Under the pieces are notes generated by a model. That model saw only the letters and a list, made by a program, of their open reading frames with translations, was not told where the DNA came from and did not search any database. Below, in pieces: positions 1-64,000 of a stretch of 64,000 nt of DNA (position 1 is the first letter of the stretch; each line of letters opens with the position of its first letter). A program made the position numbers and the translations under genes. This stretch comes from an uncultured Gemmatimonadales bacterium (GTDB lineage Bacteria; Gemmatimonadota; Gemmatimonadetes; Gemmatimonadales; GWC2-71-9), in assembly GCA_963825055.1 (NCBI GenBank), contig CAWGSK010000013.1, positions 160,001 through 224,000 on the forward strand, written 5' to 3'.

Positions 1-533
1 AGCGGACCCCAGGCCCCGTCGAGCGCGGCGTGGCCTTCGGTTATCCGGCCGGTCAACGTCTGGGCATGATCTTCTACAATGATGAGGGCACCGAGAACGG
101 AGGTCTCACGTACTACGGGAGCACGAAGGAAGCTCACGCCTCCGCCTACGCCGGCCTCACCTTCGACCAGTACGACCGGGACCAGACCATCGCGCTACAG
201 TACGTGGAGGATGGTGGCCGGCGGCGCTCCGGTCTCGCCATCCAGGACTATTCGACCACCACCACCAACCGGAAATGGGCCGAGCGCTACGACGAGATCC
301 AGGCGATGACTGACTCCGCCGCGAAACGCGAGGCGATGGCGAGGTGGCGGAAGGACGGCGGTCGACTCCGGCTCTTCACCGGCCGCCAATTCGACGGGGC
401 CGCGGTCGTGGCCCTCGCCGACGGGAATGGACGCACCCGGATCCGGCTCAAGGTGGATTCCCTGGGCACCGCAGCTATCGAGTTCCTGGACGACAGTGGC
501 CACGTGACCCGGACGATCGGGCCGGGCGACTAG
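1..533 (+). CDS. hypothetical protein, 5'-truncated by the window edge (probably secreted)
   Basis: Frame is open from base 3 to TAG at 531-533, with GC3-rich codons and a protein-like translation (GMIFYNDEGTENGGL...RTRIRLKVDSLGTAAIEFLD). Confidence 0.7.
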   Translation, partial: RTPGPVERGVAFGYPAGQRLGMIFYNDEGTENGGLTYYGSTKEAHASAYAGLTFDQYDRDQTIALQYVEDGGRRRSGLAIQDYSTTTTNRKWAERYDEIQAMTDSAAKREAMARWRKDGGRLRLFTGRQFDGAAVVALADGNGRTRIRLKVDSLGTAAIEFLDDSGHVTRTIGPGD

Positions 534-636
534 GCGGACAGGGCGGACAGGGCGGACAGGGCGGTCAGGGCGGTCAGGGCGGTCAGGGCGGTCAGGGCGG
601 TCAGGGCGGTCAGGGCGGTCAGGGCGGTCAGGGCGG
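533..636 (+). repeat. 9-bp tandem array GGCGG(A/T)CAG x11 plus a partial unit
   Basis: 3x GGCGGACAG (533-559), then 8x GGCGGTCAG (560-631), starting on the last base of the stop codon. Confidence 0.97.
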
Positions 637-742
637 CGCGAAGCTAAAGTGTCGGATCATATTACACAAACCATGTGTTTGGAATGACTTGCTGAACACA
701 TATCATGTGAATTATTCGGTCTCGCGTGGACAACTCGCCCCA

Positions 743-794
743 CCCGTCTCGTCCGCCCTGTCCATCGCGTCCGTCCTGTCCGTCCTGTCCTGTC
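743..794 (-). repeat. degenerate inverted copies of the 9-bp unit
   Basis: TCCGCCCTG (752-760) is the exact reverse complement of CAGGGCGGA; it is followed in 9-bp register by TCCATCGCG and TCCGTCCTG x2. Confidence 0.8.
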
Positions 795-873
795 GATCCT
801 CCCCTCCCCCGTTCGTCGTCTTCCTGAAAGCATGGTTTCCGCAACCGTCACCCGCACCGTCGAGGATCGTCGT

Positions 874-1347
874 ATGCCCGATATCACTCCCTTCCTCTGG
901 TACAACACCGAGGCCGAGGAAGCGGCGAACCACTACGTCTCCATCTTCCCCAATTCGAAGATCCTCAACATCAGCCGCTACCCGGAGGGCTCGCCGGCAC
1001 CGGCCGGCAGCGTCATGGTGGTCGCGTTCGAGCTGGACGGGAAGAAGTTCCTGGCGCTGAACGGCGGGCCGCATTTCACGCTCGATGAGGCCGTCTCCTT
1101 CGTGATCGACTGCAAGGACCAGAAGGAAGTGGACCACTACTGGTCGAAGCTCACGGCGGATGGCGGCGAGGAATCCATGTGCGGCTGGCTCAAGGACAAA
1201 TTCGGCCTGTCCTGGCAGGTGACGCCCAGGGCACTCGGAAAGCTCATGAGCGACCCCGATCCGGCGAAGGCGAAACGGGTGATGGAGGCCATGCTTAAGA
1301 TGAAGAAGATAGACATCGCGGGGCTGGAAGCCGCACACAGGGGATGA
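874..1347 (+). CDS. VOC/PhnB family protein (3-demethylubiquinone-9 3-methyltransferase-like)
   Basis: ITPFLWY...AEEAANHYVSIF...ALNGGPHF...MCGWLKDKFGLSWQV; RBS GAGGA at 862-866 before ATG 874. Confidence 0.92.
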   Translation: MPDITPFLWYNTEAEEAANHYVSIFPNSKILNISRYPEGSPAPAGSVMVVAFELDGKKFLALNGGPHFTLDEAVSFVIDCKDQKEVDHYWSKLTADGGEESMCGWLKDKFGLSWQVTPRALGKLMSDPDPAKAKRVMEAMLKMKKIDIAGLEAAHRG

Positions 1348-1526
1348 ACGGAGAGATCTCTCAGACCTCCGTTGCGTCACTTCAGTGATAGACCGGCCGA
1401 GTCGCGACTCTCAGTCGCGAAAAGGGGGCGGACGGGGCGGTTGCTAATTACTACCATGTGAGGGTCATGATTCACGCGCTCCAAGGGCGGGACTGACTCC
1501 GGTGAGCGCTGGAGTGCTTTTCCGTC

Positions 1527-2000
1527 TCATGGCCTCCGCCCAGGCCCAGCCCCCTCCCTCGCGGCCTGAATCCGTTCCATCAACCTTTCCCTGAGCACCA
1601 GGAACTGCGCCCGCTGCACCGCCGTCAGGTAGTCCATCTCCCGCACCTCATCCCGGAACGACGTGGCGTACGCCACCTTCTCGTTCAATAGCTCGTCCAG
1701 CAGGCTCTCCACGCTGTCCGCATTGGCTGCGACGCCGGGGCGGAGCTGGCCGGCCAGTGCCTGCTTCAGCTCCCGCTCGCGCATCACGAGCTGGCGGCGC
1801 TGAACGGCATTGCTTCGAAGCGTCTCGCGAAGCTTCATCGCCTGCTGGTCGGTCAGGCCGAGCTGCTCCCGCACGGTCGCGCCGAAACGGGTCTCGATGG
1901 CCTGGCGGAGGCGCTCTTCCCGCTGCATGTCGTTGTCCTGGGCAATGGCCGGGACGGCCACGAGCAGGAGCAGGGCCGACAGGATCAGTCCACGCATCAT
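1527..2000 (-). CDS. secreted Spy/CpxP-like helical protein
   Basis: Signal peptide, LGLTDQQ and LTAVQR (LTxxQ) motifs; third gene of the ECF operon. Confidence 0.7.
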   Translation of the reverse strand: MMRGLILSALLLLVAVPAIAQDNDMQREERLRQAIETRFGATVREQLGLTDQQAMKLRETLRSNAVQRRQLVMRERELKQALAGQLRPGVAANADSVESLLDELLNEKVAYATSFRDEVREMDYLTAVQRAQFLVLRERLMERIQAAREGAGPGRRP

Positions 2001-2509
2001 CCCTCCAGGGAGCGGAGGACCCGCTCCAGTTCACCGGTCGAAAGGTCGTCCAGACGGGCATCGGGGCCCGGCGTGATGGTCGAGAGCGGCGCGTCGATTC
2101 CCTCAAAGACCTGCTCCAGCTGTCCCGCGCTCAGGCTGTCCAGCACCGGCAGCCGGATCACCAGCTCGTCTGCCGCGTCCGGGGCCGCGGTGGTGTTGAC
2201 GAGGGCCGTCGGCCAGACGAAGAGCGCCAGGACGGCCGCCGCCGCGATCAGCGCAACCGGCGCCCAGCGGCGCGCACTCGCCGGCCGGTCCACCGGGGTC
2301 CGCAACCGCTCCAGGGCCCCCGCCGCGATCCGGTCGATATTCAGTGCCCGCTCGACGCCCCGGCCGAGGGCGGCGGTCGCGCGGACGAGGTCCAGCTCCT
2401 CCCGGCACAGATCGCACGTCGCCAGGTGGCGGGACTCGTCCGCGGTCCACGCCGCCTTCCCCGCCGCCACATCCGGCATCCGCTCCGAGAGCTGTTCGCA
2501 TCGCGTCAT
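1997..2509 (-). CDS. zinc-binding (ZAS/zf-HC2) transmembrane anti-sigma factor
   Basis: HLATCDLC (HxxxCxxC), one TM segment, 4-bp overlap with the ECF sigma gene. Confidence 0.82.
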   Translation of the reverse strand: MTRCEQLSERMPDVAAGKAAWTADESRHLATCDLCREELDLVRATAALGRGVERALNIDRIAAGALERLRTPVDRPASARRWAPVALIAAAAVLALFVWPTALVNTTAAPDAADELVIRLPVLDSLSAGQLEQVFEGIDAPLSTITPGPDARLDDLSTGELERVLRSLEG

Positions 2510-3054
2510 CGTACCGACTCCTTCAACCGCTTCACCGCATGGTGGTAGTGCACCCGCGCCGCACCCGGCGTCGTCCCGAGCGCCGCGGCGACGTCGCCGT
2601 ATTCCGCCCCAGTCTGGACCCGCATCAGGAACACTTCCCGCTGGAGCCTGGGCAGCTTCCCGATGGCCTCCCGGAGCCGCTCGCCTGCCTCGTCCGCGGC
2701 CAGGTGGGTCTCCGGATCCCGCCCGTCCGGGATGTCCCGGTCCTCCAGCGAGAGAAACGTCCGCCCCTTCCTTCTCCGGTACTGGTCCCGCATCACGTTG
2801 CCCGCAATGGTGAAGAGCCAGCTCCGGAACGACGCCTCACCCCGCCAGGAATCGAGTCTCCGGAAAGCCCGGAAGAAGGCCTCCTGGACCAGGTCCTCCA
2901 CCTCCGAGCGCACGGCGCCCGCGCTGTAGAGGAAGCGGCCCACCCCCGGCGCGTGCCGGTGAACCAGCAGCGTGGCGGCCCGCTCGTCCCCTTCGCGATA
3001 TGCCGAAACCAGATCGGCATCAGCGGGGCCATCCTGCCGGGTCAGCGCTTCCAT
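2506..3054 (-). CDS. ECF RNA polymerase sigma factor
   Basis: EDLVQEAFFRAFRRL...SFRSWLFTIA (region 2) and LPRLQREVF...YGDVAAALG (region 4); start at ATG 3054 inferred. Confidence 0.92.
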   Translation of the reverse strand: MEALTRQDGPADADLVSAYREGDERAATLLVHRHAPGVGRFLYSAGAVRSEVEDLVQEAFFRAFRRLDSWRGEASFRSWLFTIAGNVMRDQYRRRKGRTFLSLEDRDIPDGRDPETHLAADEAGERLREAIGKLPRLQREVFLMRVQTGAEYGDVAAALGTTPGAARVHYHHAVKRLKESVR

Positions 3055-3094
3055 GCCGAGGGTAGGACGCCCCTTACCGGCAGACGTTAAGTGG

Positions 3095-3124
3095 TTGACC
3101 GGCAAGCCCCGGGGCGGGTACCTT
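3095..3124 (+). promoter_or_regulatory. putative sigma70 promoter for the TetR/aryl-CoA operon
   Basis: TTGACC (3095-3100) - 18 bp - TACCTT (3119-3124). Confidence 0.55.
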
Positions 3125-3129
3125 CCGTG

Positions 3130-3143
3130 CGAACGAACGTTCG
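3130..3143. promoter_or_regulatory. palindromic TetR operator, PaaR-type
   Basis: CGAACG-AA-CGTTCG is a perfect inverted repeat at the predicted TSS and fits CNAACGNNCGTTNG, the Thermus thermophilus PaaR consensus as I recall it. Confidence 0.72.
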
Positions 3144-3151
3144 GACGGACT

Positions 3152-3757
3152 ATGAAGCCCTATGATGAACGCCTCCAGCAGCTGCTCGATACCGCCGCCG
3201 TGACCTTCGCGGAGCGGGGCTTTCATGGTACCTCCATGCGGGACCTGTCCCGGGCGAGCAAACTCAGCCTGGCGGGGCTCTATCATTATGTGCACAGCAA
3301 GACGGAGCTGCTGTTCCTGATCCAGGACCGCTGCTTCGCCGAGGTCATCGCCGGGGCCCGGGAGGCCCTGGCCGGCGTGACGGATCCCGAGGAGCGGCTC
3401 CGGACATTCATCCGGCACCACGTGGGCTTCTTCGCGGCGCACATGGACGAGATGAAGGTGCTCGCGCACGAGGAAGACGAACTCTCGGGCACGATGCGGG
3501 AGACAGTGCGGCAGCGCAAGCGGGAATACGTCGCCCTGCTGTTTGACCTGCTGGACGCGGCGGGCGGCGGCGCGGGCCACCGGCAGGTGGCGGCCTACGC
3601 CCTCTTCGGCATGATGAACTGGATCTACACGTGGTACAATCCCGGCGGTGCCCTGCCCCCGGCGCGGCTCGCCTCGGACATGGCGGATCTCTTCCTGAAC
3701 GGTTACCTGACACCCACCCACGCGGCCACCCCCATGGCCGCATCGCACGGAGGTTGA
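3152..3757 (+). CDS. TetR family repressor (PaaR/KstR2-like)
   Basis: N-terminal HTH FAERGFHGTSMRDLS...LYHY; C-terminal FGMMNWIYTWYNPGG. Confidence 0.93.
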   Translation: MKPYDERLQQLLDTAAVTFAERGFHGTSMRDLSRASKLSLAGLYHYVHSKTELLFLIQDRCFAEVIAGAREALAGVTDPEERLRTFIRHHVGFFAAHMDEMKVLAHEEDELSGTMRETVRQRKREYVALLFDLLDAAGGGAGHRQVAAYALFGMMNWIYTWYNPGGALPPARLASDMADLFLNGYLTPTHAATPMAASHGG

Positions 3758-3762
3758 ACATC

Positions 3763-4593
3763 GTGGCTACAACGGTTACTCCCCGGCCCGGCGCGCCGGC
3801 CCCCACGGACCAGGTGCTGGTCGATTACGAAGTGAAGGACGGCCTCGCGATCATCTCGCTGAACGACCCGCCGGCCAATACCTACACCTACGAGATGATG
3901 CGGCAGCTCGACGCCGCCGTCCTGGACGCCCGGATGGCCGATGATGCGCACGTGATCATCATCCGCGGCGCGGGCGAGAAGTTCTTCTCCGCCGGGGCGA
4001 ACATCAGCATGCTGAACAGCGTGACCCCGCGCTTCAAGTACTACTTCTGCCTCCATGCCAACGAGACGCTGAACCGGCTCGAGCACACGCCGAAGCTCAC
4101 CATCGCGGCGCTTAACGGGCACTGCGTGGGCGGCGGCCTCGAGATCGCCATGGCGTGCGACATGCGCCTCGCCAAGCGGGACGGCGGCAAGATCGGCCTC
4201 CCCGAGGTGAACCTGGGCGTGCTGCCCGGCACCGGCGGCACCCAGCGGCTCTGCCGGCTGGTCGGCAACTCGAAGGCGATCGAGCTCATGACCACGGGTG
4301 AGACGTACTCCTTCGAGCGCGCCGAGGAGCTGGGCATCGTGAACAAGGTCTACGACAACGACAGCTTCTGGGAGAACGTCGTGATGTTCGCGAAGCAGTT
4401 CACCCCGCCGCACAAGGCGGCCAGGGCCGTTGGCGCCATCAAGCGCGCGGTGCAGTCGGGCAGCCAGGTGCCGTTCGAGAGCGGCCTGGCCATCGAGCGG
4501 GAACTGCAGCAGCAGCTCTTCCAGAGCGAGGACGCGAAGGAAGGGATCTCGGCGTACGTGGACAAGCGCATGGCCGAGTTCAAGAACCGCTGA
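3763..4593 (+). CDS. enoyl-CoA hydratase/isomerase, single-domain BoxC-like ring-cleavage hydrolase
   Basis: Crotonase motifs GGGLE and LPEVNLGVLPGTGG; GANISML...KYYFC..ANET.N.LE resembles the BoxC N-domain; GTG start with GGAGG RBS. Confidence 0.85.
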   Translation: MATTVTPRPGAPAPTDQVLVDYEVKDGLAIISLNDPPANTYTYEMMRQLDAAVLDARMADDAHVIIIRGAGEKFFSAGANISMLNSVTPRFKYYFCLHANETLNRLEHTPKLTIAALNGHCVGGGLEIAMACDMRLAKRDGGKIGLPEVNLGVLPGTGGTQRLCRLVGNSKAIELMTTGETYSFERAEELGIVNKVYDNDSFWENVVMFAKQFTPPHKAARAVGAIKRAVQSGSQVPFESGLAIERELQQQLFQSEDAKEGISAYVDKRMAEFKNR

Positions 4594-6027
4594 TGCACAC
4601 CGATCTCTTCATCGGCAACGAGTACGTGGCGGCGGCGGGTCACGGGCGGTTCGACGTGATCAACCCCGCCACGGAGGACGTGCTGGCGGACGTGGCGCTC
4701 GGCGACGTGGCGGACGTGGACAACGCGGTCCGCCGGGCCCGGGCCTGCTTCATCTCCGACGAGTGGCAGGGGATGAGCACCCCGGAAGCGCGGGATGATC
4801 CTGGCCCGCGCGGCCGACCTGCTCCGGGAGCGGCGGGATGACTTCGCCGCCCTGGAAACGCGGCAGAACGGGAAGCCGCTGTTCGAGGCGATGATCGACA
4901 CGAACATGGCGACCGAGGTGCTCCGCTACTATGCGGGCTGGGCCGACAAGATCACCGGTGACACGCTCCCGATGGACCGGGGCACCTTCGCGTACACGCT
5001 CCGCGAGCCGGTCGGTGTGGTAGGCGCCATCGTGCCGTGGAACTTCCCGCTGAATCTCGCCATGTGGAAAGTGGCCCCCGCCCTGGCGGCGGGCTGCACC
5101 GTGATCCTGAAGCCCGCGACCGAGACACCGCTGACCGCCCTGCTCCTGGGCGAGGTGATGCGGGACGCCGGGCTCCCGGCCGGCGCCTTCAACGTGGTGC
5201 CCGGACACGGGAAGACCGCGGGTATGGCGCTGGTCCGACACCCGGACGTGGACAAGATCGCCTTCACCGGCTCGACGCCGGTCGGGCAGATGATCATGAA
5301 GGAAGCGGCCGACACGGTGAAGCGGGTGACGCTGGAACTCGGCGGCAAGAGCCCGAACGTGGTCTTCGCCGACGCCGACCTCGGCGCCGCCGTCCGGGGC
5401 GCGCAGTCGGGAATCTTCTACGGCAAGGGCGAGGTCTGCGCCGCGGGCAGCCGGCTCCTGGTGGAGCGCTCGGTAAAGGACCAGTTCGTGGAACAGCTCG
5501 CCGCGCGCGCGGCGAAACTCACGCCGGGCGACCCGTTCGACAAGGGCACCCGCATGGGCGCTATCGTCTCGAAGAAGCAGCAGGAGACGGTCCTGGGCTA
5601 CATCGCGAAGGGGAAGCAGGAAGGCGCAGAGGTGGTGGCCGGCGGCAACGCCGTCCAGGTGAACGGCAAGGGCTACTACGTGGAGGCGACGGTCTTCGAC
5701 GGCGTCACGCCGGACATGACAATCGCGCAGGAGGAAATCTTCGGCCCGGTGCTCGCCGTCCTCCCCTTCGATGACATGGAGGAGGCGGTCCACCTCGCCA
5801 ACCACTCGATGTACGGGCTGGCCGCCGGCGTCTGGACCCGCGACGTGAGCAAGGCGCACCAGATGGCCCGCGCCATCAAGGCCGGCACCGTCTGGGTCAA
5901 CACGTACAACATGTACGACGCGGCCGCCCCGTTCGGCGGCTACAAGCAGTCCGGCTTCGGCCGGGACCTGGGCCGCGAGGCGCTGGACAACTACACCGAA
6001 ACCAAGACCGTGTGGGTGGGCCTCTGA
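4593..6027 (+). CDS. aldehyde dehydrogenase (candidate BoxD-like semialdehyde dehydrogenase), frameshifted near 4780
   Basis: N-terminus lies in ORF 4593-4841 and the rest ([13 protein letters not shown], catalytic C in GEVCAAG, EEIFGP) in 4795-6027. Removing one C from CCCC at 4780-4783 joins them as MSTRKRGMIL. Confidence 0.88.
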
Positions 6028-7238
6028 TGGGGGCCGGCGAGCCCGTCATCACGGCTGCCCTCCGGACGCCGGTCGCGCGGGCCGGGGGCGGCCTGGCCGA
6101 GGTGCGGCCGGACGACCTGGCGGCAACCGTCGTCAAGGCCGTGGTCCGCCGGGCGAACCTCAAGCCCGAAGACATTGACGACGTGATCCTGGGCTGCGCC
6201 AACGGGGCCGGCGAGGACAACCGGAACGTGGCCCGGATGGCCGTGCTGCTGGCGGGCCTGCCGATCGAGGTGCCCGGCATGACGGTGAACCGGCTCTGCG
6301 GCAGCGGGCTCCAGGCGGTGGCGAGTGCGGCCCAGGCGATCAGGGCCGGCGAAGGCACCGTCTTCGTCGGCGGCGGGGTCGAGAGCATGACCCGCGCCCC
6401 CTACGTGATGCTCAAGACTGACTCGGCGTGGGACCGGCGCCCGCCCGAGGTGGCGGACACCACGGTGGGCTGGCGCTTCGTGAATCCCCGCATGCGGGCG
6501 GACTGGACGATCTCGCTTGGCGCGACCGCCGAGAAGGTCGCCGGGCAGTATGGCATCACGCGCGAGGAGCAGGATGCCTTCGCGCTCGAGAGCCAGGCGC
6601 GGGCGCAGAATGCCCTGGACGCCTGCGTCTTCGGGGACGAGGTCGTCCCGGTGGAGCTGCCGATGAAGGGCGGCGAGATCCGCTGCTTCAGCACCGACGA
6701 GCACCCGCGGGCGGGGCTCACGCCCGAGAAGCTCGGGAAGCTCAAGCCGGCGTTCGTGAAGGACGGCACCGTCACGGCGGCCAATTCCTCCGGCATCAAC
6801 GACGGCGCCGCCGCGCTCTCGGTGCTTGACGCCGCCTCGGCAAAGTCCTGCGGCGTGGAACCGCTCGCGCGTATCATCACAACGGCGGTGGCGGGCGTGG
6901 ATCCGGCCTGCATGGGACTCGGCCCGATCCCGGCCACCAGGAAGGCGCTGGAGCGCGCCGGCCTCACGATCGACCAGATCGACCTGGTCGAGCTGAACGA
7001 GGCGTTTGCGGCCCAGTCCATTGCCTGCATCCGCGAGCTCGGGCTCGACCCGTCGAAGGTGAATGTGTACGGCGGCGCCATCGCCCTCGGTCATCCGCTC
7101 GGCGCCTCGGGCGCCCGCATCCTGACCACGCTGGTCCACGCGCTCCGCCGGCGGGGCGGGCGCTACGGCCTCGCCACGATGTGCATCGGGGTGGGCCAGG
7201 GGATCGCGATGGTCGTCGAAAACACCGCCGCCGGCTGA
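6027..7238 (+). CDS. acetyl-CoA C-acyltransferase (3-oxoadipyl-CoA thiolase PcaF/PaaJ-like)
   Basis: [51 protein letters not shown] coupling to ALDH. Confidence 0.93.
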
Positions 7239-7246
7239 GGCGCCGC

Positions 7247-8047
7247 ATGGGTGACTTCCAGTTTGTCGAGCTGATCGTCGAGCACGGGGTCGGGACCCTG
7301 GCACTCAACCGCCCTGAGCGCATGAACGCGTTCGATGACGTGATGCGCCAGGAAATGGTCGAGGCCGCGAGCCGGCTGGTGCGTGACGACGCGGTTCGCG
7401 CCATCGTGGTAACCGGACGCGGGAAAGCCTTCTGCGCCGGGGCCGACGTCAAGTACATGGCCACAGCGGTGAAGGAGCATGACTGGAACGGCGCGATGGG
7501 CCTCGTCAACTCGGGCGCCGAGCTGGTCACCCTGCTCCGGCGCGCGCCGAAGCCGGTCCTCGCGAGCCTGAATGGCGTCGCGGCGGGCGGCGGGGCCAAC
7601 CTCGCCCTCGCCTGCGACCTCCGGATTGCCTCGGACGAGGCGGGCATCGGCCAGGTGTTTCACCGGATCGGGCTGCACCCCGACATGGGCGGAACGTATT
7701 TCCTCCCGCGCCTGGTGGGCCCGAGCCGGGCGCTGGAGCTGATCTGGTCGGCGGAGGTGCTGCCCGCGGACCACTGCCTGCGGCTCGGCCTGGTGAACAG
7801 GGTGGTGCCGCACGATGACCTGGCGCGGGAAACCGCGGCCTGGGCCGCGCGGCTCGCCGCCCTGCCGCCCATCGCGGCGGGGCTCGCCAAGGCGGCGGTC
7901 TACGAGTCCGGCGGCGGCGAGGATGCCCTGGCAGAGGCACTGGCCCGTGAGTCGGCCAGCCAGCGGACCTGTTTCGAGAGCGAAGACGCAGTCGAGGGCC
8001 TTCAGGCCTTCTTCGAGAAGCGGACACCCCATTTTCACGGGCGGTAG
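7247..8047 (+). CDS. enoyl-CoA hydratase/isomerase (PaaG-like)
   Basis: LNRPERMNA, FCAGAD, GGGANLALACD, IGLHPDMGGTYFLPRLVG. Confidence 0.9.
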   Translation: MGDFQFVELIVEHGVGTLALNRPERMNAFDDVMRQEMVEAASRLVRDDAVRAIVVTGRGKAFCAGADVKYMATAVKEHDWNGAMGLVNSGAELVTLLRRAPKPVLASLNGVAAGGGANLALACDLRIASDEAGIGQVFHRIGLHPDMGGTYFLPRLVGPSRALELIWSAEVLPADHCLRLGLVNRVVPHDDLARETAAWAARLAALPPIAAGLAKAAVYESGGGEDALAEALARESASQRTCFESEDAVEGLQAFFEKRTPHFHGR

Positions 8048-8062
8048 AGAGGAGAATTCAGG

Positions 8063-9190
8063 ATGCGGAAGCTCGGCAATTTTGATGACTGGATTGATTA
8101 CTTCCGGTACTGGCAGGAGTCCATCGGCCTCCCGGTGAAGGAGTTTGAGTCCCGGCTGCCCCAGGGGTTCGCGTTTATCGACAAGTTCTCCGACCCCGAA
8201 GCGGAGGCCATCGAGTTCGGCCACTACAAGGGCAACCGGAAGTGGCCCACGATCATGCACATTCCCGACCAGCGGATCCGGGACGCGTGCCTGAACCTGA
8301 TCGTGTATCAGGGCGACACCGAGTTCGCCTCGGTGGAACAGCAGAAACGGCTGCTCACCAACCCGCCGAGCGACTATGACCTCTTCGCGCTCGTCCGCGT
8401 GATGAGCGAGGAGATGCGGCACGGGTGGCAGATGTCCTACCTGCTCTGCCGCCACTTCGGTGACGAGGGCCGCCGCGAGGCCGCCAAGCTGCTCGAGCGC
8501 CGCGCGGAGGAGGGCGACCGGCTCCTCGGCTCGTTCAACGAGATCGTGGAGAACTGGCTCGACTTCTACACCTACACCCAGTTCATCGACCGCGACGGCA
8601 AGTTCCAGCTGAAGATGCTCTCGACCTCCGCGTTCGAGCCGCTCGCCCTCAGCATGGGCCCGATGCTCAAGGAGGAGAGCTTTCACCTGGGCACCGGCAA
8701 CAACGGACTGCTCCGGATCGTGAAAGCCGGCCGGATCCCGCCGGAGATCATCCAGCGGTACTTCAACAAGTGGGTGCCGACGGCGTTCGACCTCTTCGGC
8801 ACGGACAACTCCTCCAGCGCCCACTGGGCCTACGTCTGGGGCCTCAAGGGCCGGTTCAACGAACGGGAGACCGAGGAGCCGGCGGACGTGGCGCACCTGA
8901 ACGAAGCGAGCCGCGAGCTGTATCACCAGGAGGTGGACCGCCTCGTGAAGCGGCTCAACATGCAGATCCCGGAGAAGGAACGGCACCTGTTCGTGCCCGA
9001 CCTCCGCTTCAACCGGAAGATCGGCACGTACGCACGCAAGTGCTACACGGTCCACGGCGAGGAAGTGAGCCCGGACCAGTACCCGGCCTACCTCAGCACT
9101 GTGACCCCGACGGACGAGGACCGCGAGTTCATCCGGAACGTCACCAAGGACGGAGACTGGATCGAAGCGCGGAAGATGGAATCTGCCTGA
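8063..9190 (+). CDS. ferritin-like di-iron aryl-CoA epoxidase, BoxB-like (short form)
   Basis: QGDTEFASVEQQ, EEMRH, FIDRDGKFQL and EESFH give the E/ExxH/D/ExxH ligand pattern of the BoxB/PaaA family. Confidence 0.85.
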   Translation: MRKLGNFDDWIDYFRYWQESIGLPVKEFESRLPQGFAFIDKFSDPEAEAIEFGHYKGNRKWPTIMHIPDQRIRDACLNLIVYQGDTEFASVEQQKRLLTNPPSDYDLFALVRVMSEEMRHGWQMSYLLCRHFGDEGRREAAKLLERRAEEGDRLLGSFNEIVENWLDFYTYTQFIDRDGKFQLKMLSTSAFEPLALSMGPMLKEESFHLGTGNNGLLRIVKAGRIPPEIIQRYFNKWVPTAFDLFGTDNSSSAHWAYVWGLKGRFNERETEEPADVAHLNEASRELYHQEVDRLVKRLNMQIPEKERHLFVPDLRFNRKIGTYARKCYTVHGEEVSPDQYPAYLSTVTPTDEDREFIRNVTKDGDWIEARKMESA

Positions 9191-9893
9191 AGTACGCACC
9201 GGCCCCTCGGTCATCGCGCACCGCGGGGCCTCCGCCCAGGAATACGAGAACTCGCGCGCGGCATTCCGGCGCGCGGTGGAGTTGGGCGCGGACGGGGTCG
9301 AACTCGACGTGCACACCACGGCCGACGGGGTGGTGGTCGTGCACCATGACCCGGACCTCCCGGGCCTGGGTCCGATCGCACGGCTGGCATTCCCTGCCCT
9401 GATGGAAGCACGCCTGCCCAACGGGGAGCCCGTGCCCACGCTGGCCGAGGCGCTGGAGATCCTCCAGGGGCTCGACGTGTACGTGGAAGTCAAGCGCCTC
9501 CTGCCCGAACGGGATGCGCTGCTGCTCGCGGTGCTGGACGCCGGCCCCGAGCCGGCACGCTACGCCGTTCACAGCTTCGACCACCACCTCATCCGGCGGC
9601 TGTCACGGCTTCGCCCCGGCCTGTCCCTCGGCATCCTCCTCTCGGCGAGAACCCTGTGGCCCGAGCGGATGATGGACGAGGCAGGCGCGTCCACCCTCTG
9701 GCAGCAGCAGGAGGGCATCGACGCCGGGCTGGTCGAGCGGGTACACGACGGCGGGGGGAAGGTGATCGCCTGGACGGTGAACACCGAGGCCGATGGCGCG
9801 CGCCTGGCGGCGCTTCGCGTCGACGGCCTCTGCGGCAACTACATTGACCGGCTCCGGGCCGTTGCCCCGGGGAGCCCAGGGGTACAGGCATGA
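9183..9893 (+). CDS. glycerophosphodiester phosphodiesterase family protein
   Basis: VIAHRGASAQEYENS lies in frame upstream of the tracked GTG 9276; GADGVELDVH and AWTVN follow. Probable CTG start at 9183. Confidence 0.85.
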   Translation: MPEVRTGPSVIAHRGASAQEYENSRAAFRRAVELGADGVELDVHTTADGVVVVHHDPDLPGLGPIARLAFPALMEARLPNGEPVPTLAEALEILQGLDVYVEVKRLLPERDALLLAVLDAGPEPARYAVHSFDHHLIRRLSRLRPGLSLGILLSARTLWPERMMDEAGASTLWQQQEGIDAGLVERVHDGGGKVIAWTVNTEADGARLAALRVDGLCGNYIDRLRAVAPGSPGVQA

Positions 9894-10753
9894 CGACTGA
9901 GACGAAGCGGGTGGCCGTGATCGGCGCCGGAACCATGGGGGCCGGGATCGCCCAGGCGGCCGCGACCGCAGGCTGGAAGACGGCGCTGGCCGACGTGGAC
10001 GAGGACACCCTGACCCAGGGCCTCGACCGGATCATCCTGACGCTCGACGGGGCCGTCGAGCGGGGGAAGATGACCCCTGACGAGCGCTCGGCGATCCGGA
10101 ACCGGATTCACGGCGATACGCTCGAGGCGGCCTGTCGCGATGCCGACCTGGTCATCGAGGCTGTCGTGGAGGACGCCGCGGTCAAGGCCGACGTGCTCAA
10201 GCGGGCGGCCGCGGTGGCGGCGGACAACGCACTCCTGGCCACCAACACCTCCTCGCTCTCGGTGGGCGATATCGCCGCCGGCCTCCCCCGCCCCGGCCGC
10301 TTTCTGGGGCTTCACTTCTTCAACCCGGTGCACCTGATGCGCCTGGTGGAGATCGTGGTGCATCCGGGCACGGATGCGGCGGCGCGGGCAGAGGCGCTGG
10401 ACATCGTGAAGGCGATGGGCAAGGAACCGATCGTGGTGAACGACACCCCCGGGTTCGCCTCCAGCCGCCTCGGTGTGGTCCTGGGCCTCGAGGCGATGCG
10501 CATGCTGGAACAGGGCGTCGCCTCCGCCGCGGACATCGACCGCGCCATGGCCCTGGGCTACAACCACCCGATGGGCCCGCTGCGCCTGACCGACCTCGTG
10601 GGACTCGACGTCCGTCTCAAGATCGCCGAGCACCTGCACGCGACCCTGGGCGGAGATCAGTTTGCCCCGCCCGACATTCTCCGCCGCCTGGTGGCCGAAG
10701 GGAAGCTCGGCCGCAAGACGGGACACGGCTTCTACGACTGGAAAGGCGCATGA
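9890..10753 (+). CDS. 3-hydroxyacyl-CoA dehydrogenase (PaaH/Hbd-like)
   Basis: GAGTMGAGIA, TNTSSL, GLHFFNPV, GYNHPMGPL, LGRKTGHGFYD. Confidence 0.93.
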   Translation: MTTETKRVAVIGAGTMGAGIAQAAATAGWKTALADVDEDTLTQGLDRIILTLDGAVERGKMTPDERSAIRNRIHGDTLEAACRDADLVIEAVVEDAAVKADVLKRAAAVAADNALLATNTSSLSVGDIAAGLPRPGRFLGLHFFNPVHLMRLVEIVVHPGTDAAARAEALDIVKAMGKEPIVVNDTPGFASSRLGVVLGLEAMRMLEQGVASAADIDRAMALGYNHPMGPLRLTDLVGLDVRLKIAEHLHATLGGDQFAPPDILRRLVAEGKLGRKTGHGFYDWKGA

Positions 10754-11532
10754 GCGAACCCGAACTGATCCTGACCGAGGTGCACGGCGCCGTCGCCGTG
10801 GTGACCATCAACCGTCCCGAGAAGCGGAACGCGCTGAGCAGCCCCCTCCGTGCGCAGCTCATGGGCGCCCTCAACGGCCTCCGCGGCAATGACGAGGTGC
10901 GGGTGGTGGTGATCACCGGCTCCGGCGACAAGGCCTTCGTGGCGGGCGCCGACATCGGCGAGTTCGAGGGGCGGACCCCGGTCGACCAGTTCCGCGTCAT
11001 GAAGGAGCCGACCATCTTCGAGGCGGTCGAGACGTTCCCGAAGCCCGTCATCGCGATGATCAACGGTTTTGCGCTGGGTGGAGGCTGCGAGCTCGCCATG
11101 GCGTGCGACATCCGCGTCGCGGCCGACAGCGCCCGCCTGGGCCAGCCCGAGGTGAACCTCGGCATCATCCCGGGGGGCGGCGGCACCCAGCGCCTCCCGC
11201 GCCTCGTCGGCCTCGGCCAGGCCTTCCGCCTCCTGTTCACCGGCGACCTGATCGACGCCACCGAGGCGGCCCGCATCGGGCTGGTGGACATGGTCGTACC
11301 CGCCGCCGAACTGCGGGAGCGCACCATGGAACTGGCGGCGAACATCGCCACCAAGAGCCCCGTCGCCCTGCAGCTGGTCAAGGAGGCCGTCCGCGCCTCC
11401 ACCCGGACATCGCTCGACGAGGGCCTGCGGCAGGAAACCACGCTCTTCGGCATCGCCTTCGCCAGCGAGGACAAGGCGGAGGGAGTGAAGGCCTTTCTCG
11501 AAAAGCGCAGGCCGGAGTTCAAGAACCGCTAG
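10750..11532 (+). CDS. enoyl-CoA hydratase (PaaF/Crt-like)
   Basis: AFVAGADI, GGGCELAMACD, QPEVNLGIIPGGGGTQRL. Confidence 0.93.
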   Translation: MSEPELILTEVHGAVAVVTINRPEKRNALSSPLRAQLMGALNGLRGNDEVRVVVITGSGDKAFVAGADIGEFEGRTPVDQFRVMKEPTIFEAVETFPKPVIAMINGFALGGGCELAMACDIRVAADSARLGQPEVNLGIIPGGGGTQRLPRLVGLGQAFRLLFTGDLIDATEAARIGLVDMVVPAAELRERTMELAANIATKSPVALQLVKEAVRASTRTSLDEGLRQETTLFGIAFASEDKAEGVKAFLEKRRPEFKNR

Positions 11533-11673
11533 GCGGTAAGCGGTGAGCGGTAAGCGGTAAGCGGGAACTGCCCCGCATTTCGAGATGGCTGCATGCCAGG
11601 CAGGTCCCGCTCACTGCTCACCGCTTACCGCTTACGCTGTTCCCATTATCGCTCACCACTTACGCTGTTCCCA
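11533..11673. repeat. heptamer GCGGT(A/G)A array plus inverted array (long hairpin), and a 15-bp direct duplication
   Basis: 4 units 11533-11560 + GCGGGAACTGCC pair with GGCAGGTCCCGC-TCACTGC-TCACCGC-TTACCGC; CTTACGCTGTTCCCA occurs at 11631 and 11659. Confidence 0.9.
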
Positions 11674-11681
11674 GGAGTACC

Positions 11682-12539
11682 ATGTCCGCTCCCATAACAG
11701 ACATCCACATTCACATCCAGCCCTGGCGGCAGCTCAAGCCTGCGGTCATGGACGTGATGCGGAAGGGCAAGGAGGACCACTGGGAGCGGCTGATCGAGCT
11801 CATGGAGGACCCCGCGGCCCTGCTCGAGGTGATGGATGCGGGCGGGATCGACCGGGTCGGGCTCATCAACTACCCGAGTCCGGACCTGATGGGCTTTGAC
11901 AACTCCACCAACCAGTTCGCGGCGAACTATGCGACACACGACCCGGAGCGGCTGCTGCCGTTCGGCGGCGTGCATCCACGCTACACGAAGGACCCCGAGG
12001 GCGATGTCGACCGGCTGATCGGCATGGGGATCCGCTGCCTCAAGATCCATCCTCCGCACCAGCTCTTCCCCGCCAACGCCTACACCGAGGGGCTCGAGGC
12101 CCTGGGGCGGATCTACCGGCGCTGCGAGGAACGCGGCCTTCCGGTGATGATTCACACCGGAACGAGCGTCTTCCCCGGCGCGCGCTCCAAGTGGGGGAAT
12201 CCGCTCGAGCTGGACGACGTGGCGATCGACTTTCCGGACCTGCGTATCCTGATGGCCCACGGCGGACGGCCATTCTGGATGGACCAGGCGTTCTTCGTCC
12301 TCAGGCGGCACCGGAACGTGTACCTCGAACTTTCCGGTATTCCGCCCGCCCGGCTCCTGGACTACTTTCCCCGACTCGCCGAGCTGGCCGGGAAGACCCT
12401 GTGGGGCACCGACTGGCCCAGCCCCGGTGTCCGGGACCTCCGGCAGAACCTGGACCAGTTCCTCGCCCTGCCACTCGACCCTGCCGTACAGCAACGCATC
12501 ATCTCCGGCAACGCCCTGGCGGTCTTCCCGCCGGCCTGA
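11682..12539 (+). CDS. amidohydrolase family 2 protein
   Basis: DIHIH, KIHPPHQ, IHTG, MAHGG, WGTDWP; AGGAG RBS. Confidence 0.88.
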   Translation: MSAPITDIHIHIQPWRQLKPAVMDVMRKGKEDHWERLIELMEDPAALLEVMDAGGIDRVGLINYPSPDLMGFDNSTNQFAANYATHDPERLLPFGGVHPRYTKDPEGDVDRLIGMGIRCLKIHPPHQLFPANAYTEGLEALGRIYRRCEERGLPVMIHTGTSVFPGARSKWGNPLELDDVAIDFPDLRILMAHGGRPFWMDQAFFVLRRHRNVYLELSGIPPARLLDYFPRLAELAGKTLWGTDWPSPGVRDLRQNLDQFLALPLDPAVQQRIISGNALAVFPPA

Positions 12540-12564
12540 CGGCCCACGAGCCCTGGAGCGCTTC

Positions 12565-13958
<1,394 letters not shown>

Positions 13959-13962
<4 letters not shown>

Positions 13963-15203
13963 AATACACCCTGCACTTCCTCCTGGCCGGTGTCCTGGCC
14001 GGCACGCCCGCCGCCGCCCAGACTGTCGCCATCACCGGCGGCACCGTCTATCCGGTGAGCGGCCCGAAGATGGACAACGCCACGGTGCTGATTCGTGACG
14101 GGAAGATCGTGGCCGTGGGTCCGGACGTGACCGTCCCCGCGGGCGCCACCCGGATCGACGCCACCGGCAAGTGGGTTACGCCGGGCTTCTTCCATGGGAA
14201 GACGACCGAGGGACTGTCGGTGGTGGGCTCGGTCGGCGAAACCAATGAGCAGTCCATGGAGGGCGACATCAACGCGTCGTTCAACGTGGCGGACGGGATC
14301 AATCCACGGGCGGTGACCATCCCCATCGACCGCCTCGAGGGCCTCACGACGGTGGTGAGCATGCCCTCGGGTCGCTTCATCCAGGGCCAGGCGGCCGTGA
14401 TCGACATGGACGGCGCGACGATCGGTGACCTCCTGGTGCGCTCCCCCGCCGGGATGGCGGTGGATCTCACGTCGGGCAGCAAGGGTGCGGTCGGTGGCAC
14501 CCGTGCCGGGCTGGTCGAACGGCTGCGGCAGCTGCTGGACGATGCGAAGGAGTACGCCCGGCGCCGTGACGATTACCGCCGGAACCAGATCCAGGAACTC
14601 TCCGCCACCGCCGCGGACCTCGAGGCCCTGCAGCCGGTGCTCGCCGGCCGGGAGCCCCTCCTCGTGACCGCGAACCGCGAGAGCGACATCCGCGCGGCCC
14701 TCGGCATCGCGAAGAGCTACAACCTCAAGATGGTGATCCTGGGAGGGCAGGAGGCGTGGACGGCGACCGATGCCCTGAAGACGGCCAACGTTCCCGTCGG
14801 CATCAACACGCTGATCAACACGCCTGACTTCGATGCGCTTGGCGCCCGGCTCGACAATGTCACGCTGGTGGCCGAAGCGGGCGCCCCGTATTTCATCATC
14901 GAGGGCGAAACCGGCGGGCCCCGGAACCTGCGCTACGCCGCGGGTGAGGCGGTGCGGAATGGACTCAGCTGGGAGCAGGCCCTCGCCGCCATCACCCTGA
15001 TGCCGGCCCGCGCATACGGCCTGGACGACCAGTACGGCTCCCTGGAACCGGGGAAGGTCGCCAATGTGGTCGTGTGGAGTGGGGACCCGCTCGACTTCCC
15101 GGCCGAGGCCGAGCACGTGCTGATCCGCGGGAAGGACATGCCGCACGAGAACCGGCAGACGGAACTGCGGGAACGGTACCGGGAGCTGCCGCCGAGCTAC
15201 TAG
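13959..15203 (+). CDS. secreted amidohydrolase-fold protein lacking the HxH metal motif
   Basis: Signal peptide; IDATGKWVTPGFFHG and GSLEPGKVANVVVW; ATGA overlap with the previous gene. Confidence 0.82.
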
Positions 15204-15345
15204 TGAGTAGTGAGTAGTGAGTAGTGCTTGGCTGTGGGGTCCTGCTCGGGCGTTCGGGCCATCTTGGGATGTGGGCTACCACGCGCCAGAACCACGCCTC
15301 CAAGCACTACTCACTACTCACTACTCACTACTCACTTCTCACTCA
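15201..15345. repeat. heptamer TAGTGAG array plus inverted CTCACTA array; perfect 31-bp stem
   Basis: 15201-15231 is the exact reverse complement of 15300-15330; the element is bounded by the stop codons of two convergent genes. Confidence 0.97.
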
Positions 15346-15747
15346 GGCCGGCTCGCCTTCCCCTGCCGCGTCCGGGTCGCTCGAGGTCGCCTGGGTGGAC
15401 TCGTCGAGGTCGGGATGGCGGTCCTCGCCCGGCTTCTGCTCCTCCCCTTCCTCTTCCGACTCCACCGTCTCGACCTCGGCATTTATCGCGCCCATCTGCC
15501 GCTCGGTCTTGCGGATGGCCGCCTCCACCTCGTCCATGCGAAGGAGCAGGCCCTCGATCCGCTCGCCGGGCACCTCGCCACCGCGCTCCCGCTTGTGGTA
15601 GAGCCGGCCCAGGTCCATGGCGGTGGTGTCCCGCTTGCGGCGGAGGCGTAGCAGCTCGATCTGCAGCCGTCCCTCGTCGAGGGCGCTCTGTGCCCTGCGG
15701 CCGAAGGTCTCGAGTTCCTGGTTCAGGCGGGAAATGAGGGAGGACAT
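15343..15747 (-). CDS. hypothetical coiled-coil protein with acidic tail
   Basis: Helical, charged translation; GAGG RBS upstream. Confidence 0.72.
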   Translation of the reverse strand: MSSLISRLNQELETFGRRAQSALDEGRLQIELLRLRRKRDTTAMDLGRLYHKRERGGEVPGERIEGLLLRMDEVEAAIRKTERQMGAINAEVETVESEEEGEEQKPGEDRHPDLDESTQATSSDPDAAGEGEPA

Positions 15748-15768
15748 GGGGGCCTCGGGGTGAGCGTT

Positions 15769-15800
15769 AGTCGTTGAGTCGTTGAGTCGTTGAGTCGTTG
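15769..15800. repeat. 8-bp tandem AGTCGTTG x4
   Basis: Four perfect units; no inverted partner nearby. Confidence 0.95.
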
Positions 15801-15867
15801 GGCCTTACGATGGCGCGCCGGGAGATGTTTCAACCTGCACCGCCAAGCGCATTATCCACAAGTTAAC

Positions 15868-15897
15868 CAAAGAAAAGGGGCGCCTGAAAGGCGCCCC
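15868..15897 (-). terminator. Rho-independent terminator of rplU-rpmA
   Basis: Minus strand GGGGCGCCT-TTC-AGGCGCCCC followed by TTTTCTTT. Confidence 0.85.
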
Positions 15898-15921
15898 GTC
15901 ACACTGTGGAAACTCGCGGCG

Positions 15922-16191
15922 TCAGGCGCTCGCGGCGACCTCGGGATAGACCGAGACCTGCTTCCGCTTCTTGTCCTTATGCTCGAACTTCACCACGCCG
16001 TCGACCAGCGCGAAGAGCGTATCGTCGTGCGAGCGGGACACGTTGGTGCCCGGGTGGAACTTCGTGCCGCGCTGCTTGACCAGGATCATCCCGGCCCGCA
16101 CCTGCTCGCCGCCGAACTTCTTCACGCCGAGGTATTTCGGATTGCTGGTCCGACCGTTGCGGCTGCTGCCGACGCCCTTTTTATGTGCCAT
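15922..16191 (-). CDS. rpmA: 50S ribosomal protein L27
   Basis: [14 protein letters not shown]...QRGTKFHPG...DDTLFAL. Confidence 0.99.
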
Positions 16192-16195
16192 GCCG

Positions 16196-16510
16196 TTACC
16201 CGACCTTCACGTCAGTGATGCGGACCTCGGTGAACTTCTGCCGATGTCCGGTCTTGCGGCGATAGTTCTTCCGCCGCTTGAACTTGAAGACGTAGATCTT
16301 CTTTTCCTTGCCCTCGCCCAGGACCTCGGCCTCGACCGACGCGCCGGCCACGAAGGGGGCGCCCGCGTTGATCGCATCGCCATCCGACGACAGGAGGACT
16401 TCGTCGAAGGTCACGGTCTCGCCGGGTTCGGCGTCCATCCGGGGAATCCGGAGGACATCGCCCTTGCTGGCCTTGAACTGCTTCCCAAGTGCCTTGAAAA
16501 TCGCGTACAT
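16196..16510 (-). CDS. rplU: 50S ribosomal protein L21
   Basis: MYAIF..GKQFK...[17 protein letters not shown]; adjacent to rpmA. Confidence 0.99.
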
Positions 16511-16556
16511 GAGTCAATCCTGACGGTGGTCTGACTGGTCCGGAAACAAGCCCGTA

Positions 16557-16586
16557 AGTATAGTGGCAGGGCCGGGTTCGGGGCAA
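16557..16586 (-). promoter_or_regulatory. putative sigma70 promoter of rplU
   Basis: Minus strand TTGCCC-N18-TATACT. Confidence 0.6.
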
Positions 16587-16599
16587 GGGGGAGGGGAGG

Positions 16600-16680
16600 A
16601 GGCAACAGGCAACAGGGAACAGGGCTCCACGGCGGCCCGGAGTCCCTCTTCCCTCCTTCCCCATTCCCTCTTCCCTGTCA
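16600..16680. repeat. degenerate heptamer AGG(C/G)AAC array plus inverted pyrimidine-rich array
   Basis: AGGCAAC AGGCAAC AGGGAAC AGGGCTCC ... GGAGTCCCT CTTCCCT ... CTTCCCT. Confidence 0.65.
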
Positions 16681-16750
16681 GTTCCCTACCTTCCGTCCAT
16701 CCACCGGAAAATGCGCCCGCCCCGCTCCGAACCCCCACTGGAGACCCGGC

Positions 16751-17206
16751 ATGATCAGTTTCCGTATCAATGGCAAGCGGGTGGAGGGCACCTCCTCCCC
16801 CGATACACCACTCCTCTGGGTCATCCGTGACGAGCTGGGCCTCCCCGGTACCAAATTCGGGTGCGGGATCGGCCAGTGCGGCGCCTGCACGGTCCATCTG
16901 GACGGGGAGGCGGTGCGCTCGTGCCAGACGCCCCTCTCGGCGGTGGCCGGGAAGTCCGTGACCACCATCGAGGGGCTCTCGCGCAACGGCGACCATCCGG
17001 TCCAGCGGGCGTGGGTGGCGGAGCAGGTCCCGCAGTGCGGCTACTGCCAGAGTGGGCAGATCATGTCCGCAGCGGCGCTGCTCCAGGGGAACCAGACGCC
17101 GACCGACGATGAGATCGACACCGCGATGGAGGGGAACATCTGCCGCTGCGGGACTTACCAGCGCATCCGGAAAGCCGTGCACCGCGCGGCGGGAGGTGGC
17201 CGATGA
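16751..17206 (+). CDS. (2Fe-2S)-binding subunit of an IorAB-type molybdoenzyme (isoquinoline 1-oxidoreductase alpha-like)
   Basis: [35 protein letters not shown]. Confidence 0.95.
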
Positions 17207-19352
17207 CCGCCAGCGGACTGAGCCGCCGGGACTTCGTCCGGGCCGGTGTGGCCACCGGGGCCGGGCTCACGATTGCCGTCCACCTCTCGGGCTGCGCGCC
17301 GCGCGGCAAGGAGAGCACCGCCGCGAAGCCCCGTTCCATCCCAACGCCTGGGTGCGGGTCGGCACGGACGGCATCGTCACACTCGTGGTGGACCGGTCGG
17401 AGATGGGACAGGGGGTAACCACGGCCCTGCCCCAGATCCTGGCCGAGGAGCTCGACGCGGACTGGAAGATGGTTCGGTTCGTCCAGGGACCCGCCGGCAA
17501 GGAGTACGTGAACCCTGCCTTCGGGATGCAGGGCACCGGTGGCAGCACCAGCGTGCGGGCCGCGCTGCAACCCCTGCGCGAGGCCGGCGCCCGGGCCCGC
17601 GCCATGCTGGTGGCCGCGGCCGCGCAGGAGTGGGGCATCGAGCCCTCGGCATGCCAGACCGCGAACGGCGAGGTGATCGAGGCAAACGGCCGGCGGCGGC
17701 GCTCCTACGGCGACCTGGCCCAGGCCGCGTCGGCGCTCCCGGTGCCGGAGGAAGTGACCCTCAAGGACCCGGCAGACTTCAAGCTGATCGGGAAGCCCGT
17801 TCCCCGGCTCGACATCGCCGACAAGGTGACGGGCCGGGCCGGGTTCGGAATTGACGCGACTGCCCCGGGCATGCTGGTGGCGGTGCTGGCACGCTGCCCG
17901 GCGTTCAGCGGCACGAACACGGGCTATGACGAGGCCGCGGCGAAGGCGGTGCCCGGTGTGAAGCACGTCGTGAAGCTCGATTCAGGGATTGCGGTGGTGG
18001 CGGACGGGTACTGGAATGCGAAAAAGGGGTGCGACGCCCTGAAGGCCACGTGGGACCGCGGCGCGATGGCGGGGGTCAGCAGCGAATCCCTCCGGCAGCA
18101 GTTCGTCTCCCTCGCCTCGAAGAAGGGCGTGGTGGCGCGCAACGACGGCGATGCCGACCGGGCACTCCGGCGCGCCGCGAAGCGGGTGGAGGCCGAGTAC
18201 GAAGTGCCGTACCTCGCGCATGCCACCATGGAGCCGATGAACTGTGCGGCCTGGGTCCAGGCCGACCGCTGCACGGTCTGGGCGCCCACCCAGTTCCAGT
18301 GGGGGCCGGGCAGCGGTGTGCAGGGCGTCGCCGCGCAGATCGCGGGCGTGCCCCAGGACGCGGTGGACGTCCAGACGACGTACCTGGGTGGCGGGTTCGG
18401 CCGCCGCTTCGAGCTGGACTTCGTGGTGGAAGCGGTGCAGCTCTCGAAGGCCGTCGGCGCGCCGGTCAAGGTGATCTGGCCGCGCGAGGACGACGTGGGA
18501 CATGATTTCTACCGTCCCGCCACGTACAACCGCCTCGCGGCAGGGCTGGACGCCGCGGGCACGCCGGTCGCCCTGACGCACCACATCGTGGGCCCGTCGA
18601 TCATGACCCGGTTCGAGGCGGCGTTCGGCCCGCTTCCGAACGGGCTGGACGCCAGCTCGGTCGAGGGCTCGGCCAACATGGGCTACGGCATCCCGAACCT
18701 GCGGGTGGACTGGGTCCGGGCCGACGTGGGCGTCCCCGTCGGCTTCTGGCGCTCCGTGGGCAATTCCCAGAACGGGTTCATCGTGGAGGGCTTCATCGAT
18801 GAGCTGGCCCACGCGGCCGGCCAGGACCCCTTCGAGTTCCGCCGGCGCCTCCTGGCCAACGCGCCGCGCCACCGCGGCGTGCTGGAACTGGCCGCGGAGA
18901 GGTCGGGGTGGGGCTCCGCCCTGCCCGCCGGCCACGCGCGGGGCATCGCCGTCGTGGAATCCTTCGGGAGCTACGTGGCGGAAGTGGCGGAGGTCTCGGT
19001 CGAGAACGGGAAAGTCCGGGTGCACAAGGTCACCTGCGCCATCGACTGCGGCGTGCACGTGAACCCTGACATCATCGCGGCCCAGATGGAGAGCGCCATT
19101 GTCTTCGGCCTCACCGCCGCACTCTATGGCGAGGTCACCATCGAGGACGGCGGGGCGAAGCAGAGCAACTTCCACGACTACCAGATGCTCAGGATCAACG
19201 AGATGCCGGTCGTCGAGGTGCATATCGTGCCGAGCACCGAGGGACCGGGCGGGGTCGGCGAGCCCGGCACCCCGCCGATCGCCCCGGCCGTGGTGAACGC
19301 GATCTACGCGGCGACGGGGACCCGGGTGCGGAAGCTGCCGATAAGGCTCTAG
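17203..19352 (+). CDS. molybdopterin-binding subunit (IorB-like) with Tat signal, frameshifted near 17320-17333
   Basis: LSRRDFV Tat leader in ORF 17203-17418; the body ([34 protein letters not shown]) is in the other frame. One extra base would join them. Confidence 0.88.
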
Positions 19353-19356
19353 AGGC

Positions 19357-19513
19357 GGTAAGTGGCAAGTGGCAAGTGGAGTCTCCACTCGCTACTTGCC
19401 ACTTGCTGGTTAAACAACCGGATCGGCAGTCGGCAGTCGGCAGTCGCGGTGGTACTCACCGCCCAGGCACCAGTCAGTAATCACTAGTCACTAGTCACCA
19501 GTCACTAGTCACT
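19357..19513. repeat. three adjacent heptamer arrays (AAGTGGC hairpin; TCGGCAG x3; TCAC(T/C)AG x4+)
   Basis: 19357-19381 pairs with 19383-19406; TCGGCAG at 19423-19443; TCACTAG at 19481-19513; lies between convergent iorB-like and RNase genes. Confidence 0.9.
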
Positions 19514-19518
19514 CCCCG

Positions 19519-21255
19519 TCAGGCCACCGCATACAGCTCCGTTACATCCCTCCCCGCCGGCCGGCTCATGAGCCGGAACTCATCCAGCCGCATCATCGGG
19601 TCGTCCCGGAGCTCCAGGTCCAGTCCGGTCTGGCGGATCAGGCCCTGCATGAGCCGGGGCTCCTCTTCCAGCAGGTAGAGCGCGACCTCCGGGTGCAGCC
19701 GGATCGCGAGCTGGCGTTCGCGGCGCTCGAGCCCGGCCCGGGCCAGCGAACGCTCCAGCCGGCGCGCCACGACCTCCGGCCGGAACACCCGACCGCTGCC
19801 CGAGCAGGTCGGGCACTCAATGGTCATGGAGTGCCAGAGCGAGGCGCGAACCCGCTGCCGGGTCATCTCGATCAGCCCCAGTTCGCTCACCGCGAACGCC
19901 TTGGTGCGGGCACGGTCCCGGGCGAGGTAGGTGCGGAGTTCCTGGAGCACTCGTTCCCGGTTCCCGCGCGATTCCATGTCAATGAAGTCGCATACGATGA
20001 TGCCGCCGATGTCCCGCAGGCGGATCTGGCGGGCAATCTCGCGCGCCGCCTCGACGTTGGTGCGGAGGATGGTCTTCTCCGGATCCTTCTTGCCGGTGTA
20101 GCGGCCGGTGTTCACGTCGATGGAGACCAGGGCTTCCGTCGGCTGGATCACGAGCGACCCGCCCGTGGGCAGTTCGCAGCGCGCCTTGAAGAGGTCGCGG
20201 ATCTCGCTTTCGATATCGAACTTCTCGAAGAGCGGCGTGGACCCCTCGTACAGGTGCACGCGGTCCAGCAGCTCGGGATCCACCTGCTCGAGGTATTGCC
20301 TGATCTCGCCGTTGACCGCCGTGTTGTCGACGTGCAGCGCATCCACCTTGGCGCTGAACACGTCGCGAATGAGGCCGCGGATCAGGCTGGTCTCCCGGTG
20401 CACCAGGGCCGGGGGCCGGACGAAGCGCTCCTTCTTGGTGACCTTCCGCCACGTGGTGAGGAGGGAGTCGATTTCCCGCTTGAAGTGGGCGTCGGTGACG
20501 CCCTCCGCGACCGTCCGCACGATGACACCGCCGCTGTTCTTCGGCAGCATCCCCGAGACCATCTCCCGGAGCTTTGCCCGCTGTTCCCGGCTCTCGATCT
20601 TCCGGCTCACGCCCACGCGCGACGCCCCGGGCATGTAGACCAGGAAACGCCCGGCCAGCGAGATCTGCGCGGTGACCCGGCAGCCCTTGGTGCTGATCGG
20701 CTCCTTGGTGACCTGGACGAGGAGGGTCTGCCCCTTCTTCAGGACATCCTGGATGTTGGGAGGCTGGCGGCGGGAGCCGTTCTGCCGGGATGGCTGGGGT
20801 GTCGGCGGTGGCTCGGGGTCGGGTTCGGCCTTCGCGGACCCGGCGGGGGCGTCATTTCCTGACTTGCCGCGCCGGCGGCGGCGGCTCCGCCGACCACCGC
20901 GCGAGCGGCCCCCACCACTCCCACCGGCGTCACCATCGGCCGGAGCCTGTCCGCCGGGTTCGCTGTCGCCCTCACCCGGCACGTCGGCGCTGTCGCTTTC
21001 CTCCAGCCCGTTCTCGTCGTCCTCCTCAGGCTCGAGGAGGTCGGAGGCGTGCAGGAAAGCACTCTTTTCCAGACCGATGTCAACGAATGCGGCCTGAATC
21101 CCCGGGATGACGGCTTCGACCTTGCCCTTGTAGATGTTGCCGACGATACGCCGGCTGTCCGGGCGGTCCACCAGCAGTTCGACCAGACGGTCGTCTTCCA
21201 GGATAGCCACGCGCGTCTCGCGCGGGCCCCCGTTGATGAGAATCTCGCGCTTCAA
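19519..21255 (-). CDS. ribonuclease E/G family
   Basis: KREILING...GNIYKGKV...AAFVDIG (S1 domain), IDVNTG, DFIDM, CPTCSGSG Zn-link; TTG start inferred. Confidence 0.95.
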   Translation of the reverse strand: MKREILINGGPRETRVAILEDDRLVELLVDRPDSRRIVGNIYKGKVEAVIPGIQAAFVDIGLEKSAFLHASDLLEPEEDDENGLEESDSADVPGEGDSEPGGQAPADGDAGGSGGGRSRGGRRSRRRRRGKSGNDAPAGSAKAEPDPEPPPTPQPSRQNGSRRQPPNIQDVLKKGQTLLVQVTKEPISTKGCRVTAQISLAGRFLVYMPGASRVGVSRKIESREQRAKLREMVSGMLPKNSGGVIVRTVAEGVTDAHFKREIDSLLTTWRKVTKKERFVRPPALVHRETSLIRGLIRDVFSAKVDALHVDNTAVNGEIRQYLEQVDPELLDRVHLYEGSTPLFEKFDIESEIRDLFKARCELPTGGSLVIQPTEALVSIDVNTGRYTGKKDPEKTILRTNVEAAREIARQIRLRDIGGIIVCDFIDMESRGNRERVLQELRTYLARDRARTKAFAVSELGLIEMTRQRVRASLWHSMTIECPTCSGSGRVFRPEVVARRLERSLARAGLERRERQLAIRLHPEVALYLLEEEPRLMQGLIRQTGLDLELRDDPMMRLDEFRLMSRPAGRDVTELYAVA

Positions 21256-21632
21256 GTTGATTGTCCCCGGCCGGGGGTCCGTCACCGGCCCTGTAGTAGT
21301 TCAGCCGGCGCCCCGCGGGACCATCCCCGGGGAGCGGCTGTATCCGATGAGCCACGTCACGACCCACCGGCCGTCCGGCCGGTGCGCAACGCGCTGATAT
21401 CCCGGAGGCCCGCCGCACCCGGGCGGCGGGCGTCGCTGCTGCAAACCTTCGCACCGTGGAACGCCGCCGTCCGGACAGGACCGGCGCGTCTGCCACCGCG
21501 CGCTGTGTATCAGGGGGTACGGCCGACCGGCCGCAGAGGAGCATCCCGATGGCCCCCACCAGCCGGTGCGCGAAGAAGCGCACCGAGGTGAAGGATGACA
21601 TGGATAGGGCCCGAGCCGGGATCATGGCTCTA

Positions 21633-21661
21633 AAAGTATGGGAAGTATGACGTTAGGGCAA
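21633..21661 (-). promoter_or_regulatory. putative sigma70 promoter giving a ~370-nt RNase E/G leader
   Basis: Minus strand TTGCCC-N17-TACTTT. Confidence 0.6.
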
Positions 21662-21730
21662 TACGCGAGGTGGGCGGGCCGGCGGTCGGGTGTGGGACGT
21701 CGAGGAGTGACCTGTACGCTGCGACCTCCC

Positions 21731-22386
21731 TCAGGCCCGTCGCCCGAGACTCAGCCGCCACCCGCTGGACAGCGCGGGATGGCTTGCAACTCGCCGCACG
21801 TCATAGCGATCCGAGCCACGGTCGATCCGGATTCGCCACGCCTCGGCGAGGCTGATGCCGACCTGGTCCACCGTCTCCCGCTCGAAGGGCAGGCCGGCGG
21901 CGGCCTGGCCCGGCTCCAGGACACGGCAATACCAGCCGGTCCGGCCGTTGGCCTCGATCTGCTGGATGAGGTCAGGGATTTTCAGCCAGCCGGCGAGGTT
22001 GCGGCAGGGTTGCCGGGGCTGCGTGACCTGCAGGAGGGCGCTTCCCCACCGGAAGGTGTCGCCGATGTGGACCACGTCCTCATCGAGCTGGGAGACGAGC
22101 AGGTTCTCGCCGAAGCTCCCCGGCGCGATCACCCGGCTCCACTCCGCGGCCCACGCGGAGAGATGGGCGGCCGGGTAGACGAACACGGCGCGCTCGGCGC
22201 CGCCGTGTTGGCTCAGGTTGGACTGCTCATCACCCGCGATGCCCAGCACCCCGACCAGCACCTGGCCACGGACGGGCTCCTTGAGCATCGCGGTGCGGAT
22301 CCGGCGACCGTCGATCTCACGCTCGGCGACCCGGCCGATCTGGAGGCCGAGCACCATGGGACGGAGACGATGCAGCGGTATCACCA

Positions 22387-22387
<1 letters not shown>
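21731..22387 (-). CDS. MOSC domain protein (YiiM-like)
   Basis: HGGAERAVFVY, PGSFGENL, QVTQPRQPC, RTGWYCRVLEPG; TGATG coupling. Confidence 0.9.
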
Positions 22388-23604
<1,217 letters not shown>

Positions 23605-23723
23605 GATCTCGGGGATTGGGGGTGCAACCAGCCATCTCCTACAGCACCGTGAAGATACACGGTTTCCCGGGTCGGGCCAAACCGCCTATCTTGCGCGGCA
23701 GGGGTCCTCCACCGGAGTTTTTC

Positions 23724-24899
23724 ATGCCTCGTCACGGCATTGCAGCGCGATCCTCCATCCGCTCCCGCCTCGCCCTCGGCCTGGCGGTCTCGCTCGCCGC
23801 CTGCGGCAGCGAGTCCGGCCCGTCCATGCCCCCCGAACTGGCCCTCGTGCCGGTCGACAGCATGTACGATTTCTCCGTGTTCGCCACCTCGCCACCAGGG
23901 GACACCCACCGGCAATTCATCCTCGAGCGCGGCGGCCGGATCGTCCTCCGGAAGGATGGCATCCGGCAGGACTCGGCGTTCCTGAACCTCTCCAGCCTGA
24001 CCGGGCAGGGCCACGAATACGGCGTGCTGGGCCTCGCCTTCCACCCCGCTTACGCTTCGAATCGGCGCTTCTTCGTCTATTACATCGACAACAATGCCGA
24101 CGCCCGCCTTGTCGAGTTCCAGGCCGACCCGGACTTCGACCATGCGAGCCCGATGATCGTCCACAGCCTGCTCACCCAGGCGGTGGATTCCGACGCGGTC
24201 CACTACGGCGGCACCATCGCCTTCGGGCCCGACGGGTATCTCTACGTCGGCATGGGCGACGGCACGACAGGCGGCACGCCAAGCTCGCCGGCCCAGGACA
24301 GCACCAGCATCCTCGGCAAGATGCTGCGACTCGACGTGAACGGCGGCACACCCTACGCCGTCCCACCCGACAACCCGTTTGTGGGGCGGCCCGGCTGGCG
24401 GGATGAGATCTACATGCTCGGTCTCCGGAATCCGTATCGGTGGAGTTTCGACCGGGCGAACGGCGACCTGTACCTGGGCATCGTCGGCGAGGACAACTGG
24501 GAGAGCGTGGCCTGGGTGCCCCGCCAGGCCCAGCCCGGCGCCAACCTCGGCTGGCCGATTGTCGAGGGCTCGCACTGCTACCGTCCGGCCACGGGCTGCA
24601 GTACGGCTGGCCTCACCCTGCCGGTGGTGGAATATCCCCATTCGGAGGGATGCTCCGTCACCGGTGGCTACGTCTACCGCGGCAGCACGATCCCCAGCCT
24701 CCGCGGCACGTATTTCTACGGCGACTTCTGCGGCGGCTTTGTGCGGAGCTTCCGCATCAGCGGCGGCACCGCGGTGGACCGGATGACCTACCCCGGGTTC
24801 GTCCAGGGCGACAACATCGTCGGGTTCGGTGAGGACGCCGCGGGCGAGATCTATGTGGTGTTCGCCAGCGGGAAGATCTGGAAGATCGTGGCCCAGTGA
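23724..24899 (+). CDS. PQQ-dependent sugar dehydrogenase (GSDH) family lipoprotein
   Basis: Lipobox LAAC; GVLGLAFHP, FGPDGYLYVGMGDG, LGKMLRLD, GLRNPYR. Confidence 0.9.
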   Translation: MPRHGIAARSSIRSRLALGLAVSLAACGSESGPSMPPELALVPVDSMYDFSVFATSPPGDTHRQFILERGGRIVLRKDGIRQDSAFLNLSSLTGQGHEYGVLGLAFHPAYASNRRFFVYYIDNNADARLVEFQADPDFDHASPMIVHSLLTQAVDSDAVHYGGTIAFGPDGYLYVGMGDGTTGGTPSSPAQDSTSILGKMLRLDVNGGTPYAVPPDNPFVGRPGWRDEIYMLGLRNPYRWSFDRANGDLYLGIVGEDNWESVAWVPRQAQPGANLGWPIVEGSHCYRPATGCSTAGLTLPVVEYPHSEGCSVTGGYVYRGSTIPSLRGTYFYGDFCGGFVRSFRISGGTAVDRMTYPGFVQGDNIVGFGEDAAGEIYVVFASGKIWKIVAQ

Positions 24900-24941
24900 T
24901 CGCGGATATCGTGTCGAACCCTGCAGCCGGACGAGTGCCCC

Positions 24942-25328
24942 ATGAGTGACGCTGATCGCCTTCGCCAGCACCCCGCTGACCGGCTCGCCTCCGCGGTGCA
25001 GGTGGTCGACCTCCCCGCCACGGCCGCGCGGCTGCGCGACGAGGCCCATGCCCCCGTCGGGGGCCACCGCCAGATTGCTGTCGTCCGTGATGATGGTCTG
25101 ACCGTCATCCTCTTCCTCTTCGAGGCGGGGGGCCAGCTGAAGGAACACCGCGCCGAGGGATCGGTGACCATTCAGGTGCTGCAGGGCACGCTCGTGGTGG
25201 GAGCCGGGGCGGAGCAACACGAACTGGGGGAGGGGCGGATGCTTGCCCTGGCACCGGGCACCATGCACTCCGTCCAGGCCAGGGTCGCGGCCACCATGCT
25301 GCTGACGGTCTCCCGGCCGCGCGACTGA
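24942..25328 (+). CDS. cupin domain protein
   Basis: FEAGGQLKEHRAEG.VTIQVL.G...HSVQA. Confidence 0.85.
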   Translation: MSDADRLRQHPADRLASAVQVVDLPATAARLRDEAHAPVGGHRQIAVVRDDGLTVILFLFEAGGQLKEHRAEGSVTIQVLQGTLVVGAGAEQHELGEGRMLALAPGTMHSVQARVAATMLLTVSRPRD

Positions 25329-25359
25329 CCGGCGCCTGAAGCGCGAGGCGGCCGGACAT

Positions 25360-25389
25360 GAAAGAGGCGGCCCACCGGCCGCCTCTTTC
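25360..25389. terminator. bidirectional hairpin terminator
   Basis: GAAAGAGGCGGCC-CACC-GGCCGCCTCTTTC between convergent genes. Confidence 0.75.
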
Positions 25390-25451
25390 CTCTCCAGAAC
25401 CTGAGCCCGCCGGGATTGCCCGGCGGCCCGGTCAGGCGCGTGTCGCGGGAC

Positions 25452-25946
25452 CTACTGCGTCGGCGGCGCGAGGTTGCCGCACGCCACCACCGTCTCCGGG
25501 TTGGCCAGGGAGGCCTTGATGACGACGAAGTAGTCTCCCGTCTTCGGCGTCTCCATCGCGACAGTCGTGGTGGCATTCCCGTGGCCGTCGGAATCAATGT
25601 TCAGCACCTTGTACGTCTCGCCGGTTCCGAAGACACCGTTGTCCTTGCCGACACCGCACTGCCCATAATGCGCCGACCATGGATGCACGCCGCCCGGCGT
25701 GGCGTTGGCCAGGTTGATCGTGATACTGGTGCTGCCGTCCGGGAGCGGCGCCATCGATGCGGAGCCGTTCATCTGGACCGCGCCGGCCAGACTCGCGGGG
25801 CTGGCCAGATTCGCATGCCAGCGGCTGTTGAGCGACGGGTCCTGCGTCGTAACCTCGACGGCCGGATCACTGTGGAATGGGTTACACGCGAGCGACGCCA
25901 GCGTGAGAAACGATAAGGCAACCGTCATGATCCGTGGAGCCGACAT
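25452..25946 (-). CDS. hypothetical lipoprotein (possible SOD_Cu-like beta fold)
   Basis: GGAGG RBS, lipobox SLAC, HPWSAHYGQC ... VACGNL. Confidence 0.7.
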   Translation of the reverse strand: MSAPRIMTVALSFLTLASLACNPFHSDPAVEVTTQDPSLNSRWHANLASPASLAGAVQMNGSASMAPLPDGSTSITINLANATPGGVHPWSAHYGQCGVGKDNGVFGTGETYKVLNIDSDGHGNATTTVAMETPKTGDYFVVIKASLANPETVVACGNLAPPTQ

Positions 25947-26169
25947 ACAACCTCCGATGAGAAACCTGCATTGCTGTACCACCACACCCTCCGTCCTTCC
26001 CGTCATGACTCGCTGGCGGGGGCGTCGTCATTCACGAAACCCGGCCGGTGTTGACGCCTCCGGGACCGGGAGGGTTCATGCTCCTGAACGCTACCGACAT
26101 GGCAGGCTGAGGGGTATCGCTCGTGGGGTGGATGGCGGCTCGTCCGGAAGGACGAGCTCCGGTGGCTCG

Positions 26170-26469
26170 CTACTGGCGCTCGCGTATTTCGGACTGCGTT
26201 ACCCTGGCGGCATTGTATGGCAGACCCAGCTCGTATCCCGGCGCCGTGACGACTACGCGGTCGTCCGCTCCAGCGGCCGGTTCGAACCTGGGTTCGGTGT
26301 CCGTGAACCAGCGGATGGCCTGTTCGACGACGGGGCGGTCGGAGGCGGATATCACCGCCAGGACCGGCGCTTTCCAGTTCCGGGGGTTCCGTACCCGGTC
26401 GAAGGCCTCGGCCAGCTGAGCCAGCGTGTAGCCGGTCGCAGTCTTCGGATTGAACTCATAAGATCTCAT
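26170..26469 (-). CDS. hypothetical protein
   Basis: GGGAG RBS plus ATG 26469; globular-looking translation (AFDRVRNPRNWKAPV). Confidence 0.65.
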   Translation of the reverse strand: MRSYEFNPKTATGYTLAQLAEAFDRVRNPRNWKAPVLAVISASDRPVVEQAIRWFTDTEPRFEPAAGADDRVVVTAPGYELGLPYNAARVTQSEIRERQ

Positions 26470-26714
26470 TGGCTCCCTGCCCTGCAAACGTATCGCGGCC
26501 CCTCCTCCTCTCCCCGACTCCGAAACCTCGCCCGGCACCCCTCAGGATCGGGACCGGGCAGGGTTGCGGCATTCGCTTCGCTCCGACTGCCCCGCACTCC
26601 GCACACCCACTGAAGGCGACACACCCTGCCGGAAACCGCGGTGGCTCCGGCGAGGTGGTAGTCAGGGGGCCGGCGGTTGAGGGCCGTCCTCCGTGATTGG
26701 AGTGCAGGGTTCAA
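26466..26714 (-). CDS. possible small hypothetical protein
   Basis: Its stop overlaps the next ATG (ATGA) and it fills the gap below the response regulator; start uncertain. Confidence 0.35.
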   Translation of the reverse strand: MNPALQSRRTALNRRPPDYHLAGATAVSGRVCRLQWVCGVRGSRSEANAATLPGPDPEGCRARFRSRGEEEGPRYVCRAGSQ

Positions 26715-26780
26715 ATGTCGCTGTGCCCCGAGCGGAGGACAATCGGTCTAGGGATGGATTTGTGATGTAGATCGGAAGGA

Positions 26781-27482
26781 CTACGGTGCCGGCGGCTCCG
26801 CGCTGCGAGGCCGGGACTTGCTCCGGCTGTGGCTGAAGGCGGCCACCTCGAGCCGGCTGTGCAGCGCGAGCTTTTCCAGCACGTTGTGCACATGGCTCTT
26901 CACGGTGTGAACCGCGATGTGCAGGCGAGTGGCGATATCCTTGTTGCTCAGCCCCTCGCCGAGGAGATCCACCACCTGGCGCTCCCGGCTGGTCAGCCGG
27001 ACCGACTCCATCACACGGGCCCGGCTTCCCTTCACATTCTGTACGATCTGCGAGAAGAGGGAATTCGTCAGCTCGGCCGGCAGCACCTCCGCGCCACCCG
27101 CGACCTCCCGGATGGTCCTGATGAACTCCTCGAAGGAAGCATCCTTCATGACAAAACCGGACGCCCCCGCGCGCACGAAGTCGGCCACGTCATCCTGCGC
27201 CGGGAGGAGGCCCATTACGATCACCCTCGCGGCCGGCACCTCGGAATGGACCGTGGCTGTCAGGCTCAGGCTGTCGTGGTTCTCGAGCCCGAAGTCGACG
27301 AGGACGATGTCCGGCTTCGCCACCCGCACCTTATCGAGGGCCTCCTCGACGTCGGCGGAGGCAGCCAGGATCTTGAACCCCGGCTGCCGCTTGATCATGG
27401 ACGCAAGCCCCTCACGCATGAGCCGGTTGTCATCGATGAGCACCAGGGCGATGGAGCCCTGGTCGGAATCGTCCGGCGGCAC
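26781..27482 (-). CDS. NarL/LuxR family response regulator (orphan)
   Basis: LIDDNRL, IVLVD, GFVMK receiver domain; LTSRERQV...GLSNKDIA...TVKSHV HTH. Confidence 0.93.
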   Translation of the reverse strand: MPPDDSDQGSIALVLIDDNRLMREGLASMIKRQPGFKILAASADVEEALDKVRVAKPDIVLVDFGLENHDSLSLTATVHSEVPAARVIVMGLLPAQDDVADFVRAGASGFVMKDASFEEFIRTIREVAGGAEVLPAELTNSLFSQIVQNVKGSRARVMESVRLTSRERQVVDLLGEGLSNKDIATRLHIAVHTVKSHVHNVLEKLALHSRLEVAAFSHSRSKSRPRSAEPPAP

Positions 27483-27661
27483 GGGGGCGGCGGGCCCCGG
27501 GCGCGTTCGGGTCTTTGCGCTGATGTCTCGCCTCGGGTCGAAGTCTGAGCGGAAGTCTGAGCGGGCGGTCGCTATTGCCTCATACTAAGGATATACTCCA
27601 ACGCTATATACCGCCAGACTCCATTGCGGGGTCGAGCAGATTGCAACCGGAAAGGCCTCCA

Positions 27662-27868
27662 ATGGTGGTGCTCCAGGTTCACGAAATAATGAAGGCGCGG
27701 AATATCACCGCCTATGCCCTGGGCAAGGGTGCACGAATCAGCTATCCCACCGCATGGCGCCTCTCCCGCAAGGGAGGAGAGTTCCGCCGGCTGAACGCTG
27801 ACACATTGAACGCCCTGTGTGAATTCTTTGAGGTCCAGCCCGGAGCACTGCTCCGGTGGGTGCCATGA
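27662..27868 (+). CDS. small XRE/Cro-like HTH regulator
   Basis: RNITAYALGKGARISYPT...TLNALCEFFEVQPGALL. Confidence 0.82.
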   Translation: MVVLQVHEIMKARNITAYALGKGARISYPTAWRLSRKGGEFRRLNADTLNALCEFFEVQPGALLRWVP

Positions 27869-27904
27869 CCACCTGAGACCGGCTGGGCCGGAAAGATCAC
27901 GCGT

Positions 27905-29059
27905 TTACCTGGCGGGCGGAACCGGCGGGGTGATCGCGTGCTGCCGCAGGAGCGTCCGCAGGCTGTCGAGCGGCAGCGGGCCGGCAGTCCCGCGCGGGCC
28001 GGTGACGGCCGTCGCCTGCAGAAGGGAGTTGTAGATCGCCTCCTCGGTGGCCTCGATAGCGGCCTCGAACAGCCCACTCATTGCGTCGTTGTCCACCTCC
28101 GCCGCCGCCGCGGGACGGGACGGGTCTCCGGGATGGCGCCGGACGCCTTCGGCCGTGGAAAAGGCGATCACGTAATCACCCGAGCCGTTCGACCCGGAAG
28201 CCCCCGTCCGGGCCAGTCCCATGATGGCGCGCGCCGCCACCCGCCGGAGGTTCCGGTCCAGCAGCGGCGCGTCCGTCGCGACCACCATCATGATGGAGCC
28301 GTCGCCCTTCTGTTCCTCGCCCTCCACCAGCGAGCGGAACGCGTACTGGCCCAGCGCCTTCCCGACAGGCACGCCCTGCATCTGGAGCACGCCTCCGTAG
28401 TTGGTCTGCACGAGCACGCCGACCGTCCAGCCGCCGATACGCGCCGGCAGCACGCGCGACGCCGTGCCGATGCCGCCCTTCCAGCCGAACGCCACCGTGC
28501 CCCGCCCGGCGCCGACACTGCCTTCCTGCACCGGGCCACCGCTGGCCGATTCCAGCGCCCGGCGCACGTCCGCGGGCGCGATGGGCCGTGAACGGATATC
28601 GTTCAGGAGGCCATCGTTCGTTTCCCCCACAACGGGATTGATCGAACGAACTTCCTCCATGCCCGGCCGCTCCAGCATCCACGCGACCATCGCATCCGCC
28701 GCGCGCCAGACGCAGAGGGTACAGGTCAGCAGGATGGGCGTCTCGAGTTCACCGAGCTCCCCCACCTGCGTGACCCCGAGGAGTTTTCCGAAACCATTGC
28801 CGACGAACATGGCGGCGGGCACGCGGTCGAGAAACGGGTTACCGCCGTGCGGAAAGACAGCGGTGACCCCGGTGTGTACCGAATCGCCGGCATCCACCGT
28901 CACCTGGCCGACCCGGACGCCGGCCACGTCGGTGATGGCGTTGAGCGGGCCCGGCTGGAAGACCCCGGGAGCGAGGCCAAGATCGCGGGCCCGGGGCCGG
29001 GCTTCCTGGGCAGCGAGAAGGCCCGGCAGGAACAGGAGGAGCAGGACAGGTCGGTTCAT
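27905..29059 (-). CDS. P1/DmpA (S58) family aminopeptidase
   Basis: NAITDVAGVRVG, NGFGK, GETNDG, KGGIGTASR, GS cleavage site (DGSIM), NGSGD. Confidence 0.93.
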   Translation of the reverse strand: MNRPVLLLLFLPGLLAAQEARPRARDLGLAPGVFQPGPLNAITDVAGVRVGQVTVDAGDSVHTGVTAVFPHGGNPFLDRVPAAMFVGNGFGKLLGVTQVGELGELETPILLTCTLCVWRAADAMVAWMLERPGMEEVRSINPVVGETNDGLLNDIRSRPIAPADVRRALESASGGPVQEGSVGAGRGTVAFGWKGGIGTASRVLPARIGGWTVGVLVQTNYGGVLQMQGVPVGKALGQYAFRSLVEGEEQKGDGSIMMVVATDAPLLDRNLRRVAARAIMGLARTGASGSNGSGDYVIAFSTAEGVRRHPGDPSRPAAAAEVDNDAMSGLFEAAIEATEEAIYNSLLQATAVTGPRGTAGPLPLDSLRTLLRQHAITPPVPPAR

Positions 29060-30903
29060 GGCGACGTCGTGTCGGCTCGCGCCGGGGAGGAATCGATGGG
29101 GATGGTGTCCCGGGGCGGCATGCGTCCGAAATCCTGGGGCATGATCGTCAGGTCCAGCATTCCGGTCCGCGGATCGATCTGGGGCGAGACGTCCTCGAAC
29201 ACCTTTGAGCGCATCGAGCCCCGTGTTTCGTTGACACGGATGCGGTTGCGATCCTGGTACACATAATATCCGAGGGGTTTCCGCACGGCCGTTGGCGGGA
29301 CCAGGCAATAGCACCCCTCCTGCCCGGATTGGGCGTTGATGCTCACCCGGATCGGGACCGTGCTCGAGTTCGTGATGACGGGTGCGAAATACCGGACGTC
29401 GGTCCCGTAGGCATCCACCTCGCGGCGAACCTCACGGCGGATAACCTCGTTGAGCGTGGGCGCCGACACCCGGATGTTCCCCACCAGCTCCTCGCCCATC
29501 GGTGAGCGGGTCTCGTTCACCGGCGGCTCCATCTTCCAGCTCAACAGCAGGCCATTGGATGGCAGGGCCTGGGACCAGGTCCCGCCGGCAGCCACCGTGA
29601 ATACGTAGCCGGCATCGGTCTCCACCGTGATGGGCAGGACGAGTTTGTTGGTCAGGTAGAACGTGGGCCTGGCCAGCAGGAAGAAGCCCGCGGCGCTGAT
29701 CATTACGGCAAGGAACAGCACCCAGAGCAACAGTTGGTACGGCCGCCAGGTACGCACGTTCCGGAAGTCGGTCGCGCGCCGGCGCGGCGCCATGAGGTTG
29801 GGGTCGGTGGCCCGCCGGCCGCTGCTGGTTCTCCCGCCGCGCGCCGGCGCGGCGGTCACGGGTGTCGGGATAATGGCCGTCGGGTCGTCGTGCCGGATCC
29901 AGCGCCGCCCGTCGGTGGGAGACTCTCCCGTGACGGTGGTGTCGGGGCCGAGGTCCACGGCCATTTCCGCCGCACTCTGGTAGCGGTCGTCGGGCCGCTT
30001 GGCCATCGCGTGCATGATGACCCCCGAGAGCCACGGGGGGACCGCAGCATTGGCCTCATGGGCGGAGGGGACCGGGTCGTTGATGTGCCGTCCGATGACC
30101 TCCTGCGATGTCTCACCCTGATAGGGCGGCGCCCCCGTCACCATCTGGTAAAGCATCGCCCCTATCGCGTAGAGATCGGCGCGGTGATCAACGTTGTGCT
30201 GTCCCAGCGCCTGCTCGGGGCTCATGTACGTGGGCGTGCCAACCACGAACCCGGAACCGGTCGTGCCCGGCCCGTCATCCATCTGCCGCACGATCCCGAA
30301 ATCGACCAGGAGCGGACGGCCGGTTCCCTTCTCCACCAGGATGTTGTCGGGCTTGATGTCCCGGTGGATCATCCCGCGGTCGTGGGCGTGATGCAGCGCG
30401 CCCAGAATGGGCTGGATGATCTGGACGGCCGTTTCGGGTTCGATCGGGCCCTGCTCACTCAATATCTCGCCGACGCTCCGGCCCTCCACGAACGGCATGG
30501 CGTAATACACCAGGCCATCGCTGTCGCCGACAAAGTGGATCGGGAGGATGTTCGGATGACTCAGGCGGGCCAGCGCCCGCGCCTCGGCTTCGAAGCGATG
30601 CAGCATCCCCTCGGTCCAGGCGAGGTCCGGCCGCAGGACCTTGACCGCCAGGCGACGGTGCAGCCGGCTGTCCTTCACTTCATAGACCTCGGCAAAACCG
30701 CCCCGGCCGAGCAAGTCCAGCAGCTCGAATTCCGGGCCAAGGGCGCGACTCAGGCGCTCGCGTACCTGGGGATCGGACGCATCGCGGCTTGTCATGGCCT
30801 GACCAGGAACCACGGGCTGGGGGGTCGGGTTGCTGCAATGGCTGCAGAGACCGTCATTGGCGGTAAGCTCCGCACGGCAGAACTGACAAAGAAGCTGGCT
30901 CAC
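29056..30903 (-). CDS. membrane-anchored Ser/Thr protein kinase with N-terminal Zn ribbon
   Basis: CQFC..CSHC; LGRGGFAEVY, AVKVL, HRDIKPDN, DFG, GTPTYMSPE; one TM segment. Confidence 0.93.
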   Translation of the reverse strand: MSQLLCQFCRAELTANDGLCSHCSNPTPQPVVPGQAMTSRDASDPQVRERLSRALGPEFELLDLLGRGGFAEVYEVKDSRLHRRLAVKVLRPDLAWTEGMLHRFEAEARALARLSHPNILPIHFVGDSDGLVYYAMPFVEGRSVGEILSEQGPIEPETAVQIIQPILGALHHAHDRGMIHRDIKPDNILVEKGTGRPLLVDFGIVRQMDDGPGTTGSGFVVGTPTYMSPEQALGQHNVDHRADLYAIGAMLYQMVTGAPPYQGETSQEVIGRHINDPVPSAHEANAAVPPWLSGVIMHAMAKRPDDRYQSAAEMAVDLGPDTTVTGESPTDGRRWIRHDDPTAIIPTPVTAAPARGGRTSSGRRATDPNLMAPRRRATDFRNVRTWRPYQLLLWVLFLAVMISAAGFFLLARPTFYLTNKLVLPITVETDAGYVFTVAAGGTWSQALPSNGLLLSWKMEPPVNETRSPMGEELVGNIRVSAPTLNEVIRREVRREVDAYGTDVRYFAPVITNSSTVPIRVSINAQSGQEGCYCLVPPTAVRKPLGYYVYQDRNRIRVNETRGSMRSKVFEDVSPQIDPRTGMLDLTIMPQDFGRMPPRDTIPIDSSPARADTTSP

Positions 30904-30963
30904 ATTCCCGGGGAAAAGAAGGGGTCGGGCGACTCCAGTCAGCGGACCACCGGAGACATGCCT

Positions 30964-32343
30964 CTAATCTACCTCCGGAGGCCGGGGTCGCCAGAGCCGG
31001 GGCTGGTCGCAACGGTCGCAACCGCTGCATTGCCGGGGAGTTTCACCAAACCATCCCAGCAGGCGCCTGCGCCGGCACCCCAGGGCCCGGGCATACCGCT
31101 CCATGGCCCGGAGCCGGGCCCGGGCCGCGGCCCGCCGGTGTTCCACCCGCTTCCAGGCCCGGGAGTCATTCAGGTCCGGCACCTCCCGGCGAAGCCGTTC
31201 TGCCGACTCGAGGACACCGGCGGGAACCGAGGCGGCCGGCGTACGGCCATCCCGGATCCGGGCCAGCAGGGCGCGCGAGGGCCACGTGACGGACTGCTGG
31301 CGACGGTGGAGGTCCCCATCGCGCCGGTGATGCAGAAGAATGCATGTGGAAGGAGCGCCATCGCGGCCGGCTCGGCCCGCCTCCTGGTAATAGGACTCGA
31401 GCGACGGCGGCATTGACCAGTGCACCACCACGCGCACGTCCGGCTTGTCGATCCCCATGCCGAATGCACTGGTGGCCACGACGATGTCGCATCCGTCCCC
31501 GAGAAAACGCTCCAGCACCTGGGCTCGCAGCTGCGGGTCCAGCCCGGCGTGATAGGGCTCCGTCCGAAACCCGCGACACCGCAGCCGCCAGGTCAGTGCC
31601 TCCACCAGCCGCCGGGTGGGCGCGTAGACGATCGCGGTTCCGTCGGCGACGGCCAGCGCCGCGTCGAAGGCGAGCGCGCGCCCGTGGTCGTCCCGGACCC
31701 GGGAAACCCGGAAGCAGAGATTCGGGCGGTCGAACGAGCCGATGTGCCGGTCTGGCGCGACGAGCCCGAGGGACGCGACGATGTCCTCACGCACGGCGGG
31801 GGTGGCGCTGCCGGTGAGCGCCAGCACCGGCGGGCGCCCGAGCCGGACCCGGGCCGCGCGGATCCGACGGTAGTTCGGCCGGAAATCGTGCCCCCATTCG
31901 GAGATGCAGTGCGCCTCGTCCACCGCCAGCAGCGCGGGCCTGAAGCCACGGTCCCTGAGCCGGGGCGCGAGGCCGACCAGCCGCTCCGGGCTCAGGTACA
32001 GGAGGCGAAGCCTGCCGTCCAGCAGCTCTCCCAGTACTTCCCTCCGCTCGCTCGCGGACTGGACGCTCGAGAGCATGGCGGCAGGAATCCCCCGGGCCTT
32101 GAGGGCGGCGGTCTGGTCCTGCATCAGGCTGATCAATGGCGAAACCACCAGCGTAGTGCCACCGAGCGCCACCGCCGGGACCTGGTAGCAGACGGACTTG
32201 CCGCCCCCGGTAGGGAGGATGGCCAGCGCATCGCGACCGGCGAGCACGGAGCCGACAATAGACCGTTGCAGGGGTCGGAAGTCAGGATGCCCGAAGCGCT
32301 GCTGGAGGATCGAGATGGCTTCGGCAAGACTGGGCGCAGGCAT
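30964..32343 (-). CDS. recQ: RecQ family ATP-dependent DNA helicase (short, no evident HRDC)
   Basis: PTGGGKS, DEAHCISEWGHDFRP, AFGMGIDKPDVR, QEAGRAGRDG, CRR...CSGCDRC. Confidence 0.9.
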   Translation of the reverse strand: MPAPSLAEAISILQQRFGHPDFRPLQRSIVGSVLAGRDALAILPTGGGKSVCYQVPAVALGGTTLVVSPLISLMQDQTAALKARGIPAAMLSSVQSASERREVLGELLDGRLRLLYLSPERLVGLAPRLRDRGFRPALLAVDEAHCISEWGHDFRPNYRRIRAARVRLGRPPVLALTGSATPAVREDIVASLGLVAPDRHIGSFDRPNLCFRVSRVRDDHGRALAFDAALAVADGTAIVYAPTRRLVEALTWRLRCRGFRTEPYHAGLDPQLRAQVLERFLGDGCDIVVATSAFGMGIDKPDVRVVVHWSMPPSLESYYQEAGRAGRDGAPSTCILLHHRRDGDLHRRQQSVTWPSRALLARIRDGRTPAASVPAGVLESAERLRREVPDLNDSRAWKRVEHRRAAARARLRAMERYARALGCRRRRLLGWFGETPRQCSGCDRCDQPRLWRPRPPEVD

Positions 32344-32466
32344 ACCCGAACATCGCGTGCACCGGTCGCGAGAGCCGTATCCCATCCGTGCGAGGCCGCA
32401 TCGGAAAGCGCGACCGGGCAACCGATGTGAACGCGACCTTCCCTCCTCTTGAGGCATCCGGAGGAC

Positions 32467-33459
32467 ATGACCATCCGATTCACCGCCGCATTGCCCATGT
32501 TGTGTCTGGCCTCCGTCCTGTCCGCCCAGGCGACCCCCGCCGGGGGCATTCCCGTTCCCGGTCAACCGTACCTCCGCTATGGCACGACCGATTCGCTGGG
32601 CCGGTCCATCACGTACTACCTCTCGGAGGACGCGGGTCGATCAGAACTCCCCCTGCTCGTCTTCATCCAGGGTTCGGGAAACCGTTCGCAATTCATCCCC
32701 AACGCCACGGTATTCCGGGGCAGCACCGGGCATTCTTCGCTGGCCGATGCGGCCAGGGGGCGCGCCCGGGTGCTCCTGGTGGAAAAACCCGGCATTGCAT
32801 TCGGCGATGATGGAACCGGCGGACCGTCAGCGGCGTTCCGCCGCGAGCATACCCTGCCCCGATGGTCGGCGGCGATACTGGCGGCGCTGCACGCGGCCGT
32901 TCGCGCAGCCCGCGTGGACACGACCTCCATCACCGTCATCGGGCACTCGGAGGGTGGGATCGCCGCCGCCCGTGTGGCGGGAACGGATCCTCTCGTCACG
33001 CGCGTTGTCCTCGTGGCCGGGGAGGGTCCAACGCAGCTCTACTCGCTGATCCGGCTGGCCCGGAATGGGGACCTGCTCGCCGCTTCCGGGCCCGATCCGG
33101 ATGCACGCGAGCGGGCCCTGCTCGCCGCGTGGGACAGCGTGCTGGCCTCTCCCCATGACGCGGACCGCATGTTCTACGGCCATGCCTACCCGCGCTGGGC
33201 CACGTTCGTGGGCTCCTCGCCTCTGGACGAGCTCGGCGGGTTCCGCAAGCCGGTGCTCATCGTACAGGGCATGGCGGACCGGGCCGTGGATCCGACCTCG
33301 GCGGAGGTCCTGTTCGCCGCGCTCCGTGCGCGCGGGCGGGATGCGACACTCTGGCGCATCGAAGGCGCAGGCCACTCCCTGCGGCTTGCCGGCGGCGAGG
33401 ATCTGTGGGGAGAGACGATGAAGCGGATTGTTGACTGGAGTCTTAGCGCGGCCAGGTGA
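32467..33459 (+). CDS. secreted alpha/beta hydrolase
   Basis: Signal peptide; GHSEGG nucleophile elbow, QGMADRAV, GAGH. Confidence 0.85.
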   Translation: MTIRFTAALPMLCLASVLSAQATPAGGIPVPGQPYLRYGTTDSLGRSITYYLSEDAGRSELPLLVFIQGSGNRSQFIPNATVFRGSTGHSSLADAARGRARVLLVEKPGIAFGDDGTGGPSAAFRREHTLPRWSAAILAALHAAVRAARVDTTSITVIGHSEGGIAAARVAGTDPLVTRVVLVAGEGPTQLYSLIRLARNGDLLAASGPDPDARERALLAAWDSVLASPHDADRMFYGHAYPRWATFVGSSPLDELGGFRKPVLIVQGMADRAVDPTSAEVLFAALRARGRDATLWRIEGAGHSLRLAGGEDLWGETMKRIVDWSLSAAR

Positions 33460-33476
33460 CCGTGCCGGCGGGCGGT

Positions 33477-33644
33477 CTACTCCTCCGGCCGCTCCCGCGC
33501 GCGGCGCCGCGTGACCAGGCGGATCAGGAACGATGCGCCCAGCAGACCGATCGCCACCCAGATAATGCGCTGGTCCCCGGTCGCGATGCCGGCCACCGCG
33601 AAGACCAGGCCGGCGATCGCGAAGACCAGCCGCAGGCCGTTCAC
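33477..33644 (-). CDS. small 2-TM membrane protein (55 aa), absent from the ORF track
   Basis: GTG overlaps the hydratase stop (GTGA); translation MNGLRLVFAIAGLVFAVAGIATGDQRIIWVAIGLLGASFLIRLVTRRRARERPEE. Confidence 0.7.
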   Translation of the reverse strand: MNGLRLVFAIAGLVFAVAGIATGDQRIIWVAIGLLGASFLIRLVTRRRARERPEE

Positions 33645-34399
33645 TTCTTGAGGAATCCGCTGATGGCCTTCCGGAAGTCCGGCGTGGCGCGCGCGGCGGC
33701 GTTGACCTGGGCCCCGAGCCGGAGCCCCTCCTCGAAGCCGCGCCCGTCCAGCGCGTAGAACTGCTGCTTGGTGAAGGCCAGCGCCGACGCGCTTCCTGCG
33801 GCGAGCCCCCGGAGCAGGGCGGCGACGTCCTTCTCGAAGGTCTCGTCGGCGAACACCCGGCTCACGAGCCCCTGCGCGGCGGCCTCATCAGCCCCCAGCA
33901 CGCGTCCCGTGGCGGCCAGGTCGAAGGCGACCTTCTCGCCCGTCAGCCTGCGGAGGATGTTGAGCACCATCGCCGGGACAAAGCCGCGCTGGATTTCCGG
34001 ATAGCCGATCTGTGCGCTCCGGGTGGCCAGGACCAGGTCGCAGGCCGTCGCGAGCCCGGCCCCCCCGGCCAGCGCGCGACCGTGCACGACGGCAACCACC
34101 GGCTTCGGCAGCTGCCGGATCCGGAGGAACACGCTTCCGAGGTGCCAGGCGGACCGTTCGTTTTCCTCGGGCGACTGGTCGGCGGAGGCAAGCAGCTCCG
34201 CCAGGTCGGCGCCCGCGCAGAAGTCCTTCCCTGCCCCGCGGATCGCCACCACGCGCACGCCGGCATCGAGGTCGGCACGCTCCAGCTCGGCGTGCAGCCG
34301 GTCCAGCAGCGGGGTGCTCATCGCGTTCCGCTTCTCGGGCCGGTTGAGCGTGAGGGTCAGCAGTCCGTCGTCGAGATCGGCCAGCAGCAGGTCGGTCAT
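33641..34399 (-). CDS. enoyl-CoA hydratase (methylglutaconyl-CoA hydratase-like)
   Basis: LNRPEKRNA, FCAGADL, AGGAGLATACD, YPEIQRGFVPA. Confidence 0.9.
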   Translation of the reverse strand: MTDLLLADLDDGLLTLTLNRPEKRNAMSTPLLDRLHAELERADLDAGVRVVAIRGAGKDFCAGADLAELLASADQSPEENERSAWHLGSVFLRIRQLPKPVVAVVHGRALAGGAGLATACDLVLATRSAQIGYPEIQRGFVPAMVLNILRRLTGEKVAFDLAATGRVLGADEAAAQGLVSRVFADETFEKDVAALLRGLAAGSASALAFTKQQFYALDGRGFEEGLRLGAQVNAAARATPDFRKAISGFLKK

Positions 34400-34405
34400 G
34401 GTCGC

Positions 34406-34798
34406 TCAGCGGGATCGGGGCAGCGCGCGGCGGGCCAGGGCCACGGGCACGGGAATCTCCATCCGGAGGATGGCCGTGGAATAGACCTTCCCCTGCGCAT
34501 CGGTCCGGAGCGAGATGGTGCCACCGCCGTCCAGGGCCTGGTGCAGGAGAAAATTGAGCGCGTGCAGGTTGGGGAGTTCGAACCGCTCCACCGGGCCGGT
34601 CATGCCGCGGAAATGCCGGCGGACGCGCGCGGCGGTGAGTTCGCGGCGGAGGACGGGATAGTACTCGGGCTCCAGCGCGATCACCCCGATGTTCGCGGTG
34701 TCGCCCTTGTCGCCGGAGCGGGTGTGGGCCAGGTACCGCAGCGGCACCAGGCGGGTGGCCGGCCGGGAAGGACGCGGCTTCGCACGGGATGTCGGCAT
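34406..34798 (-). CDS. AtuA-related small protein (C-terminal AtuA domain)
   Basis: AHTRSGDKGDTANIG...VERFELPNL.ALNF...ALDGGG..SLRTDAQGK. Confidence 0.88.
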   Translation of the reverse strand: MPTSRAKPRPSRPATRLVPLRYLAHTRSGDKGDTANIGVIALEPEYYPVLRRELTAARVRRHFRGMTGPVERFELPNLHALNFLLHQALDGGGTISLRTDAQGKVYSTAILRMEIPVPVALARRALPRSR

Positions 34799-34808
34799 GG
34801 TGGTCTCC

Positions 34809-36173
34809 TCAGGCGCTCAGGACGTCGACGGTGACATGGGGATCCACTTCCGCCCGCGGCAGGAGCGCGGGCCAGAACGCCACGATCTCCTTCACGTCGG
34901 GCCGGTACCCGTATCCGGTCACGCCCGGCGGGCCGTTCAGGACGAGCGGCGCCATCTCGCGGGTGAACCGCTCCACCGGGGCCCGCTCGCGTGCACGGAC
35001 CCCGACCCTCAGCATCACCTCGGGGATGTCGGGGTCGGGGGGACCCGCCAGCCTGCCGTGCGTGGCGTCCACGCCGACGAACTCGGTGTGGACCTTTTCG
35101 AAGACCAGGCCCAGCGCATCCATCCGCTTGCGGATGATGCGATCGGCTTCGCGCGCCTTGTCGTATGCATCGGGCCAGCTGTAGACCAGCGTGCCGACGG
35201 CCTTCCACCCCCACGAATATGCGATCGACGCCTTGTAGCTGTCGGTCGGGGGGCCGCCGCGGGCGCCGCTCACCCGTACGCGATCGCGACCCGCGCGCCG
35301 GACGGTGAGCGAGGTGAAGTCGGCGACGCCGTCCGCGGTCAGGTATCGCTCCGGGTCGCCAATCTCGTACACCAGCTGTTCCGTGACCGACGCGGGCGTC
35401 ACCAGGCCGCCGGTGCCGGGATGCTTGGTGACCACGAACGAGCCGTCCTCCGACACCTCGACAATCGGGAACCCGACGTCCTCAAGGTGACGGGACTTCC
35501 GCCAGTCCCGCTGGTAGTTGCCACCCGAGCTCTGGGCACCGCACTCGAGGATGTGGCCCGCCACGGTACCGGCGGAGACCAGGTCGGCATTCTCCGGGTC
35601 CCAGCCGAATTCGTGGAAGAGCGGCCCGAGGACGAGCGCCGTATCGGTCACCCGCCCGGTCACGACGATCCGGGCGCCGTGTTCCAGCGCTTCGACGATG
35701 GGCGCCATCCCGATGTACACGTTTGCCGCCTGCACCCGGTCGCGGATGGTCTCCAGCGGCTCGCCGGTGTCCATGTTGTCCATCCGGGTTCCGCGGGCGA
35801 GCAGGTCGTCGAGCCGATCGGTGATGTCGTCGCCGGTCACCAGGCCCACGGCGACGTCGCGCTTCCTGGAGCGGGCGTTGTCGAGGATCGCCCGGGCACA
35901 GGCCCGTGGATTCACCCCGCCGGCGTTGGAGGTCACCCGGATGTCCCGGTCGAGCAGTGTGGGAAGGATCCGGTCGATCAGGGCAACGAAATCACGGGCA
36001 TAGCCCGCGGAGGGGTCACGCGACTTCAGTTTCTGCAGGATCGACATCGTCACCTCAGCCAGGTAGTCCAGCATGAGGTAGTCGATCGGTCCGCCCTCGA
36101 CCTGGCGCACGGGCGCCTCGAGCCAGTCGCCCCAGAAGCCCTGTCCCGCCGCAATCCGGACCGCGCGGCTCAC
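34809..36173 (-). CDS. acyclic terpene utilization AtuA family protein (DUF1446)
   Basis: [49 protein letters not shown]. Confidence 0.92.
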
Positions 36174-39001
36174 GGCATCACCGGCGGAGTGGGGCGCGGC
36201 AGGCCAAGTTCCCGGGTCCAGACCTGGCCGTCAGCCTCGGCCGACACGATGCCCAGGGGGAAAAATGACGCGTCCAGCGGCCACGGCGAACCGGGGAAGT
36301 CGAAACGCACCTCGCTGCTGCCCGTGACGGGGAGCAGCAGGCTCGAGGACCCCGCCGGCGCGAGCGCGCGGGGCTCGGCCGCGTAGAACCGTATGCTCAC
36401 GCGAGCCGACCAGCGCGTGGTGGCGCCAGGACGGGCAAGGCCGGGGAAGAGGCTGAGACGAAGCGGGGTCCGGTCGGCCGGCGGCGATTCCGGCGCCCAG
36501 GTGAGGCGGCCCAGCGCGTAGTTGAGCGGCGCCTTCTCCAGCTGGGCACCGACGCTGTCGAACAGGCTCACGCCGAAATCGGTGAAGACCGACCACTGTT
36601 CCGGGTCCATCACCACGTCCACCTCGACCACCGATGCCCACGGCGGCATCTCGAGCGGCACGTCCACCCGGCCGGAACCACTGGATACGACCACGGTGTT
36701 CCGCTCGCCCCCCACCAGCGCGAGTCCCGCCTGCGCTTCGACCGGATGCCCGCTCACGTTAGCCAGCGTGACGACGGCGCGGGATGAATCGCGGCGCGCG
36801 TGCAGCGTCACCGGCGATTGCCGCACGAGGAACGAGGCGCTCGAGCCCCGGGTGGGTGGCGCGACGGCGACCACCTGCCACGTTCCGCCCCGCGCGTCGT
36901 GGCCGTCCACGTCGAACCGCGCATCCTCCCCGAACGGCACGGCCTGCGGGTCCCCGCCCACGACCGGCATCCCGCCAGGTTCGTGCAGGAAGACCAGGAC
37001 CTGGTGGCGGAACTCGCCGGCCCTCGCAATGACGGTAAACGGCCGCCCGCTGTCCACCGGGAAGAAGAGGCGGGTCTGGCCGCCGGCCGGGATGGGCACC
37101 GGCGCGCCGCCCCGGATGGTCGAGTCGCCCGCGCCAAGCGGCACCACCACCGTGTTGACCAGCCGGAAGGCCGGGCCGGCCACCGTGTCCGCGGCCCAGC
37201 CGCTCACGGTACCCGTATAGACCCCCGGCTCCCGGAGCGCCTCCGCACGGTAGCGCAGCGTCACGCGCGAGTCGGTGCCGTTGAGCGTGATGCTGTCGGG
37301 CGCGATGAGCCACGCCGCGGTCGAGCGGAGCGTGTACGTGGCCGGGGAGCCCGCCGGCTTCCGGAGGAGGAATTCCTGCAGCGTATCTCCGGGGTTCCGG
37401 AGGCCGGCACCCCGCCACGCCGCGGTCAGCCCCGTCCCACCCGCCGCCGTCGCGACCACCCCGCGGGGCGTCCGGCCGGCTTTCAGCCAGGCCGCTGCCG
37501 CCATGACGTCAGGCTCGCCGGCGCCCTGCTCGATGAACGTCTCGTTGAGCACCGGGCGCGCGGTGACCATCAATGCCTGTCGCAGGGTCGCCGCGCTGGC
37601 GGAAAGGCCTCCCTCGAGCAGGTGCGAGCGCAGGAGCGCCACGAGCCCGCTCGCGTACGGCGCGGCCATGCTGGTGCCGTTCGCCTGTTCGTCGCCGGTC
37701 TTCCAGGCCGGCACCGTACTGTACGCCACGCCGGGTGCCACCACATCGGGCTTCGCCACCTCGCCGCCGCGGCCGCTGAAGAAGGCGACCGGCTCGGACG
37801 CGTCCGTCCCGGCCCCCTGCAGGAACGGCAGCGGGATGGTGGCGCCGATGGTCAGTGCGCGCCGGGCGGAACCGGGGAAGCCGACGGTGCTGAGGCCGGG
37901 GCCCTCGTTGCCCGCGCTGATCACCCATACCAGATCCGGATTGGCCTCGAGGATGGAATCGACTGCCGCGTCGATCAGGGCCGTCCCCTCAATCTCGTTC
38001 CCGACGCCGAAGCTCAGGTTCAGCACGAGGGGCATCCGTCGCTCGGCGGCGAACCGGATCGCGTAGTCGGCCGCGGCCACCATGGAGCCGGTGGTCGAGA
38101 GGCCCCCCTGGGCATCATTGGCGATCTTCAGCCCGAGGAGCCGGGCGCCCGGCGCCACGCCATTGAACCCGGCTACGCCGTAGATATCGTGGCCGGCGGC
38201 GATGCCGGCAACATGGGTGCCGTGTCCGCTGTTGTCGAAGACCAGGTCGAGCGCGGGCCTGCCGCCCTGCTCCGTGAAGTTGGCCGCCACCGTCACGGGG
38301 GCCGCCGCCGATCCGGTCCGCCAGCCAAACGTCTCGCGTCCGGCGAGGTAGTCGTGCACCGGTCGTTCGTCGGCCAGGGAGCCGTCACCGTTGGTATCGG
38401 TGAACAGGATCCAGCCATCGCTTGCGCGGGCCACCACCACCACCAGGGTGTCGGTTCCGCGCCCGTTGCCATTCAGGTCCGAGGCGGGCGCCTGGCCAAG
38501 CGGCAGCTCCGCGACCACCCCGCCATACCAGGGGCCCGCGCTGTTATAGGCCAGCACGCGCCCGAATCCGGCCAGGGCGTGCCCGGCGATTTCGACGTGG
38601 TCATCGTCGGGAGTCACGGCCGTGAGCCCAACGACGCCTTCGCCGGAGAAGTCACGCAGGTCGAGGATCTTGGGCTCGCCGGTGCTGGTGGTGCCGAGCC
38701 CCGGTACGCCGGGGTCGATGCCGCTGTCCAGGATGCCGATCAGGACGCCCCGGCCGTCGCTCTCCGGGTTGGCCAGAAGGAAGTCCGGGACACCGGTGGA
38801 GGCCAGCGGCATGAGGCCGCGGCGGAACGCCTCCTCCGGCGGCAGCGAGCGCGCGGGCCCGCCGACCATGGCCGCCGGGGGAATGCTCGCCGCCGGGGAC
38901 TCGCCGCGGCCCGGGTCTACGTTGGGCGCCACCCGGGGGCGCGAGGGCGCGCAGGCGGCGGTAGCCAGCAGGGCGGCGAGGACAGCGCGATGCAGCGTCA
39001 T
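36170..39001 (-). CDS. S8 subtilase lipoprotein, tripeptidyl-peptidase II-like
   Basis: [22 protein letters not shown] catalytic triad; lipobox TAAC; long insert between the catalytic Asp and His. Confidence 0.9.
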
Positions 39002-39008
39002 GGTGGCG

Positions 39009-40655
39009 TCAGGTGTGGGGAATCGCGTCGAGTGGGGGAAGCACGAAGGGGCCCAGGTGAGGCCCGGGGTAGCTGGCGGTCAGGCCGAGGAGGAAGGCAA
39101 GCTGGTCCCGCGTTTCCTCCGGCGTGATGATGGCGTCGACGAAGCCGCGTGCGGCGGCATACTTCGCGTCGAGCTGGTGTTCATAGTCGGCCCGCATCGC
39201 CTCGACCGATTCGTTGACCTCCGGGTCCAGCGGGGCGCGCTTGCGGCGGGCCTCGTCGAGTGCGGGGCCGTGCACCGCGCCCACGGCCGACTCGCCCTCC
39301 ATGACCGCCATGCGGCCTGTGGGCCAGCTCAGGATGAAGTCCGGGTCGAACCCCTGTCCCGCCATGGCGTAGTAACCCGCGCCGGAGGCGTGGTTGACCG
39401 TGAGCACGATCTTCGGCACCACGGCGGTCGCCATGGCTTCCACGAAACGCGCCCCGGCGCGGATGATTCCGGAGTGTTCGGCTTCCGTCCCAACCATGAA
39501 TCCGCTCACGTCCTGCACGAACAGGATCGGCAGCCGTTCCCGGCTCGCGGTCTCGATGAAAAACGCCGTCTTCTCCGCGCTCTCCGTATAGATGATGCCG
39601 CCGGTGCGCGGCATGGTGCCGGGCTCGCCCTTGATGAGGCCGCGCTGGTTCGCGATCACGGCCACCGGCCAGCCCTCGATCCGGGCATGTCCGCAGATCA
39701 TCTCGCGCGCGTGGTCGGGCTGGAACTCGTCCAGCCTGCCCCCGTCCAGGATCGAGCCGAGAACGCGGTGCATGTCGTAGGACATGCGGTGGTCCTTCGG
39801 CAGGACGTCGTAGAGGTCGGCCGGGTCGTGCGCCGGGGGCTCGCTCCCGGTCACGCGGTGCCGGACGCCGGCGGGTTCCGGCAGCCTCGCGACATATTCC
39901 CGGATCAGCCGCAGGCACTCGGCGTCGTCGGCCGCGCGGTAATGCGCCACGGCGCTCCGCGTCGTGTGGGTGCGGGCGCCGCCCAGCGTCTCGGCGTCCA
40001 CCACCTGGCCCGTGGCCCCCTTCACCAGGTTCGGGCCACCCAGCCCCATGAAACTCGACCCGTCGGTCATGAAGATGACGTCGCTCAGCGCAGGAAGGTA
40101 CGCCCCGCCGGCGATGCAACTGCCCATGACCGCGCTCACCTGCGGCACGTGCAGGTAGCGGCGCATGATCGAGTTGTAGTAGAAGATGCGGGCGGCGCCG
40201 TACTGCCCGGGGAACACGCCACCCTGATAGGGGAGGTTCACCCCGGCGCTGTCGACCAGGTAGACGATGGGGATTCGCTGGCGCATGGCGACTTCCTGCG
40301 CCCGGAGCATCTTCTTGATGGTCTCGGGCCACCAGGAGCCCGCTTTCACCGTGGAGTCGTTCGCGACGATGACCACGTCGCGGCCGCTCACCCGTCCGAC
40401 ACCCGTGATCACGCCGGCGCCCGGAGCCTTGCCGTCGTACTGGTCATACGCCACCAGCAGGCCCAGCTCGAGCCACGGGCTGTCCGGGTCGCGGAGACCG
40501 TCCACCCGCTCCCGCGGCGAGAGCTTGCCCTCCTTGTGCATCTTCGCGACCCGCTTCGCGCCCCCGCCTTCCCGGAGCCTGGCGGCGAGGGCAAGGTACT
40601 CGTCGGTCAGCGCGCGAAGCCGTCGGGCCTCTTCCCCCGTGGACGCAGCGGTCAC
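39009..40655 (-). CDS. acyl-CoA carboxylase carboxyltransferase (beta) subunit, MccB-like
   Basis: [42 protein letters not shown]. Confidence 0.93.
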
Positions 40656-41077
40656 GACGTCAGGTGGGCACCGGCCCAGGAGCGGATGTATTCGATCAGG
40701 TCGGAAGTGGGCGTGCCGGGCCCGAAGAGTTTTCCCACGCCCGCCTGCTCGAGACTGTCCATGTCCTCCTGCGGGATGATCCCGCCACCCGTGAGCAGGA
40801 TATCCTCGCGGCCCTCCGCGTCCAGCAGCTGGCGGACCCGCGGGAACAGGGTCATGTGGGCCCCGCTCAGCACGGACAGGCCGACCACGTCGACGTCTTC
40901 CTGCACCGCGGCGCGGGCGATCATTTCGGGCGTCTGGTGGAGGCCGGTGTAGATCACCTCCATGCCGGCATCCCGGAGGGCCGCGGCCACAACCTTGGCG
41001 CCGCGATCATGGCCGTCCAGGCCGGGCTTGGCCACCAGCACCCGGACGGGGCGCGACGGGCTCTTCTGTTCAGTCAT
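40652..41077 (-). CDS. acyl-CoA mutase small cobalamin-binding subunit
   Basis: [12 protein letters not shown] (DxHxxG), [14 protein letters not shown]. Confidence 0.95.
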
Positions 41078-41103
41078 GAGCGACCTGGGTAAGGGTTCCG
41101 GGC

Positions 41104-42261
41104 TCAGCGGAAGCGCAGCAGCCCCGCCAGCCCCTCGATGGCCCCGCGGGCTTCGGCGTCGTACACCACGTCCACGTCCACGCGCTGCCGGAGGCCTTCC
41201 TCGATGGCTTCGTCAACCACGTCCAGTACCGGGACCGCGTCGCCCTCGCCCCGGCAGCCGCGCTCGTGCAGCGCCAGCCGGCCGGAATCGGAGCAGCGGA
41301 AGCCGGGCATGACGGCATCGGCATCCACCAGCAGGGTGCGCACCTGGCCGCGGGCCAGCGCACGGAGCGTCGGCTCGACGCCGTTCACCGCCCAGTTGCT
41401 GCCGAGTCCTTCCATCATTTCCTGCATGACAGCGCGCTCGGCGAGGCGTTCGTAGGACTGTCGTACCTCGAGCGTGGCCTGGTGGACCGCCGCCTCGGTG
41501 GCTTCCTTCGGGTTGAGCCGCGCGGTGCCCATCACCCGCTCCGCCAGGTACGGGTGCAGGAAGGGCTCGATGGCACCGGCCGTCGCGCCCGTGCCCGCCA
41601 GCACGATGCCGAGCGCGGGCTCGCGCTGGTTGAGCGAGAAGAGGTGGTCGGCCACCTGTGCGTAGTGGCGCTGTTTCTCCTCACGGATCCGGTTGTTGTA
41701 GCTGTCCTCGCGCTGGCCCAGCCCCATCGCGTCCCGCGGGCCGTGGAACCTGCCGCCCCGGGTATAGTCGGCACGCATGCTGTCGAGTTCGTTCACCTCG
41801 AACGCGGTCACCTCGAAGAACCTGGCCGCCGTGCGGTCCAGCACGACTGTGAAGAGGCGCCCGAACTCATCCTCGGCGCTTGCCAGCTCGCGCACCAGCG
41901 GGGTGCGGTCCACCGCGAGGCGCGAGCGGTGCACCCGAGGCAGCGCCACCGCCTCGAACAGGCGGAGCGGGCGGCTCGCGAAGATGGCCACGCCCTGCGT
42001 GGGCGGCAGGTTCTCCGGGCTTCTGGCCCACTCGACGAGGTGGTCGAGGTCGTCCTGCACCGCTTCCCGCGTTTTCCGGTCCCAGTCGAGCTGGTCAATG
42101 GCCTGCTCAACCGCCTTCACCCGGTTCTTCAGCTTGATCAGGTACTTGTTCCGGGCGCGATCCCGGGGCTCCAGCTTGAGGTAACAGGAAACAACACGGT
42201 GGTTACCAGACTGGACGCGCGTGAGGCGCTCCAGCTGGCGGGCAATGGGTGATGCGGTCAT
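41104..42261 (-). CDS. bacterial archaeo-eukaryotic release factor (baeRF10/eRF1-like) protein
   Basis: VVSCYL...GVAIFAS...[10 protein letters not shown]-terminal eRF1 domain 3-like [18 protein letters not shown]...GLAGLLRF. Confidence 0.8.
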
Positions 42262-42305
42262 GACGGTACTCCGTGCAATATGGTCCAGTCAGGACGGCGG
42301 CCGGC

Positions 42306-44009
42306 TCAGAAGAAGACGGGTTCACGATAGGTCCCGTAAACCGCTTCGAGCACGTGCCGGATCTCGAACAGGGTGCAGTAGGCCCGCGCGCAGTCAAGCA
42401 TCGCGGGCATCACGTTCCGGTCCTCCATGGCGGCTGCGCGGAGCGCCTCCAGCCGTTCCTCGACCAGGGCCTGGTCCCGCGTAGCGCGCATCGCGCCCAT
42501 GCGCTCCCGCTGGGAGCGCTCCGCCTCGTCGCCGATCTTCAGGATGTCCAGCGCGCGCTCGTCGGTCTCGACGAACTCGTTCAGCCCGACGATCACCCGG
42601 CGCCCCGCCTCGGCCTCCTGCTGGAAACGCGAGGCGCTGCGCGCAATCTCCCGCTGGAACCAGCCCGCGTCGATGGCGGCCACCACCCCGCCCTGCGCGT
42701 CGATCTCGGTGAACAGCGCCTCGGCCTCCTCCTCCAGACGACTGGTCAGCGCTTCCACGTAATAGCTGCCGCCGAGCGGATCGGCGACGTTGGGCACGCC
42801 TGTCTCGTACGCCAGGATCTGCTGGGTGCGGAGCGCCACGCGCACCGCCTCCTCGGTCGGGAGCGCGAGCGTCTCGTCCAGCGCGTTGGTGTGGAGCGAC
42901 TGCGTGCCGCCCAGGACGGCGGCCATCGCCTGGTAGGCCACCCGGACGATGTTGTTGAGCGGCTGCTGCGCGGTCAGCGTGACACCCGCCGTCTGGGAGT
43001 GGAACCGCATCGTCCAGCTCCGCGGGCTCGTGGCGCCGTAACGCTCCCGGAGGTGCCGGGCCCAGATCCGGCGCGCCGCCCGCATCTTGGCGATTTCCTC
43101 GAAGAAATCGTTGTGCACGTCCCAGAAGAACGACAGCCGCGGCGCGAACGCGTCCACGTCCAGGCCACGCGCCACGCCGTGCTCGACATAGCAGAACCCG
43201 TTGGCGAGCGTGAAGGCGAGTTCCTGCGCCGCCGTCGCCCCGGCCTCCCGGATGTGGTATCCGGAAATCGAGATGGTGTTCCAGTGGGGCGTGTGCTCGC
43301 TGGCCCACTCGAACATGTCCACGATCACCTTGAGCGCCGGCTCCGCCGGGAAGATCCAGGCGTGCTGCGCCATGTACTCCTTCAGGATGTCGTTCTGGAC
43401 CGTGCCCTGCAACCGGTCGATCGGCACGCCCTGCTTCTCTGCCGCGGCCACGTAGAAGCAGAAAAGGATCGGCGCGGGGCCGTTGATCGTCATGGAGGTG
43501 GACACCTCGCCGAGCGGGATGCCGTCGAACAGGGTCTCCATGTCCGCCAGGCTGGAGATGGCGACACCGCACTTCCCCACTTCCCCTTCGGAGCGCGGGT
43601 GGTCGGCGTCATAGCCCATGAGGGTCGGGAAGTCGAACGCGACGGACAGGCCGGTCTGGCCGCGGGAGAGCAGGAACTTGTAGCGCTGGTTGGTGTCTGC
43701 CGCCGTGCCAAACCCGGCGAACTGCCGCATGGTCCAGAGCCGGCCGCGATACATCGACGGGTGGATGCCCCGGGTATAGGGATACTGCCCCGGCATGCTG
43801 GAGGCCTCGACCAGGTCCGATGGCAGGTCGAGCGGCGTGTACACCGGCTCGACCTTCCGTCCCGAGACACTGGTGAAGTCGGTATCGCGCCGGAGCTTCT
43901 GCCCCGCGAATGCCGCCTCGTACTCGGCGACCTGCGCCCGCAGCCGTTCCAGCTCACGCTCCTGGGCCGCCAGCCTCGCGCCCAGCGCCGCCTTCCGGGT
44001 ATCCGTCAT
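42306..44009 (-). CDS. B12-dependent acyl-CoA mutase large subunit with isobutyryl-CoA mutase signature
   Basis: [46 protein letters not shown]. Confidence 0.92.
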
Positions 44010-45043
44010 ATCCGCGCACCCTGTTTCAGGTTCTCGAGCAGTTCCGCCGCCACGTCATACGGGCTCGTCCGGCCCTCGACGATCGCGTCCATCCTGGCCT
44101 CGACCACCTCTTCCGCCCGGCTCTCGTTCCAGATCCACTGGCGGACGGCCCGGTCCACCACCTCACGGGTCCGCTGGCGGAGCCGGGCCCGCCGCCGCGT
44201 GGCGAGCTCGCCGGACCGCTCGAGCCATGCGTGATGGGCGTCGAGCGCCTCCACCAGTTCCATAACTCCGGTGCCCTTCACGGCGATGGTGCCGAGCACC
44301 GGGGGCGTCCAGGCTGCGTCGCCGTGCTCCTCGGCGTCCTGCCGCGCGGCGGCGGTCTTGAGCGCCCCGTGATGGGCGGGCACGTGCCGCATCGTCCGGC
44401 CGGCCCGGATCCCGAGCATGACCGACAGCTCCTGGCGCAGGCGGTCCGCCCCCGGGCGGTCCGCCTTGTTCACCACGAAGAGGTCCGCCGCCTCGATCAC
44501 CCCCGCCTTCAGCACCTGAATCCCATCCCCCGACTCGGGCACCAGGATCAGGAGCGTGCTGTCGGTGGTCCGGGCAATCTCCAGCTCGCTCTGCCCCACC
44601 CCGACGGTCTCGACCAGGATCCGGTCGAACCCGGCGGCGTCCAGCACGTCGCAGACCTCGCGGGTGGTGGTCGCCAGCCCACCCAGCGACCCGCGGGTCG
44701 CCATGGAGCGGATGTAGACCCCCGGGTCCAGAGCCACGTCTTCCATCCGGATCCGGTCGCCCAGGAGCGCCCCGCCGGTGAACGGACTGGTCGGGTCGAC
44801 CGCCACCACCGCCACCGTCAGGTCCTGGGCCCGGAAGGCCCGGACGAGTTGCTCGGTGAGGGTGGACTTTCCGGCCCCCGGCGGGCCGGTGAGGCCGATC
44901 CGGCGGGCGCGCCCCTGCAGGGGGTGGATGGCCGACAGCACCTCCTCGAACCCGGGGCGGCCGTTCTCCACCATGGAAATGGTCCGGGCGATGGCCGGGG
45001 CACGGCGCGCCCGCAGGTCCGCGAGAAGACCTTCCAGATTCAT
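44006..45043 (-). CDS. meaB: mutase-associated GTPase MeaB
   Basis: [41 protein letters not shown]. Confidence 0.95.
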
Positions 45044-45101
45044 GCTGGAAACTCGCAGGGCTCAACGAGATAGGCAATGGCGCGTGGGGTCCGGCGCCGG
45101 G

Positions 45102-46739
45102 TCAGCGTTGCCGGAGCCGCGGATGGAAGCGGAGGGGATTCTGGAACAGGTGGCTCGGCAGCACGAAGATGACGAGAAACATGCCGAAGGAGACCAGCAG
45201 GCCCACGACCAGGATCTCCACCCGTCGGACCGCCAGGAAGATGATGCTCGTGATGAGCGCGATGGTGAACGCGAACACGGCGAGCAGGCCGCGCCGGACC
45301 TGCTGGGCCAGGAACCGCTGAAGTTCCAGCGTGTCCCGCGGGTGCCAGCGCACCCGCAACTCCTCCCGCTCCACCCGGCGGAGGAGGTCCCGAAGGGTGC
45401 GCACGACCGTCGCCGCCTCCTGGGTCCAGTCCAGCAGGTGGGTGCGGCCGTCGCTCTCCAGCAGGCCGGCCAGCAGCCGGGTACGCTGGCGCTCGATCAC
45501 GGGGCGGATGACGGCGATGCCGTTGAAGTTGGGGTCATACCGGAGGCCGATGCCCTCCACCAGCACCGCCGCCCTCCCGAAGTAGACCAGGTCGCTCGGC
45601 AGCATCAGCGGCCAGTCGTAGAATGTGGTGAGGACCCGTTCCACGATGCGCTGGAGCTGGCGCGGGGAGAGGTCGGTCCGGAACGAGATGGCCATCAGTT
45701 CCCGGGCGGCGTCCCGCACGGTGCCGCGGTCCACGTCGGGATCGAGGATGCCGAGTTCGTAGAAGCCGTTGATGACGCCGTCGACATCCCCCCGCCCCGC
45801 GGCCAGGACGGTCCCGATGATCCGGCGGCGGGTGTCCTTCTCCACGCTCAGCACCATGCCGAAATCCAGCAGGACCACCCTGCCCTCCCGGTCCACCAGG
45901 AGGTTGCCCGGGTGCGGGTCGGCATGGAAGATCCCGTCGACCAGCATCATCTGGAGATAGAGCTCCACGATCGTGCGGATGAGCGGCTGCAACTGCAGCT
46001 CGCCAGCGGCCAGGCGGTCCTGCAGCCGGTCGATCCGGGTGCCCTCGACGTACTCCAGCACCAGGACCCGCTGGTGGGTGAGCGACGTGATCACCTCGGG
46101 GATGACCACCCGCGGCTCGGACGCGAAATTCCGTCGCAGCAGTTCCGCGTACCGCGCCTCCTCGCGGAAATCCATCTCCTCCCAGATCCGCCGCTGGAAC
46201 TCCTGCACGATGGTCGTGATCGCGCGGACGTGGTGATTGGGAAAAAGCACGTTCAGGATGAAGAGAATCCGGAAGGCGACCTCCAGGTCGCCCCGCACCA
46301 GGTCCTCCACCCCCGGCCGGAGGATCTTCACCACGACGTCCCGACCCTCCCAGGTCGCGCGGTGCACCTGCCCCAGTGAGGCGGCGGCGAGCGGTTCCGC
46401 CTCGAAGTGGGAGAAGACCTCCTCCACGGTCTGGCCGAACTCCTCCCGCACCACGCGCTGCGCCACGCCCGGTTCGAGCGGCGGAACCCGGTCGGCCAGG
46501 GTGGAGACGGCCGTCAGGTACGGCTCGGGCAGGATGTCTGCCCGGGACCCGAACACCTGGGCCAGCTTGATGTAGGTCGGCCCGAGCCCGGCCAGGGTCC
46601 GGGTCAGGCGCTCGGCCCGTTGAAGATGGTGCTCCGCCGTGCGCCGCGCGGGCCGGCCGAACAGCACGAACCGGTGCCGGTCGCGCATGAAGGCCAGCAG
46701 GAACGGTGACAGGCGGAGCAGGACGACGAGAGCGCGCAT
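45102..46739 (-). CDS. ABC1/AarF/UbiB family atypical kinase
   Basis: LGPTYIKLAQ, AAASLGQVHRA, FHADPHPGN, DFGM; C-terminal TM segments. Confidence 0.93.
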   Translation of the reverse strand: MRALVVLLRLSPFLLAFMRDRHRFVLFGRPARRTAEHHLQRAERLTRTLAGLGPTYIKLAQVFGSRADILPEPYLTAVSTLADRVPPLEPGVAQRVVREEFGQTVEEVFSHFEAEPLAAASLGQVHRATWEGRDVVVKILRPGVEDLVRGDLEVAFRILFILNVLFPNHHVRAITTIVQEFQRRIWEEMDFREEARYAELLRRNFASEPRVVIPEVITSLTHQRVLVLEYVEGTRIDRLQDRLAAGELQLQPLIRTIVELYLQMMLVDGIFHADPHPGNLLVDREGRVVLLDFGMVLSVEKDTRRRIIGTVLAAGRGDVDGVINGFYELGILDPDVDRGTVRDAARELMAISFRTDLSPRQLQRIVERVLTTFYDWPLMLPSDLVYFGRAAVLVEGIGLRYDPNFNGIAVIRPVIERQRTRLLAGLLESDGRTHLLDWTQEAATVVRTLRDLLRRVEREELRVRWHPRDTLELQRFLAQQVRRGLLAVFAFTIALITSIIFLAVRRVEILVVGLLVSFGMFLVIFVLPSHLFQNPLRFHPRLRQR

Positions 46740-48076
46740 CAGAGGATCAGGCGATCGGCGAGCTGGAGCAGCAGCAGGAAGCCGCACACATCGGTGAAGG
46801 TGGTCACGAAGATCGAGGAGGCGACGGCGGGGTCGATATTGAGCCGGTCGAGCAGGATGGGAATGAATGCCCCGGCGAACCCGGCCACGAAGAGGTTCCC
46901 CACCATGGCCATGAACACCACCAGCCCGAGCATCGCGGTGTAGCCCAGCGCGCTCGAGGCCACGGCCACGACCGTTCCGATGGCCAGGCCGTTCACCAGC
47001 CCCACCACCATCTCCTTTCCAATCACCTGGAGCGACCGGCCGCGGGGTACCAGGCCGAGGGCGAGCCGGCGCACGGTCACCGCGAGCGCCTGGGTGCCGG
47101 CGTTCCCGCCCATGCCGGCGATGATCGGCATGATGGCGGCCAGCACGGTCATCCGGATGAGCGTATCCTGGAACAGCAGCACCACGCCACCGGCCAGGAA
47201 GGCCGTGATGAGGTTGACCAGCAACCAGGGGAGCCGGCTCCGCACCGCCTCATGCCAGCCGGCGGCGATGTCCTCGTCGGCCGAGCCGCCGGAGAACTTG
47301 AGCAGGTCCTCGGTGGTCTCCGCCTCGACGACGTCGGCCACGTCGTCGAAGGTGACCCGGCCGAGCAGGCGTCCGCTGGCATCCACGACGGGCACGCTCG
47401 GCAGGTTGTAGCGCGCCATGAGCCGCGCGACATCCTCCTGGTCCAGGTCCGGGGTGACGCGAATGTCCGCGCTCTCCATGAAATGGCCGACCGCGCGGCT
47501 CAGCGGGCTGATCACCAGGTCCTTCAGCGGCAGCAGGCCCACCAGCCGCCCGGCCCCGTCCACAACGAAGACCTGGTAGAAATCTTCCACATCCTCGGTC
47601 TGGTTACGGATCTGCTCGAGCGCTTCCCCCGCCGTCGCCGTCTCGGGCACGACCACAAGCCGGCTGGTCATCAGGCCGCCGGCTGTTTCCTCGTCGTAGC
47701 GGAGCAGGCGCTCGACCTCGCTCCGGTCCTCCACCGCCGTCAGGATCCGCTGCTGCTCCTCGGGCTCGAGCGCGCCGAGGATGTCGGCCGCCTCATCATC
47801 TTCCAGCTCCTCGACGATGTCTGCGGCCACGGCCGGATCGAGCGCGGCGAAGGTCTCCTCCGCCCGGGTCTCGTCCGGCATCTCCACCAGGGCAGGCCCT
47901 GAAATCTCCGGCGGCAGCACCCGGACGACCGCGAGGCGCTCGTCATCATCCAGGGACCCGAGCACGTCCGCCAGGTCGGGCGGTTCCAGGTCGTGCGCAC
48001 GGCGCACGAACTCGGTGAAGTTCGCACTGCGCACCAGCTCCCGCATCAGCTCGAGGTTCACCTTGCGGTCGGTCAT
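46739..48076 (-). CDS. mgtE: magnesium transporter MgtE
   Basis: YDEETAGGLM, CBS pair, RLPWLLVNL, GMGGNAGTQ, IDPAVAS, TTFTDV. Confidence 0.96.
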   Translation of the reverse strand: MTDRKVNLELMRELVRSANFTEFVRRAHDLEPPDLADVLGSLDDDERLAVVRVLPPEISGPALVEMPDETRAEETFAALDPAVAADIVEELEDDEAADILGALEPEEQQRILTAVEDRSEVERLLRYDEETAGGLMTSRLVVVPETATAGEALEQIRNQTEDVEDFYQVFVVDGAGRLVGLLPLKDLVISPLSRAVGHFMESADIRVTPDLDQEDVARLMARYNLPSVPVVDASGRLLGRVTFDDVADVVEAETTEDLLKFSGGSADEDIAAGWHEAVRSRLPWLLVNLITAFLAGGVVLLFQDTLIRMTVLAAIMPIIAGMGGNAGTQALAVTVRRLALGLVPRGRSLQVIGKEMVVGLVNGLAIGTVVAVASSALGYTAMLGLVVFMAMVGNLFVAGFAGAFIPILLDRLNIDPAVASSIFVTTFTDVCGFLLLLQLADRLIL

Positions 48077-49269
48077 GGTGTTTCCCGGTCCAGAACCGTG
48101 GCGGCGACGGTGGCGGGACGGATCAGGACCCGGTCCACCCGGTTGGGTGATGCCTGCAGGATGTCGAACTCGAGGCCGGCCAGCTGCACCCGCTCTCCCT
48201 GGAGCGGGATACGCCCGAGTCGGCCGGTGAGGACGCCGCCGATGGAGGTGGCGGGGTCATCGGGGAGCTGCACGCCGAACCGGTCCTCGATAGCCGAGAC
48301 GGGGGTGGCCCCATCGGCCTCGAGCATGTCCGGCGACGGAGGCCGGCCGGGAGTCCGGGCTTCGTCATGTTCGTCGTAGATCTCGCCGACCAGTTCCTCC
48401 AGCAGGTCCTCGAAGGTCGCGATCCCCAGCGTGCCCCCGAACTCGTCCAGCACGATGGCGAGGTGGCGGCGTTCGCGCTGCATGTCGAGCAGCAGGTCGC
48501 CGCACTTGCGGCTGGCGGGCGAGAGCGCCACGGGCCGGACGGGCAGCGGGTCGCCCGGCGCGAGCTTGAACAGGTCGAAGGCGTGGAGCATGCCGACGAT
48601 CTCGTCGAGCGTCTCCCGGTACACCGGCAGCCGGCTGTAGCCGCTCTCGGCGAACACGCGGCGGATCTCCTCCACCGGCGCCTGCTCCGCGATGGCGACG
48701 ATGTCGGTGCGTGGCGTCATCACCTCGCGCACCGGGCGGTCACTGAACGTCATCACCCCGGCCACCATGGAGAGCTCCGGGTCGGCCAGGAGCCCGGCGG
48801 CGGCCTCCTCGCGCAGGACCGCCTGCAGGTGCGCCTGGTGGAGCGGCGGTCTCGCCGGCAGGAAGGGCGACATCACGAGCGACCACGGCTTGAGCAGTGG
48901 AATGACCGCGGACACGATCCGCTCGGCGAACGGCAGCGCGAGCCAGCGCGGCACGAGGTATCCGCTGAAGAGCACGAGCGGCATCGCCACGAAGACCAGC
49001 AGGATGAGCAGCCACAGGAACCGGAACCCGGTGAACACCGCCGGCACCGAGACACCCAGCAGGATGACACCAAAGGAGGTGGCCGTGGCCGCGGCCGCGA
49101 GATGATGCTCCAGGACGACCAGCCGCTCGCCGGTGCTGGGCCCCGCGCCGCGCAGGCGCTGCGAGACCGCCCGGGTCAGCTCGCGGCGCCCCACCGTCAC
49201 CAGCGCAGCCGTCGACATGGCGCCGAACGCCGCGGTGCAGAAGCCTGCCAGCAGGGCGACCCAGATCAT
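48073..49269 (-). CDS. CNNM/hemolysin family CBS-CorC protein
   Basis: TM N-terminus; VREVMTPR, SGYSRLPVY, DEFGGTLG..TFEDLLEELVGEI. Confidence 0.9.
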   Translation of the reverse strand: MIWVALLAGFCTAAFGAMSTAALVTVGRRELTRAVSQRLRGAGPSTGERLVVLEHHLAAAATATSFGVILLGVSVPAVFTGFRFLWLLILLVFVAMPLVLFSGYLVPRWLALPFAERIVSAVIPLLKPWSLVMSPFLPARPPLHQAHLQAVLREEAAAGLLADPELSMVAGVMTFSDRPVREVMTPRTDIVAIAEQAPVEEIRRVFAESGYSRLPVYRETLDEIVGMLHAFDLFKLAPGDPLPVRPVALSPASRKCGDLLLDMQRERRHLAIVLDEFGGTLGIATFEDLLEELVGEIYDEHDEARTPGRPPSPDMLEADGATPVSAIEDRFGVQLPDDPATSIGGVLTGRLGRIPLQGERVQLAGLEFDILQASPNRVDRVLIRPATVAATVLDRETP

Positions 49270-50501
49270 GGCGACGGCTCCGCGCCGTTCGTTTCCGGGG
49301 CGAGGCGATCCACCCGGACCCGGCGGACCCGCCGCCGCACGACCAGGTCCGCCATGAGGCGGACGCCCTCGAGTACTACCGTCTCACCCGCGCGCGGCAC
49401 GTGGCCGAGCTCCGCCAGGACGAGCCCGCCCACCGTGGCGACGTCCTCCCGGCCGAAGTCCACGTCAAGGAACTCCTCGAGGTCGCTGAGCGCGGTCTTC
49501 CCGAGCACGAGGAGGCGGCCGTCGCCGACATCCCGGATCGGGGCCACCTCGTGGGTGTCGTACTCATCCTGGATCTCTCCCACGATCTGCTCGAGAATAT
49601 CCTCGAGCGTAATGATGCCGGCGGTCCCCCCGAATTCGTCCACCACCACGGCGAGATGCCCCCGTCCCCGCTGGAAGTCGCGGAGCTGGCGATCGAGCGT
49701 CTTCCCCTCAGGCACGAACGCCGCCGGCCGGATCAGTTCCTGCCACGGCCGGTCGCCCGCCGCGCCACCGAGTCGGGCGAGCATGTCCTTGGCGAAGAGC
49801 ACGCCGCTGATGGCATCGGGATGCCCCTCGTACACCAGGAGCCGCGCATGCTCCGACTGCTGCAGGATCCGGCTGACTTCCGTCTCGTCCGCCGCGATGT
49901 CCACGGCAATGACGTCGAGCCGGGGCGTCATCACTTCGTCCACCGTGGTATCGCTCAGGCTGAAGACGCCCAGCAGCATGTCGCGCTCCGCCGGCCCCGT
50001 CTGCGGAAGCCCCGCCCGCGTCAGGCGCTGGAGGGCGCGGCGGTCGGCCTCCGCCACGAGCCGGAGCAGCGGCGCCAGCAGGGTGAGGCTCCGGCCCGCG
50101 CCCGGACGCACCTGCGCCGGCAGGTCCGGACCGAGTGACGCCAGCAGTCTCGGGAGTGCGTCCCCCACGATCCACACCAGGCCGGTGGCGAGGACGATCC
50201 GCGCCAGCGCGGGTCCGGCGGGCCAGTGCCACCAGACGACGGCAAGTCCGGCGGACGCGCCCGCGAGCACCAGCAGCGCAAGGTGCGCGACGTGCAGCGT
50301 CCGGGCCGTCGCCAGGCCCGGGCCCCGTTCCGGCAGCTGGGCGGCCAGCACCTTCGGCAGGCCTGATTCGCCCTCGGCCGCGAGGGCGAGCCAGGCCGCC
50401 CACAGCGTGAAGCAGATGGCCAGCAGCGGAGCCAGGAGTTCGCGCAAGGTGCTGATGATCCCGGCGGGGTCCAGCAGCAGCACGGCGTGGAGTGCGTTCA
50501 T
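49266..50501 (-). CDS. CNNM/hemolysin family CBS-CorC protein
   Basis: VDEVMTPR, VVDEFGGTAGIITLEDILEQIVGEIQDEYD; ATGA overlap with ybeY. Confidence 0.9.
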   Translation of the reverse strand: MNALHAVLLLDPAGIISTLRELLAPLLAICFTLWAAWLALAAEGESGLPKVLAAQLPERGPGLATARTLHVAHLALLVLAGASAGLAVVWWHWPAGPALARIVLATGLVWIVGDALPRLLASLGPDLPAQVRPGAGRSLTLLAPLLRLVAEADRRALQRLTRAGLPQTGPAERDMLLGVFSLSDTTVDEVMTPRLDVIAVDIAADETEVSRILQQSEHARLLVYEGHPDAISGVLFAKDMLARLGGAAGDRPWQELIRPAAFVPEGKTLDRQLRDFQRGRGHLAVVVDEFGGTAGIITLEDILEQIVGEIQDEYDTHEVAPIRDVGDGRLLVLGKTALSDLEEFLDVDFGREDVATVGGLVLAELGHVPRAGETVVLEGVRLMADLVVRRRVRRVRVDRLAPETNGAEPSP

Positions 50502-50914
50502 GCCAGCCGCTCCACGTACTGCTCCTGCCGGCGCCACATCGGCGAGTGGGTACGGCCGGCATCCTCCGGATGATCCCAGCCGAGCACGTGCAGTGTCCCG
50601 TGCACGACCAGGCGCGCGATTTCCTCCCGCTCTGCCAGGCCGAGGCGTCGCGCGTTGCGCCGGGCCACCGCGCGGCAGACGTATACGTCCCCCGCCAGTC
50701 CGCCATCAGGGAGCGGAAGCGGAAACGCCAGGACGTCGGTTGGCGCATCGTGCCCCTTGTGGGCTCCGTTCAGGCGACGCATGACGCGCGGCCCGACGAA
50801 CGTGATGGACACCTGCGCGTCGGCCCGCTCGCCGGACAGGACACCCTCCACCAGCCGGCGCACCGTGCGCTCCGGCAGCGGCAGCACGCGGCCGCCGACC
50901 AGCACCTCACTCAC
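50498..50914 (-). CDS. ybeY: rRNA maturation endoribonuclease YbeY
   Basis: PTDVLAF, GDVYVC, HGTLHVLGWDH. Confidence 0.95.
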   Translation of the reverse strand: MSEVLVGGRVLPLPERTVRRLVEGVLSGERADAQVSITFVGPRVMRRLNGAHKGHDAPTDVLAFPLPLPDGGLAGDVYVCRAVARRNARRLGLAEREEIARLVVHGTLHVLGWDHPEDAGRTHSPMWRRQEQYVERLA

Positions 50915-52613
50915 GGCCGGCACCCTGCGTAGGAAAGAGCGCGGCCAGTCCCCCGCTCTTGCCGGGATACTCCATGCGCGAGTGATAGATGCCCGTCATG
51001 TGGCGGACGAACTCTTCCTTTACCTGGTCCAGGTCGCTCAGCGTGAGCGGTGCCTCCTTGAGCTGGCCGAGCTCGACCTTCTGCTGGATCAGGTACTCGA
51101 TGGCGCTGCGGATACGCTCCGGGGTCGGCTCGCCGAGGACGCGGAGCGCAGCCTCCGCGGAGTCGGCGAGCATGGTGACTGCCGTCTCCACCGACCTCGG
51201 CCGGGGACCCGGGTAGCGGTAGTCGTCCATTTCCGCGTCCTGGTACGTGCCGTCCAGCCGGGCGCGGTCCCGGAAGTAGTCGAGGTGCATGGTGCCGTGG
51301 TGCTCCGGGATGAACGCCAGCACTACCGGCGGCAGCCCGGCTTCGCGACCGAGCCGGAGCCCCTCGGTCACGTGGCTGCGGACCAGCCGGGCGGAGTCCT
51401 GCGCGCGCATCTCGTCATGCGGATTGATCCGGCGCACCTGGTTCTCGGCGAAATACTTTGGCCCGACCAGCTTGCCGATATCGTGGTAGTAGCAGCCGAT
51501 CCGCGCGAGGAGCCCGTTGGCCCCGATGGCGTTGCACGCCTGCTCGCAGAGGTTCGCCATGGCGACGCTGTGCGCGTAGGTCCCGGGCGCCTCGGTGGCG
51601 AGCCGGCGGAGGATCGGCCGGCTCGGGTCGGCCAGCTCGAGCAGCGTGATATCGGTCGTGATGCCCGTGACCCACTCGGCCACCGGAATCAGCATCATGG
51701 CGACCGCCGCGCTCAGCACCGTCGCCACCGCGCCCCGCACCATGCTCTCGACCATGAACGCCGGCGGCCAGGCGTACATCAGCCCCAGCGTCACGGCCGC
51801 GAGCGCGTAGGCCGCCGCGATGGCCCCGATGGTGGGATAGATCTGCGTCCGCCGGCGCACGGTCCGGGTCGCCAGGGCCGCCATGACGCCACTCGCCAGC
51901 CCGAAGAAGAGAGCGTGGTTCTCGAGCGCGCCTGCCTGGAGACCGAGGAGCACCGCGAGGGTCGTGGCGGCGATCTGCCCCAGCCGGCCGCTGTAGAGGA
52001 CAGTGACCAGGATGGCGGCGAAGGCGGTGGGCATCAGCTCCGGGCTGTCGGGCACCAGCCGCTCGGCCATGCCGAAGAGCGCGATGACCACCGCGAAGAC
52101 GACCGTGAAGAAGAGCACCTGGCGAAGGCTGGCGTACGCCTCCCAGCGGTACAGCAGGAGGAGGAGCCAGAAGATGCTCAGCAGGATGGCGTTGAACAGG
52201 ACCGGCGCGACCTTTGTCCGCAGGAACGACTCCGCCGGCGGCAACCGCTCGAGCTCCGCGCGAAGCGCCCGGAGCTTCGCCGCTGCCTCGGCAGTCACCG
52301 GCTCATGGGCAGCGACAATCCGGTCCCCGGACGTGATGTCCACCTCGATGGAATCCGTCGCTGCCGCCACCGAATCGTCGGTCACCGGGATGGTCACCGT
52401 GCGCGTGAAGGGGGCCACGATGTCCCGTTCGGCGATGGTACCCTCGGGGGGGACCGGGACCTCCAGCGTATTGCGATGGGGGAAGAACAGGTTCGTGAGC
52501 AGCGCGAGCGCGACGAGACCGCTCCAGCGCAGCACGTGGAAGGCGACCCGCGAGAGGAACGGGCGCCGCGCCAGCGCCCGCGGGCGCGCCGGATGCCACG
52601 GCGCCCACTTCAA
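50907..52613 (-). CDS. 7TM-HDIG phosphohydrolase (PgpH-like)
   Basis: Multiple TM segments; EAPGTYAHS, YYHDIGK, FAENQ, EHHGT, MLADSAEAA; phoH-HD-ybeY synteny. Confidence 0.9.
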   Translation of the reverse strand: MKWAPWHPARPRALARRPFLSRVAFHVLRWSGLVALALLTNLFFPHRNTLEVPVPPEGTIAERDIVAPFTRTVTIPVTDDSVAAATDSIEVDITSGDRIVAAHEPVTAEAAAKLRALRAELERLPPAESFLRTKVAPVLFNAILLSIFWLLLLLYRWEAYASLRQVLFFTVVFAVVIALFGMAERLVPDSPELMPTAFAAILVTVLYSGRLGQIAATTLAVLLGLQAGALENHALFFGLASGVMAALATRTVRRRTQIYPTIGAIAAAYALAAVTLGLMYAWPPAFMVESMVRGAVATVLSAAVAMMLIPVAEWVTGITTDITLLELADPSRPILRRLATEAPGTYAHSVAMANLCEQACNAIGANGLLARIGCYYHDIGKLVGPKYFAENQVRRINPHDEMRAQDSARLVRSHVTEGLRLGREAGLPPVVLAFIPEHHGTMHLDYFRDRARLDGTYQDAEMDDYRYPGPRPRSVETAVTMLADSAEAALRVLGEPTPERIRSAIEYLIQQKVELGQLKEAPLTLSDLDQVKEEFVRHMTGIYHSRMEYPGKSGGLAALFPTQGAGRE

Positions 52614-53560
52614 CCGCTCTGGTCCTCCGCGTAGGCGCGGATGATGTCCTTCACCAGCCGGTGCCGGATGACGTCCGCCTCGTTCAGGTAACAGAAGGCG
52701 ATCCCGTCGATGCCCGGCAGGATCCGCTCGACCTGGATGATCCCGGATTCCTCGCGATGTGGCAGGTCGATCTGGGTCTTGTCGCCGGTCACCACGGTCT
52801 TGCTGTTCACGCCCAGGCGCGTGAGGAACATTTTCATCTGCGCCCCGGTCGCGTTCTGCGCTTCGTCCAGGATGATGAACGCGTCGCTCAGGGTCCTCCC
52901 CCGCATGTAGGCCAGCGGGGCGATCTCGATGGTGCGGGTCTCGAGCGCCTTCTGCACCCGGTCGGCCGGCATCATGTCCTCAAGCGCGTCGTACAGCGGG
53001 CGGAGGTACGGGTCCACCTTGGCCTGCAGGTCGCCCGGCAGGAACCCGAGGGATTCGCCCGCCTCCACGGCCGGGCGGGCCAGGATGATGCGGCGCACCC
53101 GCTTCCGCGCGAGTGCTTCCACCGCCTTCGCCACGGCAAGGTAGGTCTTGCCCGTCCCGGCAGGACCGATCCCCACGACAATGTCGTTCTGGGTGATGGC
53201 ATCGAGATACTCCCGCTGGCCGGCCGTCTTCGGCGCGATCACCCGCCGCATGCCCGGCAGGACGATCTTGTACTCCGACCCTGCCGCCATGCCGCTGGCG
53301 TCACCGTCCTCGGCATAGCGCGCCACGTCCTCCGGCGCAATCGGCTCCCCCATCCGGGCAAGGTCGATCAGCCCCTGCGCCACGCCGGTGGCGCGCGCCA
53401 CCTGGGCCGCGGGCCCGGACAGGGTCAGGACATCGCCCCGTGCGCTCGCGCGGATCCCGAACGCCTTCTCCAGCTCGGCCAGGTTCGCATCGTTCACGCC
53501 GGCGAGGAGCAGCTCATCCGCTCCCTCGATCGACAGCCGATGCTGGGTTTCGTCCGCCAT
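52610..53560 (-). CDS. phoH: PhoH family ATPase
   Basis: GPAGTGKTYLA, RPAVEAGESLGFLPG, AYMRGRTL, DEAQN. Confidence 0.96.
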   Translation of the reverse strand: MADETQHRLSIEGADELLLAGVNDANLAELEKAFGIRASARGDVLTLSGPAAQVARATGVAQGLIDLARMGEPIAPEDVARYAEDGDASGMAAGSEYKIVLPGMRRVIAPKTAGQREYLDAITQNDIVVGIGPAGTGKTYLAVAKAVEALARKRVRRIILARPAVEAGESLGFLPGDLQAKVDPYLRPLYDALEDMMPADRVQKALETRTIEIAPLAYMRGRTLSDAFIILDEAQNATGAQMKMFLTRLGVNSKTVVTGDKTQIDLPHREESGIIQVERILPGIDGIAFCYLNEADVIRHRLVKDIIRAYAEDQSG

Positions 53561-53561
53561 G

Positions 53562-55364
53562 CTACTTCTCCTCGCCCTGCAGGCGCAGGTGCAGGTCTGC
53601 CAGCTCCCGCGCCTGCACCGGCGCGGGCGCGCCTTCGTACAGGGCGCGGGCCGCCGTCGTCTTGGGAAATGCGATCACGTCACGCAGGGATGGCGCGCCC
53701 GCCAGCAGCATGACGATCCGGTCGAAGCCGAGGGCGAACCCGCCGTGCGGCGGCGCCCCCGCCCTGAGCCCTTCCATCAGGAACCCGAACCGCTGCCGCA
53801 CCGTCGCGTCATCCAGCCCAAGCAGCGCGAAAATCTTCTGCTGGACGGCCGGGTCAGTGATCCGGATCGAGCCGCTGCCGAGTTCGTTGCCGTTGTAGAC
53901 CGCGTCGTAGTGCTGCGCCCGGCAATGCCACGGATCGCTCTCCAGCCGGTCGCGGTCATCGGGGTGCGGCGCGGTGAACGGATGGTGCGCTGGAACGGGC
54001 GCACCGGTGGCCGGATCCGGCTCGAACAGCGGGAAATCCACCACCCACAGGAAGGCGTGCGCGCGGGACGGCGCGAGACCGAGTCGCGCGATGACGCCCT
54101 GCCTGACGATGTGCAGCGCCGCCGAGGTGACGGCATCGGCGCCGTTCACGGCCAGAAGCAGGCTGCCGGTTTCGGCGTCCAGCGCGTCGAGGAACGCCTG
54201 GCCTGTCGCCTTGACGCCCTGCCCTTCCCAGCCGCCAGCGCTCCGGCGCGCCCAGACCAGGCCACCCACGCCGGCGGATTTCGCCGAGGCGGCCAGCGCA
54301 TCCAGGTCTTTCCGGCTGAGCGTCGCGCCACCCTGCACCACGAACCCGCGTACCCGGCCCCCACCGTTGACGGTCTCGCGGAGGAACGGAGCCGAGTCCT
54401 CCGCTACCATCCCGGTGAGGTCACGGATTGCGAGGTCGTGGCGCAGGTCGGGCTTGTCCACGCCATAGCGTTCCATCGCCTCGGCATAGCCGAGCCGCGG
54501 GAAGGGCCGCGGGATGTCGATCCCGGCCTCGTTCCAGAGCGCCACCAGCACCGCCTCCACTGCGTCCTGCACGTCCCGCGCGGTCACGAACGAGGCCTCG
54601 AGGTCGATCTGGGTGAATTCCGGCTGGCGATCGGCGCGAAGGTCCTCGTCGCGGAAGCAACGCGCGATCTGGAAGTACCGGTCGAACCCGGCCACCATCA
54701 GGAGTTGCTTGTAGATCTGGGGCGACTGGGGCAGCGCGTAGAACTCGCCGGCATGCACCCGGCTCGGGACGAGGTAGTCGCGCGCGCCCTCGGGCGTCGG
54801 CCGGGTGAGGATGGGCGTCTCGATCTCCAGGAACCCGAGCGCGTCCATCGTCCGGCGCGCGCGCTGCAGCAGCCGATGGCGCAGGATGAAGTTCTGCTGG
54901 AGCTCCGGCCGGCGCAGGTCCAGCACGCGATGGCGGAGCCGGAGGTCCTCGGCGGGAAGTTCCTCGCCTTCCTTGCGCGAGACCGGAATCACCGGCGTCT
55001 CGGCGGGGCCCACGATCTCACACCCGGTGACCTGCACCTCCACGTCGCGCGTGGCCATGGTCTCGCGCCCGGCCTCGGGGCGCTCCGCCACCGTGCCGGT
55101 CACCAGCAGCACGTCCTCGCCACCGACGCTCGCCGCGGTCTCCAGTACGTTCGCCGGCGTCCACTTCGGGTCGAAGGACAGCTGGACGGCGCCGCTCCGG
55201 TCGCGCAGGTCCACGAAGACCAGCCCGCCGAGGTTGCGGGAACGGTGGACCCAGCCGCCGAGGCGCACCTCGGTGCCGACATGCGGGAGCCTCAGCTCGC
55301 CGCAGCCGTGCGTCCGCAGCGCGGCAGGAGGCAGGGGACGGGAAGCAGGGGTCGTGTCGGTCAT
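53562..55364 (-). CDS. aspS: aspartate--tRNA ligase
   Basis: RTHGCGEL, TPEGARDYLVPSR, CFRDEDLRADRQPEFTQID, GAPPHGG..LGFDR, AFPKT. Confidence 0.98.
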   Translation of the reverse strand: MTDTTPASRPLPPAALRTHGCGELRLPHVGTEVRLGGWVHRSRNLGGLVFVDLRDRSGAVQLSFDPKWTPANVLETAASVGGEDVLLVTGTVAERPEAGRETMATRDVEVQVTGCEIVGPAETPVIPVSRKEGEELPAEDLRLRHRVLDLRRPELQQNFILRHRLLQRARRTMDALGFLEIETPILTRPTPEGARDYLVPSRVHAGEFYALPQSPQIYKQLLMVAGFDRYFQIARCFRDEDLRADRQPEFTQIDLEASFVTARDVQDAVEAVLVALWNEAGIDIPRPFPRLGYAEAMERYGVDKPDLRHDLAIRDLTGMVAEDSAPFLRETVNGGGRVRGFVVQGGATLSRKDLDALAASAKSAGVGGLVWARRSAGGWEGQGVKATGQAFLDALDAETGSLLLAVNGADAVTSAALHIVRQGVIARLGLAPSRAHAFLWVVDFPLFEPDPATGAPVPAHHPFTAPHPDDRDRLESDPWHCRAQHYDAVYNGNELGSGSIRITDPAVQQKIFALLGLDDATVRQRFGFLMEGLRAGAPPHGGFALGFDRIVMLLAGAPSLRDVIAFPKTTAARALYEGAPAPVQARELADLHLRLQGEEK

Positions 55365-55366
55365 GC

Positions 55367-55822
55367 CTACCAAGTTTCGGCCTGGACGAGGGCGTCGTAG
55401 AATGCCGCGGGATCGGGCGCGTCGAGCAGGGCCTGCCGCACGGACTCGCGACGCACCAGCCGCACGATGCGCGACAGCGCCTTGACGTGCTGGCTCGCCG
55501 CGGTCTCCGGTCCGCTCAGCAGGAAGACGATTCGCACCGGCTCGCCGTCGATACTGTCGAACGGCACCGGCGCCGCCGTACGTCCGGCGACCACCGCCAG
55601 TTCAGGGAGCGTCGGCGAGCGGCCGTGCGGCACGGCGATCCCGAACCCGATGCCCGTGGTCAGGTCCCGCTCGCGATTCAGTACCGCGCGCTGGACGTCA
55701 TCCAGCGACCCGCCGGAGCAGGCAACGAGATGACGGCACAACACCTCGATCACTCCCGTCTTGTCGTGCGCGGGAATGGGGATGAGGATGCGGCCTGGCG
55801 CGAGCAGTTCTTTCAGCAGCAC
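55367..55822 (-). CDS. PTS IIA domain protein (PtsN-like)
   Basis: RERDLTTGIGFGIAVPHG, FDSIDGEPV, HVKALSRI; GTG start inferred. Confidence 0.9.
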   Translation of the reverse strand: MLLKELLAPGRILIPIPAHDKTGVIEVLCRHLVACSGGSLDDVQRAVLNRERDLTTGIGFGIAVPHGRSPTLPELAVVAGRTAAPVPFDSIDGEPVRIVFLLSGPETAASQHVKALSRIVRLVRRESVRQALLDAPDPAAFYDALVQAETW

Positions 55823-56036
55823 GATCCCGTCGGAGGAGGGTGAATCGGGGAAACGTAACCCGCGCGCCTCCGGGCGGCAATTGATTGCAGGAACGGGAGT
55901 TAGGGGTGCGTCGGAGGCGAGGGGCCGAGGGGTCGAGACGTCACGGGGCCAGAGGGTCGGGGGCTCGGAGCGGAGACCCTCCACCTTTCACCTTCGTGTT
56001 TCCCGTTCGCGGCCTCAACGGCCCTATCTTTCATCC

Positions 56037-57104
56037 ATGACTGCGCCTGAGAGCACCGGAGCCACCCTGCTCGACCTGACGCCGGCCGAGGCCGGCGCCC
56101 GGCTGGAGGGATGGGCGAGCGCGAGGGGCCTGCCGGGGTACCGGGTTGCCCAGATGCTGCCCCGCCTCTGGGTCCGTCCCGTGGCGTCCTGGAGTGAGGC
56201 GACCGACCTTCCCGCGGAGCTCAGGGCGGATCTCGAGACGGATCTCCCGCTGCCTCGCCTCAGGCTGGAGGTCGCCCAGGATTCGAGCGATGGCACCAGG
56301 AAGTTCCTCTGGCGCCTGCCGGACGGCGAGGCGATCGAGTCCGTCCTGATCCCGAAGGGAAAGCGCCGGACCCTCTGCATCTCCTCCCAGAGCGGGTGCG
56401 CGCTGGGGTGTGTCTTCTGTGCCACGGGGCGCATGGGCTTCCGCAGGAACCTGACCCCGTTCGAGGTCGCCGGGCAGGTGCGCGAGGTCGCGCTGGCCCA
56501 CCCCGAGGACCGGCCCACCAACGTGGTCTTCATGGGCATGGGTGAACCACTGCTCAACTGGCCGTCCGTCTCCACAGCCCTCACCATCCTGCACGACCCC
56601 GACGGGCTCGGCATCGGCGCACGGCACATCACCGTCAGCACGGTCGGCATCGTGCCCGGAATGCAGGCGCTGGCCGCGCGGCCCGAGCAGTTCCGGCTCG
56701 CCATCTCGCTCCACGCCCCCACGGACGAGGGGCGCATGGCCCTGATGCCAATCCAGAAGAAGTATGACCTGGGGCAGGTGATCGAGGCCGCGGGCGCCTT
56801 CCGCAGGCGCATCACGTTCGAGTATGTGCTCATCGCGGGGAAGAACGACAGCGACGCCGATGCCGATCGCCTGGCCGCGCTGGCGCGCCCGCTGGGTGCA
56901 ATGGTCAACCTGCTGCCGCTCCACCCCGGCGGCGACCCCGACCTCGTACCGTCGAGCGGGAACCGGATGCACGCCTTCCGCAGCCGGCTGGAACACCTGG
57001 GCGTCGAAGCGGTCGTGCGTCGGAGCCGCGGCCTGGACATTGACGCCGCGTGCGGGCAGCTCCGCGTGGCCGTGGAGGAAAAGCGCCGCCGGGCGCGGGC
57101 GTAG
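56037..57104 (+). CDS. rlmN: 23S rRNA A2503 C2-methyltransferase RlmN (radical SAM)
   Basis: CISSQSGCALGCVFCATG, FMGMGEPL, SLHAP, RGLDIDAACGQL. Confidence 0.96.
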   Translation: MTAPESTGATLLDLTPAEAGARLEGWASARGLPGYRVAQMLPRLWVRPVASWSEATDLPAELRADLETDLPLPRLRLEVAQDSSDGTRKFLWRLPDGEAIESVLIPKGKRRTLCISSQSGCALGCVFCATGRMGFRRNLTPFEVAGQVREVALAHPEDRPTNVVFMGMGEPLLNWPSVSTALTILHDPDGLGIGARHITVSTVGIVPGMQALAARPEQFRLAISLHAPTDEGRMALMPIQKKYDLGQVIEAAGAFRRRITFEYVLIAGKNDSDADADRLAALARPLGAMVNLLPLHPGGDPDLVPSSGNRMHAFRSRLEHLGVEAVVRRSRGLDIDAACGQLRVAVEEKRRRARA

Positions 57105-57109
57105 GGGCG

Positions 57110-58096
57110 TCAGTCCTGCTGGTCGACACGGTCCGGCGCATCGCCGGTCGCGAACCAGGCCTCGAGGTTGGCCGCCGCAGTCCAGCCCATCCCCTCCCGT
57201 GCCTCGCGGGTGGCGCTCCCCAGGTGGGGCAGCAGCACGACGCGCTCGAGGGCGAGCAGGTCGGGATGTACCCGTGGCTCATGCTCGTACACATCGAGGC
57301 CCGCCCCGGCGATGATGCCCTCGCGAACGGCGCGGGCAAGCGCGTCTTCATCCACCACGTCGCCCCGCGCCGTGTTGATCAGGAACGCGCCGGGCTTCAT
57401 CCGCTCGAGGCGCGGCCCATTGATCAGGTGGTGTGTTTCCGGCGTGGCGGGACAGTGCAGGGAGAGGAAGTCGGATTCCGCGAGCAGCGCATCCAGCGAG
57501 GGTGCCGGCGTTGCCCCCGCGGCACGCGCTTCGTCTTCCGGCACCGGCCTCGTGTTATGGAAGCGGACCCGCATCCCGAAGCCGTGGGAGGCGCGCCCCG
57601 CCACGGCGCGCCCGATCCGGCCCAGCCCTACAATGCCGAGCGTCCGGCCCCGGATCTCGGTGCCGACAAGATGCGTCGGGCGCCAGCCGGTCCAGCGACC
57701 GGCACGCAGTTCACGCTCCCCCTCGCCCGCCCGCCGCGCGACCATCAGGAGCAGCGTCATGGCCAGGTCGGCGGTTGCGTCGGTGAGAACGCCCGGCGTA
57801 TTCGTGACCGCCACGCCGTGCCGCCGTGCGGCATCGAGGTCGACATGATTGTAACCGACACCGAAGTTCGCCAGGATCCTGGCGCGGAGCGGCCGCGCAT
57901 CGAGCACCGCCGCGTCAATCCGGTCCGTTACGGTGCACAGGACCCCGTCGGAGCCGGCGAGGGCGGCGGAAAGCTCGTCAGCGGTGAACGGATGGTCGTC
58001 GCGATTCAGCCGGGCATCAAAGTGCTCGAGGAGCCGGGCCTCGACGGGCTCCGGCAGGCGGCGCGTCACCGTCACGACCGGTCGGGACTCGGACAT
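57110..58096 (-). CDS. D-glycerate dehydrogenase / glyoxylate reductase
   Basis: NFGVGYN, TNTPGVLT, GLGRIG, INTARG, LDVYEHEP, LPHLGSAT. Confidence 0.93.
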   Translation of the reverse strand: MSESRPVVTVTRRLPEPVEARLLEHFDARLNRDDHPFTADELSAALAGSDGVLCTVTDRIDAAVLDARPLRARILANFGVGYNHVDLDAARRHGVAVTNTPGVLTDATADLAMTLLLMVARRAGEGERELRAGRWTGWRPTHLVGTEIRGRTLGIVGLGRIGRAVAGRASHGFGMRVRFHNTRPVPEDEARAAGATPAPSLDALLAESDFLSLHCPATPETHHLINGPRLERMKPGAFLINTARGDVVDEDALARAVREGIIAGAGLDVYEHEPRVHPDLLALERVVLLPHLGSATREAREGMGWTAAANLEAWFATGDAPDRVDQQD

Positions 58097-58118
58097 GGCA
58101 TCTCCTGAGGCACTGGGC

Positions 58119-59363
58119 GTGAATCCTGACCCCACCCGCGAAACGCTGGAGTCGCTCTACCGCGCGGCCATCGCGGCGGCGGACCCTGCGAAGGCGGTGA
58201 CCCGCGCAGTCCAGGGGTGGGCTCCAGGGGGACCGCTGGTCATCATCGCGATGGGCAAGGCCGCGCCGGCCATGGCCCGGGCCGCGATCACGCACTTCGG
58301 CGCATCCCTGCATGGCGGACTCATCATAGCACCGCACGGGGCGGAGCAGGTTCCGGGCATCACCACCGTCGCCGGCGACCATCCGATCCCCGGTCCCGGA
58401 AGCCGCGCTGCGGCAGAGGCGCTGGGCCGCATGCTGGTCGGGCTTGACCGCAGGCACCGCGTGCTCGTCCTGCTCTCCGGCGGCGCCAGCAGCCTTGCAG
58501 GCGCGCCGACGGCAGGCCTGTCCGACAACGACTATCAGCAGCTGGTCCGGCACCTTCTCGGTTCCGGCCTGGACATCCATGCCGTCAACGCCGTACGCAA
58601 GGCGTTCTCCCGCTGGGGCGGGGGCCGCCTGACCCGGGCACTCGGACCGGCACCGGTACGGGCACTCGCTGTCTCCGACGTACCGGGAAATCTCGCCGGC
58701 TCCATCGGCTCTGGCCCGTTGACGCCCGATCCGGACGCCATCGACCGGGTCCGGAGCTATCTCGGCAGCGCCGACCTGCCGGCCGGCCTGCGCGAGCGCC
58801 TCCGAGGCGCGCTCGATGCCGACCCGCTGCCGATGCACATCCCCGACATCGCCGTCGAGATTGTCGCCGACAACCGCACGGCGCTCGAAGGTGCCCGCCG
58901 CGAGGCGGAGGCGCGCGGGCTGGCCGTGGAGGTCGACAGCGAGGTGCTTGCCGGCGAGGCGGCAAGCCAGGGGGAGAAGATCGGGCTCGCGAGCCGGGCG
59001 CAGCCACCGGGAACCGCCAGGATCCGGGGCGGCGAGACCACCGTGACCCTGGGCGGCGGGCATGGGGCGGGCGGACGGAACCAGGAACTTGCGCTCGCGG
59101 CGGCCGGTGCGCTCGAGGGCATCATGGGGCCGGTCCTGCTGGCTGCCGGCACCGACGGACGCGACGGCCCGACGGACGCCGCCGGGGCCATCGTGGACGG
59201 CACGACCTGGCGCCGCATCCGGGAGGCCGGACGAAATCCGGCGCGGGACCTGGCGCAACACGACAGCCACCTGTCGCTGGACGCGGCCGGCGCACTCCTC
59301 CGGCCGGGACCGACCGGCACGAACGTCATGGACCTCGTGATCGCGATGGGCGCAACGGCCTAG
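58119..59363 (+). CDS. glycerate 2-kinase (DUF4147/MOFRL, TtuD-like)
   Basis: GKAA, GDHPIP, LLSGGASSL, SDVPG, GGETTV, GGRNQE, GTDGRDG, GPTGTNVMD; start ambiguous (ATG 58095 or GTG 58119). Confidence 0.92.
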   Translation: MNPDPTRETLESLYRAAIAAADPAKAVTRAVQGWAPGGPLVIIAMGKAAPAMARAAITHFGASLHGGLIIAPHGAEQVPGITTVAGDHPIPGPGSRAAAEALGRMLVGLDRRHRVLVLLSGGASSLAGAPTAGLSDNDYQQLVRHLLGSGLDIHAVNAVRKAFSRWGGGRLTRALGPAPVRALAVSDVPGNLAGSIGSGPLTPDPDAIDRVRSYLGSADLPAGLRERLRGALDADPLPMHIPDIAVEIVADNRTALEGARREAEARGLAVEVDSEVLAGEAASQGEKIGLASRAQPPGTARIRGGETTVTLGGGHGAGGRNQELALAAAGALEGIMGPVLLAAGTDGRDGPTDAAGAIVDGTTWRRIREAGRNPARDLAQHDSHLSLDAAGALLRPGPTGTNVMDLVIAMGATA

Positions 59364-59788
59364 GGATGAAGCGGGTGCGTGGACTGGAAGTCGTCTCCAA
59401 GGATCACCGTGACGTCGACCCGGAGAAGCGTGTCCGTCTCCACCGCCACCCTCCCCTGACCCAGGATCCCGGCCACACGCTCGCCGGTGGCGGTGTCACC
59501 GCGCCGGACGAGCACGGTCGTGGAGTCCCGCCGGTTTTCTCCCGACGCATTCCCGAACCCGACCACGTCGAGTCCCGCCCGGCGCAGTTCCCGGGTTGCG
59601 TCGCGCGCGAGCCCGGCACGCGGGGTCGCGTTCAGGACCTCGACGATGATTCGGTCCGTGCCGCTGGGAATGTCGTAGGCATGCCCCTCGACGCGGTCGC
59701 GCCGGGAGCGGAAGGCAAGCGCCAGGGCTGTCACCAGCAGCGCCCCGGCGAGGGCGATCAGCCCGAGGCGCCAGGTGCGGGTTCGCAC
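59360..59788 (-). CDS. LytR C-terminal domain protein
   Basis: TM anchor; VEVLNAT..AGLA, GNA, DVTVILGDDF. Confidence 0.88.
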   Translation of the reverse strand: MRTRTWRLGLIALAGALLVTALALAFRSRRDRVEGHAYDIPSGTDRIIVEVLNATPRAGLARDATRELRRAGLDVVGFGNASGENRRDSTTVLVRRGDTATGERVAGILGQGRVAVETDTLLRVDVTVILGDDFQSTHPLHP

Positions 59789-60345
59789 AGACTGTTCCAG
59801 AACCTGACGGTCGGCTCAGGCAGCGGCCAGCGCGACCTGATCATATAACCGATACGTGCCCGGGCCACCTCACGCAGGACGCCGCCCACGTCCTTCGGGA
59901 AGCGCTCCGCCCATTCGGCGCGCTGCTCACGATCGAAAGTTCGACCCGGCTCCAGGAAGTCCGCGCAATACAGCACACGACCGACCATGTCCCACTCCGC
60001 CAGCCCGATCGAGTGGTACCGGACGGCGTCCAGCACTCCGCGGTCGGTCTCCCCTTCCCCTTTCGCGCGCGCGGCACTGGCCGGGCCGTGCCTGAGCTCT
60101 ACCGGGCCCGTCATGGACGGGGCCCAGCGCACGAGCTCCTCCTCGGTGGCATCGCGAAGCGCGTCATGCAGCCAGACGGCGCGAAGCCAGCGATTGCGCT
60201 CGGAGTCCGGGACGCCCATCTCTTCCACCCAGTGCGCCACCAGTTCGGCCACCCGGCCCACGTGCTCCATCCGCTCCGGGGACATGATGGCCCACGTCGG
60301 AAGCGTGGGCCGCAGTTGCGGTGGTGTGGGGCGGGAGGCGGTCAC
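59758..60345 (-). CDS. HD domain hydrolase, YqeK-like
   Basis: R.EH..RVA, LHD, HGPASA, AVRYHSIG, LYCADFLEPGR. Confidence 0.85.
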   Translation of the reverse strand: MTASRPTPPQLRPTLPTWAIMSPERMEHVGRVAELVAHWVEEMGVPDSERNRWLRAVWLHDALRDATEEELVRWAPSMTGPVELRHGPASAARAKGEGETDRGVLDAVRYHSIGLAEWDMVGRVLYCADFLEPGRTFDREQRAEWAERFPKDVGGVLREVARARIGYMIRSRWPLPEPTVRFWNSLCEPAPGASG

Positions 60346-60351
60346 CCTGGG

Positions 60352-60723
60352 TCAGCGCTCGGCGCGGAGGGGCGGGCGGATGACGCGGTTGTCAGCATCA
60401 ACGAAGACGACGGCAGGCGCGTGCTCCTGCGCCTCGGCCTCGGTGTAGTCGCCGTAGCTGATCGCAATGATCAGGTCCCCCGGCACGCCGAGGCGCGCGG
60501 CGGCGCCGTTGAGCTGGATGGTGCCCGACCCGCGGGGGCCGGGAATGACATAGGTCGAGAAACGCTGGCCGTTGTTGATGTTCACGACCTGGACCTCCTC
60601 ATGGTGCAGGAGGTCCGCGGCGTCCAGGAGATCCTGGTCCACCGTCAGCGATCCCTCATAGTGCAGGTCGGCCGACGTGATCGTCGCCCGGTGAATCTTT
60701 GATTTCATCAGCCGTCGAAGCAT
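60352..60723 (-). CDS. panD: aspartate 1-decarboxylase
   Basis: MKSKIHRAT...YEGSLTVD...NGAAAR. Confidence 0.97.
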
Positions 60724-61576
60724 CGTCGAGGCCCTGTCCCAGTATCACGTTGTCAATGAGGCGCGTGCCACCGGCACGAGCCGCCACAGCTACCACCGTG
60801 TCCGGCCCGACCCGGTCCACGGGTTCCATCGTCTCCGGGTCGGCGAGGGCAATATACTCGACCACCAGACCCGGAGAAAGCCGAAATGCTTCCTGCATCA
60901 CGCTTTCCAGCACCTGGGCCCGGCGCTCACCGCCCCGGTACGCCTGTGTAACAGCCCGGAGGGCCCGCGAGATCCCGAGGGCATCGACACGCTCGGCGGG
61001 AGACAGGTACGCGTTGCGGCTGCTGAGCGCGAGCCCGTCCGGTTCCCGTACCGTGGGCACCACCACCAGACGCACCGGGAAGTCCAGGTCCCGCACCATT
61101 CGCCGGACGAGCAGCGCCTGCTGGATATCCTTCTGTCCGAAACAGGCCACGTCCGGCTGGACCAGGTTGAAGAGCTTCGCCACGACGGTCAGCATCCCGG
61201 TAAAGTGTCCCGGCCGTGCGGCACCCTCCCACCGGGCCGCCGCGTCTGCCGGCACAACCCGGGTCCCGGAACCGGGCGGGTACATCGTCTCGACCGATGG
61301 CAGGAAGAATGCATCCGCGCCTCGTCCCTCGGCGAGGGCCTGGTCCCGCGCGGGATCCCGCGGATACCGGGAAAGATCCTCGCCCGGGCCGAACTGCAGC
61401 GGATTCACGAAGACGCTCACGATTGCGTGTCGTGCCTCGCGGCGCGCCGCGTCGATCAGGGCCAGGTGTCCCTCGTGCAGATAGCCCATCGTGGGAACGA
61501 ACCCGATCTTTCCCCCGCGGGCCCGGGCGCCATGCACCCACGCACGGAGATCGTCGACCGTCTGGATCTGTTCCAC
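60656..61576 (-). CDS. panC: pantoate--beta-alanine ligase
   Basis: [38 protein letters not shown]; the stop lies 68 nt inside panD. Confidence 0.96.
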
Positions 61577-61581
61577 GGAAT

Positions 61582-62409
61582 TCAGTCGAAGCTGTGCCCG
61601 GCGTCCGGGAAGGTCCCGGCTCGGACCTCACCGGCGTACGCCGTCACGGCGGCACGGGTGGCCCCGGCCAGGTCGGCGAATCGCTTCAGGAATTTCGGCG
61701 AGAAGGTGTCGTTGAGCCCGAGCATGTCGTGCAGCACCAGCACCTGGCCGTCGCAATGGGGGCCGGCCCCGATGCCGATGGTGGGGATGGTGAGGGACCC
61801 GGTGATACGCTCCGCCAGCGCGGACGGCAGCAACTCGAGCACCACGGCGAACGCTCCGGCGTCCTCCAGCTCGTGGGCATCAGCCACCAGGTGTTCGGCA
61901 ACCGCGGCATCGCGCCCCTGCACGCGGTAGCCGCCCAGCGCATGCACCGACTGCGGGGTCAGGCCCAGGTGTCCCATGACCGGGATGCCGATGTCCACCA
62001 GCGCGCGCACGGTCGGGGCCATCGTGGCACCACCTTCCAGCTTCACCCCGTGCGCCCCGGTCTCCTTCATCACGCGTCCGGCGTTCCGGAGCGCCTCCTC
62101 GATCGATACCTGGTAGGACAGGAATGGGAGGTCCACGTACACCGGCGTCTCGCCGCTGCCGCGCCGCACGCTCCGGGCATGATAGATCATCTGGTCCAGC
62201 GTCGCGGACAGCGTGCTCGGGCTGCCGGCCAGCACCTGATTGACCGAGTCGCCCACCAGCAGCACGTCCACGCCGGCCGTGCTCAGCAGGCGGGCGAACA
62301 GCGCATCGTAGCAGGTCAGCATCACGATCCGGCGACCGTCACGTTTCATGGCGATCAGGTCGTGGATGGAGCGTGGGGGCCGTGGTTCGGGCATGGATTT
62401 TCCGGGCAT
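61582..62409 (-). CDS. panB: 3-methyl-2-oxobutanoate hydroxymethyltransferase
   Basis: MLTCYD, LLVGDS, VKLEGG, GHLGLTPQS, TIGIGAG, DGQVLV. Confidence 0.97.
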   Translation of the reverse strand: MPGKSMPEPRPPRSIHDLIAMKRDGRRIVMLTCYDALFARLLSTAGVDVLLVGDSVNQVLAGSPSTLSATLDQMIYHARSVRRGSGETPVYVDLPFLSYQVSIEEALRNAGRVMKETGAHGVKLEGGATMAPTVRALVDIGIPVMGHLGLTPQSVHALGGYRVQGRDAAVAEHLVADAHELEDAGAFAVVLELLPSALAERITGSLTIPTIGIGAGPHCDGQVLVLHDMLGLNDTFSPKFLKRFADLAGATRAAVTAYAGEVRAGTFPDAGHSFD

Positions 62410-62420
62410 GGACAGGGAAT

Positions 62421-62834
62421 CTAGGGGGATAGCGCGGCCAGTTCACGCTGCCACCAGTCGCGGTTGGGCAGTTCAGGATGCGGCAGGGTCAGTATCGGGT
62501 CGTTGACCACGCGGTCGCCGAAGCGGACGATGTCGATGTCGAGGGTGCGCGGTCCCCACCGCTCGCCGCGCACGCGCCCGGCCGCCCGTTCGATCGCCAG
62601 GCACGCCTCGAGCAGCGCATGCGGGCCCAGCCGCGTGGCCAGCAGCAGCATCTGGTTCAGGAACGCGGGCTGCTCCACCGGGCCGACGGGCGCGGTTTCC
62701 TCGATTTCCGTCACGGCCACCACCCGGGTGCCGGGCAGCGACTCGAGCGCGGTGCGCGCGTAGGCGAGCTGCGCCTGACGGTCGCCCAGGTTGCTGCCAA
62801 GGGCGATGAAGACCTGCTCCGGGGGCAGGCTCAC
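62421..62834 (-). CDS. folK: 2-amino-4-hydroxy-6-hydroxymethyldihydropteridine diphosphokinase
   Basis: [27 protein letters not shown]. Confidence 0.96.
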
Positions 62835-64000
62835 GCGCGGACGTCGGGGGTGAAGGAGCGGGCGATGGCGTGCAGGTTGCTCGCGACCGCCTCGAGCTCC
62901 CGCACCGAGCGTTCCATCTCCGCGTGGCCTGCCGTCGCCTCGGAGGCACGGGCAGCCATGTCCTCGGCTTCCGCCAGCATGCTGGTGGAGACGGTGGTCA
63001 GGTCCTCGATCTGCTTGCGCAGCCGGCTGAAGGCCACCTCCTGCTCGGCGGCGGTCTCCGCGATCTGCCTCCCGTAGGTGCCCGCGCTGTCGGTCGCGCG
63101 CACAATGGCGGAGAGCGCATCGGCGGCACCCGCGCTGACGTCCTCCACCCCTTCCACGATCTGCTCGCCGCGCGCCATCTGTCGCGTGATGTCTTCCACC
63201 TTGCCCGCGATGCTGGCCACGAGCACCCCCGCTTCCCGCGACGCCTCGGCGCTCTGCGCGGCGAGCTGGCGCACCTCATCGGCCACCACCGCGAACCCCT
63301 GCCCCTGCCGGCCGGCGCGTGCCGCCTCGATGGCGGCGTTGAGCGCAATGAGGTTGGTCAGGTCGGCAATCTCGCGGATGCTGCCGATGAAGCCGGTAAT
63401 CCGCTCCGACACCCTGCCGAGTTCCTCCACCTGCCGGCTGCTGCCCGTCACGAAGTTCTTGAGCTGCACCAGGCGCGCGACGGCATCAAGGATCGTCTCG
63501 CGGCTCTGCCGGGCCACCTCGCTCGCCGCCGCCGCGCTCTCCGCGGCCCGGGCCCCCTCGGCCGCCATCGCCCCGGCGGCATGTGCCAGCGTTGCAGTCG
63601 CGGCAAGGCCGTCCTCCATCGCGCGGCCCTGGGAGCCCATGGCGGCCCGGATGGTGGCCGAGGCCGTGGCCACGGCGGTCGTGGTCCTGCGGAGGATGTC
63701 GATATTCTCGCCGAAGGCCCGGACCTGGCCGCCGATCTTCTCGACGGTCGAGACCAGCGGGCGTCGCAGGTCGGAGATGTGGATCGCGGTCGCGAGCTGG
63801 TTGGCGAAGGTTGCCACGGCTTCCAGGTCCCGCTGGCGGTAGGCGTGCCGCTTGTGGTGCTCGAGTTCCAGGGTTCCGATCACTTCCTCGCCGAAAGTCA
63901 GCGGGGCGATCAGGATGCTCCGGGCCTGCGGGGTCGAGCTGGAAACACGTGGATCCTTCGTGGCATCCGGGATGATGAGCGGCTCTCCGCCCAGCAGCAC
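62831..64000 (-). CDS. GAF-domain methyl-accepting chemotaxis-like protein (5' end outside the window)
   Basis: GAF tail (SILIAPL...IGTL), then [32 protein letters not shown]. Confidence 0.92.

What the first reader, a model, noticed from the sequence alone, without database searches (positions are those of the whole stretch)
3152..12539. Minimal Box-like aryl-CoA epoxidation operon: short BoxB, half-size BoxC, no BoxA
Seen: one co-oriented, mostly tightly coupled run of TetR, crotonase, ALDH, thiolase, PaaG-like isomerase, a 375-aa di-iron protein, GDPD, hydroxyacyl-CoA dehydrogenase, hydratase and amidohydrolase. Known: the proteobacterial Box pathway uses BoxA (FAD/FeS reductase), a longer BoxB, a two-domain BoxC and an ALDH, while the Paa pathway needs PaaABC(D)E. 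The oxygenase here has BoxB-type motifs (QGDTE.ASVEQQ, DRDGKFQL). No reductase, PaaB/C subunit or CoA ligase occurs anywhere in the window. Inference: a streamlined Box/Paa hybrid for aerobic ring cleavage that uses a trans-acting or unknown electron donor, possibly on a different substrate.
Basis: partly seen in the sequence, partly recalled or inferred. Interest (0 to 1): 0.78.

Follow-up and report, generated by a model that had tools for sequence, protein, structure and literature searches.

The report
Ring-opening operon with swappable epoxidase
A soil bacterium carries a conserved ten-gene operon, built around a shortened relative of the iron enzyme BoxB, that likely opens aromatic rings attached to coenzyme A (most likely benzoyl-CoA); sister species keep the same operon but put a different, four-gene oxygenase in its place, which suggests two untested enzymes doing one job.

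Summary
Confirmed. The window is from a Gemmatimonadales MAG. It holds an operon of TetR, a half-size BoxC-like crotonase (ECH1), ALDH (its frameshift is an assembly error), thiolase, a PaaG-like crotonase, a 375-aa di-iron protein (sBoxB), GDPD, a dehydrogenase, a hydratase and an amidohydrolase. sBoxB has the BoxB fold (TM 0.89), groups with BoxB and keeps all six iron ligands. No BoxA, PaaA/C/E/K/Z or benzoate-CoA ligase was found in this 87%-complete genome.

The scan noted this operon before on other DNA. New here: 15 of 15 sister loci carry the same operon with a paaA-D-B-C-like block (PaaA2) instead of sBoxB. PaaA2 has BoxB-type active-site residues. sBoxB, PaaA2 and canonical PaaA never co-occurred in 124 genomes. 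ECH1 and a 4-hydroxybenzoyl-CoA-reductase-like trio track sBoxB or PaaA2, not canonical PaaA.

Best reading (0.55): BoxA-free benzoyl-CoA epoxidation and ring opening, with electrons probably from free ferredoxin. Main rival (0.27): phenylacetyl-CoA. Substrate entry and electron donor are unresolved, and nothing has been assayed.

The parts
3095..3124 (+). possible promoter (TTGACC, 18 nt, TACCTT); weak
   Evidence: read by eye and similar in many relatives; below the threshold of the consensus scan, which found 0 promoters
3130..3143 (.). palindromic TetR operator (CGAAC-N4-GTTCG)
   Evidence: GAAC-N4-GTTC in front of tetR in 58 of 58 loci; fits the Thermus PaaR consensus CNAACGNNCGTTNG (PMC6651687); also before tetR-boxC-boxB in L103 and L104 and before stand-alone paaA2 blocks
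3152..3757 (+). TetR-family repressor (TetR_N + TetR_C_24), likely acyl-CoA sensing
3763..4593 (+). ECH1: single-domain crotonase resembling the BoxC catalytic N-domain; predicted ring-opening hydrolase
   Evidence: 40% identity over 150 aa to BoxC; BoxC-like K-x-x-F-C-x-x-x-N-E motif in 52 of 52 orthologues; TIGR03222 84 bits, cut-off 712
4593..6027 (+). aldehyde dehydrogenase; the frameshift near 4779 is an assembly error
   Evidence: single 477-aa ORF in relatives
6027..7238 (+). 3-oxoadipyl-CoA thiolase-like (PcaF/PaaJ type)
   Evidence: NF006551 540 bits, cut-off 605
7247..8047 (+). ECH2: PaaG-like crotonase (isomerase type, hydratase glutamates absent)
   Evidence: TIGR02280 203 bits, cut-off 345; alignment; PDB
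8063..9190 (+). sBoxB: 375-aa BoxB-clade di-iron protein, predicted aryl-CoA epoxidase
9183..9893 (+). GDPD-family phosphodiesterase, probable CTG start; role unknown
   Evidence: kept in both operon types, absent from acidobacterial loci
9890..10753 (+). 3-hydroxyacyl-CoA dehydrogenase (single-domain PaaH-like)
10750..11532 (+). ECH3: PaaF-like enoyl-CoA hydratase, optional (34 of 67 loci)
11682..12539 (+). Amidohydro_2 protein; role unknown (lactonase is a guess)
   Evidence: also in acidobacterial sBoxB-hcr loci L171, L175, L177

Best explanation
The operon likely encodes an aerobic route that opens benzoyl-CoA without BoxA: sBoxB, which groups with BoxB and keeps its six iron ligands, would epoxidise the ring, and ECH1, a stand-alone copy of the BoxC catalytic domain, would open it. 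In the BoxB/BoxC model this gives 3,4-dehydroadipyl-CoA semialdehyde plus formate. The ALDH, the PaaG-like isomerase, the hydratase, the dehydrogenase and the thiolase would then finish it to succinyl-CoA and acetyl-CoA. The TetR repressor would control the operon through the operator at 3130-3143. Electrons most likely come in trans from a free 2[4Fe-4S] ferredoxin reduced by a 2-oxoacid:ferredoxin oxidoreductase or a GltD-like NADPH oxidoreductase. In sister species a PaaA-D-B-C-like block with a BoxB-type active site (PaaA2) fills the same slot and would do the same reaction. Shown: gene content, fold, clade, residues, operator, the swap, the co-occurrence patterns. Inferred: every reaction, the substrate and the donor.
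For: Fold and clade: the model (pLDDT 94.9) matches BoxB at TMq 0.89 against about 0.5 for PaaA; sBoxB and BoxB form one clade, SH-aLRT 100, in a quick tree. Pocket: of seven second-shell residues named in PMC5489048, Q116, T119, S123, F193 and F203 are kept in 120 of 120 close homologues. Partner: ECH1 lies in 56 of 56 loci with enough flank, including the minimal tetR-ECH1-sBoxB locus L089. Swap: 15 of 15 family-f1 PaaA2 loci have this operon with paaA2-D-B-C in place of sBoxB. An ECH1+ALDH tree interleaves the two types (4 changes, at least 2 forced) and no ECH1 column separates them. PaaA2 of Gemmatimonadota has Q/T/E/S and D-R as in BoxB and lacks PaaA's lysine. Context pointing to benzoyl-CoA: hcrCAB lies beside sBoxB in 6 acidobacterial loci, with HcrA over the TIGR03194 cut-off in the two scanned. 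An HcrA-like gene is in 24 of 28 sBoxB, 18 of 19 PaaA2, 2 of 17 canonical-PaaA and 1 of 10 epoxidase-free genomes. A close BcrB-like gene is in 13 of 28 and 9 of 19, against 0 of 27; this genome has such a cluster. The 2-oxoacid dehydrogenase that sits beside canonical paa genes is in 17 of 17 canonical genomes but 1 of 28 sBoxB and 0 of 19 PaaA2 genomes. On a Thermus plasmid PaaA2 and an ECH1 relative lie with a benzoate-CoA-ligase-family gene (591 bits, cut-off 375). Donor candidates in this genome: two ferredoxins, KorAB, a GltD-like protein.
Against: No source of benzoyl-CoA was found in this genome: no benzoate-CoA-ligase-family gene over the cut-off, no Hcr, no CoA-transferase of the two types tried (87% complete). 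14 of 36 sBoxB genomes also lack such a ligase, and the common 480-bit ligase lies in anthranilate clusters. sBoxB never co-occurred with canonical PaaA (0 of 53), as expected if they share a substrate. Two pocket residues differ from BoxB in every close homologue (F206 to Y; T210 to I or V, V being the PaaA residue). The operator fits the PaaR consensus. The HcrA-like protein has Gln at the Glu726 position in 14 of 18 stand-alone loci, so it may not make benzoyl-CoA. G303 holds both sBoxB and canonical boxCB. Genomes are kin, so the counts overstate independence, and both trees are quick searches.
Confidence: 0.55

Rival explanations
1. sBoxB is a single-chain phenylacetyl-CoA 1,2-epoxidase that has displaced PaaABC(D)E. 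ECH2 is the epoxide isomerase, ECH1 plus the ALDH replace PaaZ, and phenylacetyl-CoA comes from phenylpyruvate through the general branched-chain 2-oxoacid dehydrogenase.
For: sBoxB, PaaA2 and canonical PaaA were mutually exclusive in 124 Gemmatimonadota genomes (53, 43, 18; 10 with none), while canonical BoxB does co-occur with canonical PaaA (G144, G186). The operator fits the PaaR consensus. T210 is replaced by I/V as in PaaA. No phenylalanine hydroxylase in 5 of 5 genomes. No aryl-CoA ligase would be needed, and canonical-paa genomes G010, G016 and G063 lack PaaK too.
Against: BoxB clade, fold and Q/T/S/R residues. The constant partner is the BoxC-like ECH1; ECH2 is missing from L013, L074 and L089. 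The paa-linked 2-oxoacid dehydrogenase does not track sBoxB, while Hcr-like and Bcr-like genes do. The same kind of operator precedes canonical boxCB. BoxB is reported not to act on phenylacetyl-CoA (PMC4498308).
Confidence: 0.27
2. The substrate is a substituted benzoyl-CoA (hydroxy-, amino- or methyl-), or the ring position attacked differs. The Tyr and Ile in the pocket fit that substrate, and the amidohydrolase handles the substituent.
For: Y171 is invariant and I/V175 fixed in 120 of 120 homologues. The amidohydrolase is kept in two phyla. Anthranilate-CoA ligase clusters are common in these genomes. The Hcr-like protein carries Glu-to-Gln in Gemmatimonadales. One genome has both BoxB types.
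Against: Anthraniloyl-CoA already has its own AbmA-type enzyme in those clusters. The acidobacterial hcr copies linked to sBoxB keep the Glu (5 read), which points to plain benzoyl-CoA there. ECH1 shows no type-specific columns.
Confidence: 0.13
3. sBoxB is not an epoxidase (for example a ring hydroxylase or desaturase), and the operon serves a non-aromatic acyl-CoA.
For: It is below the BoxB cut-off; most other genes are generic beta-oxidation families; GDPD and the amidohydrolase have no place in known Box or Paa routes.
Against: BoxB fold and pocket, a BoxC-like partner, exchange with a Paa-type oxygenase, and aromatic-pathway neighbours in several phyla.
Confidence: 0.05

Closest known systems
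BoxABC(D) benzoyl-CoA epoxide pathway of Azoarcus (Aromatoleum) evansii; BoxB PDB 3PER/3PM5/3Q1G, BoxC PDB 2W3P
   Same: BoxB fold (TMq 0.89), six iron ligands, five of seven pocket residues, single-chain oxygenase, BoxC-type catalytic crotonase domain, ALDH and beta-oxidation tail.
   Different: About 100 aa shorter (gaps at the N-terminus, after residues 221 and 270, and at the C-terminus); F206Y and T210I/V; BoxC reduced to one domain; no BoxA; TetR instead of BoxR; no linked ligase; extra GDPD and amidohydrolase.
PaaABC(D)E phenylacetyl-CoA 1,2-epoxidase pathway (E. coli PDB 3PW1; Thermus PaaR regulon)
   Same: Related di-iron fold; PaaG-, PaaF-, PaaH- and PaaJ-like genes; PaaR-type operator; the sister version of the operon uses a paaA-D-B-C-like block.
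   Different: sBoxB is outside the PaaA clade and needs no PaaB/C gene in the genome; no PaaE, PaaK or PaaZ. PaaA2 scores 126 bits on TIGR02156 (cut-off 280) and has BoxB-type, not PaaA-type, second-shell residues.
4-hydroxybenzoyl-CoA reductase HcrCAB of Thauera aromatica (PDB 1RM6), found in trans or beside sBoxB in relatives
   Same: Best solved match of the co-occurring trio (E 8e-179 and 2e-58); the four-cysteine insertion of HcrB is kept in all 17 aligned.
   Different: Not in this operon and not found in this genome; most Gemmatimonadota copies are below the family cut-off and those of Gemmatimonadales have Gln for Glu726.

Membership tests
BoxB (benzoyl-CoA 2,3-epoxidase oxygenase) | six di-iron ligands E120, E150, H153, D211, E240, H243 | tested here: met
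   E87, E117, H120, D176, E205, H208; kept in 119-120 of 120
BoxB (benzoyl-CoA 2,3-epoxidase oxygenase) | BoxB fold and clade | tested here: met
   TMq 0.89; clade support 100 in a quick tree
BoxB (benzoyl-CoA 2,3-epoxidase oxygenase) | TIGR03225 above cut-off, about 470 aa | tested here: not met
   217 against 499 bits; 375 aa
BoxB (benzoyl-CoA 2,3-epoxidase oxygenase) | benzoyl pocket Q116, T119, S123, F193, F203, F206, T210 | tested here: inconclusive
   5 of 7 kept; F206Y and T210I/V
BoxB (benzoyl-CoA 2,3-epoxidase oxygenase) | epoxidises benzoyl-CoA | not testable with these tools
   needs an assay
Box pathway | BoxA reductase | tested here: not met
   no match in G000; 0 of 56 genomes over the cut-off
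Box pathway | two-domain BoxC | tested here: not met
   only the one-domain ECH1; 84 against 712 bits
Box pathway | benzoate-CoA ligase | tested here: inconclusive
   none over the cut-off in G000, 87% complete; family present in 22 of 36 sBoxB genomes, commonly in anthranilate clusters
PaaABC(D)E system | PaaA-clade catalytic subunit with lysine bridge | tested here: not met
   TIGR02156 34.5 against 280 bits
PaaABC(D)E system | PaaB, PaaC, PaaE in the genome | tested here: not met
   single PF05138 match in G000 and in 53 of 53 sBoxB genomes; no PF00175 match in G000; tblastn
PaaABC(D)E system | PaaK and PaaZ | tested here: not met
   PaaK over the cut-off in 3 of 61 genomes, all canonical-paa; PaaZ over the cut-off in 0 of 5
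PaaR-type regulon | operator CNAACGNNCGTTNG | tested here: met
   exact fit at 3130-3143
PaaR-type regulon | phenylacetyl-CoA as effector | not testable with these tools
   needs a binding assay

The most novel reading that the evidence does not exclude
A third, widespread aerobic aryl-CoA ring-cleavage system of soil bacteria, thermophiles and haloarchaea, defined by a half-size BoxC and a plug-in epoxidase slot. The slot is filled either by a minimal single-chain BoxB or by a PaaABCD-shaped complex that attacks benzoyl-CoA rather than phenylacetyl-CoA, so thousands of genes now labelled paaA would be mis-assigned. No dedicated reductase is used, and the co-inherited Hcr-like molybdo-flavo-enzyme with Gln at its catalytic Glu may act as electron relay or epoxide-deoxygenating safety valve.
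Probability: 0.3. Interest if true: 0.82.

Novelty: new variant of a known kind. Interest (0 to 1): 0.62.

Why it matters
BoxB and PaaA are the only two characterised aryl-CoA ring epoxidases (PMC5489048). Each is reported to be strict for its substrate and to need its own reductase (PMC4498308). Here a large uncharacterised family (5817 proteins at E<=0.001 among 8000 scored, a count that includes other relatives) lacks the reductase, and the family has exchanged places with a Paa-shaped complex more than once inside an otherwise unchanged operon. That gives a natural pair of enzymes for asking what sets substrate choice and why PaaA needs partner subunits when BoxB does not. It also bears on how aromatic breakdown is annotated in abundant soil phyla (Gemmatimonadota, Acidobacteriota). 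A cultured Thermus strain and haloarchaea carry the PaaA2 form, so the question can be tested directly.

Tried and rejected
Literature: ten full-text searches listed no paper on a short BoxB, a one-domain BoxC or a benzoyl-CoA-acting PaaA. The library lacks most subscription papers, and the BoxB structure paper was not held, so pocket residues come from PMC5489048. No supplements were read.

First reading (phenylacetyl-CoA, from the swap alone) was demoted.

CoA-transferase as the general entry step: the acidobacterial type is in 9 of 28 sBoxB, 0 of 19 PaaA2 and 10 of 27 other genomes, so it does not track. Family III is absent from G000, G187 and G138.

Operator scan for a wider regulon: the only other strict site in G000 (C15:56861) has no plausible pathway gene behind it, and the hcr and bcr loci show no consistent site.

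FNR/PaaE-type reductase: PF00175 in 1 of 5 genomes. Phenylglyoxylate route: POR_N copy number varies from 1 to 5 in five genomes and was not pursued.

Longer homologues P0046, P0088, P0089 and L074 showed no extra Pfam domain; P0104 is a single sBoxB-GDPD fusion that may be a read-through error.

The promoter/terminator scan was uninformative. No RNA holder was listed. No complex prediction was run, because no binding claim is made. Fused or split forms outside 206-657 aa were not searched.
Full report
Source and observation. The window is G000:C13:160001-224000 of a 3.5-Mb MAG, 87% complete and 6% contaminated. Named homologues place it in the Gemmatimonadales. The ten genes are present and co-oriented. 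The ALDH is split near 4779, but contigs from runs X1 and X2, which elsewhere differ from the window by 0-2 letters, lack one base there, so this is an assembly error. The GDPD probably starts at a CTG overlapping the sBoxB stop. A palindrome at 3130-3143 is kept in front of tetR in 58 of 58 loci and fits the Thermus PaaR consensus (PMC6651687, passages read). Gene content is conserved across the 80 loci, and none of them has BoxA, BoxC, a ligase, a ferredoxin or Paa subunits.

The oxygenase. The 375-aa protein (sBoxB) is closest to BoxB by sequence (E 4e-49), by predicted fold (pLDDT 94.9; TMq 0.89 against about 0.5 for PaaA) and by tree (sBoxB plus BoxB, SH-aLRT 100; quick search, 6 fragmentary or very divergent rows left out). 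It is below the BoxB family cut-off (217 against 499). All six iron ligands are kept. Of the seven second-shell residues listed in PMC5489048 (passages), five are invariant in 120 close homologues, while F206 is always Tyr and T210 is Ile or Val.

The partner. ECH1 aligns to the N-terminal domain of BoxC (40% over 150 aa), the only catalytic one according to PMC4498308 (sections 7 and 15 read). It shares with it a K-x-x-F-C-x-x-x-N-E motif (52 of 52) that the other two crotonases of the operon lack. Overall it scores higher against ordinary one-domain hydratases (best: PDB 2PPY, E 3e-68; BoxC E 2e-23), so the link to BoxC rests on the motif and the context.

What is missing. In G000 I found one PF05138 match, no BoxA, no FNR/PaaE domain, no PaaK or PaaZ, and no benzoate-CoA-ligase-family gene over its cut-off. 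BoxA was over the cut-off in 0 of 56 genomes, including three with canonical boxCB. G000 has two 2[4Fe-4S] ferredoxins, KorAB, a GltD-like oxidoreductase and a formate dehydrogenase. BoxA is a two-[4Fe-4S] flavoprotein that acts transiently and in small amounts (PMC4498308), so replacement by a free ferredoxin is a modest step. That step is inference.

The swap. A phylum search of 301 genomes split into strong sBoxB hits and weak Paa-like hits. In 15 of 15 family-f1 loci of the divergent Paa type, the operon is the same (ECH1 70-75% and ALDH 69-75% identical to the window's where present), but paaA-D-B-C-like genes sit next to ECH1 and sBoxB is absent; some lack the thiolase or ECH3, or are cut by a contig end. 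PF05138 searches of 124 Gemmatimonadota genomes, chosen to cover each class, gave 53 with sBoxB only, 43 with this PaaA2/C2 type, 18 with canonical PaaA/C and 10 with none; no genome had two of the three. A tree of ECH1 plus ALDH from 52 loci interleaves the two operon types (4 changes, at least 2 forced by strong branches), and no ECH1 column tells them apart. So the oxygenase was exchanged more than once while the next enzyme stayed the same, which argues that both oxygenases give the same product. PaaA2 is only 27-31% identical to canonical PaaA, scores 126 against a cut-off of 280, lacks PaaA's lysine and has the BoxB-type Q-x-D-T-E-x-x-S and D-R residues. The Thermus and haloarchaeal copies have Ser for that Gln. 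A close ECH1 orthologue was in 33 of 33 PaaA2 and 5 of 5 sBoxB genomes, and in 0 of 18 canonical and 0 of 10 epoxidase-free genomes.

Which substrate. For benzoyl-CoA: clade, pocket and partner; hcrCAB beside sBoxB in 6 acidobacterial loci (of 12 fetched plus L070, L073 and L089; several of the 12 proved to be more distant relatives or not sBoxB); an HcrA-like gene in 24 of 28 sBoxB and 18 of 19 PaaA2 genomes against 3 of 27 others; a close BcrB-like gene in 13 of 28 and 9 of 19 against 0 of 27, with a bcr/dch/oah/had-like cluster, all below cut-offs, in G000 itself; the paa-linked 2-oxoacid dehydrogenase in 17 of 17 canonical genomes but 1 of 47 of the other two types; PaaA2 with an ECH1 relative and a benzoate-CoA-ligase-family gene on a Thermus plasmid, and with a near-cut-off ligase, CoA-transferases, UbiD decarboxylases and a ferredoxin in two haloarchaea. 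That UbiD plus CoA-transferase can yield benzoyl-CoA from phthalates is recalled, not checked.

For phenylacetyl-CoA: the three-way exclusivity, the PaaR-type operator (though a similar one precedes canonical boxCB in L103 and L104), T210 to I/V, no phenylalanine hydroxylase in 5 of 5 genomes, and no route to benzoyl-CoA found in G000. 14 of 36 sBoxB genomes lack a ligase over the cut-off, and the common one lies in anthranilate clusters. The Hcr evidence is weakened by Gln at the Glu726 position in 14 of 18 stand-alone copies, including 10 of 10 from Gemmatimonadales; that this Glu is catalytic is recalled. The lower-pathway genes serve both routes and do not decide. Kin are not independent, and the E1 gene travels with the paa cluster, so these counts are indicative only. 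I put benzoyl-CoA at 0.55, phenylacetyl-CoA at 0.27, a substituted aryl-CoA at 0.13 and something else at 0.05.

Relation to what is known. It works like Box but is not a member by three tested features (BoxA, two-domain BoxC, family cut-off), and it is not a Paa system. Ten literature searches listed no description of it. Papers seen: PMC4498308 (passages, sections 7 and 15); PMC5489048, PMC10803450, PMC13186573, PMC6651687 and PMC9493321 (passages); all others as listings only. PMC10803450 mentions box clusters lacking boxA and reads them as incomplete. Recalled and unchecked: that 2PPY is a Geobacillus protein, and that Bacillus stearothermophilus was reported to degrade benzoate through benzoyl-CoA. 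The scan has already reported the sBoxB operon (e1-2248786, e1-2302831), the hcr link (e1-4275338) and the reductase-less Paa-like block, read there as a phenylacetyl-CoA enzyme (e1-2440548, e1-2114026). None of the notes shown connects the two. The in-place swap, the BoxB-type site of PaaA2, the ECH1 and Hcr profiles and the operator are what this report adds.

Verdict. A real, conserved, uncharacterised variant of aryl-CoA epoxide ring cleavage with a testable twist. New variant of a known kind; interest 0.62.

Noticed in passing
L204-L221 (for example L204:8758-11247, L217:7679-10552): HcrCAB-like trio that tracks sBoxB or PaaA2; the alpha subunit has Gln in place of Glu726 in 14 of 18 stand-alone loci. 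In G303 such a copy sits directly before boxC-boxB with no boxA.
   Followed up: partly
G000:C11:135000-143200 (L146, L149): PaaX-headed cluster with oah-, dch-, bcrC/B/A/D- and had-like genes, all below their family cut-offs: a divergent class I benzoyl-CoA reductase pathway, common in family f1.
   Followed up: partly
L153:9970-11151, L155:9986-13464, L156: A dedicated fused E1 plus E2 2-oxoacid dehydrogenase lies beside canonical paa genes and is in 17 of 17 canonical-paa genomes; a candidate phenylpyruvate dehydrogenase that would make PaaK unnecessary.
   Followed up: partly
L120 (Thermus plasmid), L121 and L122 (haloarchaeal plasmids): PaaA2 blocks with ECH1 relatives, benzoate-CoA-ligase-like genes and, in haloarchaea, CoA-transferases, two UbiD genes and a ferredoxin (formate dehydrogenase in L121): cultured hosts for a test.
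   Followed up: partly
window 4779: One-base insertion in the ALDH gene is an assembly error; other broken genes in this MAG may be as well.
   Followed up: yes
G000:C13:302700-311100 (L142): GltD-like, korA, korB block present twice in tandem with near-identical N-termini and a truncated first korB; possible mis-assembly.
   Followed up: no
window 16751-19352: [2Fe-2S] plus molybdopterin pair of the isoquinoline/aldehyde oxidoreductase type; only 25-42% identical to Hcr subunits and not conserved beside the operon.
   Followed up: partly
window 12565-15203: Two amidohydrolases with signal-peptide-like N-termini follow the operon in about half of the loci, often several kb away; probably not part of it.
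   Followed up: no
window 570-630: Short tandem repeat (Gly-Gly-Gln when read in one frame) between two genes.
   Followed up: no
L190:7317-11430 (G049): PaaK-like ligase next to indolepyruvate:ferredoxin oxidoreductase in one sBoxB genome; its surroundings look unlike the rest of the genome and may be foreign or mis-binned.
   Followed up: no
L124 (Agrobacterium plasmid) 8947-11266: A further divergent A-D-B-C di-iron block, with a CoA transferase, an AMP-binding protein and a thioesterase, whose second-shell residues match neither BoxB nor PaaA.
   Followed up: no
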